DNA of 10,772 bases, from the UHGV virus genome UHGV-1443384; one strand, 5' to 3'. This document shows, piece by piece, positions 1-10,772 of this stretch. Within the stretch, counting starts at the first letter, position 1; each line of letters begins with the position of its first letter. The stretch comes from a virus. The notes below the pieces were generated by a model, which saw only the letters and a list, made by a program, of their open reading frames with translations, was not told where the DNA came from and made no database searches. The position numbers and the translations under genes were made by a program.

Positions 1-82
1 CAGTTATCATCTTCGGTTACGGTTATCGGCAGAACGCCCTGCCGCTGACAAGAGCTTATTTGCCTGACCAATCTACTCCACA

Positions 83-103
83 TGATAGATAACTATCATT
101 TAT
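83..103. repeat. Putative attL core (direct repeat tgatagataactatcatttat)
   Basis: Matches 10561-10581 (tgataaataactatcatctat) at 19 of 21 positions. Arm-type repeats lie on the element side of both copies, as expected for attL and attR. Confidence 0.45.
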
Positions 104-170
104 ATCATTTAGTTAATTAGTCTTTATTTTTCATTATGTTGCAAATAACAAGCCTGTCAAAAACAGTGAT

Positions 171-227
171 ATTAACTACACCATTAACTACACCGCTTCA
201 CGAACAATATCGAACAACCGCGAACAA
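171..227. promoter_or_regulatory. Integrase arm-type binding repeats, left arm (2x ATTAACTACACC, 3x CGAACAA phased at 10 bp)
   Basis: ATTAACTACACC at 171-182 and 183-194; CGAACAA at 201, 211 and 221. The same motif pair recurs at 10417-10484 next to int. Confidence 0.45.
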
Positions 228-267
228 AGATCAACACGCTTTAATCATTATCATTTTCCGGCTATCC

Positions 268-456
268 GTCATGAAGCTAGTGGATGATCTGCGTGGTGAT
301 TTCCACCATTCAGAGCAGGGGCGGTCATCATGCCCATGCCATAACAAAAACCCCATATTCGTGGTTTTTCTGTGTTGTGGCTATTCTGCCGTTGCCGTGC
401 TGGTGGATATTTCCGTTATGGGGATCACCATATCGGCATCATGCCCACCAGCGTGA
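268..456 (+). CDS. Hypothetical small protein (62 aa) with Cys-rich polar N-terminus and a single hydrophobic helix; doubtful
   Basis: ATG at 268 in frame with track ORF 136..456. Hydrophobic stretch IFVVFLCCGYSAVAVLVDISVMGITI. No clear Shine-Dalgarno. Confidence 0.15.
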   Translation, partial: VMKLVDDLRGDFHHSEQGRSSCPCHNKNPIFVVFLCCGYSAVAVLVDISVMGITISASCPPA

Positions 457-1076
457 AGCGTTTTTCATTTTTCGCGGGTATAAAAAATCGATGGGGCTGG
501 CAGTCCAGAAGACGTCAGGGTACAGAGATTTGCCCCGCCCCTCCCTGTGCATAAGCACAATAAGTAACCGAAGGCGGAATTCCGCCCTCGGTACTCACAT
601 ATGAGAAACGATATTTCTTCCACCGATACCCTTTATTTGGGTATCGCGAGTAAGCCCCAAAATCTGGGTGTTACTCTTACTACCCAAACTACGGGTAGTT
701 TCCGTAGTTTCATGGTCGAGTTGCAGATCTGCAACTCACCCACCAGCCAACGCAATTTTGCGTTATCGGGAATATCAGCAAGTTAGCACAGAAATAACTC
801 AGGCAGATACAAAACTCAATTTTGAGGTTTGCTTATTATTCAGTTGGTTAACATCCCTCAAAACTGAGGACTGTACCCAAAGCTATTTTTATAGCTCCGG
901 CCTCAGCCGTTGGCTGTTCCCGAAAATATCAGTCAGTTACGTTAACCGCTAATTTCTGCCTTTGGTGTGAATACTGTCGCTTTAACCTACGGTAATTGTT
1001 CTGCCTCGGTGCGTGTCACCGCCGTAACCGCGCCAGTAAACCCCACAGATTCGTGGTTTTCCTGAATATCAGGAAT

Positions 1077-1358
1077 CTACCGCCGCAACCGTTCCGGCTT
1101 CTTCCACTGGTAAGTATTTTTCGCGCTCTCCCTCCGTTGTTGAGAACGGCGACGGTATGCCAGCAACTCAAGGACTCTTGTTCGTATGTTGCGCATATCC
1201 ACGCCGTTAAGCTCAATACCATCACGGCGCATCACCTCAGCAACAACACGCACATAATTTTCAGCGGTCACGCTGTCCGGCTGTGTGGCCTGTTCGTCAT
1301 GCTGCTGGCTGATTCCGACGACGCGGCGGATTAATCCCAGTAGTTCGGCTTCAGTCAT
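1077..1358 (-). CDS. Hypothetical protein (93 aa), Arg-rich C-terminus, immediately downstream of TerS
   Basis: Track ORF; RBS GAGGG 5 nt before the ATG. Sits where lambda has the large terminase gene A but is far too small and unrelated to it. Confidence 0.55.
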   Translation of the reverse strand: MTEAELLGLIRRVVGISQQHDEQATQPDSVTAENYVRVVAEVMRRDGIELNGVDMRNIRTRVLELLAYRRRSQQRRESAKNTYQWKKPERLRR

Positions 1359-1431
1359 TGTGCCCTCATCGTTCTGATAGCCTGGTGTCGTCGGGTCCTT
1401 CCTGGAATTATGGCCCGTTACGGGGCGGCGG

Positions 1432-1974
1432 TTACTCGCCTTTGTTCTCTAGCAACTTCTCAGGCGCGTTTCCGGTAGTTTCCATCAGGTAATCAGCCAG
1501 TATCTGTGGCAGGTTTTCGTCAAGTCTTGCACATGCGTTACATGCTTTGGCTATTTCCCTTTTTAGTTCATCCAGCATATACGGCCTTATATCGGGAAAG
1601 CGCCTTTGCATTGTGAGCGGGAGGCTGTCCATGATTGATGAAATCTGACTCGCTAGTTTTGAAATCGCGTAGATGCAAAACTTTGTATCAATCACCTCGC
1701 CGCGTTCGCGCTCGTTTTTAAGTTCCTGCGCTTCCGCCTGGGCCGTCATTAATCTGATTCTTACGCGTAAAAGTTCATCATCATCAATCTCGCCTTTGTC
1801 GTTTGTAAGCTGGTTAATTGCATTGTTAACCCTATTGTCTATCACGCTAGCAACATCATAAAACGCCTCACGGCCTTTACGCTCAACGGGAGTTACTCCC
1901 CACTTGTCGAACGCTGTCGCACTTACGCGGCAGCTTTGCGCCATAGTTTTTTTGTTCATCAGGTGCGATTTCAT
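1432..1974 (-). CDS. Terminase small subunit, lambda Nu1-like (satellite TerS / packaging-redirection candidate)
   Basis: C-terminal two thirds align with lambda Nu1 (ours RLMTAQAEAQELKNERERGEVIDTKFCIYAISKLASQISSIMDSLPLTMQRRFP vs lambda RLTRAQADAQELKNARDSAEVVETAFCTFVLSRIAGEIASILDGLPLSVQRRFP). The N-terminal DNA-binding part is diverged. Start chosen at the ATG preceded by GGGGA; the track ORF extends to 1986. Confidence 0.85.
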   Translation of the reverse strand: MKSHLMNKKTMAQSCRVSATAFDKWGVTPVERKGREAFYDVASVIDNRVNNAINQLTNDKGEIDDDELLRVRIRLMTAQAEAQELKNERERGEVIDTKFCIYAISKLASQISSIMDSLPLTMQRRFPDIRPYMLDELKREIAKACNACARLDENLPQILADYLMETTGNAPEKLLENKGE

Positions 1975-2001
1975 CAATATCCCCACTTAGTTAAGGTTTC
2001 A

Positions 2002-2150
2002 GGTTGGTGTGTTGGTGTTATCTTTCCCTTTTTATTCATAGAGATAGAGCGAAAAACAAAACCACCACCACCAACCCGAAAAGGCTCATAAATAGCGAAA
2101 ATCCGCAAGGTCGCCGCCCCGTAGCCTGCCGGATCGCCGGAAAGGACCCG
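2002..2150 (-). other. Lambda-type cos site (cosQ-cosN-I1 conserved, cosB-like repeats diverged)
   Basis: Minus strand reads cgttctggctggcgggtcctttccggcgatccggcaggctacg GGGCGGCGACCT tgcggattttcgctatttatgag, near-identical to the lambda right end, the 12-nt cohesive end (plus 2108-2119) and the start of the left end. Inverted ACCACC/GGTGGT-rich repeats at 2002-2019 and 2060-2077 replace the lambda R sites. Confidence 0.85.
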
Positions 2151-2175
2151 CCAGCCAGAACGGGCCCTAATTTCA

Positions 2176-2520
2176 TCAACCAATCAACTTATTGCGTCCT
2201 TTCAGGGCATTACGCCTGGCGCGTTCAATCTTGAGGCATAACGCCGCATCAGGTTTTTCGGGGGTGGGAACAAGGCAATAATTTGATGCGCGCGGAATGT
2301 TGTTAATCCACGCAACAACCTCGCTTAAATACCATGCCTTGCGCCCTTTCGTAACCTGTACGCGTTCGGGGAACTCTCCGCGAGCCTCAAGGTTTAGCAA
2401 TGTGCGACGGCTAAGGGTTGTAAGCTCCACTACCTGATCCATATCAACAAGGCGCTCGCTTAAACTCATTTTGTCATCGATATCTAATAGCTCTCGTAGC
2501 TGACTATCTCTTTCAATCAT
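2176..2520 (-). CDS. AlpA-family HTH DNA-binding protein (114 aa), second copy in the element
   Basis: Motif VVELTTLSRRTLLNLEARGEFPERVQVTKGRKAWYLSEVVAWI fits the phage AlpA / excisionase-type HTH pattern. RBS GAGGT; start overlaps the stop of the upstream gene. Confidence 0.65.
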   Translation of the reverse strand: MIERDSQLRELLDIDDKMSLSERLVDMDQVVELTTLSRRTLLNLEARGEFPERVQVTKGRKAWYLSEVVAWINNIPRASNYCLVPTPEKPDAALCLKIERARRNALKGRNKLIG

Positions 2521-2529
2521 TCTCGTACC

Positions 2530-2871
2530 TCACACACGTGCCAGCGGCTGAACAGAAATACCTGAGCCAACAAACGCAGCAACTTTTGCTGATAGTTGTG
2601 TTACAGACTCAGGCCAGTTCAGAGCATCAACATTTAAGACGCCGGTTTTATAAACCTGAGCCTGCGTTTTTGTCGCTGTATCGATTTGTACAGCGGAAAC
2701 ATAAACAGCTTTGCCTGCGCTCGTTCCATCCCATACCACCAGTGCACCAGTTGCATCTTCTTGCATCAGTGGCGTAAATGCAGGAATTACCCCTTTATTA
2801 GCTGAAAATATCCCCAACGTAGTAACCAGTGCTTCAGTGCCAGCCATGAGTTCAGTGTAATGAGTAGCCAT
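2530..2871 (-). CDS. Head decoration protein, lambda gpD-like (113 aa)
   Basis: Aligns with lambda gpD (TPLM...LVVWDGT...YKTG...WPE...AAFVGSGISV vs TPLM...LVAWDGT...YKSG...WPE...TAFAGTAISIV). Strong RBS GGGGGAG; 9 bp after the capsid gene. Confidence 0.8.
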   Translation of the reverse strand: MATHYTELMAGTEALVTTLGIFSANKGVIPAFTPLMQEDATGALVVWDGTSAGKAVYVSAVQIDTATKTQAQVYKTGVLNVDALNWPESVTQLSAKVAAFVGSGISVQPLARV

Positions 2872-2880
2872 TGCTCCCCC

Positions 2881-3921
2881 TTAACCAATGCGAACGGTAA
2901 CAAAACGATTGATGCGGGCCGGTATTGGTTGCGGTGCGCTGTGCGTCTGTACATATTCAATAGCCGGATCACCTGGTACGATGTAATTTTTCGGCGCAAG
3001 TTCGGCTTTAGTCAGCCCCATTCTGATTAACTCAGGATCCTGAATGCCACCGTAGGCAACGATGCCCTGTAATGATGTGTTGCCAAGCACCATCAAATCA
3101 GGATCAAGGAAATATTTTTCTTTGCCGTCCTCGTCGGTATAACGTCCGCTATATACCACAATAGCAACATCGCCAACGTAACCCTTGAAGCTTACAGAAT
3201 CCCCAAGATTTTTCAGGGCCGTTTCAAGAACGGAATTAGATCCCCGTCGAGTATCAAGGCAATCTTTTACTGCTTTAAAGGCGCGGTATTTTTTCCATAC
3301 GTTGCGGCCCATTACGATGATATTTGTAGTACCTTCGCTGATTTCTGCGTACTCTTCGATGTCATCGTTTGGATCAAATGTTGATAAATCTCTACCGCTC
3401 CACTCCGTGCCGCCGGACTGCGTGATAATATTTTGTGGTTTTATATTCCAGTCCAGTTCATAACGTTCAATTCCATCACCTTCAATGATATTTTTCCCCG
3501 TTGTAACCGCCTGAACAGCAAGCCACTCAATACGCGCACGAATTGCCTGCGCTTGTCTTACTAACGCTCGCTTTATTTTGAAACTGCGTGATGAATATGC
3601 ATTGAATTGTTCAGGTGATACGCCTGGTTGACGAACGGCTATTTTATTTGGGTCGATACTACTTTTTGGCTTCATATAGCCAGGGCGAATTACTTTTGAT
3701 TCGTAGCCTTCATCGCGTGAGACTTTACTACCAACCATAGGGGAACAAAATGCAGCCATCGGGATGTCTGGATCGTCAATAATATCAAGCGCAATATCCC
3801 GCGTCTCAAATGTAACGACTCGCTTAAAAAACAGGTTTATAAATAAAGAATTAATCTGCCATTGAATATCTTCGGCATTAACAACCTGTATTAACATGGC
3901 TGGCGAATATAAATCACTCAT
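2881..3921 (-). CDS. Major capsid protein, lambda gpE-like (346 aa)
   Basis: Collinear similarity to lambda gpE over the full length (NIITQSGGTEWSGRDLSTFDPNDDIEEYA vs NNITQSGGTEWSKRDKSTYDPTDDIEAYA; FKAVKDCLDTRRGSNSVLETALKNLGDSVSFKGYVGDVAIVVYSG vs FKAVKEKLDTRRGSNSELETAVKDLGKAVSYKGMYGDVAIVVYSG). RBS AAGAGG. Confidence 0.9.
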   Translation of the reverse strand: MSDLYSPAMLIQVVNAEDIQWQINSLFINLFFKRVVTFETRDIALDIIDDPDIPMAAFCSPMVGSKVSRDEGYESKVIRPGYMKPKSSIDPNKIAVRQPGVSPEQFNAYSSRSFKIKRALVRQAQAIRARIEWLAVQAVTTGKNIIEGDGIERYELDWNIKPQNIITQSGGTEWSGRDLSTFDPNDDIEEYAEISEGTTNIIVMGRNVWKKYRAFKAVKDCLDTRRGSNSVLETALKNLGDSVSFKGYVGDVAIVVYSGRYTDEDGKEKYFLDPDLMVLGNTSLQGIVAYGGIQDPELIRMGLTKAELAPKNYIVPGDPAIEYVQTHSAPQPIPARINRFVTVRIG

Positions 3922-3973
3922 ATAACCTCTTAATACTTAGTAAAAGTGTCGCGTTAATTTTATCATCTGCCTT

Positions 3974-4002
3974 GTTTGGCATCTTTATGCATTGCTATGC
4001 AA
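3974..4002 (-). promoter_or_regulatory. Candidate promoter of the capsid-cos-TerS operon with a 13-bp palindrome in the spacer
   Basis: Minus strand TTGCAC-17-CATAAA (weak -10, suggesting activator dependence). Palindrome ATTGCtatGCAAT at 3981-3993 lies in the spacer. Confidence 0.3.
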
Positions 4003-4106
4003 TAGTGTGCAAAGTTTCAATCTTCGTTTATTTATCCGGCGTTACGTGTCATTCTGTACAGCGTTACAAGTTCAAAGACATAAATTATTCTCTTTGGTGA
4101 TGAAAG

Positions 4107-4132
4107 GGTCGGAATATTCCGGCCTTTTTTTT
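4107..4132 (+). terminator. Rho-independent terminator, plus strand (stem GGTCGG/CCGGCC followed by T8)
   Basis: Hairpin 4107-4124 followed by tttttttt at 4125-4132. Implies a short plus-strand transcript originating in 3950-4100. Confidence 0.55.
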
Positions 4133-4149
4133 GCGTAGTGTGACGGACT

Positions 4150-4177
4150 CAACTGATAAAAGCCGGATTGCTCCGGC
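4150..4177 (-). terminator. Rho-independent terminator for the ssb transcript (minus strand)
   Basis: Minus strand hairpin GCCGGAgcaaTCCGGC followed by TTTTATCAGTT, 17 nt after the ssb stop. Confidence 0.5.
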
Positions 4178-4193
4178 CTCTGTTACTCGTTGC

Positions 4194-4616
4194 TTAAAAC
4201 GGTATGTTATCCCCGTACGGATCATCATTTCCCGCCTGTTGTTTTGCCCTGTTCAGCGCGTCAGTAGCCTGGCCCTGTTGACCTTTTTTGCCGCCCGGTT
4301 GCGCCGTTCGCGCACTGATTACGCTGTCTGCAATAACCTGCCAGCCCTGCCGCGTTTCCCCGTTCTGGCCTGTCCACTGGCTCACCTGCATGTTACCCGC
4401 CACGCTCACCAGTTCGCCTTTGTGGTGTTTTGCCAGTGCGTCGGCCTGTCTGCCAAACGCCAGGACAGATAACCACATCGTCGCCGTTCCGTCATCTGCC
4501 TGGCTGCACGGCAGGGGAACCGCCATACTCGCCATCGCCATTTGTGTCCCTTTGCTGGTGGTCTTTAACTGCGGGTCAGCCACCAGCCGCCCGTAAGCCG
4601 CTATCTGTGCTGTCAT
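4194..4616 (-). CDS. ssb: Single-stranded DNA-binding protein (SSB-like OB fold, 140 aa)
   Basis: N-terminal YGRLVADPQLKTTSKG and WLSVLAFGRQAD fit the SSB OB fold. Gly/Gln-rich linker and acidic tip DDPYGDNIPF resemble the SSB C-terminal DDDIPF tail. Confidence 0.75.
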   Translation of the reverse strand: MTAQIAAYGRLVADPQLKTTSKGTQMAMASMAVPLPCSQADDGTATMWLSVLAFGRQADALAKHHKGELVSVAGNMQVSQWTGQNGETRQGWQVIADSVISARTAQPGGKKGQQGQATDALNRAKQQAGNDDPYGDNIPF

Positions 4617-4858
4617 GCTGTCTGCTCTCCGGTTTTAACGTTGATGGTTGTCACCTGTTCCGCTTCGGCAATCTCCCGTTCTGTCAGCGTGGCAAAGTTT
4701 GCTGCCGCCGTGGTCATGAATGCGCTTATCAGTTCGGGATGTGCTTTTGCGTACCCTTCTCCCGCGTTGCGGTCGATGATTTTTATCGCCACCCTCAGCC
4801 AGTGTTCTGTCAAATCAAGGGCGTGAGATTGTGGTTTTTTTGCGTGCTTCGTTGTCAC
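4613..4858 (-). CDS. Hypothetical protein (81 aa), translationally coupled to ssb
   Basis: GTG start with RBS TGAGGT. Its TGA stop overlaps the ssb ATG (ATGA overlap). Confidence 0.55.
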   Translation of the reverse strand: MTTKHAKKPQSHALDLTEHWLRVAIKIIDRNAGEGYAKAHPELISAFMTTAAANFATLTEREIAEAEQVTTINVKTGEQTA

Positions 4859-4904
4859 AGGCTTTACCTCACAGCAATAAAATAAAATTTTTGCATTTTA
4901 ACCC

Positions 4905-5131
4905 TTCACCTGTTCACCTTTTGAGATTTTCCCTTTTTATTCATAATGTTAAGGGGTGAACAGTTTCACAAAAACTATTCACCAACTGTTCACCACTGTT
5001 CACCCTTAAAGCTCAATAAATAATCAAAAAGGTGAACAGTGAATAGTTTGGTGAACAGTTCACAAATAACTGTTCACCATATAATATACTGATATAAAAG
5101 ATATTTATAACAGGGTGAACAGTGGTGAACA
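4905..5131. repeat. Replication origin with P4 alpha-type iterons (about 10 copies of TGTTCACC / GGTGAACA, both orientations) and AT-rich unwinding stretch
   Basis: Octamers at 4911, 4955, 4987, 4998, 5031, 5050, 5071, 5114 and 5124, plus partial copies. AT-rich block at 5080-5110. Immediately downstream of the primase gene. Confidence 0.8.
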
Positions 5132-5145
5132 GTTATTCCATAAGT

Positions 5146-6963
5146 TTAATTTTTGCTGTCGTCATTTGTGACCGATGCACATGATGGCATCCAGTCTTCT
5201 GAATCCTCTGTCAGTGTCACATTTGAACGCAAACCGTGCTTCGTTTTCCGTTTTATATACTCCCTGCCATATTCCGCCATTGCCCCCGGCATATCTTTAC
5301 CGAAGCGCGTCAGTGTTACAGGTTTACCGAATCCGTGTGCCCTCATATATGCCAGATAGGCGTGATAAAGATACCTGCGCGGACTGAACGGAATAATTTC
5401 GGCATTACCCACTAACAGACCATCACACATTACCGACGACATGAGATAGCCACAGAAGTCCACCAGCGAATCGCCCTCGCGTTTTATCACCAGAGCTTCT
5501 TCTGATTTCTGCTGCTCATACAGCAGGCGTTTAGCTTCGTCCTGGTCAGAAAAACGAGTAAGCAGATGGCGAATCACAACCGCCAGCTCTCCTTCTATTT
5601 TTTCTGCCAGCATGGGGTCGCGCTCGTTCTCCGGTACAACCTCCGAAAAATTGAATATCACCCGACGACGTGAGATCCCCCCGCTGCGGTCACTGAATGA
5701 CATGGCGTTATTGTTCACCGCCAGCACGACCGCCTGAATGCGTGTTGAGTAGGGGGCTTTATGCTTCGGGTCGATTGCCACCTTGTCACCGCCTGTAATA
5801 GCCTTAATTCCTGCGCCATCACCAGCGTAGCGGGTCATATCCGGCATGATAATCAGCGAAAAGCCAACCACTAACGCGCGTTCCCTTGCATCTTCCAGCG
5901 CCTTCATGCTTGCCGATACTGTGTTGGCCTTACCCGCCAGCATGGTGCAAATCTCCGCCATCACGCTTTTACCACTTCCCCCTGGACCTGTTACCTCAAT
6001 GAATAACTGCCAGTCGTACCGGTTCGCCAGCACCATGAATAATGCAGCCAGCACGCGATCCGTCTTGCGGTCATTCTCTGCCACCGAGCAGCGTAACCAC
6101 TTCCAGAAATTCGGCGCATGTGTTGCCAGCGTTTCCCCCTCTGCTGGTGGGCTGAAAGGTAATTCACTGGCAATTAACAACCAGTCGTTTTTGTTATGCT
6201 CCCGAAAATTACCTGTTCTGGTATCAAATACCCCGTTACTGAATCCAATCAGGTTACGGGCTGTATTCCCCATTACAGGCAAACTTAACTTCATGGTATC
6301 GACCGCCGATTTAATGGCGTTCTGCGAATAGCTGATCTCCGCATCAATGAAAATCTGTGCCATAGCTCGCTGTAATTCTTTATCCTGTACTGGCTCCCAT
6401 ACAACGCCGTTGTAATGGTGAACAGTGTCAGAGTCAGCATGAATCGCCAGTTCACCGCCATAATGTGCCAGGAGAACTTCGCCGCGTTGACTTGCTCCCA
6501 TCTGGTTAAGCGCCAGTGATGAAGCGTTATCGTCTTTTACCCGCTCTTTTTTCTTTACAGGCAGTTCAACTACCTTTTTCTTTTCCGTCAGCTCTCCCCG
6601 CTCACGTTCCAGATATTCGCGCCAGTTCTCCCGTTTCTGGCTGTGCATTCCTTCAGGGTAATAATCAGCATCCCTGACACCTGCCGCTGCCAGTTTCTGC
6701 CCGATGGTATTAACAAGCCCCGGACGCAATAACCCCGCCTGATAGAGACGCACGCGATAGCGTCCGTCCGGTACGATTTGCAGGTTGTCCAGTTCGGCAA
6801 GTTGTTGCTCTCCAAGCCAGACAGGTGGCACGTTATCGCCAGCCAGTCGCCCGTCCTGTTCCTGCCACTGTTTCGCATGTGCCCACGCATCACTACCCGC
6901 AAAAATGATGACTTCCGTCATTTTGTCACGCGGCTGGTGTTTTAAATTTGGCGCTTTTTTCAT
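5146..6963 (-). CDS. DNA primase/helicase, P4 alpha-like (PICI pri-rep type)
   Basis: Walker A motif VTGPGGSGKSV in the central region; large size; adjacent TGTTCACC iterons. Start set at the ATG (6963) preceded by GGAGAG and overlapping the upstream stop; the track ORF begins at GTG 6978. Confidence 0.85.
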   Translation of the reverse strand: MKKAPNLKHQPRDKMTEVIIFAGSDAWAHAKQWQEQDGRLAGDNVPPVWLGEQQLAELDNLQIVPDGRYRVRLYQAGLLRPGLVNTIGQKLAAAGVRDADYYPEGMHSQKRENWREYLERERGELTEKKKVVELPVKKKERVKDDNASSLALNQMGASQRGEVLLAHYGGELAIHADSDTVHHYNGVVWEPVQDKELQRAMAQIFIDAEISYSQNAIKSAVDTMKLSLPVMGNTARNLIGFSNGVFDTRTGNFREHNKNDWLLIASELPFSPPAEGETLATHAPNFWKWLRCSVAENDRKTDRVLAALFMVLANRYDWQLFIEVTGPGGSGKSVMAEICTMLAGKANTVSASMKALEDARERALVVGFSLIIMPDMTRYAGDGAGIKAITGGDKVAIDPKHKAPYSTRIQAVVLAVNNNAMSFSDRSGGISRRRVIFNFSEVVPENERDPMLAEKIEGELAVVIRHLLTRFSDQDEAKRLLYEQQKSEEALVIKREGDSLVDFCGYLMSSVMCDGLLVGNAEIIPFSPRRYLYHAYLAYMRAHGFGKPVTLTRFGKDMPGAMAEYGREYIKRKTKHGLRSNVTLTEDSEDWMPSCASVTNDDSKN

Positions 6964-7259
6964 TTCTGCTCTCTCCACGCGGCAATCATGTTTTTCAGTT
7001 CCTGTAGTTTTTTATCAACATCCATACATGACACATGGTTATTTCTGGAAGGCGGGATTTCCCGCCGGAATCTGCTAATAAAGATCTCCACGTTCAGCGA
7101 ACTATGAAATGAATAGCCATCACGAATAAAATACACACGGTCAAACATCAGTTCTTTTACCGTTACTCTGTTACCGTTCTTATCCAGATAAATAGCGCCG
7201 GGGATAATTTTGGGGTGTGCATAACCGCTGGCAGTCAAGCCAGATAAATATGTTCTCAT
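6960..7259 (-). CDS. Hypothetical protein (99 aa), coupled to the primase
   Basis: Track ORF; TGA stop overlaps the primase ATG. Occupies the position of the small genes upstream of alpha in P4-like elements. Confidence 0.55.
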   Translation of the reverse strand: MRTYLSGLTASGYAHPKIIPGAIYLDKNGNRVTVKELMFDRVYFIRDGYSFHSSLNVEIFISRFRREIPPSRNNHVSCMDVDKKLQELKNMIAAWREQK

Positions 7260-7265
7260 GATTAT

Positions 7266-7586
7266 TTATCCCCGATTTGAATCAGTATTCGCTTTCTTTA
7301 TGGCATTTAATGCATCTGTGGTATTTTCAATGGTGCACCGTAACGAAATATCAAACTGCCCAAGCATTGCCAGTAACAAACCGATATTACCCATATCAAT
7401 GCGCATGGCCTTTTCGTCATAGTCCTCATTTTCTGACGCATGCCACATCAGGCTACCAATTGACGCAATACCCATTGATATATTGTCAGTAGCCCCATCC
7501 GCAGCGGAATAAACCTTTTTAGCAATATCATGCTCACAGTTAAAATGCGGATTAATCAGGTACTGGTAATTTGACATATCAGGCAT
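7266..7586 (-). CDS. Hypothetical protein (106 aa)
   Basis: Track ORF; strong RBS AGGGGG before the ATG at 7586; acidic protein. Confidence 0.55.
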   Translation of the reverse strand: MPDMSNYQYLINPHFNCEHDIAKKVYSAADGATDNISMGIASIGSLMWHASENEDYDEKAMRIDMGNIGLLLAMLGQFDISLRCTIENTTDALNAIKKANTDSNRG

Positions 7587-7782
7587 GGCACACCCCCTGA
7601 CGAATACGGGCAGCGAATACCATCACGCAGCCAGCCGGAGATTGCTGGCGTGCTTCCTGTTCGCTGGTGGCCTCAATGGTAATCACGCGCGGTTGTGCCG
7701 TGCTCAGGGCGATAAAACGCCAGATGTATTTATTCAGGTTGTGCGAGTCCCGCCCTTGCGGGTGTGTGGTATGATTTCTCAT
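7579..7782 (-). CDS. Small protein (67 aa), possibly Icd-like (host cell-division inhibitor family); first gene of the primase operon
   Basis: Internal ATG at 7782 with RBS GAGGTA within the spurious 359-aa track ORF; stop overlaps the next start. C-terminus ...SPAGCVMVFAARIRQGVCHA recalls Icd-like proteins from memory only. Confidence 0.4.
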   Translation of the reverse strand: MRNHTTHPQGRDSHNLNKYIWRFIALSTAQPRVITIEATSEQEARQQSPAGCVMVFAARIRQGVCHA

Positions 7783-7880
7783 AGCTACCTCGATACTTTC
7801 GCTATCGTTGGTGGTTAGACGCCCTGCATGTGTTGCGAGCACTGCGGGGCGTTGCTTAATTTGAGTGACAAAACTCAAAC

Positions 7881-7959
7881 TGTGCGCACAGATTAAAATC
7901 ATGTGTGCGCACATGTCAATACTTAACATCTCATTTTTTTTGCTGTATTGTGTGCGCCC
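7881..7959. promoter_or_regulatory. Divergent promoter/operator switch: TGTGCGCACA palindromes at 23-bp phasing overlapping back-to-back promoters
   Basis: Perfect TGTGCGCACA at 7881-7890 and 7904-7913 (inside the 16-bp palindrome catgtgtgcgcacatg), half-site at 7950-7959. Minus strand TTGACA-17-TTTAAT has one operator in its spacer and one at the start site. Candidate plus promoter TTAACA-17-TATTGT. Confidence 0.5.
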
Positions 7960-7987
7960 ATAAAGTCCATTTAAGTGAGGTGCATCA

Positions 7988-8185
7988 ATGTCTAGCGGTA
8001 ACACAAACAACAAATCAGCAAAGAAAAATATTCGATTCCCACATGAGCTTATAGATGGGATTGATGCCAGCGTTGAACAAGAAAAATTAACTAATCCTAG
8101 TGCTAATTTTTCCGCATGGGTCTTAGATGCCTGTGGACGCAAATTAAAATATGAACAGCGCCGGAAGGCCAAAGAATCAGAATAA
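7988..8185 (+). CDS. YlcI/YnfO-family (DUF3950-like) small protein, possible ribbon-helix-helix regulator (65 aa)
   Basis: Strong RBS GTGAGGTG. Motif NIRFPHELIDGIDASVEQ...NFSAWVLDACGRKL resembles E. coli prophage YlcI/YnfO proteins (NIRFP...NFSAWV..AC.RRL), recalled from memory. Confidence 0.55.
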   Translation: MSSGNTNNKSAKKNIRFPHELIDGIDASVEQEKLTNPSANFSAWVLDACGRKLKYEQRRKAKESE

Positions 8186-8242
8186 TCACTATCAGCGCCG
8201 TGGTGTGAGTAACTACGGCGCATTGCTATGCAGGGCAACACA

Positions 8243-8416
8243 ATGACCGATAAAGAATTGACCAAAACATTATCACCGACACGGAAAAGACGGCGCAGAA
8301 AGATAGAGCATGAATCAGAAAGATTCGCACCTTGTTCGTTTGCTCTTGAGAAATTCCTTAAAGAGCGCAGGAAAAAACTCTCGTTGCAAACCTTGGAACG
8401 AACCGAATCTGACTGA
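8243..8416 (+). CDS. Hypothetical highly basic small protein (57 aa, RKRRRRK tract)
   Basis: Downstream of the YlcI-like gene in the same orientation; operon ends at the terminator at 8481-8508. Weak RBS; the start could be the ATG at 8228. Confidence 0.35.
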   Translation: MTDKELTKTLSPTRKRRRRKIEHESERFAPCSFALEKFLKERRKKLSLQTLERTESD

Positions 8417-8480
8417 TCAAATTGCCCACCAGCCAGCAAATCGCTATGATGTTCGGGCTTATGTTTAGTGTTTTCCCATT

Positions 8481-8508
8481 GGCGACCGCCCCCGGTCGCC
8501 TTTGTTTT
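8481..8508 (+). terminator. Rho-independent terminator, plus strand (GGCGACC gccccc GGTCGCC followed by TTTGTTTT)
   Basis: 7-bp GC stem with T-rich tail, between the plus-strand two-gene operon and the convergent alpA. Confidence 0.6.
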
Positions 8509-8527
8509 ATGTGTCATATGCTCCCCT

Positions 8528-8737
8528 TTACGCTGCCTTTCCTGAATTAATGCGATCCCGGCTTTTAACCCATTCCATAACCTCAGACTTAACCCAGCCA
8601 ACCGAACGACCTCCAAGACTGATACGGGAGGGAAAGCGGCCTTGTTTTTCCATCTCATAACGAGTTGTACGGCAAACGCCTGTTAGCTCTCTGCATTCTT
8701 TTTCACGGATTACACGATCTTCATTTATTTCGCGCAT
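8528..8737 (-). CDS. alpA: AlpA-family transcriptional regulator / excision-associated HTH protein (69 aa)
   Basis: Motif RVIREKECRELTGVCRTTRYEMEKQGRFPSRISLGGRSVGWVKSEVMEWV fits the AlpA pattern. Start taken at the internal ATG (8737); the track ORF extends to GTG 8821. Lies downstream of int as in PICI and P4-like elements. Confidence 0.75.
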   Translation of the reverse strand: MREINEDRVIREKECRELTGVCRTTRYEMEKQGRFPSRISLGGRSVGWVKSEVMEWVKSRDRINSGKAA

Positions 8738-9154
8738 AAAAAGCCCTACATAAAATTTACGTATAGAAATTTTTGTTTCGCTGTGGATATACGGGAAGGA
8801 ATACTTCTTAGCTTTTTTCACCTCTTAAATTGAATACGTAACCTTTCTGAACTTTATGTTCGTCAAAGTTCGCTAGAGTTTGCTGCTGTTCATAAAATCG
8901 TGTCACGAGTTTTTAAGCGACGCAACAAAAAATGTCGTCATTTGGTATGATACTTGAATTATCTTATTAAAAACAAATAGATAAACCATCAGGTGTTGGA
9001 ATAATCAAGAAACAGAAAATAAGAACTCAGAAGAAGATATTTCAATTTTTTCGATGGTTGACACATATAAAGTGAAGATATTTGCAGATATTTTCCGATA
9101 TTCTACGATTTATTCACGGCTGTAATCTCTTAAAGAAAAAACAGCCGTAATTTG

Positions 9155-10393
9155 TCAAGAATTTTGGGTGTAAATTCGCGGGGTCATAACAACGATTTTT
9201 TCATCATTGTTCTGGAGAAGCTCGAGACGGTCTACCCATAGATTAAGAGCATCACGTTTTGCATCAAGATAGCGGGAGTGGTTATAGACTCGTTGCATCC
9301 CTGGCATCTGGTGGGCTGTAAGCTGCTCGACAATATGCGGATCCACGCCTAAATCGTTCAGCATGGTTGTAAATGTGTGCCGGATATCGTGTAACGTCCA
9401 GGGGGCTTGATTAATTCGTCTGTGCGCTGTTCTTCCGTACTCTGCTACCGAAGATTGTCCTTTCAGTTCACCAAGCAATAAGCCCGTGTGTCTGTTCTGC
9501 TCCACCAGCTGCGTGATGAACGGCAAAATGCTTTCCGGTATTGGCCTGAATATGGCGACCTTCGTTTTGCTGTGCTCCTTCGGTACCGTCCAGAGCATTT
9601 CTTTAAAATCCCACTCCTGCACCTCAGAGCGCCTTAGCTCGGTGGTACGGCATCCGAAAACAATCAGGAGGCGAATTAGGGCGCTGTAGTACGGCGGGAA
9701 TATTTTGTCATCCAGGGCGCGGAGTAATTCCCCAAGCTCCTTGTTTGTTAGTACGCGCTCGCTCACTTCTGCTTTTTTTCCCACATCACCGACAACCATA
9801 TCATCAAGAACGTTGCTGATTGCGTATCGTCGTTTTCGGCAGTACTTAAGCGCCTGTTTACATACCTGTAGCAAAAATCCGGCAGATACTGGGCTTCGCT
9901 TTGCCATCTGGTCAAAACATGCCAACCAGTGCCGTAGCTCGCATTTTTCCAACGGCATAGCGCCAATCTGGCTGATTATGTGTTTATTGATCCGGCTTTT
10001 CAGTGATTCGTAGTCAGTGCGCTTTTCCTTTGCATACGATTCAAGCCAGTAAGTGAGCGCTTCCTTAACTGTCACGGGGGCTAACGCATCCTGTACAGCA
10101 CGATTAAGCTCATAGCGCGGATTTTTCCCCTCAGCCAGCCAAGCGCGACACTGTGCCGCTTTTTCCCTGGCTGCTTTCAGGCTCAGATCGGGATAATTGC
10201 CCAGTCTCAGACGTTCCGGTGATACCTGCCTACCAGTTCCAGCCCTGTAAGTGAAATACCAGGTTAACAGGCCGCTGGTGGAATGTCTTACGCTAAGATT
10301 GCCACCGTCATTAAAAAAGGCGTTTTTTGTGGTTGGTGATCCGCTTAATTTTCGTAAAAGAGTGTCGCTAAGTCTATGAATTGCGCTGCTCAT
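9155..10393 (-). CDS. int: Tyrosine site-specific integrase, P4-type (412 aa)
   Basis: C-terminal catalytic motifs WTLHDIRHTFTT (H-x-x-R) and RVYNHSRYL (catalytic Tyr); size and N-terminal arm-binding-type region typical of the P4 integrase family; adjacent to the attR arm repeats. Confidence 0.9.
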   Translation of the reverse strand: MSSAIHRLSDTLLRKLSGSPTTKNAFFNDGGNLSVRHSTSGLLTWYFTYRAGTGRQVSPERLRLGNYPDLSLKAAREKAAQCRAWLAEGKNPRYELNRAVQDALAPVTVKEALTYWLESYAKEKRTDYESLKSRINKHIISQIGAMPLEKCELRHWLACFDQMAKRSPVSAGFLLQVCKQALKYCRKRRYAISNVLDDMVVGDVGKKAEVSERVLTNKELGELLRALDDKIFPPYYSALIRLLIVFGCRTTELRRSEVQEWDFKEMLWTVPKEHSKTKVAIFRPIPESILPFITQLVEQNRHTGLLLGELKGQSSVAEYGRTAHRRINQAPWTLHDIRHTFTTMLNDLGVDPHIVEQLTAHQMPGMQRVYNHSRYLDAKRDALNLWVDRLELLQNNDEKIVVMTPRIYTQNS

Positions 10394-10416
10394 GTTTCGC
10401 GTTTCCGGTCATCAAA

Positions 10417-10484
10417 ATTAACTACACCATTGACTACACCGTGCATCGTACAAGGGCAAACAGTGACGAACAAGGGCGAACAAG
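10417..10484. promoter_or_regulatory. Integrase arm-type binding repeats, right arm (ATTAACTACACC, ATTGACTACACC, CGAACAAG repeats) overlapping the int promoter region
   Basis: Same motif pair as 171-227; CGAACAAG at 10467 and 10477, with degenerate copies at 10446 and 10540-10557. Confidence 0.45.
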
Positions 10485-10560
10485 AAAAACAAAATTTTCC
10501 TTTATAATCATATCGATGAATAAACACAACACACTACCACGAACACCAGCGAACACTAGC

Positions 10561-10581
10561 TGATAAATAACTATCATCTAT
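10561..10581. repeat. Putative attR core (direct repeat tgataaataactatcatctat)
   Basis: 19 of 21 identity with 83-103; lies on the outer side of the right arm repeats. Confidence 0.45.
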
Positions 10582-10772
10582 CGTTGGCATCAGCGACATC
10601 TGTCACATTCCTGTCAATAGCGTTAACTGCTTCAAATTTTTGATTCATACCTGCCCCTTGTCCCCTGTCAAATGCTTGACGGCTCGCCCTAATTCTCTAA
10701 ATTGTATTTCTAGAGTTGGCGAGGTTTTGAACAGCCCCCTCTCTGACCCCGGTTTATTCCATCTTACTTGTA

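Follow-up and report, generated by a model that had tools for sequence, protein, structure and literature searches.

The window analysed here is the whole stretch of 10,772 nucleotides of UHGV virus genome UHGV-1443384. Its features are listed below by coordinates, strand (where assigned) and description, with EcCICFT073, the experimentally characterised cos-PICI (PICI, phage-inducible chromosomal island) of Escherichia coli, as the main source of comparison.

83–103: attL core TGATAGATAACTATCATTTAT, with the attB base at core position 6 and the element base at position 18
89–99, and again 10567–10577: ATAACTATCAT, 11-bp perfectly matching segment, core positions 7–17
171–194, plus: P′ arm, tandem 12-bp repeat pair ATTAACTACACC, inferred integrase arm-type sites, offset +89 from the core start
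199–226, plus: three CGAACA repeats (201–226) with a spacing of 10 nt, P′ arm, candidate accessory/excisionase (AlpA-type) or Int sites
1077–1358, minus: conserved 93-aa PICI protein, 78% identical to its EcCICFT073 homologue
1386–1430, plus: truncated second cos (cosQ and left part of cosN), like EcCICFT073 cos2 and inverted relative to the full cos
1432–1974, minus: Nu1-family small terminase TerS (phrog_57, PF07471)
2100–2150, minus: lambda-type cos directly upstream of terS, with a cosQ-like segment and an exact 12-nt cosN
2176–2520, minus: second AlpA-family HTH protein
2530–2871, minus: homologue of the lambda gpD-type head decoration protein
2881–3921, minus: homologue of the lambda gpE-type major capsid protein (PF03864), 55% identical to EcCICFT073 c1499
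4194–4616, minus: single-stranded DNA-binding protein
4909–5133: putative replication origin with 10 GGTGAACAGT iterons, directly 3′ of pri-rep
5146–6963, minus: Pri-Rep, D5_N/Pox_D5 primase-helicase, 48% identical to EcCICFT073 Pri and to residues 290–776 of P4 alpha
6960–7259, minus: DUF4222 protein
7579–7782, minus: Icd-like cell-division inhibitor, 98% identical to its EcCICFT073 homologue
7988–8185, plus: YlcI/YnfO family protein, divergently transcribed
8528–8737, minus: AlpA-family HTH regulator/excisionase, 56% identical to EcCICFT073 AlpA
9155–10393, minus: tyrosine integrase with arm-binding N-terminal domain (PF13356 and PF00589)
10417–10440, plus: P arm, tandem pair ATTAACTACACC / ATTGACTACACC, oriented like the P′ pair, offset −143 from the core start
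10465–10555, plus: CGAACA repeats with 10-nt spacing in the P arm (10467–10482 and 10540–10555)
10561–10581: attR core TGATAAATAACTATCATCTAT, with the element base at core position 6 and the attB base at position 18
10574–10648, minus: yljB, a host small-protein gene, with its stop codon in core positions 14–16 and intact at attR

The GGTGAACAGT iteron has 12 matches in the window where 0.5 are expected, and the position of the putative origin agrees, at the level of the sequence, with the ori layout described for PICIs (PMC6092414). Comparison with the cos sequences of lambda, phi80 and CFT073 gave an exact 12-nt cosN match, GGGCGGCGACCT, at 2108–2119. The ssb gene is a pseudogene in close relatives, which indicates that some copies are decaying. 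A search of the whole window against Rfam (E ≤ 1) returned microRNA matches alone, meaningless and well under the gathering scores, and thus no known RNA accounts for the gene-poor left end of about 1 kb. A repeat that occurs three times, near 762, 916 and 1056, was considered and rejected, as it is not part of a longer unit and has a common motif of just some 24 nt.

The 21-mers at 83–103 and 10561–10581, which a sequence-only reading had marked with exactly the right sequences and coordinates, form the attL and attR cores that bound an integrated element, inserted in the intergenic region between clpS and cspD of E. coli. In 5057 of 5426 complete E. coli genomes, K-12 among them, a single alignment of at least 99.4% identity runs through the left flank, one copy of the core and the right flank; this is the empty-site comparison which that reading had proposed as a check, and its outcome upheld the reading. 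The integrase of the window is present at the site in 367 further genomes, and empty and occupied sites together account for 5424 of the 5425 matching genomes. Homology to the empty-site genomes stops exactly at base 103 and resumes exactly at base 10561, so that the true repeats do not lie elsewhere, a possibility which the same reading had allowed for. When the attB form (TGATAGATAACTATCATCTAT) was searched for in the whole window with up to three mismatches, the two terminal cores were the sole matches, and none of 200 dinucleotide-preserving shuffles of the window contained any match. When one genome per species was searched with the attR 21-mer, the single match, in a Chitinispirillaceae MAG, was unrelated and due to chance. 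Relative to clpS, attB is 86–106 nt upstream, and the final 8 nt of yljB fall within it. A tRNA search of the window found no tRNA gene. The earlier remark that a core which is not an obvious tRNA 3′ end would be unusual did not hold, since a non-tRNA target is normal for this PICI lineage: the att genes given for E. coli PICIs in Table S1 of PMC6092414 comprise pairs of flanking genes, tqsA and a transposase gene of the IS110 type, none of them a tRNA gene.

Of the 21 positions of the two terminal 21-mers, 19 agree; the exceptions are core positions 6 (G/A) and 18 (T/C). The same reciprocal sorting of both mismatches is found in all seven occupied genomes compared, the cargo of which has diverged in places to 67–68% nucleotide identity. 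Read from this sorting, the attP core is predicted to be TGATAAATAACTATCATTTAT, and on the same sequence comparison strand exchange must fall within the 11 bp of ATAACTATCAT. The 21-bp direct repeat is real, with a perfectly shared core of 11 bp and imperfect homology in the remainder. It is the outermost repeat of the element and not the only long one, as had been thought, because a 66-nt arm module forms a longer, weaker terminal direct repeat.

The predicted attP core (A6/T18), linking the P arm to the P′ arm as expected of an excised or concatemeric form, is present in an IMG/VR contig that also has attL at a distance of 10,474 bp, and the identical junction occurs in an ENA metagenome contig. 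These two public contigs were recovered in a search of viral and metagenome contigs with the attP 21-mer, which gave six matches, four of them unrelated chance ones. The junctions could reflect tandem integration instead of free circles. Together with the single-core empty site and the reciprocal hybrid cores, they bear out the assignment of the 21-mers to attL and attR of an inserted element.

Inside the cores, TTAACTACACC occurs with a 12-nt period in the pairs at 171–194 and 10417–10440, giving four matches against 0.17 expected. The offsets of these pairs from the core start are constant in the seven occupied genomes (+89) and likewise for the P arm (−143), and the P′ pair is kept in EcCICFT073 and EcCIDI14. 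The arm sites had been described as mirrored; both arms indeed lie inside the cores, but the modules (66 nt, 71% identical) are direct repeats with the same orientation and the same internal order on both sides. From their conservation, and by analogy with P4, the TTAACTACACC pairs are likely binding sites for the N-terminal domain of the integrase. The CGAACA repeats may be bound by an AlpA-type protein, accessory or excisionase, or by Int.

It is very probable that bases 83–10581 represent one integrated copy of a Gram-negative PICI of the EcCICFT073 type, being a member or variant of the cspD–clpS islands EcCIIHE3034 and EcCI18098. For these two PICIs, the att site is given as "cspD-clpS" with the core ATGATAGTTAT (Fillol-Salom et al. 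2018, ISME J, PMC6092414, Table S1), which is the reverse complement of the 11-mer ATAACTATCAT at core positions 7–17. EcCIIHE3034 shares with the window the chromosomal site, identical attL and attR 21-mers, a 99% identical Int, the size of 10.5 kb and the gene order; it differs in a mosaic interior, with 67–78% nucleotide identity in the capsid and primase regions, and in the gene that follows the decoration gene, which codes for 137 aa in EcCIIHE3034 and is the second AlpA-like HTH gene in the window. Integrases at the cspD–clpS site are 92–99% identical (98–99% in the core-binding domains), whereas those from other sites are at about 75%. The organisation with integrase, AlpA-type regulator and Pri-Rep is that of Gram-negative PICIs as defined by Fillol-Salom et al. 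(2018), and so are the size (within about 8–15 kb), the lack of tail, lysis and full structural modules, with just gpE-like, gpD-like and TerS homologues, and the use of a specific att site that is not used by prophages (5057 genomes empty, 367 with this integrase). The sampled occupants of the site are all PICI-like and 9.5–11 kb in size. The complete satellite that had been proposed is thus a 10.5-kb PICI lying between exactly the two marked repeats; of the suggested classes, "PICI and P4-like", the former is correct, in its EcCICFT073 type, and the latter is not.

With EcCICFT073 itself, the gene order is shared (int, alpA, icd, DUF4222, pri-rep, ori, ssb, gpE-like, gpD-like, cos and the 93-aa ORF), at protein identities of 76–77% (Int), 98% (Icd), 70% (SSB), 55% (MCP) and 48% (Pri). 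Both have lambda-type cosQ and cosN, and the TTAACTACACC arm pairs are at +85 and −148 in EcCICFT073 as compared to +89 and −143 in the window. The core of EcCICFT073 is different (AAATATGTCC, target roxA(ycfD)-phoQ), and it encodes RppA (c1503) and PerC without a TerS, whereas the window encodes a Nu1-family TerS without Rpp or PerC. Rpp mediates packaging and interference in EcCICFT073, and in Rpp-type cos-PICIs it reportedly heterodimerises with the helper TerS (Fillol-Salom et al. 2019). A tblastn search with RppA against the window gave just a match with E = 0.19, to the alpA gene; the proteins of the window had no match to the RppC structures in the PDB, where a search for an Rpp-like protein returned an AlpA-family structure for a 114-aa protein and nothing for TerS. 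The presence of a TerS in place of an Rpp homologue suggests that the packaging mechanism may differ from that of the EcCICFT073 prototype. The unit length is 10,478 bp, and four units would come to 41.9 kb, in keeping with the full-size lambda-type phage capsids in which EcCICFT073 is reported to be packaged (PMC6092414).

Several properties recall P4, and the island could in principle be a P4-like satellite that depends on P2, controls capsid size through a Sid-type protein and is able to exist as a plasmid. In its domains, including an N-terminal one for arm binding, the integrase is built like that of P4, int lies beside one arm, the AlpA proteins are 40–41% identical to the Vis excisionase of P4, Pri matches the C-terminal part of P4 alpha at 48% identity, the size is similar, and the annotated attP of P4 likewise consists of a 20-bp core with tandem 12-bp direct arm pairs on either side. 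However, Int is just 23% identical to P4 Int, the arm repeat sequence is unrelated, and cos and TerS are of the lambda and not of the P2/P4 type. Int, alpha and Vis were the only matches when all P4 proteins were compared with the window by tblastn, and the genes for helper exploitation and immunity (sid, psu, delta, epsilon, cI), as well as cII, gop and beta, were not found. P4 targets a tRNA-Leu gene, unlike the element in the window, and the gene order is that of EcCICFT073. This reading, already largely refuted, has hardly any chance of being correct. A capsid-forming PICI (cf-PICI), which would build its own small capsids and steal tails alone, is suggested by the genes for a major capsid protein, a decoration protein and TerS, and is nevertheless very improbable. 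Neither the open reading frames of the window nor those annotated by RefSeq in near-identical copies include a portal, prohead protease, head–tail connectors or TerL, while a genuine cf-PICI at the thiM site has all four. Deletion of the capsid or decoration homologue of EcCICFT073 failed to restore normal lambda plaque formation, and this island is reported to be packaged in full-size phage capsids (PMC6092414).

The island might also be an immobile remnant, i.e. a genomic island or defective prophage that has lost excision and retains relic terminal repeats. The ssb pseudogenes of close relatives and the truncation of one of the two cos sites would agree with this. Nevertheless it is quite improbable, as the core genes in the window are all intact, the attP junction occurs in two independent contigs, and in 5424 genomes the site is cleanly either occupied or empty, while several variants with diverged cargo share identical att ends. 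The latter pattern points to repeated and recent integrase-mediated events.

On the favoured reading, the island entered the chromosome when its tyrosine integrase (9155–10393) recombined attB (TGATAGATAACTATCATCTAT) with the attP core (TGATAAATAACTATCATTTAT), its N-terminal domain probably binding the tandem TTAACTACACC pairs on each arm in a layout like that of the P4 attP. Strand exchange within ATAACTATCAT produced the hybrid cores at both ends and regenerated the yljB stop codon. By homology with EcCICFT073, a lambdoid helper phage would induce AlpA-controlled excision, Pri-Rep would replicate the circle from the iteron origin, and concatemers would be cut at the lambda-type cos and packaged in particles supplied by the helper, most likely some four units at a time. 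The lambda-type cos and the attP junction in metagenome contigs are indirect signs of such helper-dependent transfer.

Between yljB and clpS, the island lies co-directionally. Elements at this site have a sigma-70-like promoter that points outwards (TTGACA-16 nt-CATAAT, positions 160 to 133, minus strand) and is situated between the core and the P′ arm sites. In an integrated copy, it could drive transcription across attL into clpS-clpA and make up for upstream transcription that is cut off by the 10.5-kb insertion, while yljB would have int downstream of it; in the circle, the promoter would face int across attP. That the att region acts as a switch, by which a host protease-adaptor operon is rewired and int expression is tied to the topology of the element, is a rather unlikely idea. 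A scan of EcCICFT073 at the matching position found no outward promoter, which weakens the notion of a circularisation-dependent int promoter, and a literature search on yljB gave nothing useful about its transcription.

Both this family of islands and its att site have been in the literature since 2018, so that the finding is correct but ordinary. The refinements to the published att site consist of an extended 21-bp core with two mismatches that narrow the crossover to at most 11 bp, the overlap of attB with the yljB stop codon, and P4-style arm pairs that are conserved among related PICI integrases with differing core specificities; the in-silico sightings of the attP junction are a further small addition. 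These refinements leave the understanding of PICIs unchanged, and the main value lies in validation, in that a reader with the raw sequence alone set the limits of a mobile element to the base.

The window is E. coli chromosome running from 4 nt upstream of the clpS start codon to 26 nt short of cspD, and the inserted element is bounded by two 21-mers, read exactly at the positions (83–103 and 10561–10581) where the sequence-only reading had placed its direct repeats. They are identical at 19 of 21 positions. When the consensus 21-mer is searched with up to three mismatches, these end sites are its sole matches in the window, and none of 200 dinucleotide-preserving shuffles of the window contained a match. 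The recombination sites are arranged as follows.

83–103: attL core, TGATAGATAACTATCATTTAT
171–194: tandem pair of the 12-nt unit ATTAACTACACC, inside the left core (P' arm)
201–226: CGAACA repeats with 10-nt spacing, inside the left core
10417–10440: tandem pair of the same 12-nt unit, inside the right core (P arm, next to int)
10467–10482 and 10540–10555: CGAACA repeats with 10-nt spacing, inside the right core
10561–10581: attR core, TGATAAATAACTATCATCTAT

That a complete element lies between these repeats was confirmed by comparison with empty sites. The two flanks were joined through a single core copy, lengthened to 469 nt with adjoining sequence, and compared with 5426 complete E. coli genomes; in 5057 of them, K-12 included, this joined query gave one unbroken alignment of at least 99.4% identity. 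The occupied site, represented by int, attR and the right flank, was matched at 80% coverage or more in 367 complete E. coli genomes. Of the 5425 genomes with any match, 5424 have either the empty or the occupied site. Homology to the empty genomes stops on the left at window base 103 and resumes on the right at window base 10561 (base 1407 of the query made of int, attR and the right flank); the limits of the element thus agree to the base with those proposed earlier, and the unit length is 10,478 bp. Judged from sequence comparison, the site shows a precise presence/absence polymorphism.

The two differences between the cores are informative about the crossover. On the chromosome, attB reads TGATAGATAACTATCATCTAT. 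At attL, position 6 carries the attB base (G) and position 18 the element base (T), and at attR the order is reversed (A and C, respectively). Aligned with attB, the cores at the two ends are reciprocal hybrids, and the same mismatch pattern is present in 7 of 7 occupied genomes examined, including IHE3034, an O157:H7 strain with different cargo and O20:H12. The hybrid cores predict attP to be TGATAAATAACTATCATTTAT, and the reciprocal sorting of positions 6 and 18 places strand exchange within positions 7–17, ATAACTATCAT; within the 21-mer, the perfectly shared core spans 11 bp. A search of public collections with the predicted attP 21-mer found it in a 10,780-bp IMG/VR contig, in which the clpS flank, attL and the whole element are followed by the P arm, the attP core and the P' arm again, with the cores 10,474 bp apart. 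A 1,953-bp ENA metagenome contig also contains it and spans the P arm, the attP core and the left end. Excised circles, replicative concatemers and tandem insertions would each yield such junctions, which provide an in silico counterpart to the PCR for the circular form that had been suggested.

The final 8 nt (10574–10581) of the annotated small gene yljB, with its TGA stop codon at core positions 14–16, fall within the attB/attR core. Since yljB is intact at attR, the end of the target gene is regenerated by the element, as occurs with tRNA-targeting elements. The attP base at core position 18 would turn the last yljB codon from Arg to Lys, were crossover ever to occur to its right. A core that is not an obvious tRNA 3' end had been called unusual for a P4-type integrase; ARAGORN detected no tRNA gene in the window. 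The att genes listed for E. coli PICIs comprise pairs of flanking genes, tqsA and an IS110 transposase, without a single tRNA gene (PMC6092414, Table S1), so that this remark does not apply to the lineage, for which a non-tRNA core is normal.

Arm repeats are present inside both cores, as had been noticed, but their architecture is not mirrored. They share one strand and one internal order on both sides, which makes the two arms direct repeats of a 66-nt module (71% identical) rather than mirror images. The 12-nt unit has four matches in the window against 0.17 expected. The arm pairs are conserved between the sequences compared, and their offsets are constant in seven occupied genomes, at +89 relative to the start of the attL core and −143 relative to that of the attR core. 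TTAACTACACC pairs at closely similar offsets around a different core are also present in EcCICFT073, the experimentally studied E. coli PICI prototype, and in EcCIDI14. The annotated attP of P4 has the same layout: its 20-bp core is flanked on either side by two tandem 12-bp arm repeats, and int is beside one arm. For EcCIDI14, the published 'att site core' is CGGTGTAGTTAATGGTGTAGTTAATT (PMC6092414, Table S1), and its reverse complement is the arm-site pair that the window element and EcCICFT073 carry on each arm. This sequence is therefore unlikely to be the actual core of EcCIDI14. In E. coli clone D i14 (NC_017652.1 247500–261500) the island lies within an ISEc45 transposase gene, and a short shared ATTTATAA is found at roughly the expected distance. 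Between the attL core and the P' arm pair, a sigma-70 promoter-like site (133–160, minus strand; TTGACA, 16 nt, CATAAT; 11/12 to consensus) faces outward over attL toward clpS. The O157:H7 island at clpS-cspD has a weaker one (9/12) at the same position, and none is found at the equivalent position of EcCICFT073.

Nearly all genes of the element are on the minus strand, in the following order from attR inward.

Tyrosine integrase with arm-binding domain, intact (9155–10393, minus)
AlpA-family regulator
YlcI/YnfO gene, divergent
Icd-like gene
DUF4222 gene
D5-type primase-helicase
4909–5133: ten GGTGAACAGT iterons
4194–4616: SSB
Lambda gpE-like, then gpD-like head proteins
2176–2520: second AlpA-like (AlpA-family HTH) protein
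2100–2150, minus: lambda-type cos upstream of terS, exact 12-nt cosN
1432–1974: Nu1-family TerS
Conserved 93-aa ORF
104–1076: about 1 kb without a convincing gene

A 359-aa ORF from a mechanical ORF list (7579–8658, minus strand) is almost certainly spurious; the genes annotated there in near-identical copies are the short icd-like one, the divergent ylcI/ynfO and one further small gene. Although intact in the window, ssb is annotated as a pseudogene with an internal stop in a 99.4%-identical copy (strain WP9-S17-ESBL-11, L001 8195–8617). The gene-poor kilobase gave no Rfam match; it contains a GC-rich hairpin of 11 pairs (567–592) and a motif of about 24 nt in three copies (762, 916, 1056), and a capsid-forming PICI integrated at thiM in another strain shares segment 242–460 at 96% identity.

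The size had been called typical for PICI and P4-like satellites; the comparisons identify the element as a PICI and not a P4-like satellite. Gene order is the same as in EcCICFT073, with identities of 77% (Int), 98% (Icd), 70% (SSB), 55% (capsid homologue) and 48% (Pri). When all P4 proteins were compared, matches in the window were limited to Int (23% identity), Vis and the C-terminal portion of alpha; sid, psu, delta, epsilon and cI were absent. Integrases at clpS-cspD are 92–99% identical to one another (98–99% in the core-binding domain) and about 75% identical to integrases of other sites. In E. coli O157:H7 FRIK2069 (L006, 16083–25572) this att site, with identical cores, is taken by another PICI-like element, about 9.5 kb long. 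That element encodes a TerS, carries a different capsid gene and an additional 257-aa gene beside int, and its Int is 92% identical to that of the window.

The element family and its cspD-clpS att site are already published. EcCIIHE3034 (NC_017628.1, 920272–930825, 10.5 kb) and EcCI18098 are listed with att gene 'cspD-clpS' and att core ATGATAGTTAT (Fillol-Salom et al. 2018, Table S1, PMC6092414), the reverse complement of the perfectly shared segment. The IHE3034 island is likewise bounded by these two 21-mers; its end regions are 93–99.8% identical to the window, and its interior is mosaic. In EcCICFT073, integration depends on int-attP, AlpA controls induction, Pri-Rep and its ori drive replication, and Rpp directs packaging from a lambda-type cos into full-size helper capsids (PMC6092414 and its 2019 sequel, PMC6739421). 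By homology, the window element would be induced by a helper phage through AlpA, replicate from the iteron origin, and be cleaved at cos and packaged by a lambdoid helper. Four units amount to 41.9 kb, or roughly 86% of the length of lambda DNA, which by lambda packaging limits would fit a full-size head.

The packaging region itself differs from that of EcCICFT073, which has a 137-aa gene and rppA where the window has the second AlpA-family protein and TerS. Two lambda-type cos sequences flank terS in inverted orientation, with TerS encoded directly downstream of the complete one; the other (1386–1430, plus strand) matches EcCICFT073 cos2 over cosQ and the first 8–9 cosN bases and then stops. 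No Rpp homologue was found in the window. In lacking Rpp and encoding a Nu1-type TerS the element departs from the EcCICFT073 prototype, and it may therefore divert packaging by means of a small terminase of its own.

What the first reader, a model, noticed from the sequence alone, without database searches (positions are those of the whole stretch)
460..1076. About 600 bp with no credible ORF but dense in perfect palindromes, inside the element near attL
The stretch contains an 8-bp stem hairpin (624-646), a 9-bp stem hairpin (686-710), a 20-bp perfect palindrome GAGTTGCAGATCTGCAACTC (718-737), a hairpin at 750-765 and a GC-rich near-perfect 24-bp palindrome (568-591) that could terminate minus-strand transcripts. 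This is the end of the island where cargo is usually found. It could encode a structured non-coding RNA, an array of protein-binding sites or a decayed cargo gene.
Basis: seen in the sequence. Interest (0 to 1): 0.5.

Follow-up and report, generated by a model that had tools for sequence, protein, structure and literature searches.

The report
Phage-satellite non-coding tail with cos
This gene-free stretch is the far end of a 10.5-kb phage satellite in E. coli and is a patchwork of control DNA: a packaging (cos) site copied from SfV-type phages, a terminator-like hairpin, repeated IHF-site/hairpin units and one very conserved hairpin block of unknown role; it is not a decayed gene.

Summary
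Positions 460-1076 have no supported ORF. They hold six perfect-stem hairpin loci against 0.35 expected, and 555-790 folds with z = -8.3 on either strand, against -1.6 for the neighbouring gene.

The window is a PICI-type satellite between clpS and cspD, bounded by an 11-bp repeat. The stretch lies between its last gene (93 aa, 1077-1358) and attL. It is a mosaic of modules:
- 463-545 is a cos site of the SfI/SfV/phiP27 (HNH-dependent) phage type. Its cohesive decamer is at 493-502, one base off the measured SfI end.
- 567-592 is a GC hairpin that looks like a terminator for the leftward late operon.
- 620-742 is a four-hairpin module. It is about 96% identical across three satellite architectures whose adjacent gene is only 88% identical. 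It has no Rfam match and I found no paper that quotes it.
- 743-785 and 897-939 are ~43-nt units, each an IHF consensus plus a short hairpin. A Chi site sits at 740-747.

The cos assignment is solid. For the rest, the best reading is an operon-end insulator and 3'-end structure, and this is inferred, not shown. Covariation is weak and the acting strand is unresolved. Interest is moderate.

The parts
89..99 (.). attL copy of the 11-bp direct repeat ATAACTATCAT. This is context: the left boundary of the satellite.
   Evidence: The same 11-mer is at 10567-10577. The reconstructed empty site is contiguous and 100% identical in many genomes.
463..545 (-). Orphan cos site of the SfI/SfV/SfII/ST64B/phiP27 type. 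It corresponds to the HNH-terS intergenic region of those phages. On the minus strand the order is HNH side, then cos, then terS side.
   Evidence: 80-93% identity to the genome termini or the HNH-terS spacer of these phages, and to the annotated 'cos-site' of phiP27.
493..502 (-). Cohesive-end decamer GGGGCTGGCA (TGCCAGCCCC on the minus strand).
   Evidence: It aligns with the annotated 10-nt cos of phiP27 and with the experimentally determined SfI end TGCCCGCCCC (PMC3636060), with one mismatch. The T variant is the commoner one in satellites. All 105 copies next to an SfV-type terS carry G.
567..592 (-). GC-rich hairpin that resembles an intrinsic terminator for the leftward late operon, followed by TACTTATTGT.
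   Evidence: Terminator-like scan: 11 pairs, 8 of them GC, loop of 4. The hairpin is kept in relatives with changed stem bases. The T-rich tail is not kept in the L155 lineage.
620..742 (.). Conserved 123-nt hairpin module ('G'). Its hairpins are at 624-646, 648-676 (weaker, bulged), 679-710 (two alternative hairpins) and 718-737.
   Evidence: Sharp module boundaries in about 150 loci. It is 95.9% identical, against 88.0% for the adjacent gene, in 77 of 77 loci. It occurs in cf-PICI, gpE/gpD/Nu1-type and helper-embedded satellites. Covariation is seen only in hairpin 1.
740..747 (-). Chi octamer (CCACCAGC on the plus strand) abutting the module.
   Evidence: It is one of 11 Chi sites in the window, against 0.28 expected.
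743..785 (-). Repeat unit 1: hairpin at 749-764 plus an IHF consensus TATCAGCAAGTTA at 773-785 (read on the plus strand).
   Evidence: nhmmer hit to the unit profile, E = 8e-9. WATCARNNNNTTR match. In L003 the TAA of this unit is the stop codon of the 93-aa gene.
808..875 (.). Inverted repeat 808-827 / 856-875, with local hairpins at 815-826 and 856-869. It includes a degenerate unit-like segment.
881..896 (.). Palindrome AGCTATTTTTATAGCT.
   Evidence: also part of the fold.
897..939 (-). Repeat unit 2: hairpin at 904-916 plus an IHF consensus TATCAGTCAGTTA at 927-939.
   Evidence: nhmmer E = 5e-8. IHF pattern.
1038..1079 (-). Degenerate unit directly after the TAG stop of the 93-aa gene, with hairpins at 1043-1056 and 1059-1075.
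   Evidence: Direct-repeat families D1-D3. Hairpin 1059-1075.
1077..1358 (-). Last gene of the late operon: a 93-aa protein of unknown function (phrog_1561). It is the only gene always found next to these modules.
   Evidence: All 310 units found lie downstream of it and on its strand.

Best explanation
Positions 460-1076 are the non-coding, int-distal tail of a 10.5-kb PICI-type phage satellite. The satellite encodes integrase, primase, lambda gpE/gpD-like capsid proteins, AlpA and a Nu1-like TerS. The tail is not a gene. It is a recombination-built mosaic of cis-acting modules.

(1) 463-545 is a complete cos site copied from SfI/SfV/phiP27-type (HNH-dependent) phages. It should let the terminase of such a helper cut and package the satellite. 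This adds to the satellite's own lambda-type cos at about 2085-2150.

(2) The leftward late operon ends at 1077. Its transcript would then run through the hairpin units, the 123-nt four-hairpin module and the GC hairpin at 567-592. Together these most likely stop transcription, protect the 3' end of the message, and insulate the cos site, att and (after excision) int, or the cargo genes that relatives carry in this slot.

(3) The IHF consensus sites and the Chi site are DNA-level accessories, for bending and for protection of cut ends from RecBCD.

Status of each step:
- Shown: the anatomy, the cos homology, the module conservation and the module shuffling.
- Inferred: use of the cos site, termination or stabilisation by the hairpins, IHF binding and Chi function.
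For: - Satellite identity and boundaries.
- cos: 83 nt at 80-93% identity to phage termini or the HNH-terS spacer. It aligns with the annotated phiP27 cos-site and the measured SfI decamer.
- cos conservation: it is conserved in dozens of satellite loci, including cf-PICIs that have their own cos-like region upstream of terS.
- Terminator-like hairpin on the operon strand.
- Excess structure, absent from the adjacent gene.
- Boundary position: in relatives the same hairpin block sits between the operon end and an annotated Abi-family gene (L155), or a stretch that looks coding from the sequence alone (L010/L028).
- Units: all 310 units lie downstream of the 93-aa gene and on its strand.
- Unit hairpin: its stem takes many different self-complementary sequences (CCTCA, CGCA, CCCCC, GCCCA, CCTGC, GTGCA, TTCGCC and others) beside a constant IHF-like motif. 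Pairing, not stem sequence, is therefore what is kept.
- IHF consensus: 2 of the window's 5 matches are here, against 0.9 expected.
- Chi: 11 sites against 0.28 expected.
Against: - No transcript data exist, so termination or stabilisation is untested.
- The T-tract after 567-592 is only moderate (5 T in 8), can pair back into an extended stem, and is absent in the L155 lineage.
- A mere terminator or stabiliser would not need near-invariant loops and linkers. Yet 660-664 and 677-685 never vary, even in the lineage that is 77% identical.
- Covariation in the 123-nt module is confined to hairpin 1 (2 pairs, 6 cells).
- G.U asymmetry does not pick a strand.
- The prototype cf-PICI of strain EDL933 seems to lack the module (H181) yet is reported as transferable (bioRxiv 10.1101/2022.09.08.507074). 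The module is therefore accessory.
- The satellite decamer differs by one base from every phage copy sampled, so use by SfV-type terminase is not guaranteed.
Confidence: 0.5

Rival explanations
1. The 123-nt module (620-742), perhaps with its flanks up to the 567-592 hairpin, is a dedicated functional RNA. It could be a stable 3'-UTR-derived or independently made small RNA of the satellite that acts in trans on helper-phage or host transcripts, or in cis as a processing or stability element with a specific protein partner.
For: - Very strong predicted structure (z = -8.3).
- On the minus strand it is followed by a terminator-like hairpin.
- It is more conserved than the adjacent protein gene in 77 of 77 loci.
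- Hairpin 1 keeps its stem through C-G to U-A and A-U to C-G changes while its loop varies freely.
- Loops and linkers elsewhere are invariant, as expected for recognition surfaces.
- Its orientation relative to the operon agrees in 166 of 175 cases.
Against: - No Rfam family matches.
- No promoter-like site lies nearby.
- Covariation is weak and most pairs never vary.
- The inner stem of 648-676 is broken in the L155 lineage.
- There is no strand bias of wobble pairs.
- The module is missing from many otherwise similar satellites.
- The exact conserved pattern was not found in any GTDB species-representative genome. It appears confined to one narrow host range, and conservation may partly reflect recent spread.
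Confidence: 0.2
2. The palindromes act as double-stranded or extruded DNA. They would be binding sites for packaging or recombination proteins, for example TerS R-like repeats plus IHF sites forming an accessory cosB/cosQ-like region beside the SfV-type cos, or a pause or assembly site for terminase.
For: - In my sampled loci the SfV-type cos never occurs without the module next to it.
- The module lies 75-250 bp from the cut, on the side from which a terminase moving in the direction inferred from the phage gene order would approach.
- GTAGTTT occurs three times in 686-710, and again at 1475-1481 beside the partial lambda-like cos.
- GTTTCCGTAGTTTC (698-711) matches GTTTCCGGTAGTTTC (1468-1482) except for one extra base (and direct reading).
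- IHF consensus sites lie 30-190 bp away.
- The lack of strand bias fits a DNA-level role.
Against: - The module is frequent without any SfV-type cos, and occurs in satellites with unrelated terminases (P27-type or Nu1-type).
- Three different palindromes would need three different proteins.
- It has no similarity to any phage cos flank.
- The co-occurrence sample is biased, because most loci were fetched through the module or the 93-aa gene.
Confidence: 0.15
3. The modules have no function of their own. They are recombination scars and hitch-hikers in a cargo-exchange hotspot. Their conservation reflects recent horizontal spread and gene conversion between co-resident satellites.
For: - Sharp shared breakpoints at 545, 620, 742 and 785.
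- Tandem duplications of the module in several loci.
- Some internal units are preceded by a GCGG-like sequence that resembles the last codons of the 93-aa gene.
- Only two sequence lineages exist, the main one and one at 77% identity.
- Distribution among related satellites is patchy.
Against: - Neutral DNA would not keep hairpins with compensatory changes.
- Neutral DNA would not stay more conserved than the adjacent coding gene in every locus.
- The IHF-like motif is conserved exactly in the pattern of the consensus: ATCAA and TTA are kept and the 4-nt spacer is free.
Confidence: 0.1
4. The stretch is a decayed cargo gene or encodes a small protein.
For: - Relatives carry protein cargo in this slot.
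- A 26-codon ORF (714-634, minus strand) shows a few synonymous-looking changes among close variants (read).
Against: - No Pfam, PHROG or NCBIfam match for any ORF here.
- The 26-codon ORF has no ribosome-binding site.
- It is cut to 13 codons in the L155 lineage.
- It loses its ATG in one variant.
- It runs on far longer in the cf-PICI context.
- RefSeq annotates nothing here.
Confidence: 0.03

Closest known systems
cos sites of HNH-dependent lambdoid phages SfI, SfV, SfII, ST64B and phiP27
   Same: Window 463-545 aligns over the whole HNH-terS intergenic spacer of these phages. This includes the 10-nt cohesive end (SfI: TGCCCGCCCC) and the flanking GGGAGGGGCGGG and TTTTTATACCCGCGAAAAATGAAA blocks.
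   Different: The copy here is orphan, with no HNH or P27-type terminase gene beside it. It sits at the satellite's att-proximal end. Its decamer carries a G-to-T change that I saw in satellites but in none of the 105 phage copies sampled.
Helper-cos carriage by satellites (P4, SaPIbov5, EcCICFT073 with cos1 and cos2)
   Same: A satellite carries its helper's cos to be packaged. EcCICFT073 also has two cos sites at the int-distal end (PMC6092414, PMC6739421).
   Different: This island combines two unrelated cos types. One is lambda-type, at about 2085-2150, with a partial copy at 1391-1435. The other is SfV/phiP27-type, at 463-545. I found no description of such a combination in the papers read.
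BIME / RIP (RIB) elements of E. coli: REP palindromes associated with an IHF site (from my own knowledge of Boccard & Prentki 1993 and Oppenheim 1993; not checked here)
   Same: Both are extragenic and lie after the last gene of an operon. Both have short GC-rich palindromes whose stems change by compensatory substitutions. Both have an adjacent match to the IHF consensus and occur in variable copy number.
   Different: The sequence is unlike the REP consensus as I recall it. The units are direct repeats of one hairpin plus one IHF site, not an inverted pair around the site. They were seen only downstream of the 93-aa gene of phage satellites, not dispersed in the chromosome.
Operon-end intrinsic terminators, 3'-UTR-derived sRNAs and the lambda sib retroregulator
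   Same: A structured RNA region follows the last cistron and ends in a GC hairpin with a T-rich tail. It lies next to att, so its context changes on excision.
   Different: No transcript evidence, no RNase III or Hfq evidence, and no family match. In sib the hairpin lies downstream of int across att. Here int is transcribed away from att.

Membership tests
SfI/SfV/phiP27-type cos site | Sequence homology to the phage HNH-terS intergenic region | tested here: met
   83 nt at 89-93% identity to 720R4, SfII and ST64B, and 80.5% to phiP27.
SfI/SfV/phiP27-type cos site | 10-nt cohesive-end sequence at the aligned position | tested here: met
   493-502 is GGGGCTGGCA, against GGGGCGGGCA in SfI and 720R4 and GGGGCGGGCG in phiP27 (9 of 10 and 8 of 10). 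L003 and other satellites carry the exact phage decamer.
SfI/SfV/phiP27-type cos site | Lies between an HNH gene and terS/terL of the P27 family | tested here: not met
   There is no such gene within the island. The neighbours are hairpins on one side and att on the other. It is an orphan copy.
SfI/SfV/phiP27-type cos site | Cleaved by terminase to give cohesive ends | not testable with these tools
   Needs end-sequencing of packaged DNA.
Intrinsic (Rho-independent) terminator | GC-rich stem-loop followed by a U-tract on the transcribed strand | tested here: inconclusive
   567-592 on the minus strand has 11 pairs, 8 of them GC, and the tail TACTTATTGT (5 T in 8). The tail can pair into an extended stem and is A-rich in the L155 lineage.
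Any described RNA family (Rfam 15) | Covariance-model match at or near the gathering score | tested here: not met
   Nothing in 440-1100 better than E = 1.8, with scores far below gathering.
Structured non-coding RNA (generic) | Base pairs supported by compensatory changes across homologues | tested here: inconclusive
   2 of 35 pairs have double changes, both in hairpin 1. 21 pairs never vary. 1 of 500 shuffles reached the observed value for percentage paired, and 2 of 500 for the covariation score. The sequences are about 94% identical.
Structured non-coding RNA (generic) | A transcript with defined ends | not testable with these tools
   No expression data. No promoter-like site in 460-1076.
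BIME/RIP-like extragenic palindromes with an IHF site | Match to the IHF consensus WATCARNNNNTTR beside a palindrome | tested here: met
   Sites at 773-785 and 927-939. Across 89 unit variants ATCAA and TTA are conserved and the spacer is free. Binding itself was not tested.
BIME/RIP-like extragenic palindromes with an IHF site | REP consensus sequence and dispersal around the chromosome | tested here: not met
   All 310 units lie downstream of the satellite 93-aa gene. No phage hits. The stems bear no resemblance to REP as I recall it.
Protein-coding cargo or small toxin gene | Conserved ORF or protein-family match | tested here: not met
   No matches. The candidate 26-codon ORF is not conserved.
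Lambda-type cosB (R elements plus IHF site) | TerS-binding R repeats at a fixed distance from a cosN | tested here: inconclusive
   GTAGTTTC repeats in 695-711 resemble 1468-1482 beside the partial cos. However, there is no lambda-type cosN within 600 bp of the module.

The most novel reading that the evidence does not exclude
The 123-nt module (620-742) may be a so-far undescribed, satellite-specific functional nucleic-acid element. It could be a structured RNA that acts on the helper phage or host, or a DNA element that controls packaging or ejection. It is exchanged as a cassette among at least three families of E. coli phage satellites. Together with a 'portable' heterologous cos site, it would form an accessory kit that widens the range of helpers a satellite can exploit.
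Probability: 0.2. Interest if true: 0.7.

Novelty: new variant of a known kind. Interest (0 to 1): 0.42.

Why it matters
Phage satellites are major vehicles of gene transfer and defence systems in E. coli, yet their non-coding ends are barely described.

Two points would interest specialists. First, satellites of several architectures carry an extra phage-identical cos of the SfV/phiP27 type, beside their own packaging signals. This suggests that cos sites themselves circulate as accessory modules that broaden helper range, and transfer assays can test that directly. Second, a 123-nt hairpin block is kept more strictly than the neighbouring protein gene. By my estimate it is present in roughly one E. 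coli genome in eight. It has no annotation, no Rfam family, and I found no mention in the searchable literature.

If it proves to be a functional RNA or a packaging element, it would add a new component to satellite biology. If it is only an operon-end insulator, the region is ordinary.

Tried and rejected
- Rfam scans of the whole window and of 440-1100 with lax thresholds found nothing relevant.
- A full-text search for four of the hairpin sequences found no paper.
- The PICI, cf-PICI and HE-PICI papers do not mention this region.
- I looked for distant homologues to gain covariation power. The protein-guided scan of species-representative genomes confirmed nothing. The exact conserved DNA pattern gave 0 matches there. 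The metagenome scan gave 76 loci, but only the same two lineages.
- I tried to infer the strand from G.U versus A.C asymmetry in the module, the units and the GC hairpin. There was no consistent bias.
- Small-protein idea (26-codon ORF at 714-634, and the 61-aa ORF at 601-786): not conserved and no family match.
- MITE or mobile-element idea for the module: reading, I saw no terminal inverted repeats and only a dubious CCAC flank.
- I tested whether the 93-aa neighbour might explain the hairpins. It has no Pfam, NCBIfam or PDB sequence match. The AlphaFold model is all-helical with pLDDT 69, and no Foldseek hit has E < 1. A visual likeness of its basic C-terminus to the arginine-rich motif of lambda N gave no BLASTP alignment.
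- The Nu1-like TerS has no PDB sequence match, so it is not a close relative of the crystallised Rpp.
- I first took 1391-1435 for the satellite's lambda-type cos. The complete one is on the other strand, at about 2085-2150.

Full report
**Context.** The window is a phage satellite of the PICI kind, inserted between clpS and cspD of E. coli. An identical copy in strain WP9-S17-ESBL-11 is annotated with, all on the minus strand:
- a tyrosine integrase;
- a D5-type primase;
- an SSB pseudogene;
- a lambda-E-like major capsid protein;
- a lambda-D-like decoration protein;
- an AlpA-type regulator;
- a Nu1-like small terminase;
- a final 93-aa hypothetical protein at 1077-1358.

Joining window 1-88 to 10567-10772 recreates an empty site that is contiguous and 100% identical in many genomes; 5,057 of 5,426 hold the site in one piece. 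The 11-mer ATAACTATCAT is present at both junctions. The finding (460-1076) is therefore the stretch between the last gene of the leftward late operon and attL.

**The observation.** Six perfect-stem hairpin loci lie in 460-1076, against 0.35 expected from dinucleotide shuffles. Five lie in 560-770, against 0.12. Folded as RNA, 555-790 has z = -8.3 on either strand and 786-1080 has z = -4.6. The adjacent coding gene has z = -1.6. None of the mechanical ORFs has a Pfam, PHROG or NCBIfam match. RefSeq annotates nothing between 457 and 1076.

**The left end is a cos site.** A sensitive search of the phage collection matched only one part of the region. Window 463-545 hits the extreme ends of the SfII, SfV, SfIV, SfI and ST64B records, the HNH-terS spacer of related phages, and the annotated 'cos-site' of phiP27, at 80-93% identity. 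In the alignment, the 10-nt cos of phiP27 falls on window 493-502, and the SfI record ends exactly at 493. The SfI cohesive end was determined experimentally as TGCCCGCCCC (PMC3636060). The window has TGCCAGCCCC on the minus strand, one mismatch.

That T variant is the commoner form among satellite copies; a minority carry the exact phage decamer. In a sample of 117 newly fetched viral contigs holding the motif, all 105 copies next to an SfV-type terS had the G form. The copy here is orphan, with no HNH or P27-type terminase gene in the island. The same orphan cos also occurs in capsid-forming PICIs. L004, a cf-PICI without it, has its own differently sequenced cos-like region upstream of terS. 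I read it as an accessory, phage-derived cos.

**The satellite's own cos sites lie elsewhere.**
- A nearly lambda-identical cosQ-cosN is on the minus strand at about 2085-2150, just upstream of the Nu1-like terS (compared with lambda ends).
- A partial copy, cosQ plus the left half of cosN, is on the plus strand at 1391-1435. This recalls cos1 and cos2 of EcCICFT073 (PMC6092414).

**The rest is a mosaic.** BLAST of 100-1450 against about 150 related loci shows recurrent sharp breakpoints at about 412, 462, 545, 620, 742 and 785 and at 1056-1064. The modules are as follows.

*F, about 546-619.* This carries the GC hairpin 567-592, the only terminator-like site on the operon strand. The hairpin persists in relatives with changed stem bases. 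Its T-rich tail is lost in one lineage and can pair into a longer stem.

*G, 620-742.* This holds hairpins at 624-646, 648-676, 679-710 and 718-737.
- It matches in 1,194 of 5,426 complete E. coli genomes when part of the flanking unit is included. From evenly spaced rows of the ranking, about 700 genomes hold the full module.
- It occurs downstream of the 93-aa gene in three satellite architectures: the gpE/gpD/Nu1 type (this window; L003; L155, which sits inside a prophage capsid gene), capsid-forming PICIs (L004), and a helper-embedded PICI inside a terminase gene of O157:H7 (L154).
- It is 95.9% identical on average, against 88.0% for the neighbouring gene, and is the better conserved of the two in all 77 loci that have both. 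Part of that sample was fetched through an exact match to its 20-nt palindrome, which biases the figure upward.
- Only two lineages exist, the main one and one at 77% identity.
- The conserved core pattern was not found in any GTDB species-representative genome.

*Repeat units, about 43 nt.* On the operon strand they read TAAC-NNN-TTGATATTYYCG-N-AAC, then a 5-6-bp hairpin.
- In the window they lie at 743-785 and 897-939, with degenerate copies at about 806-846 and 1038-1079.
- Related loci carry one to five.
- All 310 found are downstream of the 93-aa gene and on its strand.
- Read on the plus strand, the constant part is a perfect IHF consensus (WATCARNNNNTTR at 773 and 927).
- Across 89 variants ATCAA and TTA are kept while the four spacer bases vary. 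The hairpin stem takes many different self-complementary sequences.

*Chi.* A Chi octamer (740-747, minus strand) abuts G. It is one of 11 Chi sites in the window, against 0.28 expected.

**Is G an RNA?** On 33 distinct variants, 96.4% of cells pair. However, 21 of 35 pairs never vary, and only two pairs, both in hairpin 1, show changes on both sides (C-G to U-A, and A-U to C-G). Non-Watson-Crick cells split as 30 that would be G.U on the minus strand, 14 that would be G.U on the plus strand, and 12 true mismatches. The divergent lineage points partly the other way. The units and the GC hairpin show no strand bias either.

The loop of hairpin 1 varies freely. In contrast, the loop 660-664 and the linker 677-685 are invariant even in the divergent lineage, which points to sequence-specific recognition beyond simple hairpins. 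There is no Rfam match, no promoter-like site, and I found no paper that quotes the sequences. The evidence fits a structured nucleic-acid element but does not establish RNA rather than DNA, or which strand acts.

**What it most likely does.** In relatives, the slot between these hairpins and att carries an Abi-family gene in L155, or a long stretch that looks coding from its sequence in L010/L028 (not annotated here). In this island it holds only the orphan cos. After excision, the leftward late transcript would run through this region, across attP and into int in the sense direction.

My best account (confidence about 0.5) has two parts. The hairpin units, G and the GC hairpin form the structured end of the late operon. 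They would terminate or attenuate transcription, protect the 3' end, and insulate cos, att, int or cargo. The orphan cos, IHF sites and Chi sites serve packaging by a second helper type and protection of cut DNA ends. Only the anatomy, homology and conservation are shown. Each functional step is inferred.

**Rivals.**
- G is a dedicated trans- or cis-acting RNA (0.2).
- G is a DNA-level packaging or recombination accessory (0.15). In my biased sample the SfV-type cos never occurs without G beside it. The GTAGTTTC repeats of hairpin 2 resemble a sequence next to the partial lambda-like cos.
- The modules are functionless recombination scars and hitch-hikers (0.1).
- The stretch is a decayed gene or encodes a small protein (0.03).

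**Comparison with known systems.**
- The cos part belongs by sequence to the SfI/SfV/phiP27 cos family, but as an orphan copy outside its normal gene context.
- Satellites carrying helper cos sites are well known (P4, SaPIbov5, EcCICFT073). None of the papers I read describes two unrelated cos types combined in one satellite.
- The IHF-site-plus-palindrome units behave like BIME/RIP elements: extragenic, at an operon end, with compensatory stems and an IHF consensus. They share neither the REP sequence nor chromosome-wide dispersal.
- G has no described counterpart.

**Verdict.** The feature is real and only partly explained. One fifth of it is a recognisable cos site. The rest is a conserved but functionally unassigned set of hairpin modules. 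Interest is moderate.

Noticed in passing
window 2085-2150 (minus strand), with 1996-2082: A nearly lambda-identical cosQ-cosN (CGGGTCCTTTCCGG...CTACGGGGCGGCGACCTTGCGGATTTTCGCTATTTATGA) lies directly upstream of the Nu1-like terS. The inverted GGTTGGTG repeats that follow (1996-2082, which gave the spurious mir-3910 Rfam hit) look like its cosB. The annotated 69-aa ORF 1974-2183 overlaps all of this and may not be a real gene.
   Followed up: partly
window 1391-1435 (plus strand): A second, partial lambda-like cos (cosQ CGGGTCCTT plus GTTACGGGGCGGCG) lies between terS and the 93-aa gene, in the opposite orientation to the first. This resembles cos1/cos2 of EcCICFT073. Several related loci carry an inverted second copy of 1392-1430 about 1 kb away.
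   Followed up: partly
whole window: 399, 445, 740, 4554, 4580, 5460, 6143, 7663, 8426, 9502, 10274: There are 11 Chi octamers (GCTGGTGG) in 10.8 kb, against 0.28 expected from shuffles. That is about 1 per kb, against 0.49 per kb in the 14 kb of chromosome flanking the island. By the known polarity of Chi (my own knowledge), sites 399-406 (+) and 740-747 (-) flank the SfV-type cos in the orientation that would halt RecBCD entering from either cut end.
   Followed up: partly
window 133-160 (minus strand): A strong sigma-70-like promoter match (TTGACA, 16 nt, CATAAT; 11 of 12) lies inside the island and points outward toward clpS, whose start codon lies just left of the window. It might drive clpS-clpA after the insertion displaced upstream sequence.
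   Followed up: no
window 171-240 and 10417-10560: Repeated arm-type motifs near both att ends: ATTAACTACACCATT (171-185 and 10417-10431), and runs of CGAACAA-like repeats. These are probably integrase or excisionase binding sites.
   Followed up: no
window 4960-5140: Iterated GTTCACC/TGGTGAAC repeats and a 12-bp-stem palindrome (5049-5079) lie next to the primase gene, with an IHF consensus at 5082. This is probably the replication origin. It gave spurious microRNA Rfam hits.
   Followed up: no
L155 6117-6878 (NZ_CP145668.1): A satellite of the same type is inserted inside the major capsid gene of a lambdoid prophage. It carries an 'abortive infection family protein' gene between att and a 77%-identical copy of the hairpin module. 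This shows that the slot is a cargo site.
   Followed up: partly
L012, L022, L034, L051, L153, L164, L189: The 123-nt hairpin module occurs twice in tandem, 300-450 bp apart, in these loci. Truncated copies lacking hairpin 1 occur in L011 and L034.
   Followed up: no
window 493-502 versus loci L238-L354: The cohesive-end decamer of the orphan cos is GGGGCTGGCA in most satellites. It was GGGGCGGGCA in all 105 sampled copies next to an SfV-type terS. The satellite and helper ends would therefore differ by one base.
   Followed up: partly
window 1077-1358: The 93-aa protein (phrog_1561) is the one gene always next to these modules, in three satellite families. It is predicted to be all-helical, has a basic C-terminus with invariant Trp85, and has no sequence or fold relative with a known function.
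   Followed up: partly
window 271-456: One RefSeq genome annotates a 61-aa ORF with a hydrophobic segment as a hypothetical protein. It has no family match and contains a copy of the hairpin repeat also found at 1038-1064.
   Followed up: no
window 806-833: A 28-nt exact match to several Klebsiella phages (E = 5e-4), inside or near Rha-family or hypothetical genes. It could be chance or a shared hairpin.
   Followed up: no

Follow-up and report, generated by a model that had tools for sequence, protein, structure and literature searches.

Chimeric cos sites are a published hallmark of the PICIs of E. coli (PMC6092414, PMC6739421, PMC9026076), and terS genes of such islands have been published as well. 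Within the family typified by EcCICFT073, helper-dependent induction, packaging and transfer have been demonstrated only for EcCICFT073 itself (PMC6092414). This island requires the helper TerS, and Rpp-TerS heterodimers form (PMC6739421); the C-terminal region of Nu1 that binds TerL is absent from the Rpp proteins (PMC9026076). Altogether, three satellite packaging strategies have been characterized, namely, carriage of the helper's cos, the pac-type TerS of the SaPIs together with Ppi, and Rpp (10.1101/2022.09.08.507074). Among autonomous phages, the R3 site of N15 has been experimentally defined at bp 48-59, and N15 DNA is not packaged by the lambda and 21 terminases (PMC4669245). The literature that we searched, with subscription journals mostly outside the search, yielded no experimental work on any satellite TerS of the cos type. 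Here we describe a locus that encodes such a protein next to a cos site of mixed ancestry.

The stretch of DNA that we analyzed in its entirety (hereafter the window) consists of 10,772 nucleotides of the UHGV virus genome UHGV-1443384. A repeat search of the window identified two exact copies of an att core, ATGATAGTTAT, at 89-99 and 10567-10577, which form the ends of an int-alpA-primase island of ~10 kb, with int at one end followed by alpA and the primase/replication module (Pfam, PGAP). An identical copy of the island was found, from which the genomic context and the PGAP annotation were taken; the island is inserted between clpS and cspD. Genes for TerL, tail or lysis proteins were not detected in the 10.5-kb island among the ORFs, the Pfam matches or the PGAP annotation of the identical copy. 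The layout is that of the Gram-negative PICIs of the EcCICFT073 family, with synteny to EcCICFT073 and EcCIIHE3034, and region 1432-2150 (Table 1) is the packaging module of an island of this family. Relatives sit inside lambdoid prophages. The product of the second AlpA-like gene is 73% identical to that of the equivalent gene in helper-embedded PICIs of Enterobacter; in EcCICFT073, the same slot is occupied by a 137-aa ORF that is unrelated to the AlpA-like gene. A 69-aa ORF that PGAP places across cos (1974-2183) was rejected as a gene, given that stop codons break the frame in 6 of 7 relatives.

Table 1. Features of the island and its packaging module (window positions; cos coordinates are relative to cosN)
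Feature	Position	Strand	Description
Whole satellite	89..10577	minus	10.5-kb PICI with two exact att core copies, ATGATAGTTAT, as ends
cos2 remnant	1393..1430	plus	Truncated inverted second cos; cosQ through cosN bases 1-8; ends one base before the TerS stop codon
cosB-terS cassette	1432..2077	minus	No counterpart in EcCICFT073, unlike the rest of this part of the island (blastn mosaic maps)
terS	1432..1974	minus	Satellite TerS, 180 aa, Nu1 family; N15-class N-terminal DNA-binding domain, Nu1-like core, variable C-terminal tail
R2-like inverted arm	1997..2019	minus	AACACCAACACACCAACCTGAAA; cos +101..+123
R3 equivalent	2061..2075	minus	GTT(GGT)4; cos +45..+59; site that the satellite TerS is proposed to bind
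Lambda-type cos core	2073..2149	minus	cosQ, cosN and cosN-to-R3 spacer; cos -30 to +47
cosN cohesive end	2108..2119	minus	GGGCGGCGACCT; single exact match, 12/12
cosQ	2143..2149	minus	GGGTCCT; 7/7 against lambda, position -30..-24
Second AlpA-like HTH gene	2176..2520	minus	PF05930; directly upstream of cosQ; variable slot

The part of the site that includes cosQ and cosN is of the lambda type. As the earlier note on this DNA had claimed, the 12-nt lambda cohesive end is exact, occurring once in the window against a chance expectation of 0.03, and cosQ matches lambda in all seven positions. This heptamer occupies -30..-24 in the CFT073 prophage and in every satellite locus, as it does in lambda, and is present also in N15. 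In the ungapped comparison of the flanks with lambda (J02459), anchored at cosN, identity is 27/30 at -30..-1 and 41/47 at +1..+47 (29/35 at +13..47), and falls to 41/98 at +48..+145, with 28/100 in an upstream control. This comparison shows a near-identical core from -30 to +47 and the loss of similarity from +48, where R3 begins in lambda. The conserved stretch that follows cosN had been described as proximal to I1; it is instead the spacer between cosN and R3; I1 is located between R3 and R2. The core is 84% identical to cos1 of EcCICFT073. A census of the cosQ-N23-cosN arrangement among species representatives yielded 22 loci, about half of which are chance matches in high-GC genomes or apparent lambda or cosmid contaminants.

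Beyond +48, the cosB region departs from the R3-I1-R2-R1 organization: the R3 position holds a different, R3-like array, and the R2 position an inverted arm that is R2-like. In agreement with the earlier claim that lambda R sites are missing, no lambda R-site core was found in the cos region, and neither R1 nor the lambda I1 is present in the cosB of the window. The GTT(GGT)4 array falls within the interval of R3, which is bp 50-65 in lambda and bp 48-59 in N15. Across all ten satellite loci and N15, the (GKT)n array starts at +45, +48 or +51, in a single triplet frame. The R3-position (GGT)n is present in 10/10 satellite loci, including lineages with TerS only 52-56% identical, and is conserved across genera, whereas N15 carries (GTT)3 at this position. 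The inverted repeats noticed previously (2060-2077 and 2002-2019) are real, with slightly better, overlapping arms at 2069-2081 and 1997-2009 that are 12/13 complementary and 59 nt apart; an inverted ACCAAC is present at +106..+112 in 8 of the 10 satellite loci. The cosB is also shorter than that of lambda, as had been pointed out, but the size of the difference required correction: when both distances are taken in the same way, the ATG of TerS lies at +146 here and at +191 in lambda, a difference of 45 bp.

Three features of cosB count against its use in terminase hijacking. The number of GGT units, and hence the local spacing, varies among the satellite variants, whereas the spacing between cosN and R3 in lambda is strict; the R2-like arm is absent from the Enterobacter group; and there is no match to the IHF consensus with one mismatch or fewer between the arms (1997-2081), matches across the whole window being at the chance level. 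A simple triplet-repeat scan detected no inverted (AMC)n array, of the kind expected for an N15-style remote rR2, inside terS of the loci without the R2-like arm.

The gene adjacent to this cosB encodes a protein of the Nu1 family, as had been noted. The protein is full-length; it matches PF07471 (Phage_Nu1) with 84.3 bits against a cut-off of 30 (E 9e-24) and phrog_57 over residues 1-173 (E 5e-53), and is 37% identical to lambda Nu1 over its full length (E 2e-35). The best PDB matches of the family profile are lambda TerS 6HN7_B (E 0.0014) and 1J9I; a PDB search with the single TerS sequence retrieved nothing relevant. The AlphaFold models are of low confidence, both for the full-length protein (36-sequence alignment; pLDDT 60.6, pTM 0.29) and for the N-terminal 64 residues alone (pLDDT 55.5), and it is by its sequence that the N-terminal region fits a winged-helix DNA-binding domain. 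Compared with lambda by domain, identity is 56% in the central core, 41% in the C-terminal TerL-docking region (residues 128-166) and 35% in the DNA-binding domain. The N-terminal domain is indeed diverged from lambda, as stated in the earlier note, but it is not an orphan: it belongs to the N15/Monarch class and shares 58% identity with the corresponding domain of N15 gp1. The C-terminal region, on the other hand, had been taken to be conserved; in reality, the core is the best conserved part with respect to lambda, and the tail is the most variable TerS domain in the family, with raised dS. The gene as a whole is under purifying selection (dN/dS 0.16-0.22 for its entire length, with 0.05-0.14 for the DNA-binding domain). 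No gene for TerL follows terS, either here or at any of the satellite loci, as expected for a satellite.

By analogy with Nu1, the tail is predicted to dock onto TerL. Between residues 128 and 166, no phage TerS exceeds 44% identity to it, and none exceeds 55% when the segment is widened slightly to 51 residues, so that the fit to a particular helper TerL is a prediction only, which weighs against the hijacking of a helper terminase. The best phage matches, to PhiR5_1 and the PhiR12 series, are just 53-55% identical, and therefore the helper is not assignable from the tail. No phage TerS more than 60% identical to the complete protein of the window was found; this TerS lineage was seen in satellites only.

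The N15/Monarch phages (Feiss et al. 2015, PMC4669245) share with the window a DNA-binding domain that is 54-58% identical, in-frame G/T triplets at bp 48-59 and the lambda-like cos core, but are autonomous, with their own TerL. Two Monarch-type lambdoid prophages (L023 and L037) show the same R3 plus inverted R2 layout, combining the lambda cosN with an R3 of GGTGGTTGTTGTT, an inverted ACAACAACC at +110..+118 and both TerS and TerL; their TerS is 49% identical to that of the window (54% in the DNA-binding domain). The recognition helix and the R3 site covary: the phages have the helix ISVQAFDKWG with GTT repeats, with a GTTGTT core at bp 54-59, and the satellites have VSATAFDKWG (the form found in the window) or VGVTAFDKWG with GGT repeats, the window carrying GGTGGT at bp 54-59. 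Given the homologous domain and the different helix and site, the TerS of the window appears to possess a sister specificity rather than to be a member of the N15/Monarch class in the strict sense. The previous description of cosB and the DNA-binding domain as replaced is too simple: both belong to this known packaging class, with a shifted code.

The existence of such prophages, which we detected in 220 of 5,426 complete E. coli genomes, raises the question of whether the natural helper is a lambdoid phage of the N15/Monarch class whose TerS reads this cosB, in which case the island would simply carry a cos compatible with its helper, and its terS, acquired as a copy, would enhance packaging without conferring a private specificity. 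We consider this scenario quite improbable because two positions of the recognition helix and the middle base of the R3 triplets consistently set all satellites apart; furthermore, the satellite cassette outnumbers the Monarch-type phages about threefold, and the same private site is found in the helper-embedded relatives.

The cosB and terS together form a discrete cassette that occupies the slot of cosB and rppA of EcCICFT073. In relatives, the cassette is flanked by two inverted cos cores. A complete cos2 is retained in two of these, L014 and L021, and the first of them, integrated at the phoQ site, is 94% identical to EcCICFT073 until +42 of cos1 and then differs up to the inner edge of cos2. 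In the window, the sequence at 1378-1430 matches cos2 of EcCICFT073 in 52 of 53 positions up to base 8 of cosN, where the remnant ends. The cassette is present in 732 of the 5,426 complete E. coli genomes (13%), O157:H7 and ATCC 25922 among them, and all of the loci that we inspected lie within PICIs; the rppA cassette is found in 97 of the same genomes (about 2%). The absence of TerL and the truncation of the second cos could also be construed as signs that cos and terS were left behind by a decayed lambdoid prophage and currently have no function. This is very hard to reconcile with a TerS ORF that extends over 80% or more of the query length in 722 genomes, a dN/dS of about 0.2, exactly conserved cosQ and cosN, an R3 array that persists across genera, and an ordered PICI architecture with intact att repeats, and we regard an inert relic as extremely improbable.

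The interpretation that we favor is that a private cosB and its cognate TerS, joined to lambda-like cosQ and cosN, let the island use the TerL of its helper; judged from sequence comparison, this is probable, and as a model it is well supported by the comparative evidence. Under this model, cos would consist of two layers, one read by TerL and kept lambda-like, which extends from cosQ through cosN to the end of the spacer at +47, and the other, cosB, read by TerS and private to the satellite, with (GGT)n at R3 and the inverted R2-like arm about 58 bp downstream. We infer that, once a lambdoid helper has induced the island, the satellite TerS would bind its own cosB and, through the C-terminal tail, would recruit the gpA-like TerL of the helper, positioning it to nick cosN, after which island concatemers would be packaged, with termination through cosQ. 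A lambda-type or 21-type helper TerS should not read the satellite cosB, and competition for TerL would also be expected to interfere with the helper. The earlier proposal of a satellite module that uses the helper terminase is partly supported, by the setting in a PICI without TerL, the discrete cassette, purifying selection, a lineage seen in satellites only and relatives inside lambdoid prophages; the exclusion of the helper genome, which the proposal included, is a prediction, as are the binding of helper TerL and the independence from helper TerS. The chimeric cos, too, is real, a lambda-like core being joined to a private cosB, but cos sites of this kind were already known in E. coli PICIs.

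The requirement of EcCICFT073, the one relative that has been tested, for helper TerS (PMC6739421) counts against independent hijacking and points to a different possibility, namely, that the satellite TerS co-assembles with the helper TerS, via the core or the dimer interface of the DNA-binding domain, in a mixed complex that reads the satellite cosB and no longer the helper cosB, so that helper TerS would still be required. The terS gene occupies the exact rppA slot in the same island family; the core is 47-56% identical to those of lambda-type and 21-type TerS; RppA itself matches the TerS family phrog_57 through its wHTH; and Rpp-TerS heterodimers provide a precedent. However, we detected no similarity between the window TerS and RppA (no BLASTP alignment; hhalign probability 0.1%). 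Rpp proteins are recognized by homology to RppA, RppB or RppC, a length of 135-153 aa and the lack of a TerL-binding tail, whereas the window protein, with 180 aa, keeps the whole C-terminal region that binds TerL in Nu1 (PMC9026076). A complete TerS would, in principle, need no partner, and we consider obligate co-assembly with the helper protein unlikely.

Taken jointly, the observations can be read, with some hesitation on our part, as describing a portable packaging-specificity cassette, cosB-terS, with a pair of inverted cos cores around it and with cosB-rpp as its alternative within one island family. Possibly, a satellite-private (GGT)n R3 code co-evolved with an altered N15-class helix, the TerL-docking tail was exchanged separately to match helpers, and islands in which cos2 is intact keep two options open, a private cosB and one of the helper type.

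If the favored model is correct, a cos-type satellite TerS that has its own cosB and needs no helper TerS would represent a fourth packaging strategy, encoded by a cassette that in E. coli exceeds the studied rppA type several-fold in frequency (13% against about 2% of complete genomes). These islands offer a natural system of three parts, in which the DNA-binding domain and its site are fixed, the core is conserved and the TerL-docking tail can be swapped; this system could help address how the specificity of TerS-TerL pairing is set, how Rpp originated from TerS, and how the N15/Monarch-type cosB works, a question left by Feiss and colleagues. Practical uses could include predicting which prophages mobilize these islands and designing delivery vehicles that are based on PICIs and have orthogonal packaging signals.

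Among the known systems, lambda cos and gpNu1 share with the locus described here the Pfam family and the position and orientation of TerS relative to cos; unlike lambda, the window lacks lambda R sites, I1, R1 and gene A, and its TerS starts closer to cosN. The TerS of the SaPIs belongs to a TerS family different from that of the window protein. According to the account of Ubeda 2007 given in PMC6739421, the SaPI1/SaPIbov1 TerS is likewise a satellite-encoded TerS homologue that redirects the helper TerL to satellite DNA; it acts, however, in headful (pac) packaging together with Ppi, in contrast to the cos-type site of the window, with its precise cut predicted at a helper-type cosN. EcCICFT073 with its cos1 and RppA (Fillol-Salom 2018, 2019; Murialdo & Feiss 2022) represents the same PICI family and has the same gene order and gene slot, the lambda-type cosQ and cosN, a foreign cosB at the R3 position and the flanking inverted cos2. 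The differences are in the protein, RppA being 144 aa long, without the TerL-docking tail and dependent on helper TerS, compared with the full-length TerS of the window, and in the R3 9-mers, which are reverse complements of each other (ACCACCACC at +55..63 in EcCICFT073 and GGTGGTGGT at +51..59 in the window). EcCIIHE3034 and EcCI18098, for which the att core and the cspD-clpS insertion site have been catalogued (PMC6092414, Table S1), have the identical att core, the same site and the same 10.5-kb size. EcCIIHE3034 also shows the same architecture and cos layout, and its 180-aa terS product is identical to that of the window in 155 of 180 positions, whereas mosaicism is evident in the interior: the window has a different type of capsid and D genes and carries the AlpA-like gene upstream of cos, and a 177-bp deletion truncates its cos2. 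The island of the window is, by sequence, a mosaic sibling of EcCIIHE3034 that is syntenic with EcCICFT073.

The window is a phage satellite. In E. coli WP9-S17-ESBL-11, an identical copy of the island is present between clpS and cspD. Two exact copies of the att core ATGATAGTTAT (89-99 and 10567-10577) bound 10.5 kb; in att core, insertion site and size, the island agrees with the catalogued PICIs EcCIIHE3034 and EcCI18098 (PMC6092414 Table S1). EcCIIHE3034 has the same architecture, with a 180-aa terS product identical at 155 of 180 positions, and the experimentally studied prototype, EcCICFT073, is syntenic with the island. The minus strand is the coding strand of every gene in the window.

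Features of the satellite (cos positions are counted from cosN base 1 as +1, on the minus strand)
Feature	Coordinates	Strand	Remarks
Integrase	9155-10393	minus	
AlpA	8528-8821	minus	
D5-type primase	5146-6978	minus	
SSB	4194-4616	minus	
Lambda-E-like capsid gene	2881-3921	minus	346 aa
D-like decoration gene	2530-2871	minus	113 aa
Second AlpA-like HTH gene	2176-2520	minus	immediately upstream of cosQ
TerS	1432-1974	minus	180-aa ORF, start at +146
cos2 remnant	1393-1430	plus	cosQ through cosN bases 1-8
Conserved ORF	1077-1358	minus	93 aa, downstream of terS

The satellite encodes homologues of capsid protein E and decoration protein D (2530-3921) and contains no portal, protease or scaffold gene; the EcCICFT073 equivalents are dispensable for transfer and interference (PMC6092414). 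The second AlpA-like gene shares 73% identity with its positional counterpart in Enterobacter helper-embedded PICIs; in EcCICFT073 and EcCIIHE3034, an unrelated 137-aa ORF takes its place. The 93-aa ORF (phrog_1561, unknown function, E 1e-56) is kept in EcCICFT073, EcCIIHE3034 and the O157:H7 and ATCC 25922 islands.

The cosN sequence GGGCGGCGACCT occurs once in the window (2119..2108, minus strand; chance expectation 0.03). In an ungapped comparison with lambda (J02459) anchored at cosN base 1, 27 of 30 positions are identical at -30..-1, a segment that includes cosQ (GGGTCCT, 2149..2143), and 41 of 47 at +1..+47, compared with 41 of 98 at +48..+145 and 28 of 100 in the upstream control, -130..-31. 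The drop in similarity coincides with the start of lambda R3 (bp 50-65; PMC9026076). The exact lambda cosN and near-identical cosQ region described in the earlier note are thereby borne out; the conserved stretch after cosN, which it called I1-proximal, is actually the cosN-to-R3 spacer. An exact IHF consensus, AATCAACTTATTG, is located at 2182-2194 (plus strand), within the last part of the AlpA-like gene and outside cosB, some 65-75 bp upstream of cosN; IHF matches across the window are at chance level. A 69-aa "hypothetical protein" annotated by RefSeq across cos (1974-2183, minus strand; phrog_11159) was rejected as an annotation artefact, since stop codons interrupt its frame in all but one of seven relatives. 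Lambda cos sequence, identical over the examined +1 to +140, was also found without an intact Nu1 ORF in Alicyclobacillus ("plasmid"), Raphidiopsis and Aeromicrobium assemblies (L031, L038 and L043), and a near-identical copy in a Nanosynbacter MAG (L028); all these look like contaminating lambda or cosmid-vector DNA and not a biological signal.

TerS matches Phage_Nu1 (PF07471, E 9e-24) and, across its full length, the phrog_57 family "terminase small subunit", and shares 37% identity with lambda Nu1 along the entire protein (E 2e-35), in agreement with its original description as Nu1-like. There is no large-terminase gene after TerS in the window. CosB is indeed shorter than in lambda, as had been claimed; compared like for like, the TerS ATG is at +146 versus +191, that is, 45 bp closer to cosN. 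The DNA-binding domain is diverged from lambda as proposed (35% identity), whereas the supposed conservation of the C-terminal region does not hold: the central core is the best conserved part (56%) and the tail is 41% identical. Within a 36-member family alignment, mean pairwise identity is 0.80 in the DNA-binding domain, 0.77 in the core and 0.49 in the C-terminal tail. Against three E. coli relatives, dN/dS over the whole gene is 0.16-0.22, and for the DNA-binding domain 0.05-0.14, which is evidence of a functional gene. That cos and terS are an inert relic is extremely improbable. The dS of the tail is about 1.0 versus 0.2-0.6 in the rest of the gene, which indicates that the tail has a recombinational history of its own rather than decaying. 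The differences between the domains are what one would expect if the DNA specificity were private and fixed and the TerL-docking tail were swapped to match one helper or another; the exchange of the tail is the part that we infer.

The closest phage TerS is N15 gp1 (48% identity overall), and all 153 phage hits stay at or below 60%. In the DNA-binding domain (residues 1-48), the window TerS is 58% identical to N15, 54% to the Monarch-like lambdoid prophage L023, 35% to lambda and 31% to a 21-like CFT073 prophage; in the tail (128-166), the respective values are 33, 44, 41 and 41%. R3-N15 has been experimentally defined at bp 48-59, GAGGTT GTTGTT, by Feiss and colleagues, N15 DNA is not packaged by the lambda or 21 terminases, and phages of the "Monarch" group possess the N15 recognition helix with a complex cosB consisting of R3, an IHF site, R2 and R1 (PMC4669245). 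The recognition helix ISVQAFDKWG is common to phages N15, L041 and L023; in the satellites, it is VSATAFDKWG or VGVTAFDKWG, and the helix and the site at the R3 position covary between phages and satellites. The DNA-binding domain and cosB of the window fall within a class that is already known, with a putatively shifted code.

A census of the cosQ-N23-cosN pattern, with one genome per species, turned up L023 and L037, two true lambdoid prophages that have TerL after TerS. In both, lambda cosN is combined with an GGTGGTTGTTGTT R3, a near-consensus IHF site (one mismatch, judged by eye) and, in inverted orientation at +110..+118, ACAACAACC, the position matching that of ACACCAACC in the window. 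The cassette (cosB and terS) thus has phage relatives, and a Monarch-like phage is its probable source. It appears quite unlikely that the satellite mimics a Monarch-class helper. A search with L023:12365-13064 detected the full Monarch-type cosB and TerS in 220 E. coli genomes, with about 1,100 more matching the C-terminal half only, so that lambdoid TerS genes appear to be mosaics of a DNA-binding domain/cosB module and a core/TerL-docking module; phage TerS genes show a putative modularity like that of satellite TerS.

No lambda R-site core is present in the window cos region, and cosB contains an inverted repeat; on both points the earlier note was right. The arms of the repeat (2069-2081 and 1997-2009; TTTCGGGTTGGTG...CACCAACCTGAAA on the gene strand) are complementary at 12 of 13 positions and separated by 59 nt, and the first leads into GTT(GGT)4 at +45..+59. 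We compared ten satellite loci, namely the window, EcCIIHE3034, four further E. coli islands, two Enterobacter/Citrobacter loci (TerS 56% identical to the window) and two Citrobacter werkmanii loci (52%). All ten carry only one forward (GKT)n array within 700 bp of cosN, starting at +45, +48 or +51, GGT-rich and in one triplet frame; the GTT GTT GTT of N15 (+51..+59) is in this frame. GTTGTT follows the array in nine of the ten loci, the corresponding hexamer of the window being GTTTTT, and an inverted ACCAAC is found at +106..+112 in eight. Among otherwise similar islands (window 2061-2075; L014-L017, L021), the R3-like array contains 2 to 5 GGT units, and the changes, which look like repeat slippage, displace the downstream sequence by 3-bp steps (TerS start at +140 in L014 and L015, versus +146).

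The most likely mechanism, and one that we consider probable, is that the satellite TerS would bind the private cosB and recruit the helper TerL to the helper-type cosN. The weak points of this model are that the R2-like arm is missing in one lineage, that no IHF site was found between the two arms, that structure predictions for TerS are of low confidence, and that the GGT-repeat number varies although the cosN-to-R3 spacing of lambda is strict.

The Enterobacter and Citrobacter relatives share the capsid, D, AlpA, cos and TerS module, and those in L009-L013 are inserted within the major capsid gene of lambdoid prophages (truncated E, then FI, Z, U, V, G, T, H), the helper-embedded configuration of PMC10111431. 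Both this embedding and the conservation of cosQ and cosN support cutting by the TerL of a lambda-like helper. The TerS tails of phages are too distant for a specific helper to be named, the best match being 53-55% identical (PhiR5_1 and PhiR12 series). In L009-L013, terS is immediately followed by FRG-domain and DUF3892 genes encoded on the other strand (gene at 7001-7513 in each).

Chimeric PICI cos sites have already been published (PMC6092414, PMC6739421, PMC9026076), terS homologues have been reported in some Gram-negative PICIs (PMC6092414), and the SatelliteFinder preprint counts TerS, "responsible for redirecting the packaging", among the core markers of PICIs; the field's list of characterised packaging strategies omits cos-type satellite TerS. 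No experimental study of such a TerS was found in the literature searched, most subscription journals being outside its scope.

In comparison with EcCICFT073, blastn detects homology patches along the island, among them the cos core on one side of the cassette and the region of the 93-aa ORF on the other, and no counterpart of window 1432-2077; this slot is occupied in EcCICFT073 by cosB1 and rppA. RppA matches phrog_57 via its N-terminal wHTH, and TerS has no detectable similarity to RppA. An Rpp-like (redirecting phage packaging) hetero-oligomer of the satellite TerS with the helper TerS is possible but unlikely. EcCICFT073 cos1 contains ACCACCACC at +55..+63 (L005 32613-32621), the proposed R3-PICI of Murialdo & Feiss, which is the reverse complement of GGTGGTGGT, found at +51..59 in TerS-type islands (window 2061-2069); Rpp-type and TerS-type islands thus carry exact reverse complements, and the two DNA-binding proteins lack detectable similarity. 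Window 1378-1430 is identical to EcCICFT073 cos2 at 52 of 53 positions, the match stopping one base before the TerS stop codon, and the cos2 truncation reflects a 177-bp deletion relative to EcCIIHE3034. Where cos2 is intact in relatives (L021 ~10045-10200, L014 ~3100-3260, L005 ~33170-33340), its cosB is of phage type: 21-like in EcCIIHE3034 (L021), resembling phage L034 in the phoQ-site relative L014 and Leclercia prophage L042 in EcCICFT073 (L005). Such islands may accordingly carry two oppositely oriented cos sites, one private and the other of helper type. Variant P0054, the most frequent in E. coli (659 contigs), lies at the EcCICFT073 att site adjoining phoQ. It shares 94% identity with EcCICFT073 as far as cos1 +42, continues with unrelated DNA and regains homology from the inner edge of the inverted cos2, which places the packaging-specificity unit between two inverted cos cores. 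This predicted unit comes in at least two forms, rpp and terS: among 5,426 complete E. coli genomes, the TerS cassette is present in 732, including O157:H7 and ATCC 25922, and the rppA cassette in 97, all inspected contexts of the former being PICIs, at no fewer than (at least) three att sites and with no TerL. The unstudied terS form is the common one, and it offers a tidy natural system for the study of terminase specificity.

Follow-up and report, generated by a model that had tools for sequence, protein, structure and literature searches.

The stretch of DNA considered here (10,772 nucleotides, about 10.8 kb; hereafter the window) comprises an entire phage satellite of the Gram-negative PICI type, whose core genes are all on the minus strand. 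It is a relative of EcCICFT073, the PICI worked on by the Penades laboratory (PMC6092414, PMC6739421). A typical E. coli PICI has a single AlpA gene (PMC11773190); the present element encodes two proteins of this family, the second from within a block of late structural genes that abuts the cos site. The question raised by this locus is what an AlpA-family DNA-binding protein does in such a place. A preliminary description of the window had offered two answers, namely that it is the late activator of a capsid/TerS operon, in the manner of the Delta and Ogr proteins, or that it takes part with TerS in the recognition of cos. PICI satellites of this element's family are common, and their capsid and decoration genes are their least understood part.

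The second AlpA-family gene and its surroundings

The element sits between clpS and cspD and is found in 79 of 5,426 complete E. coli genomes; a sister cassette occurs in 365. Along the minus strand, the integrase gene (9155-10393) is followed by that of the canonical AlpA (hereafter AlpA#1; 8528-8821; PF05930, E=1.6e-17), which is the integrase-proximal PICI regulator and has a shorter RefSeq form of 69 aa. A DUF4222 protein and a D5-type primase are encoded further on (5146-6978, minus strand), with nine origin iterons of the form GGTGAACAGT (4907-5134) directly after the primase gene, and the SSB gene (4194-4616, minus strand) is listed beside that of an 81-aa protein. A 93-aa protein is a further gene of the element. 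The capsid cassette comprises genes for a λ gpE-like major capsid protein (2881-3921; PF03864), a λ gpD-like head decoration protein (2530-2871; PF02924) and a 114-aa protein, ORF114 (2176-2520), all on the minus strand. Beyond it lie cosQ (GGGTCCTTTCCGG, 2137-2149) and cosN (ACGGGGCGGCGACCT, 2108-2122), both on the minus strand and nearly identical to those of λ, and then a small terminase gene, TerS (1432-1986, minus strand). Rfam and tRNA scans of the window gave no match, and no NCBIfam model fits any of the element's small proteins.

The preliminary description had placed a second AlpA-family HTH gene between the decoration gene and cos, and both the identity and the position hold. ORF114 begins with an ATG 9 nt past the stop codon of the decoration gene, and its stop codon is 26 nt from cosQ. 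Its Shine-Dalgarno sequence GAGG (2527-2531, minus strand), read directly from the sequence, overlaps the TGA stop of the decoration gene, and the two genes are therefore probably translationally coupled. In Pfam, the sole match of ORF114 is Phage_AlpA (PF05930; E=8.7e-8, 32.4 bits against a gathering cutoff of 21), which spans residues 23-72 of the protein and positions 2-51 of the 51 positions of the profile. The protein also matches phrog_2790, labeled 'excisionase and transcriptional regulator' (E=1.3e-37), and the RefSeq entry for the identical gene is a helix-turn-helix transcriptional regulator (WP_000572593.1). With AlpA#1 of the same element it shares 30% identity over 53 aa. Searches recovered 101 homologues of ORF114, and every one whose source is named comes from Enterobacteriaceae; all full-length homologues carry a precomputed PF05930 match. 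A tblastn search of deposited phage genomes with ORF114 found no homologue, and the gene is therefore specific to satellites. Among 15 representatives, which are 48-96% identical, 36 columns are invariant. Conservation is strongest in the HTH and in a basic C-terminal tail, and the recognition helix TTLSRRTLL remains invariant down to 48% overall identity.

The only PDB entry matched by the ORF114 sequence is 8c3t, the AlpA-family excisionase of GIsul2 (E=5e-10); no other solved structure is matched at E-values up to 10. The AlphaFold2 model (mean pLDDT 75, core pLDDT 84-89) predicts an N-terminal helix (residues 2-20), a winged helix-turn-helix with its wing (27-73) and a conserved basic C-terminal helix (92-106), the core consisting of helices 27-34 and 38-47, strands 54-57 and 60-64, and a helix 65-73. 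The best Foldseek matches of this model are excisionases and winged helices of the BldC/MerR type (8c3t, 8dgl, 6ama, 4j2n), including GIsul2 Xis, RdfS, Pukovnik Xis and BldC, and its superposition on 8c3t has a target-normalized TM score of 0.83, with an rmsd of 1.1 Å and 44% identity over 52 columns. ORF114 is thus predicted to adopt a winged helix-turn-helix fold, and both its sequence and this predicted fold place it in the AlpA family. Excisionase and BldC-type winged helices (Xis, RdfS, BldC) polymerize cooperatively, in a head-to-tail fashion, on tandem direct repeats; BldC itself is a developmental regulator of Streptomyces and unrelated to phage.

To see what accompanies the gene, about 90 loci were compared from E. 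coli, Enterobacter, Citrobacter, Kosakonia, Kluyvera, Cedecea, Buttiauxella and metagenomes, a search of genome contigs having added four useful ones. Throughout, the capsid gene is followed by the decoration gene, the ORF114 homologue and cosQ, in this order. Many of the ORF114-bearing elements interrupt the capsid gene of a lambdoid prophage and are helper-embedded PICIs as described by Tommasini et al. (PMC10111431). A further 80 capsid cassettes are of the EcCICFT073 type, with a capsid protein about 55% identical to that of the window and an unrelated 137-aa protein in the slot of ORF114.

A phased repeat array upstream of the capsid gene

The preliminary description had singled out positions 3974-4002 as the capsid promoter region, and a conserved repeat array does overlap this segment. 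In the window the array, a candidate operator (3977-4013, minus strand), consists of four direct repeats at an exact 10-bp spacing: TTTGCAC (4007-4013), ATTGCAT (3997-4003), AATGCAT (3987-3993) and a degenerate GATGCCA (3977-3983). Three to four such repeats are present in the aligned regions upstream of the capsid gene, where their consensus is (A/T)TTGCA(C/T), here abbreviated TTGCAY. Three occurrences of TGCAY at exactly 10-bp spacing are found once in the window against an expected 0.02, and 200 shuffles yielded no array of comparable score. Across nine lineages the information content is highest at the hexamers and lower in the spacers between them. In L006 the repeats are TTATAC-like and the recognition helix of ORF114 is unchanged, which leaves the definition of the motif loose (TTRYAY). 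The variants TTATAC and TTGTAC also occur mixed within single arrays, which makes an attempt to match repeat variants with changes in the protein uninformative.

The array is present in every lineage with ORF114 (92 loci, with 32 distinct upstream sequences), that is, in all intact cassettes, and at each locus it occurs once, always upstream of the capsid gene. The sole locus with the array and without ORF114 (L088) has a truncated decoration gene. Conversely, the 80 cassettes of the EcCICFT073 type have neither ORF114 nor the array. No array was detected in phage λ or in the CFT073 region, and in a 42-kb stretch of helper prophage plus satellite the only one was that at the embedded cassette's own promoter. 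Likewise, no TTGCAY array is present at cos, near int, in the att regions or at the element ends. The capsid proteins of all array-bearing cassettes are at least 72% identical, and the comparison effectively involves two independent cassette lineages, one with both array and ORF114 and one with neither; the link between the two could thus mirror the shared descent of a single cassette rather than function. An EcCICFT073-type cassette without a promoter of its own was considered and rejected, as upstream terminators and a different control region are found there.

The array was also considered as a replication origin, and this was rejected: the element has its nine iterons at 4907-5134, and the array is distributed independently of the replication modules, as versions of the primase, SSB and 81-aa protein that are at least 90% identical accompany array-bearing and array-less cassettes alike.

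On the side of the replication genes the cassette is bordered by an intrinsic terminator after the SSB gene (4156-4178, minus strand; GGCCGGAGCAATCCGGC followed by UUUUAU; dG -18.4 kcal/mol, z = -3.95), with a second, weaker hairpin at 4107-4132. A hairpin with a T-run lies upstream of the array and after the replication genes in every lineage, and the terminator is predicted to insulate the capsid cassette from the replication operon. On the other side of the array, sequence conservation across lineages points to a candidate extended -10 element of the form TGnTAnnAT (TGATAAAAT, 3957-3965, minus strand), from which a transcription start near 3950 is predicted. No -35 hexamer is present 16-18 bp from this element, and a consensus scan of the cassette promoter for a canonical -35/-10 pair found none. 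Counted by hand, 38-39 bp separate the second repeat from the TG of the extended -10 in the window and in elements of the L003 type, and 48-49 bp separate them in L009-L012. These two spacing classes are one helical turn apart and so keep the same helical phase, which is what one would expect of an activator site. The window belongs to the short-spacing class, in which the degenerate fourth repeat lies near the position of a -35 element, an arrangement that is compatible with repression as well.

Proposed control of the capsid operon by ORF114

The cassette thus reads, in order, intrinsic terminator, four phased TTGCAY repeats, extended -10 without -35, capsid gene, decoration gene and ORF114. 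We propose that ORF114 is an AlpA paralogue turned into a dedicated regulator of a portable capsid cassette, and more specifically we give about an even chance to its being a cassette-specific positive autoregulator that acts on the capsid-decoration-ORF114 operon through the phased array and is primed by read-through. Co-distribution suggests that ORF114 binds the array, while the geometry of the promoter argues for activation rather than repression. Several ORF114 molecules would bind the 10-bp-phased repeats head-to-tail on one face of the DNA, at roughly -40 to -70 relative to the start site, and would there recruit or stabilize RNA polymerase at a promoter unable to fire well alone. As ORF114 is the last gene of the operon that it would activate, the result would be a positive feedback loop. 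Its first molecules might come from read-through of the upstream terminator, fed by AlpA#1-driven transcription or, in helper-embedded copies, by Q-antiterminated late transcription of the helper; the loop would then lock the expression of capsid and decoration proteins on, late in the cycle. The earlier suggestion of a late activator of the capsid/TerS operon therefore survives for its capsid half, where a conserved array that co-occurs only with ORF114 stands upstream of an extended -10 without a -35. TerS is not a constant member of the regulated unit: its gene is situated past cos, is exchanged from one element to another and is frequently missing.

Were this activation to hold, the element would have a further level of control beneath the master regulator AlpA, with a dedicated autoregulatory switch for the satellite capsid proteins and a defined 37-bp operator. 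It would also explain how the cassette moves as a unit while the adjoining packaging module is exchanged to match helpers, and could provide a compact, orthogonal activator/promoter pair for synthetic PICIs. No new principle would be involved, as there are precedents both for autoactivators of the AlpA family and for late activators in satellites.

The same array might instead serve negative autoregulation, with ORF114 capping or silencing the cassette, for example in the uninduced state. A regulator encoded within the operon that it controls is common among autorepressors. In the window and in L003-type elements, moreover, the fourth repeat is about 11-12 nt upstream of the extended -10 TG and so overlaps the -35 region, and in L028-type sequences TTCGCA-16 nt-TAGCAT can be read as a weak σ70 promoter overlapping the last repeat. 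The well-conserved repeats, however, are upstream of the -35 position rather than over the -10 or the start site, and in the long-spacing lineages the promoter has no -35 at all. Spacing classes that differ by one turn matter for activation and not for occlusion, a steady capsid expression limited by an autorepressor makes little biological sense in a silent satellite, and the paralogue AlpA is an activator (PMC6092414). On balance we regard repression as unlikely.

It is also conceivable that the array is bound by another factor, such as AlpA#1 or a host or helper protein, and that the target of ORF114 is elsewhere, for instance at helper or host promoters. As noted, the co-occurrence of ORF114 and the array may be linkage inside one cassette lineage. 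Because the scan demanded at least three phased units, it would also have missed isolated single sites. Against this, elements with the same array have AlpA#1 proteins with three different recognition helices, or an HTH_17 protein in place of AlpA#1, and the replication proteins do not track the array either. In the lambdoid helpers no late activator is known to work at single head genes, in line with established λ biology. Of the proteins that go with the array in every case, ORF114 alone has DNA-reading residues that are invariant, and the activation of its own operon through this array is accordingly preferred to another binder, which seems to us rather unlikely. The specific version in which the TTGCAY array is the site of the canonical AlpA is unlikely too, since the helix of AlpA#1 varies and the array does not, and a different array lies beside alpA#1. 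This second phased array, four copies of ATATC at 10-bp spacing (9077-9111, minus strand; no equal in 200 shuffles), is located between int and alpA#1 and is a candidate site for AlpA#1 or the integrase.

A broader scenario keeps the self-activating late-expression cassette and lets it move as a block among chromosomal and helper-embedded PICIs, ORF114 having arisen from a duplicated AlpA of a helper-embedded PICI and binding the attP arms too, so as to couple excision of the embedded satellite to the onset of capsid synthesis. ORF114 and the AlpAs of helper-embedded PICIs have in common an ELTTL start of the recognition helix, and the attP-arm motif of these elements, TGTATTGCA (PMC10111431), resembles the array unit ATTGCAY; together these two likenesses suggest that ORF114 might bind at attP arms. 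Taken as a whole, this scenario is quite unlikely. The doubled attP motif TGTATTGCA was rejected as a required site of ORF114, as each occurs without the other: helper-embedded PICIs lacking both ORF114 and the array (L207, L222, L283) have the doubled motif, and it is absent from the window.

The resemblance of TGTATTGCA to ATTGCAY also bears on a role for ORF114 as a recombination directionality factor, serving the element's own integrase or acting across on excision of the helper prophage. Among solved structures, excisionases come closest (GIsul2 Xis, 8c3t, and RdfS), the PHROG label includes the word excisionase, and the second AlpA of EcCIMP1 is dispensable for excision of that PICI and supports excision of its helper (PMC11773190). 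The gene context in EcCIMP1 nevertheless differs, with the opposite strand and no structural genes nearby. In the present element ORF114 is about 6.6 kb from int, the sole TTGCAY array is about 5 kb from int and the element ends, with none at the att regions, and a canonical AlpA is already present beside int. Together with the independent occurrence of the doubled attP motif, this renders a directionality factor decidedly improbable. Xis-type excisionases act at att together with the integrase, while the array is promoter-linked.

Very improbable is a function as a packaging accessory factor that would act at cosQ/cosB, alone or with the satellite TerS, and steer the helper terminase as Rpp does. 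In every case the 3' end of the ORF114 gene is immediately upstream of cosQ, no DNA in the vicinity is better conserved than cosQ and cosN, and TerS and Rpp have winged-helix DNA-binding domains of the same general fold, a TerS domain (7lw0) being a weak Foldseek match of the ORF114 model. The adjacency to cosQ emphasized in the preliminary description is real, but it reflects the order of modules: similarity to phage DNA starts exactly at cosQ, which marks the ORF114-cosQ junction as a module boundary and sets cosQ and cosN (2108-2149) in a neighboring module outside the regulatory unit. In the window, position relative to cosN and comparison with PMC9026076 identify a candidate cosB, GGTTGGTGGTGGTGG (2062-2076) with its inverted partner CACCAACACACCAACC (2002-2017), both on the minus strand, and these are the probable sites of the element's own TerS. 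That 184-aa protein was considered as an Rpp and rejected as such, being a full-length homologue of λ Nu1 (37% identical over residues 10-170, Nu1 residues 3-180). Beside the ORF114 gene in other elements, cosB is of the λ type in some and of the GGTGGTGG type in others, with at least three types in all; the TerS beyond cos is 36-100% identical to that of the window or absent. The sequence of 73 loci reaches far enough past cos to tell, and a Nu1-like TerS is present in 42 of them and missing from 31. In all these settings ORF114 has the same recognition helix. Conversely, the 80 EcCICFT073-type cassettes, all without ORF114, include 39 with a Nu1-like TerS and 19 with RppA. ORF114 has no sequence similarity to RppA, no TTGCAY array is present at cos, and the same cosQ and cosN work in λ and EcCICFT073 without such a protein (PMC6092414, PMC6739421). 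The suggestion that ORF114 recognizes cos jointly with TerS is thus unsupported, because the cosB/TerS module is swapped or missing independently of ORF114, which appears to travel with the capsid genes and not with the packaging-specificity module.

The AlpA of Pseudomonas aeruginosa has, besides its HTH, a segment that inserts into the RNA exit channel. A processive antiterminator of this kind, or of the phage Q kind, by which ORF114 would load onto RNA polymerase at the cassette promoter and carry it past downstream terminators into cos, TerS and beyond, might be suggested by the clear intrinsic terminator between ORF114 and cosQ in L007 and L012 and by the N- and C-terminal extensions of ORF114 outside the HTH, but is hardly to be expected, given that the hairpin after ORF114 in the window is insignificant (z = -0.6), that many elements have no gene to read into, that four phased repeats upstream of -35 look like an activator/Xis-type filament site rather than a single promoter-embedded loading site, and that no antiterminator complex is among the top 50 fold matches or the PDB sequence matches, in libraries whose antiterminator content is unconfirmed.

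Relation to known regulators of satellites

A parallel in gene order comes from P4, in which delta is a late activator encoded within the sid-delta-psu operon that it activates, an operon that also specifies capsid-modifying and decoration proteins; this corresponds to the capsid-decoration-ORF114 order. Delta of the satellite P4 and Ogr of its helper P2 are zinc-finger proteins. ORF114 has two cysteines in its 114-aa sequence and an AlpA/Xis-type winged helix without a Cys4 zinc finger, so that the analogy with Delta and Ogr drawn earlier is one of proposed function and not of homology. The layout of the cassette is compatible with self-activation. Trans-activation of helper late promoters is unlikely, as no array is found in λ or in the helper prophage.

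With the AlpA of EcCICFT073, ORF114 has in common the family (PF05930), the PICI setting and the small winged helix. AlpA in PICIs switches on the promoter of the operon from which it is expressed (Fillol-Salom et al. 2018, PMC6092414). ORF114 differs from it in having N- and C-terminal helical extensions and in being encoded at the 3' end of a late capsid cassette rather than beside int, and its candidate operator has another motif and belongs to a separate, terminator-insulated transcription unit. In geometry this operator, a head-to-tail array of one-turn spacing, is like those used by the Xis/RdfS/BldC-type proteins.

The Rpp and TerS proteins (Fillol-Salom et al. 2019, PMC6739421; Murialdo and Feiss 2022, PMC9026076) resemble ORF114 in being winged-HTH proteins encoded by cos in the same satellite family. 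Their genes are downstream of cosB, whereas ORF114 is upstream of cosQ, and ORF114 is present or absent regardless of the type of Rpp, TerS and cosB. BLASTP of ORF114 against RppA gave no alignment at E-values up to 100, and no Rpp structure is among its PDB sequence matches; an identification of ORF114 as Rpp was rejected on its lack of RppA similarity and its position on the wrong side of cos.

The alpA_1 gene of EcCIMP1 (Pick et al. 2025, PMC11773190) is another instance of an E. coli PICI with an additional AlpA-family gene whose role differs from that of the master regulator. This gene lies at the distal end of an element without structural genes, on the opposite strand, and is reported to aid helper excision. 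ORF114, unlike alpA_1, is predicted to be co-transcribed with capsid genes and has a promoter-linked array. Tommasini et al. placed all Phage_AlpA proteins under 'integration' (PMC10111431), and our literature search found no paper on a late-zone AlpA of a capsid cassette. The canonical alpA genes have phased direct repeats of their own: in EcCICFT073 a six-unit ACAAC array adjoins alpA in the same place as the ATATC array of the window, and both fit a pattern of one array per AlpA paralogue.

ORF114 and the phased arrays

ORF114, the 114-residue AlpA-family protein encoded between the decoration gene and cosQ (2176-2520, minus strand), lacks 13 N-terminal residues that are present in most members of its family, as revealed by alignment with the 127-residue homologues. 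Because translation of either form begins some 10 nt beyond the decoration gene, the difference between them is an internal deletion and not the use of an alternative start codon. The shorter form is widespread, being encountered in 275 contigs.

Helper-embedded PICIs carry a doubled attP-arm motif, TGTATTGCAnnnTGTATTGC (e.g. L095, 13345-13372 and 23832-23860; also L003, L006, L009 and L012), which has the core ATTGCA in common with the TTGCAY array at the capsid promoter, the candidate operator of ORF114. In the helper-embedded PICIs with this motif the integrase-proximal paralogue, AlpA#1, is approximately 40% identical to ORF114, and the recognition helix begins with ELTTL in both proteins. 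The shared core, together with the likeness of the recognition helices, may be a trace of the common descent of both protein-site pairs.

A second phased array, comprising four direct repeats of ATATC in 10-bp phase, is situated between int and the canonical alpA gene (9077-9111, minus strand), and an analogous array of six ACAAC units is found just after int in EcCICFT073 (L176, 8186-8245). Both arrays are candidate sites for AlpA#1 or for the arm-binding of the integrase, and each has a motif of its own. Terminators also precede the capsid cassette of the EcCICFT073 type: the segment upstream of its capsid gene (L176, 14231-14440) holds a different control region where the TTGCAY array would be, and just before the first ORF there is a terminator-like hairpin with a 14-bp stem followed by a T-run. 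The EcCICFT073 capsid genes appear to be under a different kind of control.

Small terminase and cosB

The TerS gene of the window PICI (1432-1986) encodes a full-length homologue of lambda Nu1 (37% identity) in place of an Rpp, and the similarity extends into the C-terminal region, which binds TerL in lambda. In the candidate cosB of this element (2002-2076), GGTTGGTGGTGGTGG occupies bp 46-58, counted from the cohesive end, and is accompanied by an inverted partner; in EcCICFT073 the sequence at that distance is CACCACCACCAC, but in the opposite orientation. Taken together, the Nu1-like TerS and the layout of cosB suggest that the helper TerL is redirected by the satellite TerS, rather than by an Rpp-TerS heterodimer.

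Replication region and doubtful gene calls

Directly 3' of the primase gene (4907-5134), the sequence GGTGAACAGT(T/G) is repeated at least nine times, on one strand or the other; these repeats are almost certainly the iterons of the satellite's replication origin. The window has an intact SSB gene (4194-4616), but its counterpart in L001 (7195-7617), the closest complete-genome copy (99.4% identical), is annotated as a pseudogene with an internal stop.

A 69-residue hypothetical protein annotated in RefSeq (1974-2183, minus strand) spans cosQ, cosN and cosB and overlaps both flanking genes; it is probably spurious, because the sequence of this region is swapped wholesale among relatives. A mechanically called ORF of 359 residues (7579-8658, minus strand) is absent from the annotation of the near-identical RefSeq copy. 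Three other genes are annotated there: an Icd-like gene, which shares the strand of the core genes, and, running in the other direction, a YlcI/YnfO gene and one for a small hypothetical protein. The zone is the 'Bro/immunity zone' of PMC10111431.

Follow-up and report, generated by a model that had tools for sequence, protein, structure and literature searches.

The segment between positions 2530 and 3921 of a viral genome of 10,772 nucleotides (UHGV-1443384, the whole of which is referred to here as the window) raises the question of what a small satellite gains from a shell protein and a decoration protein of phage lambda type when the rest of the head module is missing. A preliminary description of this DNA had proposed that a helper-dependent island of about 10.5 kb carries full-length homologs of lambda gpE and gpD in reversed order, and that these either redirect capsid size or interfere with the helper by poisoning capsid assembly. 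Both open reading frames were found exactly where that description had placed them, on the minus strand and with the sizes given: a major capsid protein of the lambda gpE family (E, 346 aa, 2881-3921) and a head decoration (cement) protein of the lambda gpD/phage 21 SHP family (D, 113 aa, 2530-2871). RefSeq already annotates both genes.

In profile searches against the lambda families, both proteins scored above the Pfam gathering cut-offs. E matched PF03864 (Phage_cap_E) over profile positions 9-327 of 329 (E=2.7e-41; 142.2 bits, cut-off 22.9) and PHROG 29, 'major head protein' (E=5.6e-89), and BLASTP aligned it with lambda gpE at 43% identity over 336 aa (E=2e-86). D matched PF02924 (HDPD; E=2.6e-16; 60.2 bits, cut-off 29.1) and PHROG 49, 'head decoration' (E=6.7e-27), and was 41% identical to lambda gpD over 78 aa (E=4e-18). 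The proposed full-length homology to gpE and gpD is borne out by these matches. Among PDB entries, E matched 3BQW (E=1.9e-121), the crystal structure of the capsid protein c1499 of the island EcCICFT073, and D matched the SHP structure 1TD0 (E=8.7e-17). An AlphaFold2 model of E (pLDDT 82, pTM 0.83) could be superimposed on the crystal structure of lambda gpE (7SJ5) with a TM score of 0.91 and on 3BQW with 0.94, and the fold of E is predicted to be complete and of the HK97/lambda type.

Transcription in the window runs from E to D, whereas in lambda D (5747-6079) precedes E (6135-7160), as the preliminary description had stated. The pair thus shares protein families and fold with lambda gpE/gpD and phage 21 SHP but differs from them in sequence (39-43% identity), in gene order and in the absence of B, C, Nu3, FI and FII. 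The E and D reading frames of the window are in frame with each other across a 9-nt gap, and one database protein (P0002, 463 aa) consists of fused E and D domains. Fusion or readthrough of the pair was considered and dropped, since coordinate arithmetic showed that the in-frame relation is absent in CFT073 and in Serratia. Upstream of E lies an AT-rich spacer of 272 nt (composition profile) that separates it from an SSB gene. Promoter and operator consensus scans of the region upstream of E stayed at background level, and when this region was aligned for five islands, three shared a weak 'CTATTGCA...TTGCAT' motif.

The island itself is 10,478 bp long and is located wholly within the window, between clpS and cspD. 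Its junctions were mapped against the empty site of E. coli K-12, which has a single att copy between clpS and yljB/cspD. The 21-bp core repeats (repeat family D8; attL, 83-103; attR, 10561-10581) have the sequence TGATAGATAACTATCAT(T/C)TAT. A 25-bp repeat (171-195 and 10417-10441) was ruled out as att by the same mapping and is an internal repeat. In a 99.4%-identical copy of the island, whose E and D proteins are WP_001281836.1 and WP_000190775.1, the flanks are again clpS and cspD; these are chromosomal, and therefore no head genes are hidden just outside the window.

All major genes of the island, including those described below, are on the minus strand. A tyrosine integrase (int, 9155-10393; PF00589, E=2e-18; Arm-DNA-bind_3, E=1.4e-16) is adjoined by an AlpA regulator (8528-8821; PF05930, E=1.6e-17), and these are followed by a primase/helicase (pri-rep, 5146-6978) with D5_N, DUF5906 and Pox_D5 domains (PHROG 864, E=1.9e-191). 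Iterons (GGTGAACAGT repeats; repeat families D3, D5 and D14) downstream of the primase gene, at 4952-5134, form a probable ori, in agreement with the position of the PICI ori described previously (PMC6092414). The gene upstream of E encodes the SSB (4194-4616; PF00436, E=4e-16), and directly downstream of D is the gene of a second AlpA-like HTH protein (AlpA2, 2176-2520; PF05930, E=8.7e-8). A conserved PICI protein of 93 aa (1077-1358; PHROG 1561, E=1.2e-56) ends the packaging module.

Within this module, a Nu1-type small terminase subunit (TerS, 1432-1986; PF07471, E=9.3e-24; PHROG 57, E=3.2e-53) adjoins a lambda-type cos region (2037-2186, minus strand) that was located by local alignment to the joined lambda ends. 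The cosN of the window contains an exact 12-nt match, GGGCGGCGACCT, at 2108-2119 (0.03 expected by chance); cosQ and cosN are conserved relative to lambda and the cosB side has diverged. TerS is 37% identical to lambda Nu1 over residues 3-180, the C-terminal half included. RefSeq places the TerS start at 1974. We considered TerS as an Rpp and rejected this assignment, as it has no BLAST similarity to RppA and is instead a full-length Nu1 homolog. The heading of the preliminary description was silent on this small terminase and the cos site beside it.

Pfam and PHROG scans of the sizeable open reading frames of the window gave no match to a portal, protease, scaffold, TerL or tail gene, as had been claimed, and E, D and TerS were the only virion or packaging functions that they detected in the island. 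The genes that characterize capsid-forming PICIs (portal, protease, connectors/adaptors, HNH, TerL) were absent from the island ORFs. Likewise, none of these ORFs had a Pfam or PHROG match to Sid, Psu or Delta; a P4-like set, with Sid, Psu and a Delta/Ogr-type activator, is lacking, and the decoration protein belongs to the gpD family. The view that the element is neither a capsid-forming PICI nor P4-like is upheld by these results, and its att-bounded length and EcCICFT073-like synteny agree with a helper-dependent satellite of the proposed size. Classical Gram-negative PICIs are about 10-15 kb long and have no lysis genes, tail genes or complete head module. The island has this size and content, together with an att pair and empty site, int-alpA, a primase with iterons, and cos with a specificity factor. 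The segment under study can be identified with near certainty as the capsid and head-decoration genes of an EcCICFT073-like, cos-type PICI of the classical Gram-negative group. Capsid-forming PICIs (EcCIEDL933; bioRxiv 10.1101/2022.09.08.507074) have an int-alpA-rep backbone of the same type and also encode a capsid protein. However, they have their own portal, protease, head-tail connectors, HNH, TerS, TerL and small capsids, and of these the island of the window shares only TerS.

Such pairs are already known in E. coli PICIs. EcCICFT073, a classical PICI of this species, encodes the capsid protein c1499 and the head decoration protein c1500, both of which were described, and their genes deleted, in a study of 2018 (Fillol-Salom et al. 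2018, PMC6092414), and the c1499 structure 3BQW has been public since 2008. Of 29 reference Gram-negative PICIs, 21 are reported to carry a capsid gene (PMC10111431). The novelty implied by the preliminary description is therefore lost, as the E-D pair is the standard, published layout of classical Gram-negative PICIs. The two islands have the same gene order (primase, SSB, E, D, one gene, packaging-specificity gene, 93-aa protein), and their proteins belong to the same satellite clade, with identities of 55% for E, 54% for D and 78% for the 93-aa protein encoded at the same position. Both have a lambda-type cosN, and both lack portal, protease, TerL and tail genes. They differ in that a full-length Nu1-type TerS in the window occupies the place of RppA in EcCICFT073 (no detectable similarity), that the gene after D encodes an AlpA-like protein in the window and a 137-aa hypothetical protein in EcCICFT073, and that the insertion sites are clpS/cspD and beside phoQ, respectively. 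In addition, the island of the window has neither the PerC gene nor the small ORF upstream of E. What the present analysis adds is a satellite E-D clade, a constant E-then-D order in the sampled satellites and strong purifying selection.

Homologs of E formed two groups, satellite proteins with at least 51% and phage proteins with at most 43% identity to the window protein. Members of the former group came from E. coli, Salmonella, Serratia, Edwardsiella, Cedecea, Scandinavium and Lelliottia, and a midpoint-rooted neighbor-joining tree placed 47 satellite-type sequences apart from 64 phage-type sequences. A search of a phage collection returned no record above 43% identity to the window E (best, 41-43%). 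E was followed by D, with no portal or protease, in all eight satellite contexts examined (the window, L001, L003 and L005-L009), and D was followed by E inside full head modules in each of the four phage or prophage contexts examined. The search turned up no phage from which the E-then-D order could have come and no close homolog in phages; in the phage contexts examined, D precedes E. The satellite E-D pairs constitute a clade of their own across Enterobacterales, which is old and lies apart from the E and D of all phages. Between satellite and phage clades, E differs most in the N-arm, the base of the E-loop, the spine helix and the C-terminal strands of the P-domain, and least in the A-domain. 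E and D diverge in step (55%/54% identity to CFT073, 43%/41% to lambda). Even in a helper-embedded satellite, E and D are only 47% and 41% identical to the pair of the surrounding prophage.

Among diverged relatives, those closest to the window in the E-D-AlpA2 cassette are helper-embedded PICIs (HE-PICIs, 11capE type; PMC10111431). The cassette of one of these, L005, is 82% identical in DNA (amino acid identities: E, 84%; D, 96%; AlpA2, 76%), and a Serratia island (L008) also has this cassette, with a PF05930 gene after D. HE-PICIs insert in a late gene of the helper prophage, which in L005 is the E gene that is split by the insertion, whereas the island of the window occupies a chromosomal site. 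L005 also differs in having DUF262/HEPN genes and no TerS. Relative to the HE-PICI homologs, dN/dS was 0.084 for E (dS 1.26) and 0.059 for D (dS 0.27); it was 0.07-0.13 for E inside the CFT073 clade and 0.06-0.23 over the satellite pairs with unsaturated dS. Thus, E and D are under strong purifying selection. Sampled E. coli and Serratia islands are located at chromosomal sites, and their E and D copies are under purifying selection as well. Roughly one in five complete E. coli genomes gave a DNA match to the E-D pair, and DNA searching located roughly 1,000 E. coli loci. Intact reading frames, low dN/dS and a complete predicted fold indicate that E and D are functional genes and not relics.

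Published tests with EcCICFT073 bear on this function. With lambda, packaged DNA was all phage-sized, and deletion of c1499 or c1500 neither restored lambda plaques nor reduced transfer of the island (PMC6092414). The helpers in the transfer tests were lambda, phi80 and CFT073 phage 4 only, and the interference assay was run with rppA present (PMC6092414). RppA by itself blocks lambda (PMC6739421); with rppA in place, a second interference factor would therefore be masked. Given the few helpers and the presence of rppA, these tests weaken the ideas of size redirection and poisoning and do no more than that. Replacement of c1499 by cat increased EcCICFT073 transfer (1e5 vs 8e3 transductants/ml), which the authors explained by island size (PMC6092414). 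Our literature search found no functional assignment for PICI E and D later than 2018, and in a paper of September 2025 from the same field the genes behind small capsids in Gram-negative PICIs are still given as unknown (PMC12409344).

The explanation that we favor, and which we place slightly on the probable side, joins the PICI capsid/decoration identity with a co-adapted structural E-D pair that acts on helper parts. Its mechanistic component, in which E and D are true structural proteins adapted to each other, we hold less firmly, a little short of even. TerL, portal, protease/scaffold, head completion proteins and tails have to come from a lambdoid helper. E would assemble a shell on the helper portal and scaffold, by itself or mixed with helper gpE, and D would bind its cognate E and cement this shell after PICI concatemers have filled it. 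A T=7 head would hold about four island copies (41.9 kb, 86% of the lambda genome). By making part of its own head, the satellite might become independent of helper E/D alleles or amounts. With laboratory, lambda-like helpers the satellite proteins would be redundant with helper E and D, which would explain why deletion of the EcCICFT073 homologs had no phenotype. The N-terminus of lambda gpD binds the expanded shell, and gpD is needed only when heads are filled above about 80% of genome length; the retention of D therefore argues that E-containing shells become filled with DNA. Co-adaptation is argued by the parallel divergence of E and D, by the clade-specific regions of E and by a pair that is distinct even in a helper-embedded satellite. 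On the other side, redundancy leaves the strong, long-term purifying selection in need of some benefit, the satellite has no scaffold, the model takes for granted that its E is compatible with helper Nu3, C and B, and the replacement of c1499 by cat raised transfer.

It is also possible, though unlikely, that the pair redirects capsid size with particular helpers. Satellite E, alone or in particular capsomers like Ccm, would then drive a smaller shell on the helper portal, which fits one or two island copies and shuts out the helper genome, and D would stabilize this shell. In SaPIbov5, Ccm is a capsid homolog that occupies pentamers and gives T=4 procapsids in place of the prolate phi12 heads (PMC8569155), and small capsids together with a capsid homolog are known for PmCI172 (PMC6092414; PMC6893505). 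Like the island of the window, SaPIbov5 is a cos-type satellite with an HK97-fold homolog of the helper capsid protein and no remaining head module. However, the role of Ccm has been demonstrated, no decoration partner of Ccm was described (PMC8569155), neither the hosts nor the protein families are close relatives, and size redirection was not seen for the E. coli homolog in EcCICFT073 with lambda. SaPIpT1028 is found in large capsids with 80alpha and its size-redirection factor, Rcm, acts on the capsid of another phage, phi7206 (PMC12409344), and therefore a negative result with one helper is not general. The concentration of clade divergence of E in the N-arm, E-loop and spine helix is consistent with redirection, as is the close fit of two copies (2 x 10.48 kb = 20.96 kb) to the ~21 kb that a lambda-like shell of T=4 would hold under T^1.5 scaling of capacity. 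On the other hand, the empirical P4/P2 capacity ratio of about 0.35 gives ~17 kb for a T=4 shell, a poor fit for one or two copies, and four copies of the sampled islands (about 10.3-11.3 kb, a rough estimate from gene tables) fit the T=7 lambda head. The earlier argument from T=3 or T=4 shells thus holds in that one or two copies could fit, but it depends on the scaling and the arithmetic does not discriminate. The phage-sized DNA with lambda and EcCICFT073, and the lack of transfer loss by lambda, phi80 and CFT073 phage 4 on deletion of c1499 or c1500, speak against redirection and weaken this part of the preliminary description within a limited helper set. With a similarly low probability, natural lambdoid helpers other than these three may allow E-D pairs to build satellite-specific shells on the helper portal, and such shells could be smaller heads with one or two island copies. 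If so, satellite E-D would correspond in Gram-negative hosts to Ccm, but with two components, and would be intermediate between PICIs that hijack capsids and those that form them.

Capsid poisoning appears improbable. Satellite E and D would co-assemble with E and D of helper or non-helper phages and spoil their heads, and the supposed gain is protection of the host population or an advantage to the satellite. That PICIs commonly interfere with helpers and carry defence functions (PMC6092414) is in line with this proposal, but it is not obvious why a poison should require a conserved cement protein that co-evolves with it or a complete, highly conserved fold, and the island's own transfer requires working heads. 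Lambda interference was not relieved when c1499 or c1500 was deleted, which weakens the claim, although an additive effect would have been masked in this test because rppA was intact and RppA alone blocks lambda (PMC6739421). The closest diverged E-D relative (82% DNA identity) resides in an HE-PICI whose insertion interrupts the capsid gene of a prophage, and capture of helper late genes with a back-up function has been discussed (PMC10111431). It might then be that E and D are captured late genes that serve as back-up in a helper-embedded lifestyle, some relatives inserting into the helper's own E gene, and have no role in chromosomal islands. We consider this slightly more doubtful than poisoning: the satellite clade is an old one, separate from every phage E and D, purifying selection also acts on the chromosomal E. 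coli and Serratia copies, and the 47% identity between nested satellite and helper E is inconsistent with recent capture. Least probable is that the pair is what is left of a once complete head module, without function and in decay. The missing phenotype of the EcCICFT073 homologs would suit such remnants, but neither reading frame is disrupted, different genera retain the same synteny, the predicted fold lacks no part, and the low dN/dS where dS is unsaturated effectively refutes this possibility.

The puzzle that emerges is a co-diverging shell and cement pair that is kept across Enterobacterales even though its deletion lacks a laboratory phenotype. Its solution would tell how far classical PICIs have gone towards capsids of their own, and whether E and D influence the range of helpers or the size of the capsid.

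The segment at 2530-3921 contains two adjacent minus-strand ORFs, with exactly the coordinates and lengths given in the preliminary description. The first in transcription order (2881-3921, 346 aa, designated E) matched Phage_cap_E in Pfam over nearly the entire profile (E=2.7e-41) and PHROG 29, 'major head protein' (E=5.6e-89). The second (2530-2871, 113 aa, designated D) matched HDPD (E=2.6e-16) and PHROG 49, 'head decoration' (E=6.7e-27). In direct comparison with lambda, E was 43% identical to the capsid protein gpE over 336 residues with three gaps, and D was 41% identical to gpD over the C-terminal 78 residues. An AlphaFold2 model of E (41-sequence alignment as input; pLDDT 82, pTM 0.83) could be superimposed on the gpE crystal structure 7SJ5 with a TM score of 0.91. 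The profile searches and structure prediction that had been suggested thus bear out the proposed homology to gpE and gpD. The gene coordinates also confirm the reversed order, as in lambda D (5747-6079) lies ahead of E (6135-7160).

D begins in the frame in which E ends, with 9 nt between the stop and start codons (2872-2883), and a 463-aa protein from one assembled contig (P0002) is an E-D fusion. Arithmetic on gene coordinates showed that the frame relation is absent in CFT073 and Serratia, so it is probably incidental. A weakly conserved motif with partial dyad, CTATTGCA...TTGCAT, was observed at 3985-4015, ~60-90 nt upstream of the E start. It also precedes E in a helper-embedded PICI (L005) and in the Serratia plymuthica island (L008), whereas in CFT073 and Edwardsiella it is absent and a small ORF abuts E instead.

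Comparison with the empty site of K-12 placed the att core, a 21-bp repeat in the clpS-yljB/cspD intergenic region, at 83-103 and 10561-10581. The island is 10,478 bp with both ends inside the window, and its 99.4%-identical copy in strain WP9-S17-ESBL-11 (L001) is flanked by clpS and cspD. The possibility that portal, protease and TerL genes lie just beyond the window was therefore not borne out. A 25-bp direct repeat, ATTAACTACACCATT[A/G]ACTACACCG, occurs just inside each island end (171-195 and 10417-10441), ~90-145 bp from the att cores. It was considered as the att site and rejected by the K-12 comparison, which showed it to be internal; these repeats may be arm-type sites of the integrase.

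Nearly all sizeable island genes are on the minus strand, including those for an integrase (9155-10393), AlpA (8528-8821), a D5-type primase/helicase (5146-6978), SSB (4194-4616), a second AlpA-like protein directly downstream of D (2176-2520), a Nu1-family small terminase (TerS; 1432-1986; 37% identity to lambda Nu1 over residues 3-180) and a conserved 93-aa protein (1077-1358). A DUF4222 protein follows AlpA and precedes the primase/helicase, and iterons (GGTGAACAGT) are found at 4952-5134. The second AlpA-family gene also follows D in L005 (8604-8987, 76% identity) and in the Serratia island (11403-11756). The window has an intact SSB gene, whereas that of L001 (12195-12617) is annotated as a pseudogene interrupted by a stop codon; in the same copy, an unrelated 399-nt stretch replaces the 299 nt at 7857-8155. 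A 359-aa minus-strand ORF (7579-8658) is probably spurious because it lacks a family match and overlaps short plus-strand RefSeq genes (YlcI/YnfO, DUF3950).

This gene order is that of EcCICFT073, the model Gram-negative PICI, from E. coli CFT073: DUF4222, primase, small ORF, SSB, capsid, head decoration, one gene, RppA and the 93-aa protein. E and D are 55% and 54% identical to its c1499 and c1500 products, respectively, and the 93-aa proteins are 78% identical. The two islands differ in the gene after D, which in EcCICFT073 encodes an unrelated 137-aa protein, and in the packaging-specificity gene, which there is RppA (144 aa). The crystal structure of the c1499 protein, public since 2008 (PDB 3BQW), matched E with E=1.9e-121 and a TM score of 0.94 to our model. 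Fillol-Salom et al. (2018) described c1499 as a putative capsid protein, likened explicitly to SaPIbov5 Ccm, and c1500 as a head decoration protein (PMC6092414), an account repeated in the review of Dokland (2019; PMC6893505). Of 29 reference Gram-negative PICIs, 21 carry a major capsid gene, the commonest of their late genes (PMC10111431), and RefSeq names the pair in the 99.4%-identical copy 'major capsid protein' and 'head decoration protein'. The contrasts drawn previously with capsid-forming PICIs, which also encode portal, protease, connectors, HNH and TerL, and with P4 were right; Sid, Psu and Delta had no Pfam or PHROG match among the island ORFs. However, these contrasts define a classical PICI and not a new class. 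The feature was already known: classical Gram-negative PICIs are well documented to carry this capsid/decoration pair.

DNA related to the E-D segment was detected in 1,084 of 5,426 complete E. coli genomes, 395 of which cover at least 80% of it. All sampled E. coli contexts were PICIs: one in the chromosome next to phoQ, one from O157:H7 whose TerS is of the Nu1 type, and one embedded in a helper, where it splits a prophage capsid gene. E homologs formed two groups, with 51-98% and at most 43% identity to the window protein; the former occurred in E. coli, Salmonella, Serratia, Edwardsiella, Cedecea, Scandinavium and Lelliottia. A midpoint-rooted neighbor-joining tree of 111 full-length sequences separated 47 satellite from 64 phage-side proteins, the latter including lambda gpE and also P0046, a homolog 59% identical to E. 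No record in the phage collection exceeded 43% identity to E. The Serratia island has the order int-AlpA-DUF927-E-D-AlpA. In an Edwardsiella tarda contig (L009, 1-15626), a lambdoid prophage has its portal gene interrupted by a PICI, so that satellite E-then-D and prophage D-then-E pairs are at most 5 kb apart, with only 47% (E) and 41% (D) identity between them. The group split and these two contexts indicate that the reversed order is a trait common to the satellite lineage and not a local rearrangement.

Against the helper-embedded copy, dN/dS was 0.084 for E (dS 1.26) and 0.059 for D, and within the CFT073 clade it was 0.07-0.13 for E. E and D are thus not relics. When divergence was mapped onto the secondary structure of the AlphaFold2 model, agreement between satellite and phage clade consensuses was lowest in the N-arm, E-loop base, spine helix and C-terminal P-domain strands, and highest in the A-domain. 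The alignment of 2530-3921 with L005 (8999-10390) is a mosaic: DNA identity is 70-77% over the 5' portion of E but 91-98% over its 3' end and all of D; amino-acid differences in E cluster at residues 1-50, 101-125 and 176-225. This pattern suggests recombination within the capsid gene.

A cosN identical to that of lambda (GGGCGGCGACCT, 2108-2119; 0.03 matches expected by chance) lies between the second AlpA gene and terS. Within the surrounding region (2037-2186), the cosQ flank and ~25 nt past cosN align with lambda, whereas the sequence departs from it at the cosB position. A 69-aa minus-strand ORF (1974-2183; RefSeq hypothetical protein WP_001299375.1) overlaps the site; a Pfam search with it gave no match, and it may not be a real gene. 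The lambda-type cos site is directly upstream of a full-length Nu1 homolog, and therefore the island uses its own TerS where EcCICFT073 uses RppA. The C-terminal half of this homolog resembles that of Nu1, which, according to the discussion in PMC6739421, recruits gpA. The lambda-type cosQ-cosN, diverged cosB and cognate Nu1 homolog make up a clear packaging context and indicate that TerL, portal and head machinery of a lambdoid helper package the island. Four island copies amount to 41.9 kb, or 86% of the lambda genome, which is within the lambda packaging window and consistent with the phage-sized DNA seen for EcCICFT073.

It is possible, with a likelihood somewhat short of even, that the role of the pair is structural: E would assemble on the helper portal and scaffold, D would cement the filled head, and both would have been redundant with the helper's own proteins in published tests. 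We favor this reading because a complete fold, strong sequence constraint and a co-diverging cement protein are retained. In lambda, gpD attaches to shells only after their expansion and is important only when heads are well filled. The two mechanisms proposed in the preliminary description, capsid-size redirection and poisoning of helper capsid assembly, found no support in the homologous EcCICFT073, although those tests were not exhaustive. There, DNA packaged with lambda was all phage-sized, and deletion of either c1499 or c1500 neither restored lambda plaque formation nor reduced transfer by the resident helper (PMC6092414).

Helper-specific size redirection of the Ccm type (PMC8569155) is rather doubtful; in its favor, only three helpers were covered, and for SaPIpT1028, which is packaged in large capsids with 80alpha, the redirection factor has the capsid of another phage as its target. 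Poisoning is more doubtful still, as it is weakened by the deletion data, though these were obtained with rppA present, and it leaves D unexplained. Given an old clade with members at chromosomal sites, and given the selection data, it is unlikely that E and D are simply decaying or that they serve as a back-up linked to a helper-embedded way of life. The value that remains in this feature lies in the role of these conserved genes.

Follow-up and report, generated by a model that had tools for sequence, protein, structure and literature searches.

Three coupled small genes ahead of the primase of an E. coli phage satellite: an operon front built like the left operon of P4

Background

In the left operon of the satellite phage P4 (vis/orf88 - eta/kil with the CI RNA - epsilon - orf151 - cnr - alpha) a gene of the AlpA family comes before a long ORF. 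The last ~65 codons of this ORF can be translated on their own as an Icd-like cistron, kil. An 8-nt overlap joins the stop of kil to the next gene, and small genes and then a D5/alpha-type primase follow. The region is ruled by the CI/C4 RNA and seqA (isrK). According to the summary of Forti 1999 given in PMC10111431, translation of the long ORF, eta, prevents premature Rho-dependent termination.

The immI operon of P1 (c4 RNA - icd - ant1/ant2) also has a small Icd ORF as the first one translated in a regulated operon. P1 icd overlaps the start of the next gene by ATGA, and the P1 sequence record describes it as "apparently required for expression of ant". Its product is cited as an inhibitor of host cell division (Riedel 1993, as cited in PMC5944126 and PMC10695390).

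EcCICFT073 is the model Gram-negative phage-inducible chromosomal island (PICI). Its AlpA switches on its own promoter as well as a fusion to the ORF that comes next; the origins of such islands follow pri-rep and have two iteron sets, and the pri-ori segment of EcCICFT073 alone sustains plasmid maintenance (PMC6092414). The protein C1493 of CFT073, encoded directly upstream of the island primase, was named an orthologue of RgdR (ECs1581), a 99-aa basic DUF4222 protein of the EHEC cryptic prophage CP-933C / OI-51. LEE1 activation, repression of motility and non-specific, low-specificity DNA binding were reported for ECs1581 and C1493, and an RGD motif, in which residue 20 matters, was tied to T3SS activation (PMC3378721).

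An EcCICFT073-type island

The window, meaning the whole stretch of 10,772 nucleotides of virus genome UHGV-1443384 that was analysed, is an EcCICFT073-type Gram-negative PICI, a phage satellite of E. coli. It is an element of ~10 kb at a chromosomal att site between clpS and cspD, and carries int, alpA, a variable regulatory zone, a primase with an iteron-type origin, an SSB gene and captured lambdoid head genes. Its genes match those of EcCICFT073 one by one: int, alpA, the antisense orf62 and ylcI, the Icd-like gene, small genes, DUF4222 (C1493), primase, SSB, and the capsid E-like and decoration proteins. EcCICFT073 likewise has a long frame, of 428 codons, with an Icd-like domain at its end, and AlpA as activator. 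It differs in its integration site and in having four small genes (76-91 aa) in the slot filled here by a single 106-aa gene.

The three small genes are the front of the early/replication operon of the island, and the architecture is that of the P4 left operon. Together with the primase they are a typical case of a known kind, and the gene layout is already known and annotated; RefSeq annotation of the three genes is present in hundreds of E. coli genomes. The combined reading, that of an EcCICFT073-type PICI whose operon front is built like the P4 left operon and works by the switch proposed below, is given a probability of about 0.6. The features are collected in Table 1.

Table 1. Coordinates of features in the window
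Feature	Position	Strand	Details
Iteron field	4908..5137	.	just 3' of primase; at least 10 copies of ACTGTTCACC, both orientations (repeat search)
D5/P4-alpha-type primase-helicase, 605 aa	5146..6963	-	last cistron of the coupled set
99-aa basic (pI 9.7) DUF4222 protein, RgdR family	6960..7259	-	ATG 7259, stop TGA 6962-6960 (ORF and sequence reading); PF13973; ATGA overlap with primase
106-aa acidic (pI 4.6) two-helix hairpin protein	7266..7586	-	ATG 7586, stop TAA 7268-7266 (ORF and sequence reading); phrog_15327; P4 "epsilon slot"
67-aa Icd/Kil-family cistron, short form	7579..7782	-	ATG 7782, stop TGA 7581-7579 (ORF and sequence reading); NF033153; first gene 3' of the operator-flanked promoter
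312-codon Eta-like frame, Icd-like domain at end	7579..8517	-	ATG 8517, SD AGGGGAG
Two-hairpin 5' leader	7791..7852	-	hairpin 1 7852-7819, hairpin 2 7807-7791; upstream of short-form start
Promoter-like site, short transcript	7892..7919	-	-35 TTGACA (7919-7914), 16-nt spacer, -10 TTTAAT (7897-7892); by-eye consensus match
Three palindromic operator-like sites	7881-7890, 7904-7913; 7951-7960	.	TGTGCGCACA (first two), TGTGCGCCCA (third); repeat search
Promoter-like site for ylcI	7923-7951	+	promoter scan
YlcI/YnfO-family (DUF3950) small protein, presumed repressor	7988..8185	+	antisense inside long frame
Conserved 62-aa basic ORF (orf62)	8228..8416	+	3' of ylcI, antisense to long frame
Intrinsic-terminator-like hairpin and T-run, ylcI-orf62 transcript	8481..8510	+	terminator scan
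AlpA-family regulator	8528..8821	-	PF05930 63.5 bits; upstream operon entry point

The coupled small genes

The earlier note had read the 67-, 106- and 99-aa genes and the primase as coupled through overlapping or abutting ends, and this reading holds for all the junctions, which lie on the minus strand. The 67-aa and 106-aa genes overlap by 8 nt (ATGCCTGA), the 106-aa and 99-aa genes are separated by a gap of 6 nt, and the 99-aa gene and the primase share the 4 nt ATGA. From the 67-aa gene to the primase, Shine-Dalgarno sequences (AGGT, GGGGG, GGGGA and GGAG) were read 5-9 nt before each start. The primase start is taken as the ATG at 6963 that lies in this ATGA, as in the RefSeq homologues; the ORF listing had offered a GTG at 6978.

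The three small ORFs are real genes and not chance, since their profile matches are far over threshold (67-aa, NF033153, 69.8 bits; 99-aa, PF13973, 61.1 bits; 106-aa, phrog_15327, 236.8 bits) and all three proteins have homologues of conserved length in other genera. Equivalent junction types are found in diverged relatives, in P4 and in P1. The Icd-like stop is coupled to whichever gene comes next, by 8 nt in P4 and in the related loci L005 and L010, by 4 nt in EcCICFT073 and by the ATGA of icd/ant1 in P1.

The 67-aa protein

Resemblance of the C-terminus of the 67-aa protein to Icd-like cell-division inhibitors had been suggested in the earlier note, and an HMM search bears it out. The match to NF033153 (phage_ICD_like; curated cutoff 25 bits) has an E value of 1.4e-19 and covers residues 19-62 and all 48 model positions. 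P1 Icd matches the same model with 52.6 bits, and the C-terminus of P4 eta/kil with 73.9 bits. A single BLASTP comparison of the 67-aa protein with P1 Icd gave 35% identity over 43 aa (E 4e-6), and the two have a common core, F/YIWRF...EARxQxPxG...FxAR. A tblastn search of the phage collection with the 67-aa protein did not recover P1 at E<=0.01, so the kinship to P1 Icd is seen only by profile or direct pairwise comparison. Judged by sequence, the 67-aa protein is a true member of the Icd family.

By analogy with P1 Icd and P4 Kil the 67-aa product is probably toxic or an inhibitor of cell division, and the same two proteins suggest a host-manipulating role. Its gene is the one translated first in a regulated operon, and the stop of the gene overlaps the next start, as in the Icd family. 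P1 icd differs from the window in that its open frame has just 85 codons and is not nested in a long frame, in that control is by the C4 antisense RNA, and in that the downstream gene is an antirepressor and not a set of replication genes.

The families phrog_6196 and phrog_1743 carry the label "transcriptional repressor", and the Icd-like protein could be read as one. The label most likely goes back to an obsolete "cI gene product" annotation of the P4 ORF (X51522), which carries the Icd-like domain; P4 immunity is today ascribed to the CI RNA. Pfam and NCBIfam profile searches found no DNA-binding domain in the 67-aa protein, and the literature on P1 Icd describes an inhibitor of cell division. 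A repressor function is thus extremely improbable.

The 106-aa protein

The earlier note had placed epsilon and a small orf at the corresponding position of P4. P4 and its left operon are the right comparison, but the counterpart of the 67-aa gene is kil/eta, which carries the same Icd-like domain. It is the 106-aa gene that sits in the epsilon position, with no epsilon homology detectable by Pfam or hhalign.

No Pfam (E<=0.1), NCBIfam or PADLOC match was found for the 106-aa protein. Its homologues number 19 by indexed search and 17 by exhaustive HMMER search, and the family is conserved ahead of the replicase in many genera, where it precedes three replicase types (D5 primase, AAA_25 and alpha-like). 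By its sequence relatives the protein belongs to a small family specific to these satellites. The AF2 model (pLDDT 78) has helices at 19-51 and 58-105 and gave no significant fold match, and the sequence relatives are uninformative as well. The acidic hairpin is probably a protein-binding modulator.

A more specific proposal gives the 106-aa protein the function of P4 epsilon, that of an anti-repressor which derepresses a lambdoid helper prophage or manipulates it in another way. Besides the position, it shares with epsilon the same 8-nt overlap with the Icd/Kil cistron; its small size, acidity and helical build are typical of protein-binding inhibitors; and satellites of Pectobacterium and Samsonia have true epsilon homologues 3' of short Icd-like genes. 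P4 epsilon, however, scores 170 bits on PF25738 ("Derepression"), to which the 106-aa protein has no match, and hhalign of the 106-aa family against epsilon gave a probability of 0.1%. In most loci the family is coupled to the replicase module and not to the Icd-like gene. According to PMC6092414, moreover, Gram-negative PICIs do not induce their helper but are induced by it. An epsilon-like function is therefore highly unlikely.

The 99-aa protein, the primase and the origin

The 99-aa protein had been left without a family that could be named, which no longer stands, since residues 16-67 match PF13973 (DUF4222/RgdR; gathering score 27). C1493 of EcCICFT073 (L032:7946-8245) has the same position and length and overlaps the primase start at 8242, as the 99-aa gene does in the window; the two proteins are only 34% identical. 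At residues 20-22 RgdR and C1493 have R-G-D and the window protein has P-G-A, so that the RGD motif is absent, and the published RgdR phenotypes concern host genes. The basic, RgdR-like protein probably serves the replication module as an accessory that binds DNA with low specificity.

The primase matches Pfam D5_N, DUF5906 and Pox_D5 and phrog_864 (DNA primase), and phmmer against P4 alpha gave 9e-152. The iteron field next to it is likely the replication origin. Because pri-ori of EcCICFT073 suffices for plasmid maintenance, any replication role of the 106-aa and DUF4222 proteins can only be accessory, and neither is likely to be essential for replication.

No homologue of P4 epsilon or cnr could be detected in the window, nor a clear one of orf151. 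Aligned by hhalign, the 99-aa protein and P4 Cnr (DUF5375) reached a probability of 0.15%, and the 99-aa protein and P4 Orf151 a probability of 6.8% from a weak local match of 17 columns.

A long frame around the 67-aa gene

As in P4, a conserved and far longer reading frame ends in the 67-aa gene. The ATG of this frame lies 10 nt past the alpA stop; on its way to the 67-aa gene the frame is antisense to orf62 and ylcI and crosses the promoter/operator region. The stop-free stretch (8682-7579) has 367 codons; the other two minus-strand frames have 25 stops each. In 17 related loci from at least 11 genera the frame stays free of stops over 284-462 codons, and the other frames there carry 10-27 stops each (P_all 4.7e-6 to 2.4e-12 per locus). 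In 11 distinct loci the homologous long ORF, 274-427 aa in length, has kept its ATG and SD, and the motif M..KTKA is found at the start of the long ORF in 11 loci. In the window, the conserved N-terminus "KTKATGGGRQW" is encoded by the reverse complement of the terminator-like hairpin of the ylcI-orf62 transcript. A protein search gave 1971 matches; the 120 matches listed are 243-486 aa long with 62-100% coverage and are mostly named Icd-like.

Were the 312-codon frame a non-functional shadow ORF or artefact, the 67-aa form alone would be made and the operator-controlled promoter would be the sole driver. The middle of the frame, though stop-free, is not conserved as protein between loci, and has a shadow-like composition (35 S, 29 L, 24 R, 10 C). 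About 128 codons lie opposite ylcI and orf62, whose third codon positions are in register with theirs. Part of the openness could thus be a by-product, because the middle partly mirrors real genes on the opposite strand. RefSeq often has the short form and the plus-strand genes in place of the long frame. The extension has no Pfam domain; Phage_ASH (PF10554), which with the Icd-like domain makes up the P4 "cI ORF" (59.7 bits), is absent at E<=1 from the window and three relatives. The frame is broken in L004 and broken or absent in the Pectobacterium/Samsonia group, and so is not obligatory.

Against this stands the openness of the frame across the 17 loci despite their unlike middles. The non-overlapped part of the window frame alone has P ~5e-6, and the longest shadow ORFs elsewhere in the window reach only 151 and 161 aa. 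The strong SD and ATG behind alpA are seen again in 11 loci, and P4 eta is a direct precedent. A shadow origin of the frame is, on balance, distinctly unlikely.

Since the 67-aa gene is nested in a frame that starts after alpA, the operon has two entry points, as P4 eta/kil does. A single operon expressed from an operator-controlled promoter had been proposed; a sigma-70-like promoter with palindromes is indeed present, but it is presumably not the only way in.

Putative promoters and operators, and the leader

The promoter of the short transcript was matched to the consensus only by eye, and the promoter scan rejects it because position 2 of the -10 is not A. The palindromes, which correspond to repeat family D1 and the inverted repeats I2, I3 and I5, overlap both divergent promoters. 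The ylcI product matches NF041551 with 59 bits and PF13132 with 28.3 bits, and most related loci have an antisense YlcI-family gene within the long frame. The YlcI-family protein is presumably the repressor of the operon. The ORF 3' of it, orf62, is conserved in L001, L004, L005, L007 and L032 and is annotated as hypothetical in some RefSeq genomes; profile searches, PADLOC included, gave no family match.

A two-hairpin leader with covarying pairs, to which no Rfam family corresponds, precedes the 67-aa start, and the SD of this start (7790-7787) follows directly after hairpin 2. In the RNAalifold consensus over 20 loci, 94% of the alignment cells are paired and 9 of the 15 pairs have compensatory changes. 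None of 500 shuffles reached the observed values, and slid controls paired 25-43%.

The Rfam models of C4 and isrK match P4 with 74.9 and 60.8 bits, respectively. Neither is found in the window at E<=1, nor at the gathering threshold in L010, L016, L023 and L032. In place of these RNAs the window has the antisense YlcI-family gene and the palindromic operators inside the long ORF.

The proposed switch

The operon is presumably a P4 eta/kil-like switch with a protein repressor where P4 uses the CI RNA. In the quiescent island the YlcI-type repressor would shut the internal promoter at the palindromes. A helper phage would turn on AlpA, and transcripts from the alpA promoter would read through. 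Ribosomes that start at ATG 8517 would translate the long frame; this translation would run antisense over ylcI and shield the RNA from Rho-dependent termination. Both the translation of the long frame and its action against Rho polarity are thus presumed for this element. By coupling, the ribosomes would then be passed on to the 106-aa, DUF4222 and primase cistrons. On RNA that starts at the internal promoter, only the 67-aa form could be made.

The module could instead be chiefly a phage-triggered growth-arrest device (abortive infection or superinfection exclusion), with the primase serving only for amplification. [quoted passage not shown] Death triggered there by phage orf24 is suppressed by Tn5 in the Icd-like gene and two adjoining small genes; a six-gene block including the primase is needed, and the Icd-like protein was named the likely effector (Silas et al., bioRxiv 10.1101/2023.04.06.535777). 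In ECOR15 the Tn5 suppressors lie in the integrase, AlpA, the Icd-like gene, a hypothetical protein and the primase (same source). The suppressors of both strains fall in the same operon type as that of the window, which also speaks for the switch proposed above. The gene sizes and overlaps of ECOR61 match the L005-type operon; its slot genes, of ~62 and 64 aa, are of that type and not of the 106-aa type. The slot 3' of the Icd-like gene is highly variable, with one gene in the window, three in L005 and four in EcCICFT073, and the 106-aa gene is found in 474 genomes vs 1138 with the Icd-like segment.

However, Tn5 in the upstream cistrons of a coupled operon is polar, and the suppressors may therefore simply stop the island from replicating out of control, which is toxic in itself (PMC6092414). 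PADLOC has no model that matches a protein of the module, and the 106-aa family, found beside the replicase in several genera, looks core and not accessory. In addition, growth arrest is compatible with the preferred reading of a satellite switch, as induction of the satellite would itself be the "defence". A module devoted chiefly to growth arrest is considered unlikely.

A further extension of the satellite switch is put forward tentatively, as somewhat doubtful. What ends in the Icd-like cistron may be a "translated spacer", an alpA-coupled frame of 270-460 codons that satellites of Enterobacterales keep stop-free. Its middle encodes no conserved protein and is antisense to the YlcI-type repressor gene, the terminator of that gene and the divergent promoter/operator region. 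AlpA-driven transcription and obligatory translation would together override Rho polarity, silence the repressor by convergent transcription or antisense pairing, and open the two-hairpin leader that would gate the short Icd start. If this is true, the translated spacer would be an undescribed, protein-repressor version of the P4 eta/CI-RNA switch.

Gene order and the surrounding island

The gene set reported ahead of the primase is real. As the earlier note had described, three small, translationally coupled genes lie there, and their coordinates are correct. The first two overlap by 8 nt (ATGCCTGA), a 6-nt gap separates the stop of the 106-aa gene from the ATG of the 99-aa gene, and the 99-aa gene overlaps the primase start as ATGA (6963-6960). 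RefSeq homologues of the primase begin at this ATG, whereas ORF calling had placed the start at GTG 6978. Shine-Dalgarno sequences read from the DNA (AGGT, GGGGG, GGGGA and GGAG) are found 5-9 nt upstream of all four starts. The layout is known: hundreds of E. coli genomes carry RefSeq annotations of these genes, and the arrangement agrees with that of EcCICFT073 and P4. Where the window has the 106-aa gene, the related locus L005 has three small genes and EcCICFT073 has four.

In many E. coli genomes, islands about 99% identical to the window lie between clpS and cspD. The window carries int, alpA, a divergent YlcI/YnfO gene (ylcI), the Icd-like, 106-aa and DUF4222 genes, a D5-type primase, an 81-aa ORF, SSB, a lambda E-like capsid protein, a D-like decoration protein, a second alpA-like gene and a small-terminase-like gene, in gene-for-gene agreement with EcCICFT073, the model Gram-negative PICI (PMC6092414). 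Directly 3' of the primase stop is an iteron field consisting of at least 10 copies of ACTGTTCACC in both orientations, which is likely the replication origin; PICI origins are located after the primase (PMC6092414). Proteins of the region matched zero defence-system models in PADLOC.

A near-perfect inverted repeat of about 87 nt between the small-terminase-like and second alpA-like genes could serve as a terminator or have a role in packaging. The Rfam matches in the window were miRNA models falling on long inverted repeats (the origin and this repeat) and were judged to be chance. The second AlpA-family gene (114 aa, phrog_2790) is in the late region, flanked by the decoration-protein and small-terminase-like genes. 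In NZ_AP022287, the closest full-length relative (L004), an internal stop interrupts the SSB gene, whose annotation is that of a pseudogene. The ylcI allele there encodes 101 aa, versus 65 aa in the window; the regulatory zone is mosaic.

Positions of features in the window and, where named, in related loci
Feature	Position	Strand	Remark
Long frame (312 codons)	8517-7579	-	ATG 8517
67-aa ORF (Icd-like)	7782-7579	-	stop TGA 7581-7579
106-aa ORF	7586-7266	-	ATG 7586, stop TAA 7268-7266
99-aa ORF (DUF4222)	7259-6960	-	directly before primase
ylcI (YlcI/YnfO)	7988-8185	+
orf62	8228-8416	+	3' of ylcI
Palindromes TGTGCGCACA	7881-7890, 7904-7913		repeat/inverted-repeat search
Palindrome TGTGCGCCCA	7951-7960		repeat/inverted-repeat search
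Promoter-like site TTGACA, 16-nt spacer, TTTAAT		-	by eye; promoter scan rejects -10
Promoter-like site ahead of ylcI		+	promoter scan
Two-hairpin leader	7852-7819, 7807-7791	-	between promoter-like site and short start; Shine-Dalgarno follows
Terminator-like GC-rich hairpin (8481-8500) and T-run	8481-8510	+	for ylcI-orf62 transcript
Iteron field	4908-5137		likely origin
Inverted repeat	1996-2082
Second AlpA-family gene	2176-2520	-
SSB pseudogene, L004	5695-6117	-
Icd-like gene, L003	8168-8584	-
Epsilon homologue, L024	2108-2407
Epsilon homologue, L025	5060-5359
Epsilon homologue, L026	4720-5019
Epsilon homologue, L030	4704-5018
DUF4222 gene, L031	15192-15431	-

The Icd-like protein in P4 and P1

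The suggestion that the 67-aa protein resembles Icd-like cell-division inhibitors was confirmed by profile search. The protein scores 69.8 bits against the NCBIfam model NF033153 (phage_ICD_like; cutoff 25), and P1 Icd, taken from AF234172, matches the same model with 52.6 bits. Aligned directly, the two share 35% identity over 43 aa. A tblastn search of the phage collection with the 67-aa protein returned only one satellite-like record and did not recover P1.

The P4 ORF recorded as "cI gene product" (X51522) combines a Phage_ASH domain with a C-terminal Icd-like domain (73.9 bits). Today this ORF is eta, and kil is its nested 3' cistron. Forti et al. (1999) reportedly described kil as the first translated gene after a constitutive promoter, its over-expression killing cells, and eta as beginning upstream, beside the alpA homologue. 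The eta/kil stop overlaps the start of epsilon by 8 nt, the same overlap as in the window. According to PMC10111431, translation of eta keeps premature termination from occurring in P4. In P1 the icd/ant1 overlap is ATGA; expression of ant apparently requires icd, as stated in the P1 record. PHROGs labels the Icd-like families (the 67-aa gene here and L003 8168-8584) "transcriptional repressor", a label that probably descends from the obsolete "cI" annotation of P4 eta/kil. A P4-like scheme, whose regulatory steps we infer, is most likely the working model for the operon.

A long frame antisense to the putative repressor gene

The reading frame of the 67-aa gene is free of stops back to 8682, a run of 367 codons; each other minus-strand frame has 25 stops, and ordinary shadow ORFs within the window reach 151 and 161 aa at most. 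An ATG preceded by AGGGGAG, 10 nt past the alpA stop, gives a frame of 312 codons that ends in the 67-aa gene and runs antisense to orf62, ylcI and the divergent promoter region. A protein search with this frame gave 1971 matches; the 120 listed are 243-486 aa long, with 62-100% query coverage and 62-100% identity. The Icd-like domain closes a stop-free frame of 284-462 codons at 17 distinct loci of other strains and genera, among them Klebsiella, Enterobacter, Superficieibacter, Rosenbergiella, Intestinirhabdus, Rahnella, Acerihabitans, Raoultella, Yersinia and Pantoea; each of the other two frames has 10-27 stops. L004, the related locus L014, P1 and the Pectobacterium/Samsonia group have a short or broken frame. 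By analogy with P4 eta, its openness may be read as reflecting selection for a translated frame.

Between loci the middle parts of the long frame are dissimilar, save where they mirror the antisense ylcI. A Shine-Dalgarno sequence and ATG followed by M..KTKA are kept in 11 loci, and this start, KTKATGGGRQW, is encoded by the reverse complement of the terminator-like hairpin, which, as predicted from its sequence, likely terminates the ylcI-orf62 transcript. Since the N-terminal motif mirrors the hairpin, its conservation probably reflects a nucleic-acid constraint. In a log-likelihood scan of codon usage in the long frame, for which there were few training genes, penalties for stop codons dominate. 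The third codon positions of the frame coincide with those of the ylcI/orf62 strand, so a synonymous/nonsynonymous comparison would not distinguish the two.

The 62-aa product of orf62 is very basic, with a KRRRRK motif. All close relatives carry the ORF, as does EcCICFT073; it belongs to no family and is annotated in some genomes only.

Control region and leader RNA

Three palindromes overlap the two promoter-like sites between the divergent transcription units. The YlcI/YnfO protein (NF041551, DUF3950) is the obvious candidate for the repressor. Rfam finds both the C4 (CI) and the isrK (seqA) RNAs in P4 and neither in the window, EcCICFT073 or three other relatives. In these islands a protein repressor appears to stand where P4 has RNA.

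The stretch from the promoter-like site to the short start is predicted to contain a conserved two-hairpin leader. Across 20 loci, 94% of the cells are paired, with compensatory changes in 9 of the 15 pairs. None of 500 shuffles reached the observed values, and slid controls paired at 25-43%. Rfam has no family matching the two-hairpin leader. Sites complementary to its conserved CUAACCAC stretch were not found beyond chance.

The 106-aa protein

The earlier note could name no family for the second and third proteins. This held for the 106-aa protein, which has no match in Pfam, NCBIfam or PADLOC; its sole family match is phrog_15327, itself without assigned function. An indexed search gave 19 relatives, all at least 65% identical, and an exhaustive HMMER search gave 17, five of them about 100 aa long at 27-42% identity. 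A TPR-repeat protein, P0178, also came up in the exhaustive search and was judged spurious, the resemblance being to one TPR-like helix pair. A search of the phage collection with the 106-aa protein gave no match. With distant homologues in the alignment, AF2 models this acidic protein (pI 4.6) as a two-helix hairpin at pLDDT 78.4; an earlier run on a shallow alignment was poor (58.6). Foldseek searches of PDB and BFVD with the model returned generic helical hairpins only, none at E<=0.001, and sequence searches of solved structures with all three small proteins gave nothing meaningful.

The position had invited comparison with P4 epsilon. As a matter of homology this comparison fails: neither profile search nor hhalign of the 106-aa family against epsilon found a relation. 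Satellites from several genera have members recognised by the family profile. All lie in the early operon, and most are linked through overlaps of 4 nt to another small gene and then to a replicase of one of three types: a D5 primase, an AAA_25 protein or an alpha-like primase. Of 5426 complete E. coli genomes, 474 have the gene and 1138 the Icd-like segment.

In the Pectobacterium/Samsonia loci (L024, L025, L026 and L030), homologues of P4 epsilon (E about 1e-18) are found further downstream of a short Icd-like gene. Together with the antisense ylcI of these loci, they indicate that a YlcI-type switch and epsilon can coexist.

The DUF4222 protein

The 99-aa protein does have a family. It is a basic protein (pI 9.7) that matches Pfam DUF4222 with 61.1 bits, the family linked to RgdR (ECs1581), a regulator of 99 aa encoded by the EHEC cryptic prophage CP-933C/OI-51 (PMC3378721, PMC10877973). 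Both LEE1 and type III secretion are activated by RgdR, which also represses motility and shows non-specific DNA binding (PMC3378721, PMC10877973). The UPEC orthologue of RgdR is C1493, the product of the DUF4222 gene immediately 5' of the EcCICFT073 primase, which has the position and length of the window gene; the two proteins are 34% identical, and the window protein has P-G-A at the site of the R-G-D motif of RgdR. An overlap between the DUF4222 gene and the primase start occurs in the window, in EcCICFT073 (L032) and in the related loci L001, L004, L005, L007, L011 and L012. Because the EcCICFT073 pri-ori alone suffices for plasmid maintenance (PMC6092414), any role of DUF4222 in replication would be accessory. 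Comparison of DUF4222 with P4 Orf151 and Cnr by hhalign gave no support for a relation.

L031, a lambdoid prophage at icd in CFT073, also encodes a DUF4222 protein; this one is shorter (79 aa), and its gene adjoins excisionase remnants. The family is thus not restricted to satellites.

Phage-triggered death

In ECOR61, Tn5 insertions in an Icd-like gene and two adjacent small genes suppressed the cell death that the phage gene orf24 triggers, and six linked genes including a primase were required for the full effect (Silas et al., preprint). Gene sizes and overlaps at this locus fit the L005-type operon. In ECOR15, suppressors of Abc1-triggered death fell in a DUF4102-domain (integrase) gene, P4 AlpA, the Icd-like gene, a hypothetical protein (82645-82966), which we take to be cnr, and the primase (Silas et al., preprint). 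The insertions in both strains were likely polar, and runaway island replication is toxic in itself (PMC6092414). The suppressor data identify the operon as the source of toxicity without singling out one of its proteins.

Implications

The gene set is a further case of the known PICI/P4 layout, and the points of main interest lie partly outside the interval first singled out: the antisense frame, the leader RNA, and the 106-aa and RgdR-like proteins beside the primase. Islands of this kind are common; besides interfering with phages, they mobilise virulence regulators. Three lines of work, on P1 Icd with P4 Kil/Eta, on the EHEC virulence regulator RgdR and on the ECOR61 locus of phage-triggered death, now meet at one operon position in satellites, and a fourth protein proves homologous between PICIs and P4 besides Int, AlpA and the primase. 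The long antisense frame, the palindromic operators and the covarying leader RNA provide testable elements of the induction switch of Gram-negative PICIs.

Follow-up and report, generated by a model that had tools for sequence, protein, structure and literature searches.

How is the early operon of a P4-like satellite kept silent, and what sets it free? The question is raised by positions 7783-7987 of the viral genome UHGV-1443384, which was analysed here as one stretch of 10,772 nucleotides (the window). The original prediction placed a divergent switch here, between a replication operon and a ylcI-like operon, and listed three kinds of candidate repressor. We read the region as the immunity core controlling the early operon in a satellite of P4-like/PICI type, where three control layers would share the same DNA: repression by YlcI, an antisense RNA, and read-through coupled to alpA. 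Built on sequence comparison, this three-layer reading as a whole is given a probability of about 0.68.

Genetic setting of the region

The minus strand of the window carries genes for an integrase, AlpA, an Icd-like protein, a 106-aa ORF, a DUF4222 protein, a primase, SSB and head, decoration and TerS proteins. Integrase, alpA, primase-replication and capsid/packaging genes together are the content of PICI and cf-PICI elements, for which an island of about 10-16 kb is expected; portal and protease genes were not found in the window. The AlpA protein matches phrog_2790, the family of P4 ORF88/Vis. The genes that matter for the following sections are these:

5146-6978, minus strand: D5/P4-family primase
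7579-7782, minus strand: 67-aa gene of Icd-like/P4 Kil-like type, preceded by a separate Shine-Dalgarno sequence, GAGG (7791-7788)
7579-8517, minus strand: eta-like long ORF, 312 aa, antisense through orf57, ylcI, the operators, the promoters and the RNA gene, ending as the Icd-like protein
7988-8185, plus strand: ylcI, a 65-aa DUF3950/YlcI-YnfO protein and the proposed repressor, with residues 2-14 as its putative specificity arm
8243-8416, plus strand: orf57, small basic protein, predicted to be co-transcribed with ylcI, with the conserved core EHESERFAPCxFxLExFLKE
8481-8510, plus strand: predicted intrinsic terminator of the ylcI-orf57 unit, found by scan (8-bp stem with seven GC pairs, then TTTGTTTTAT)
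8528-8821, minus strand: alpA (P4 Vis-like; Pfam Phage_AlpA, 1.6e-17), upstream partner of the long ORF
9155-10393, minus strand: tyrosine integrase

The terminator at 8481-8510 has no T-run on the minus strand.

Loci for comparison were collected through YlcI homologues and comprised 12 loci from other genera and 52 on viral contigs, giving about 50 distinct upstream regions; these loci are related, and counts over them are not numbers of independent events. The block from icd through the operators and ylcI to orf57 (7584-8441) shares 98.7% identity with Escherichia coli SCU-125, which otherwise holds a different satellite. The matching block within differing surroundings indicates that the module has been transferred as one unit between differing satellites. 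Among 5426 complete E. coli genomes, 1441-1786 have matches to parts of the module, and the first ~74 bases of the 205 bp are the best-conserved part in this species, being matched in 1441 of the 5426. If the present reading is right, database records carry systematic annotation errors in this region.

Divergent promoters and three operators

The control elements to the right of the RNA gene are arranged as follows:

7860-7879, unstranded: inverted repeat TTTGAGT-N6-ACTCAAA, putative 5'-proximal hairpin of the P(icd) transcript
7880-7891, unstranded: O1 (CTGTGCGCACAG), covering the last -10 base and the predicted start site of P(icd)
7890-7895, minus strand: predicted -10 of P(icd), TAATCT, with an 18-bp spacer; PLE-like, inside the long ORF
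7903-7914, unstranded: O2 (GTGTGCGCACAT), in the P(icd) spacer and directly abutting the -35
7914-7919, minus strand: -35 of P(icd), TTGACA, with TTGAC invariant or nearly invariant in 36 loci
7923-7951, plus strand: P(ylcI), with a conserved -10 (TGTAT[G/T]GT) and a poorly conserved -35
7950-7961, unstranded: O3 (GTGTGCGCCCAT), a 9/10 palindrome overlapping the -10 end and the start site of P(ylcI)

Two perfect 10-bp palindromes with centres 23 bp apart had been described, and TGTGCGCACA is indeed found exactly at 7881-7890 and 7904-7913. The two copies compare with 0.01 expected, and none of 200 shuffles contained two. The third site is present as well, as a full 9/10 site (TGTGCGCCCA, 7951-7960) and not as the bare half-site first described, and its centre lies 47 bp from that of O2, against the 46 bp claimed. 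Helical phasing of the sites is doubtful, with 23 bp equal to 2.2 turns and 47 bp to 4.5 turns; their spacing seems to be governed by promoter geometry, with O2 at the -35 and O1 and O3 at the -10s and start sites.

Both hexamers proposed for the minus-strand promoter exist (TTGACA, 7919-7914; TTTAAT, 7897-7892), but they are separated by 16 bp, not 17, and the -10 had been misplaced. TTTAAT was not called in the promoter scan because the key A at position 2 is absent, whereas in the 36-locus alignment of the leftward promoter TTGAC is invariant or nearly so and both A2 (7894) and T6 (7890) of TAATCT are invariant. P(icd) with TAATCT thus agrees with the sigma-70 pattern of two hexamers, a 16-18 bp spacer and A2/T6, its weak point being a -10 that matches at 3/6 positions together with a spacer of 18 bp. 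The divergent plus-strand promoter was recovered by the scan as TTAACA (7923-7928), 17 bp and TATTGT (7946-7951), and the position of O3 over its -10 and start is consistent with autoregulation.

Some 50 distinct loci, ranging from Escherichia to Pasteurella, keep the three sites in position on one shared plan: O1, then O2 against an invariant GTCAA (the -35 TTGAC), then O3 right after TGTAT(G/T)GT. All operators have a 12-nt frame, GTG-N6-CAC, with constant flanks and 6-nt cores that vary between loci (TGCGCA, TTTAAA, TGCACC, CGGCCA and TTGGGG are examples). Within a locus the cores differ at 0.64, 1.55 and 1.52 of six positions, compared with about 2.9 between loci, and the observed within-locus similarity was reached in 0 of 2000 shuffles. 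That the O1, O2 and O3 cores are alike within loci indicates that the three sites, though separate, change together. An E. coli O26 element carries GTGTGTTTCA sites beside a variant of YlcI, and an E. coli O157 element holds an unannotated Arc-like gene and two GGTAATTACC palindromes, with O2 again abutting GTCAA; modules of the O26 and O157 types thus have a different operator at the place of O2, against GTCAA. Further operator sequences among the immunity types are GTGTTTAAACAC and GTGTGCACCCAC, with arm types that include KKN, YKG and KKH. Hairpins analogous to the inverted repeat at 7860-7879 also lie beside O1 in other loci.

Judged by this conservation, the palindrome copies are genuine operators in a predicted repression switch. 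The proposal that a divergent, operator-controlled switch heads the replication operon holds up, with promoters and three operators conserved across genera and cores that co-vary with the regulator considered next.

Operator cores follow the N-terminal arm of YlcI

The YlcI-like protein, the 57-aa protein and a helper or host factor had been left side by side as candidates; the comparison strongly favours the first and speaks against the others. Over 29 loci the operator cores correlated with YlcI residues 2-14 (Mantel r=0.67, p<=2e-4), whereas the correlation was absent for YlcI residues 15-end (r=-0.08, p 0.88), the Icd-like protein (r=-0.02, p 0.63) and the leader DNA touching O1 (r=0.02, p 0.35). 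Linkage alone cannot account for the association of arm and core, because these neighbouring sequences are uncorrelated with the cores. Mutual information with the cores was highest at YlcI residues 5, 11, 12 and 14, and N7, S10, I15, R16, F17 and P18 are invariant. YlcI is most likely the operator-binding protein, strongly favoured among the candidates, and the tracking of its residues 2-14 by the cores makes it look like an Arc-like ribbon-helix-helix (RHH) repressor with a hypervariable specificity arm.

The nucleotides of the arm also encode part of the long ORF on the other strand, so co-variation by itself does not separate the two products, and it is the substitution pattern alone that excludes the long-ORF product as reader of the operators. 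Replacements in the long ORF have BLOSUM values of -0.75 to -0.86, compared with +0.04 to +0.56 for YlcI on the opposite strand. The same pattern, together with the presence of YlcI alone in lambda, ruled out the long ORF as the true regulator with YlcI as an artefact. The Icd-like protein was also rejected as repressor, its type being uncoupled from operator type; the PHROG label 'transcriptional repressor' for its family traces to an old annotation of a P4 'cI' ORF.

YlcI matches PF13132 with 28.3 bits (cut-off 25) and NF041551 with 59 bits (cut-off 30). Its AF2 monomer is extended over residues 1-18 and has helices at 19-33 and 41-64 (pLDDT 81-88 in the helices), an order that fits beta-alpha-alpha; the strand of an RHH protein can form in the dimer only, and the model is a monomer. 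In an hhalign alignment of YlcI 9-27 with Arc 6-24 (IRFPHE/LRWPRE), which had a probability of only 5.7%, YlcI residues 12, 14 and 16 face Arc Q9, N11 and R13. The Pfam Arc and RHH models did not match YlcI, a CopG_antitoxin match was obtained for 3 of 83 remote relatives, and Foldseek and a sequence search of solved structures (PDB) returned nothing for it. In O157-type modules the ylcI slot is filled by the unrelated Arc-like gene with its own palindromes. Each of these tests is weak when taken singly, yet they are consistent, and an RHH fold is probable for YlcI. A literature search on YlcI/DUF3950, Icd-like proteins and sequence strings of the RNA found nothing functional.

A predicted antisense RNA opposite the icd-like leader

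The left 80 bp of the region make up a separate, predicted antisense RNA gene, which the original prediction had missed:

7767-7775, plus strand: extended -10 of the antisense RNA, TGgTATGAT, inside icd-like codons 3-5 on the opposite strand
7782-7860, plus strand: predicted cis-antisense small RNA of ~79 nt, with stem-loop 1 at 7782-7817, which pairs with the icd-like AUG and Shine-Dalgarno sequence by complementarity, and stem-loop 2 (terminator) at 7818-7853

The RNA is complementary to the entire icd-like leader, including the Shine-Dalgarno sequence (7791-7788) and the AUG, and by prediction it has what defines a cis-antisense sRNA: a promoter of its own, a structure conserved on the antisense strand, and intrinsic termination. 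A U-rich tail extends to 7862 behind stem-loop 2 on the plus strand only; it is interrupted (UUGCUUAAUUU), which makes the efficiency of termination uncertain. In the window the RNA region folds with -38 kcal/mol on the plus strand (z -5.1) and -24 on the minus strand (z -2.6), and the plus strand was the more stable in all 35 loci compared, by 11.8 kcal/mol on average. RNAalifold gave 24 pairs with compensatory changes in 16, and 95.6% of cells were paired, against 83.2% in shuffles and ~40% with the partners slid. The plus strand had 111 G.U cells and three A.C cells, an asymmetry which indicates that the structure is selected on the strand antisense to icd. At all 33 loci out of 33, TAnnnT occupies exactly the positions 12 to 7 nt ahead of the first stem; a -10 fixed in this way is not accounted for by coding constraint, because the icd start sits in two registers 7 nt apart.

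A covariance model of the RNA matched the window with 71.5 bits and detected it on the plus strand of every one of 69 related sources, the matches including loci outside the training set (Pasteurella Pmp7 and the O26 and O157 elements). It had no match in P4 or in a lambda-like phage, and a search of the phage collection for the antisense RNA was negative too. None of the 4227 Rfam models, C4 (RF01695), isrK (RF01394) and sar included, matched at 7782-7860 on either strand at E<=1. An immunity RNA of the C4, CI or isrK type was rejected after a search for C4, isrK and c4-a1b1, which gave no match in the window (E<=1) or in 16 related loci (gathering score), the P4 positive control scoring 74.9 bits.

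A long minus-strand frame continuous with icd

The region had been taken for a plain spacer between two operons, a description that does not hold: a conserved open minus-strand frame crosses it. The 67-aa Icd-like gene (7782-7579) is nested in phase within this long ORF (8517-7579). The Icd-like protein matches NCBIfam phage_ICD_like (1.4e-19) and shares phrog_1743 with the P4 eta/kil ORF (residues 73-137; 5.5e-24 and 7.5e-21), while its direct BLASTP match to P4 Kil is weak (E 0.063). Over 735 nt of the window the long frame is free of stops, where the other frames have 15 and 22, and it was open in 0 of 20000 shuffles. Among 31 loci, the frame in phase with icd is open across both the supposed spacer and the stretch antisense to ylcI in 25 and a single other frame is open in three more, the remaining frames having 2-12 stops each; depending on the count, an open frame in phase with icd is missing in 3 to 6 of the 31.

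The alpA stop (8530-8528) is followed by the sequence GGGGAG as Shine-Dalgarno and by ATG 8517, 11 nt after the stop. Elsewhere, starts preceded by a Shine-Dalgarno sequence overlap or follow the upstream stop, with ATGA or GTGA overlaps in at least 11 other loci. From such starts the long ORF is judged to be translationally coupled to alpA. Its third codon positions coincide with those of the YlcI frame, and upstream of the Icd-like end it matches no family. The idea that it is a meaningless shadow of ylcI was rejected on the stop counts (0 against 15 and 22; 25-28 of 31 loci open) and the coupled starts.

Alternative readings

The palindromes might be bound by a factor other than YlcI (the basic orf57 product, a protein from the helper phage, or a regulator of the host), with YlcI doing something else. 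Orf57 is basic and apparently a real gene co-transcribed with ylcI, lambda-type helpers carry a YlcI homologue, and GTG-N6-CAC loosely resembles CRP or LacI-type half-sites. However, the 57/62-aa ORF occurs in 15 of 66 loci and is missing from 51 of the 66 that keep the three-site architecture, and it falls to 50-66% identity while the operators remain identical; this patchy presence and divergence ruled orf57 out as the repressor. Several operator types exist within E. coli (TGTGCGCACA, GTGTGTTTCA and GGTAATTACC), so a host factor cannot explain them, and the cores follow the YlcI arm specifically. We regard another binding factor as unlikely, and we think it equally improbable that the hairpins at 7782-7853 act in the minus-strand leader, be it as a thermosensor, a processing site or a translational operator, or work as a same-strand C4/CI-like RNA, with no antisense RNA at all. 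P4 and P1 have a same-strand immunity RNA upstream of kil or icd, Icd-like genes follow c4 in P1, the icd Shine-Dalgarno sequence is flanked by these hairpins, and the minus strand of the RNA region folds too (z = -2.6). Yet on the minus strand the 111 G.U cells would become A.C mismatches, the reverse kind numbering only three; the plus strand is the more stable one in 35/35 loci, and the fixed -10 box (33/33) and the U-rich tail belong to that strand only. In addition, C4 was detected in P4 while the Rfam models C4, isrK and sar had no match here. An antisense RNA and YlcI as reader of the operators therefore remain our preferred assignments.

Could the region do no more than encode a long protein, Icd-like or a 'transcriptional repressor', with repeats that specify Cys-Ala-His twice and have no regulatory role? 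The minus-strand frame is kept open, its starts are coupled, and PGAP and the Pmp7 record annotate it as a gene, but its amino-acid sequence is not conserved; conserved instead are the -35 and -10 bases, the operator flanks and the RNA base pairs, and the part upstream of the Icd-like end has no family match. The homologous arrangement of P4 is both translated and regulatory, so coding and regulatory roles do not exclude each other, and a purely coding role is highly improbable. Hardly credible is a minus-strand intrinsic terminator formed by the O2 palindrome and a T-run, which would act against upstream read-through and be no protein site. The scan does list CATGTGCGCACACATG and ATTTTAATCT as terminator-like on the minus strand; the O2 stem, though, has 6 bp with three GC pairs only, terminator-like sites were no commoner in the scan than in shuffles, and other immunity types have a non-palindromic core in the same place (e.g. 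GTGCACCCCCAC), where a hairpin is impossible. O2 is thus retained as a predicted protein-binding site of the three-layer switch.

A three-layer model of control

In the first layer, which the co-variation suggests, a YlcI dimer made from P(ylcI) would bind the three GTG-N6-CAC operators. Filling of O2 next to the -35 and of O1 over the -10 end and start would keep RNA polymerase off P(icd), and the icd-like, 106-aa, DUF4222 and primase genes would be silent, while YlcI on O3 would autoregulate P(ylcI). Specificity would reside in residues 2-14, and a hypervariable arm could give rise to discrete immunity types.

The second layer is the antisense RNA, the structure of which rests on covariation and the function of which we infer. 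It would start rightward from the -10 inside the first icd codons and end at the hairpin and U-tail, ~20 nt before the P(icd) start. On leaky P(icd) transcripts it would block translation of the icd-like gene and expose them to decay or Rho.

The third layer is proposed by homology with P4 eta/kil. Transcription of the alpA unit would be accompanied by unbroken translation of the stop-free frame; Rho would gain no access while ribosomes occupy this frame, and polymerase would transcribe across P(ylcI). The frame shows the selective signature of such a role, being free of stops with an unconserved sequence. When the helper induces AlpA, the switch would flip and both repression layers would be overridden. 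Induction by release of the operators alone, as first envisaged, does not agree with known satellite biology, which PMC10111431 presents as AlpA-driven upstream read-through, like P4 PLL/eta. Gram-negative PICIs have been described as AlpA-activated, and overexpression of alpA alone induces a cf-PICI, in which the gene after alpA is of unknown function; such induction agrees with the override by the third layer. Within the searchable scope of the literature on Gram-negative PICIs, the AlpA activator alone is named.

Relation to known immunity systems

The region can be read as a variant of P4-type immunity in which a protein repressor and an antisense RNA would replace the CI RNA. PMC10111431, with reference to Forti et al. 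1999, describes P4 kil as the end portion of eta, places a constitutive promoter within eta, and states that translation of eta allows transcription from upstream to evade termination. The window resembles P4 in the order of AlpA/Vis homologue, long ORF, small ORFs and P4-type primase, in the final 65-67 codons of the long ORF forming a separately translated Kil/Icd-like gene, in the promoter upstream of this short gene within the long ORF, and in the coupling of the long ORF to the alpA homologue. It differs in that Rfam finds C4, isrK and seqA in P4, all of them absent from the window and 16 related loci. In the window, the long ORF contains a proposed repressor gene in antisense, its internal promoter carries three operators, the predicted cis-antisense RNA comes from the opposite strand, and the long ORF has 312 aa compared with about 199 in P4.

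In immI of P22, the small RHH repressors Arc and Mnt act on operators over the divergent promoters Pant and Pmnt, and the short cis-antisense RNA sar covers the ribosome-binding site of the controlled gene. Both features have counterparts here (repressor and operators over divergent promoters; an antisense RNA covering a ribosome-binding site), and the alignment of YlcI with Arc takes in the beta-strand and the beginning of helix 1. In contrast to P22, the hhalign probability is 5.7% with no Pfam Arc/RHH match and no Rfam sar match here, the controlled genes are Icd/Kil-like and replication genes where P22 has an antirepressor, and the whole unit lies inside an ORF predicted to be translated. 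In immI of P1 and P7, c4 RNA blocks the icd ribosome-binding site, and Icd is a cell-division inhibitor. An Icd-family gene is likewise first in the controlled operon here, with an RNA against its ribosome-binding site; however, c4 is a same-strand RNA that recognises a repeated target in trans, whereas the RNA described here comes from the opposite strand and is not matched by the C4 model. In SaPIs, which are PICIs of Gram-positive bacteria, the divergently transcribed master repressor Stl silences the island; Stl repressors are HTH proteins of large size that lose their activity on binding to proteins of the helper. The proposed repressor gene here is similarly divergent from a replication/packaging operon, but YlcI is a small candidate RHH protein.

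Meaning for Gram-negative phage satellites

A broader proposal is tentative, and we rate it a little short of even odds: that YlcI and the antisense RNA form the immunity system, encoded by the element itself and missing so far, for a large class of PICI, cf-PICI and P4-like satellites of Gram-negative bacteria. On this view no fewer than a quarter of the complete E. coli genomes have the module, the gene of an Arc-like repressor with a hypervariable arm runs antisense to a translated 'spacer' ORF that encloses it, both strands using common wobble positions, and coordinated change of the arm and three operators would give rise to discrete immunity types. If it is true, DUF3950 would gain a function, its copies in lambda and in K-12 prophages included, and the RNA would be a new sRNA family absent from Rfam. 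The different immunity types would offer a natural set of orthogonal repressor/operator pairs, and 200 bp would hold three overlapping codes (protein on two strands, operators with promoters, and RNA structure). Enterobacterial phage satellites spread defence, virulence and resistance genes, and the view that they are controlled by the AlpA activator only would be revised, with the repression side supplied.

Operator variants and small proteins of the switch module

Two of the related loci compared are natural variants in operator number: L024 (about 2360-2500) carries one additional 23-bp unit, giving three upstream operator sites, and L028 (about 2400-2500) has one unit missing, leaving O1 and O2 fused. 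The antisense RNA occurs twice in L024, with the additional copy at 3066-3144. The ylcI gene (window 7988-8185), encoding the proposed repressor, is wholly overlapped by the eta-like long ORF on the opposite strand (7579-8517), in a register in which the third codon positions of the two frames coincide; orf57, the basic 57-aa ORF that follows ylcI (window 8243-8416), lies in the same register.

A YlcI homologue with 43% identity is found in lambda-type phages, with the IRFP and NFSAWV motifs present; in the lambda-like phage O276 (L066) its gene lies near the right genome end, as it does in lambda records. Homologues of orf57 keep the core EHESERFAPCxFxLExFLKE at just 50-68% identity and their indels are in-frame. 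orf57 looks like a genuine small protein, and it is confined to modules of the E. coli type.

Public annotations of the switch region are inconsistent, as seen in the records of E. coli SCU-125 (L013), Pasteurella Pmp7 (L067) and an O157 element (L070). The label "transcriptional repressor" originates from the old P4 "cI" ORF.

Features in related loci
L066 200-394: YlcI homologue
L013 8797-9147: PGAP call of a 116-aa "Icd-like" protein, with its start inside the promoter region
L067 4435-5109: long ORF named "transcriptional repressor", ylcI left out
L070 2638-3231: long ORF marked as a pseudogene, Arc-like gene left out
L006 5827-5892, L043 4786-4855, L063 4637-4702 and L064 4717-4783: int-alpA RNA motif (Rfam RF02996)
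L013 1008-2129 and 12285-13277: halves of a split terminase large-subunit gene, flanking the satellite

An Rfam search of the window gave no match to the int-alpA motif at E<=1.

Putative origin, packaging side and genomic setting

Further features lie elsewhere in the window.

Features in the window
4908-5137, both orientations: iteron array ACTGTTCACC/GGTGAACAGT, at least 10 copies, immediately downstream of the primase gene
1996-2082, long hairpin scored on both strands: imperfect inverted repeat of about 87 nt
2176-2520: second AlpA-family gene, adjoining the packaging genes at the element's far end

The iteron array is probably the replication origin. The microRNA matches from Rfam at 4960-5073 are copies of the iterons. 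For the inverted repeat, a role in packaging or in termination is possible; it is flanked by the TerS gene and the second AlpA-family gene, the latter reminiscent of the excisionase-like alpA_1 of EcCIMP1 (PMC11773190).

In E. coli SCU-125, a satellite with an identical switch module interrupts the terminase large-subunit gene of a prophage. This placement of the satellite inside a prophage terminase gene corresponds to the helper-embedded PICI configuration described in PMC10111431.

Follow-up and report, generated by a model that had tools for sequence, protein, structure and literature searches.

A YlcI/YnfO-family gene and a small basic ORF encoded antisense to an Eta-like frame: a candidate immunity module of an Escherichia coli phage satellite

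Two small plus-strand genes of a phage satellite run against the rest of the element, and the question they raise is what they do there and whether both are expressed as proteins. The DNA analysed, called the window here, is a stretch of 10,772 nt from virus genome UHGV-1443384 and is an E. coli satellite of the PICI/P4 type. It carries genes for integrase, AlpA, an Icd-like protein, primase, SSB, and lambda-like capsid proteins E, D, and Nu1, with domain matches to Phage_integrase, Phage_AlpA, D5_N/Pox_D5 primase, SSB, Phage_cap_E, HDPD, and Phage_Nu1. It contains 25-nt direct repeats lying 10,246 bp apart, and relatives of the element are inserted between clpS and cspD. All the hallmarks of Gram-negative PICI/P4-like elements (int, alpA, primase, small size, att repeats, and captured helper late genes) are present in the window. 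The block 8156-8466, which holds the 3' end of the first plus-strand gene and the whole second one (ORF2), occurs in 1580 of 5426 complete E. coli genomes (29%). The ORF2 region is systematically misannotated there, as it is usually labelled a minus-strand 'Icd-like', 'BRO-N', or 'ash' pseudogene.

The plus-strand genes form a bicistronic operon with its own predicted promoter and its own terminator, composed as follows.

7923-7951, plus strand: predicted sigma-70 promoter with -35 TTAACA (7923-7928), 17-nt spacer, and -10 TATTGT (7946-7951), found by consensus scan
7988-8185, plus strand: ribbon-helix-helix (RHH) gene, ORF1, 65 aa, YlcI/YnfO family (DUF3950), proposed immunity repressor, recognised by profile matches and the RHH pattern
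8195-8221, plus strand: GC-rich hairpin between the RHH gene and ORF2, no T-run (8186-8242: -23.2 kcal/mol, z -3.1)
8243-8416, plus strand: ORF2, basic protein of 57 aa with the core ERFAPCxFALExFLKE, recognised by conservation, frame-preserving indels, and the lowest pN/pS
8481-8508, plus strand: intrinsic terminator of the operon, stem GGCGACCG/CGGTCGCC at 8481-8500 followed by TTTGTTTT

Both ORFs of the original prediction were confirmed, as was the terminator assigned to them. The terminator has -17.5 kcal/mol and a z of -5.2, and a hairpin with T-run recurs 65-100 nt past ORF2 in 52 of 54 distinct variants, built from at least four different stem sequences; its end is 9 nt from a minus-strand ATG at 8517. 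The predicted location was right only in part. The two genes are a plus-strand unit, but there is no gap between alpA and the replication operon for them to occupy, as both are fully covered antisense by a minus-strand ORF of 312 codons.

By family models, ORF1 is a clear member of the YlcI/YnfO family, as had been suggested, and curated cutoffs were passed with both NCBIfam NF041551 YlcI_YnfO_N (E 3.5e-16, 59 bits, cutoff 30) and Pfam DUF3950 PF13132 (E 1.6e-6, 28.3 bits, cutoff 25). Its ATG is preceded at 7 nt by a strong Shine-Dalgarno sequence (SD), GAGGTG. Homologues (n = 115) were collected across Enterobacterales, nearly all of them with PF13132. The protein has the RHH pattern K-N-I-R-F-P, with helices predicted at 19-35 and 41-64 after an extended N-terminus, and hhalign placed KNIRFPHE on the Arc beta-strand (residues 8-24) in the right register, at a probability of only 5%. 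Foldseek of a YlcI model against PDB gave 0 matches, a monomer model being unable to display the intersubunit sheet, and a PDB sequence search with the YlcI profile gave no match either. A literature search on YlcI, YnfO, and DUF3950 found nothing relevant. In K-12, YlcI (DLP12) and YnfO (Qin) presumably adjoin a small-terminase gene and not an immunity region, so the family is not uniformly an immunity repressor; its satellite branch is placed at a regulatory node and has cognate repeats. In the slot studied here, at least 12 RHH alleles were found, including Arc-like ones with an unrelated C-terminal tail.

The DNA upstream of the RHH gene contains three short repeats arranged over two divergent promoters.

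7819-7852, minus strand: conserved leader hairpin of the short Icd-like transcript, located at the left cassette edge (-17.5 kcal/mol, z -2.9)
7857-8155: putative swappable immunity cassette, comprising the operators, both promoters, and the RHH gene without its last 10 codons
7881-7890: operator-like palindrome O1, TGTGCGCACA, covering the site where transcription from the minus promoter is predicted to start
7904-7913: operator-like palindrome O2, TGTGCGCACA, within the 16-nt spacer of the minus promoter
7919 to 7892, minus strand: predicted minus promoter, counterpart of P4 PLE, with -35 TTGACA (7919-7914), 16-nt spacer, and -10 TTTAAT (7897-7892), read from the sequence
7951-7960: operator-like repeat O3, TGTGCGCCCA, with one mismatch, overlapping -10/+1 of the plus promoter; putative autoregulation site

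With up to one mismatch allowed, TGTGCGCACA is matched only three times in the 10.8-kb window, all within 80 nt. The same triplet is kept with the same RHH allele in Serratia. Each of the at least 12 alleles has its own motif in three copies, placed at about -105, -80, and -35 relative to the RHH ATG, and the allele-specific repeats flank a conserved TTGAC and a conserved -10. In the other alleles the equivalent plus-promoter -10, GTATACT or GTATTGT, stands directly before the third repeat, and the TTGAC(A/G) of the minus promoter is kept directly after O2. The -10 of the minus promoter, TTTAAT, is imperfect, and the consensus scan missed this promoter because the tool requires A at position 2 of the -10. 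Transcription of the short Icd-like ORF and of the replication operon would start from the predicted minus promoter. In three related loci (L004, L092, and L094) the RHH/operator module is located upstream of isrK/C4 (seqA/CI-like) RNAs, as PLE is in P4; in the window itself, an Rfam search with E up to 1 found no C4 and no isrK, only spurious miRNA matches on two palindromes.

A natural exchange of this segment was found in locus L097. Identity between L097 and the window is 99.4% for positions 1-7856 and 99.2% for 8156-10772; homology is lacking only in 7857-8155, where L097 has an RHH allele of 101 aa and different repeats. The repeats covary with the RHH allele, independently of alpA and the other parts of the element. 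The hairpin at the left edge of the exchanged segment is represented by 30 sequence variants, with compensatory changes in 4 of 12 pairs. Because of the allele-specific operator triplets and the natural cassette swap, the RHH protein is probably a swappable immunity repressor. Of the two roles first offered for ORF1, that of a repressor is thus the one best suited to these data.

On the opposite strand, the whole region is spanned by a single frame.

8528-8821, minus strand: alpA (Phage_AlpA, PF05930, E 1.6e-17), upstream of the long ORF and tightly coupled with it
8517 to 7579, minus strand: Eta-like long ORF, 312 aa, start taAAGGGGAGcatATG directly after the alpA stop; its C-terminal end is the Icd-like domain
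7579-7782, minus strand: Icd-like (Kil-like) ORF of 67 aa, an in-frame 3'-terminal part of the long ORF preceded by a separate SD, GAGG

The long ORF has a strong SD at its start: the alpA stop TAA (8530-8528) is followed by AGGGGAG and then by the ATG at 8517, the distance from stop to ATG being 10 nt. From there, the Eta-like ORF runs opposite to ORF2 and the RHH gene and then crosses the operator/promoter region. The Icd-like ORF matches NF033153 phage_ICD_like (E 1.4e-19), and PGAP annotates its 67-aa form. The segment between the RHH and Icd-like genes, which contains the operators and both promoters, is free of stops on the minus strand. Over 7783-8527 the Eta-like frame has 0 stops, compared with 22 and 15 in the other minus frames, and in the 200-nt operator region 13 of 15 RHH allele classes have it open, while the other frames average about five stops each. 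It continues in frame into the Icd-like domain in about 60 of 87 loci; roughly one locus in four has a broken frame or one that ends just before the Icd-like start. Counterparts are 555 aa long in Klebsiella and 152 codons long in Serratia. In Klebsiella the ATG of the long ORF overlaps the stop of the upstream gene, and Klebsiella relatives have an AntA-family gene immediately upstream of it. A chance or composition artefact was rejected as the origin of the long ORF, given 15-41 stops in the other two minus frames. Judged by these stop counts, the long minus frame is under selection to stay open, which fits translation that suppresses premature termination.

The frame could also be kept for its product. 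The long ORF would then be a functional multi-domain protein of the Bro network, the plus-strand genes generic prophage morons, and the repeats binding sites of AlpA or a helper factor. YlcI/YnfO homologues do presumably occur in lambdoid prophages outside immunity regions, and genuine domains (Bro-N, AntA-adjacent, or Phage_ASH) are found in the long ORF of some loci; in PMC10111431 the zone is described as Bro-network genes. Such an explanation is unlikely, as the repeats change together with the RHH allele, and the window and L097 are isogenic but for the cassette. Furthermore, the part of the long ORF antisense to the RHH gene has the composition of an antisense product (R1 0.38, Y2 0.65), gave no family match, and is entirely different between alleles while still open. 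A repressor with its own operators, encoded inside a frame kept open for translation, remains the preferred reading.

ORF2 is the less certain of the two genes. It could be read as 62 aa from an ATG at 8228 or as 57 aa from the ATG at 8243; the shorter form is right, as only the 8243 start is conserved among variants. ORF2 is open with this start in 29 of 29 distinct DNA variants, and all indels are multiples of 3, so the basic 57-aa protein of the original prediction was upheld. It has a pI of 10.2, 17 K/R among 57 residues, and the tract RKRRRRK at residues 14-20. The prediction that it has no recognisable family also held, with no match in Pfam, NCBIfam, PADLOC, or PDB, and none by tblastn against phage records; phrog_21027, of unknown function, was matched with E 1e-13. 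An HMM search of 1.84 billion proteins returned nine representatives, eight of them true and one (P0214, 1141 aa) a spurious repeat protein. ORF2 occurs only in Escherichia and Shigella, and a scan of one genome per species gave a single locus, in Shigella flexneri. The structure model, of low confidence (pLDDT 69), consists of a disordered basic tail and one helix. A lambda-N-like arginine-rich RNA-binding motif targeting the adjacent hairpin was considered and dropped as unsupported, the position of the basic tract not being conserved: homologue P0217 has no N-terminal tract and carries a C-terminal one instead.

Several properties indicate that ORF2 is probably translated. The pN/pS is 0.31 in its frame and at least 0.54 in every other frame, with 0.54 in the open minus frame. 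The plus frame shows the least variability at codon position 2. Amino acid replacements are of the conservative kind; the core ERFAPCxFALExFLKE persists alongside synonymous codon variation and is also retained in the divergent homologues P0216 and P0217. Position 1 is purine in 0.56 of codons in the plus frame versus 0.46. In a simulation of neutral substitution, the probability that the plus frame is open given an open minus frame was 0.24-0.72 per lineage, and the joint P over six lineages was about 0.004, if the lineages are independent. The SD of ORF2 (CAGGG, 9-10 nt upstream) is weak and partly paired in a small hairpin, but even where spacers otherwise diverge, the ATG is retained together with an ACAGG element located about 10 nt before it. 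The minus strand as the sole coding strand of this block, as in the PGAP pseudogene calls, was rejected on account of the lower pN/pS and more conservative replacements in the plus frame.

These same substitution patterns argue against a rather doubtful alternative, in which the RHH gene is the only protein gene of the operon and ORF2 is untranslated, its sequence being conserved for the open Eta-like frame and for a cis-antisense RNA directed against the 5' end of the Eta-like mRNA, as an analogue of P4 CI. In its favour, the pN/pS of ORF2 is only moderately low and much of its DNA is nearly invariant, at 8186-8330 with third codon positions included, which could reflect constraint from the opposite strand or from RNA. 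The weak, partly sequestered SD points the same way, as do the short distance from the plus terminator to the minus ATG and the hairpin 8195-8221, which is kept in almost all spacer variants, mostly via G-U changes. The antisense frame is also comparatively cheap to keep open, because third codon positions coincide on both strands. Gene callers rarely predict ORF2, and PGAP usually skips it, although it places ORF2 on the plus strand in SMS-3-5 and WP9-S17-ESBL-11. Against all this stand the frame with the lowest pN/pS, the conserved start with its ACAGG element, the retained core, the small joint probability, and the purine bias.

As to the relation between the two proteins, the original prediction had offered an antitoxin-like pair or a repressor with a partner. 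A type II toxin-antitoxin or abortive-infection module for stabilisation or defence, in which the RHH protein would be the antitoxin and the small basic protein the toxin, is very unlikely. The order of genes, with RHH first, a small second gene, and a shared promoter, is that of type II systems, and the RHH protein has weak HicB-like matches (Pfam E 0.22; phrog_497 E 0.039). Satellites of Serratia and Klebsiella, however, keep RHH without ORF2, and an unchanged ORF2 stands behind at least 12 RHH alleles, some of them unrelated, which is incompatible with cognate neutralisation. ORF2 matched no toxin or defence family in Pfam, NCBIfam, or PADLOC, a disordered basic region with a single helix is predicted for it, and the operator-like repeats lie over the predicted promoter of the replication operon too, not just over that of the pair. 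The second proposal fared better in one half: the repressor was retained, while the role of ORF2 as its partner was weakened by the independence of ORF2 from the RHH allele.

Taken together, the plus-strand operon is proposed, with fair rather than high confidence and on sequence evidence, to be an immunity/maintenance module of the satellite, in which an RHH repressor acts on triple operators and is nested in a translated Eta-like ORF. RHH dimers would bind the three allele-specific repeats. On O1 and O2 they would silence the minus promoter (TTGACA-16-TTTAAT) and so keep the short Icd-like gene and the replication operon off, and on O3 they would cover the -10/+1 of their own promoter, giving autoregulation. 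The nested layout can be read directly from the sequence, the operon being antisense within the 312-codon ORF whose C-terminal part is the Icd-like domain. If P4 eta/kil and P1 c4-icd-ant are taken as models, transcripts started at alpA may extend to the replication genes without being terminated early only when the long ORF is translated; such a requirement would explain why the frame is free of stops across the operators and the antisense genes. The plus transcript and the long ORF are complementary over the first ~330 nt of the latter, up to 9 nt from the start codon, and the transcript could oppose leaky read-through by antisense pairing or by transcriptional collision. ORF2 would be a small basic accessory protein, most likely translated, encoded in the conserved flank of the cassette, and its target may be common to all such satellites rather than tied to one RHH allele.

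A wider version can be put forward only tentatively. In it, the YlcI-like RHH protein would act as the master repressor in many satellites of the Gram-negative PICI and P4-like kinds, with exchangeable specificity and encoded antisense in a termination-preventing leader ORF, and ORF2 would be a novel regulator, small and basic, acting for instance in helper sensing or termination. A divergent RHH gene with allele-matched repeats on the predicted PLE-equivalent promoter is present in satellites of Escherichia, Serratia, and Klebsiella, and the RHH protein is a concrete repressor candidate for Gram-negative satellites. The window and strain WP9-S17-ESBL-11 form a natural isogenic pair for the study of immunity specificity. 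In this wider version, one stretch of about 940 bp would carry three layers, namely two plus-strand proteins, a translated minus-strand frame ending Kil/Icd-like, and operators and promoters of both strands. Such an extended antisense overlap, in which promoters and operators are crossed by a stop-free frame, would also be a clean case for the study of selection on translation itself.

Among known systems, the immI region of P1/P7 reportedly consists of c4 RNA, icd, and ant. It resembles the proposal made here in having an Icd-family frame whose translation is needed for downstream transcription, the translation being what repression blocks in P1. There, icd is the first and short frame and the regulator is C4 RNA, whereas in the window a long frame terminates in the Icd-like domain and the proposed regulator is a protein of the opposite strand. 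The AntA-family gene next to the long ORF in Klebsiella relatives is a further point in common with P1.

In the immI region of P22, the RHH repressors Mnt and Arc act at the divergent promoters Pmnt and Pant, together with the sar antisense RNA. A small RHH protein, short palindromic operators over back-to-back promoters, autoregulation, and a layer of antisense RNA are common to P22 immI and, as far as proposed, to the window. In contrast to the window, P22 immI controls an antirepressor and not a replication operon, and its genes are not known to lie antisense within another ORF. Beyond the RHH pattern, no homology was detectable between P22 Arc and the window protein (hhalign probability 5%).

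The SaPI Stl/Rpr repressors are similar in that the repressor gene is divergent from the replication module and sets satellite quiescence (PMC6092414). Stl proteins are larger HTH repressors encoded between int and xis, and the window RHH protein is unrelated to them. Gram-negative PICIs have been described as unidirectionally transcribed and without a known global repressor (PMC6092414).

The closest known layout is the immunity region of P4, with vis/orf88, eta with nested kil, the internal promoter PLE, CI RNA, and seqA, so the expectation that the two genes lie where P4-type satellites keep immunity functions was borne out. P4 and the window share an alpA-family gene, a long ORF starting from its end, a gene in the epsilon position, and a primase, as well as an in-frame short form and a promoter inside the long ORF, which in the window is a predicted one. 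P4 Eta (8168-8812, 214 aa) has its ATG at 8812, overlapping the end of orf88, while the long ORF of the window starts just past the alpA stop. Residues 161-208 of P4 Eta match phage_ICD_like (E 1.4e-20), and this C-terminal domain is the only part demonstrably homologous to the long ORF of the window, BLASTP of the two being not significant (E 0.85). According to the passage of PMC10111431 that cites Forti 1999, translation of the long ORF permits read-through in P4, and in its parts on the Bro/immunity zone the same source describes it via RNA repressors only. C4 (CI) and isrK (seqA) RNAs are common to P4 and the three loci related to the window by their cassette; the window, with no match to either, shares the architecture of P4 but not its RNA repressor. 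In P4, this place holds no plus-strand gene and the factor conferring immunity is a same-strand RNA, whereas the window has an antisense-encoded RHH gene, three operator-like repeats over the predicted internal promoter, and ORF2 on the plus strand.

The plus-strand cassette lies in an E. coli phage satellite of about 10.25 kb, bounded by 25-nt direct repeats, and several E. coli strains carry near-identical copies in the interval from clpS to cspD. No tRNA gene was found in the window. The large genes of the satellite are all coded on the minus strand, and its features are as follows.

171-195 and 10417-10441, direct repeats of 25 nt, ATTAACTACACCATT[A/G]ACTACACCG, 10,246 bp apart, marking the element ends (attL/attR)
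9155-10393, minus, integrase
8528-8821, minus, alpA
7579-7782, minus, Icd-like ORF, 67 aa
7266-7586, minus, 106-aa ORF, phrog_15327 (function not assigned) as sole match
6960-7259, minus, DUF4222 protein
5146-6978, minus, D5/P4-type primase
4194-4616, minus, SSB
within 1432-3921, minus, lambda-type capsid E, decoration D, second AlpA-like gene and Nu1-like small terminase

The 106-aa ORF gave no match in the Pfam search; it has the same position as the P4 epsilon/'Derepression' (PF25738) gene of a Serratia relative. The second AlpA-family HTH gene (2176-2520, minus) sits in the packaging module, flanked by head-decoration and small-terminase genes. Long AT-rich palindromes and repeats at 4960-5141, with spurious miRNA Rfam matches, directly follow the primase stop (5146), a location that agrees with where descriptions of Gram-negative PICIs put the replication origin. 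Another long palindrome (1996-2082; spurious mir-3910 match on both strands) between the Nu1-like and second AlpA-like genes might terminate transcription in both directions or have a part in packaging. An 18-nt repeat, TTTCCCTTTTTATTCATA, adjoins each large palindrome in an exact copy (2023-2040 and 4928-4945), and a third copy, 83% identical, is immediately outside the right att repeat (10495-10512); possible roles are a binding site or promoter element.

The family of the first gene, the basic 57-aa second product and the separate terminator of the cassette were all borne out as originally predicted. ORF1 (7988-8185, plus), hereafter the RHH gene for its ribbon-helix-helix pattern, codes for a clear member of the YlcI/YnfO (DUF3950) family and has a good SD. 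The frame of ORF2 is open from 8228, but its only conserved ATG is at 8243, giving 57 aa with pI 10.2 and an RKRRRRK tract. A sigma-70-like promoter, TTAACA-17-TATTGT, is predicted upstream of ORF1 at 7923-7951 (plus), and a hairpin at 8481-8500 followed by TTTGTTTT forms a good intrinsic terminator. Terminators 65-100 nt 3' of ORF2 recur in 52 of 54 distinct variants with at least four unrelated stems; this comparison strongly supports a true end of plus-strand transcription there. The literature search returned nothing on the function of YlcI or DUF3950.

Upstream of the RHH gene, TGTGCGCACA occurs three times, at 7881 (O1), 7904 (O2) and 7951 (O3) (1 mismatch), and nowhere else in the window. 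A minus-strand promoter was predicted from the sequence as TTGACA (7919 to 7914), a 16-nt spacer and TTTAAT (7897 to 7892). O2 fills this spacer, O1 lies at the predicted start site, and O3 overlaps -10/+1 of the predicted plus-strand promoter. The RHH slot holds at least 12 different alleles (65-aa YlcI type, several 59-aa types, 101-106-aa types and Arc-like types), each with its own motif in triplicate at about -105, -80 and -35 relative to its own ATG, for example GTGTTGAACAC, GTGTCAGCCAC, GTGTAAGACAC, TGAATCGCAC, GAAACACAC and GGTAATTACC. These motifs flank a conserved TTGAC and a conserved -10. Serratia marcescens, with a YlcI 79% identical, has the same TGTGCGCACA triplet. Among the comparative results, this covariation of allele and repeat appears decisive for the role of RHH. 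The element of strain WP9-S17-ESBL-11 is 99.4% identical to the window over 1-7856 and 99.2% over 8156-10772; 7857-8155 alone is replaced, by 399 non-homologous bp (8158-8556 of that element) with another RHH allele, of 101 aa, and different repeats that belong to it. ORF2 and the last 10 RHH codons belong to the conserved right flank, just outside the swapped segment. Covariation together with a single-segment swap is what an exchangeable repressor/operator immunity cassette classically shows, and the RHH gene and its repeats can be read as such a cassette. The two elements form a naturally occurring isogenic pair on which immunity specificity could be studied.

A conserved hairpin at 7819-7852, found also in L001-L095 of the comparison loci (about 30 variants), borders the swappable cassette on the left and lies within the leader of the transcript for the short Icd-like ORF. 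GGTTAGA always adjoins it, and compensatory changes between alleles affect 4 of its 12 pairs. As a T-rich tract follows it on the plus strand, it could act as a terminator there; a role in stabilising the 5' end of the minus RNA, or as a processing site on it, is just as possible.

Annotation of ORF2 is inconsistent. PGAP lists the 57-aa protein in SMS-3-5 and WP9-S17-ESBL-11 and, in other strains, minus-strand pseudogenes named Icd-like, BRO-N or ash; a large protein collection holds predicted proteins from both strands of the block. For 8156-8520 (window and RefSeq loci L001-L005) the usual call is a minus-strand pseudogene 'missing a terminus', with ORF2 left out. Such calls, which touch about 29% of complete E. 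coli genomes, probably reflect similarity to the N-terminal portions of long Eta-like ORFs that other elements carry. The lack of conservation that would have spoken against ORF2 was not seen: ATG and frame are intact in 29 of 29 distinct DNA variants from the 87 loci collected, and indels are of 3 or 6 nt. Codons vary synonymously in the core ERFAPCxFALExFLKE, which is itself kept; pN/pS is 0.31 (0.54 in the open antisense frame, higher in the others), and variability is lowest at codon position 2. An ACAGG element about 10 nt upstream is retained although the spacers otherwise diverge. In neutral simulations with the minus frame forced open, the joint P that the plus frame is also open in six lineages was about 0.004, an optimistic bound because these lineages are not independent. 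The plus-frame alignment is protein-like, whereas that of the minus frame is rich in Ser/Leu/Arg/Cys, with non-conservative changes and ragged ends. Against ORF2 as a gene are a weak, partly paired SD and DNA nearly invariant over much of its length. On balance, ORF2 is quite probably translated. The family is very narrow, with 8 true representatives among 1.84 billion proteins (named sources Escherichia and Shigella) and only one species representative genome, but common within E. coli, where block 8156-8466 is present in 1580 of 5426 complete genomes. The structure model has a basic disordered N-terminus and then one long helix (pLDDT 69).

The antitoxin-like pair suggested by the original prediction, with RHH and ORF2 as antitoxin and toxin partners, is unlikely, since RHH occurs without ORF2 in other genera, a single ORF2 sequence follows unrelated RHH alleles and C-terminal tails, toxin and defence family searches gave no match, and the putative operators lie over the replication-operon promoter.

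The cassette is nested antisense inside a long minus-strand open frame that reaches from 8658 (first ATG) to 7579. The better start is ATG 8517, preceded by AAGGGGAG and by the alpA stop 10 nt before, which gives 312 aa ending as the 67-aa Icd-like ORF. Over 7783-8527, the interval from alpA to the Icd-like ATG, it contains no stop codon, and the two other minus frames contain 22 and 15; for the 205-nt operator region alone, the probability of an open frame by chance is about 0.015. At about 60 of the 87 loci the frame stays open and leads in register into the Icd-like domain, and in about 20 more it stops shortly before the Icd-like start. In the 200 nt that precede the RHH ATG it lacks stops in 13 of 15 allele classes, with 2-11 stops in each of the two other minus frames. 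In Klebsiella it forms a 555-aa ORF (0 stops vs. 35 and 41) starting on the stop of an upstream AntA gene, in Serratia it covers 152 codons, and in some E. coli loci it includes Bro-N or Phage_ASH domains. Third codon positions of the plus genes and the long frame coincide in every allele class that continues in frame into the Icd-like ORF. Opposite the RHH gene the frame has antisense-type composition and no match in the family search, so selection appears to act on its remaining open, not on its sequence. A long antisense overlap apparently kept up by selection is the unusual feature here.

Cassette anatomy, allele/repeat covariation and the open long frame are established from sequence; the regulation proposed on them is as follows. 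RHH would repress the internal minus-strand promoter and its own. Helper-triggered alpA transcription would read through only with the long frame translated, and leaky read-through would additionally be opposed by the plus-strand RNA, whose predicted end is 9 nt from ATG 8517. ORF2 would be a small basic accessory protein whose target does not depend on the RHH allele.

P4 has a comparable layout. Its ORF 8168-8812 (minus, 214 aa), which is Eta with nested Kil, starts within the last part of orf88/vis (AlpA family) and has a phage_ICD_like domain at its C-terminus, as the long ORF of the window does. As recounted in PMC10111431 from Forti et al. [quoted passage not shown] Rfam families C4 (CI) and isrK (seqA) were found at four loci.

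L004, 1889-2074, minus
L092, 2271-2456, minus
L094, 1862-2525, minus
P4, 8420-8692, minus

In the first three, which are RHH-ORF2 satellites, these RNAs are downstream of the RHH/operator module, between the putative RHH-controlled promoter and the Icd-like domain, which places the module at the PLE position. Protein and RNA immunity layers thus appear together in some satellites. Neither RNA was found in the window, L001, L005, L006, Serratia or Klebsiella, so that with its Eta-like layout the window resembles a P4-type immunity region with the protein layer only. Gram-negative PICIs have been described as unidirectional, with no identified global repressor (PMC6092414), and the account of the Bro/immunity zone in PMC10111431 does not mention a plus-strand gene. 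The overall model, a P4-type nested-gene immunity architecture joined to an RHH repressor/operator switch, is moderately favoured, and this combination appears to be new. P4 relies on an RNA repressor, whereas in the window, without C4/isrK, the promoter would thus be held by a putative protein repressor encoded on the opposite strand, within the eta-like frame.
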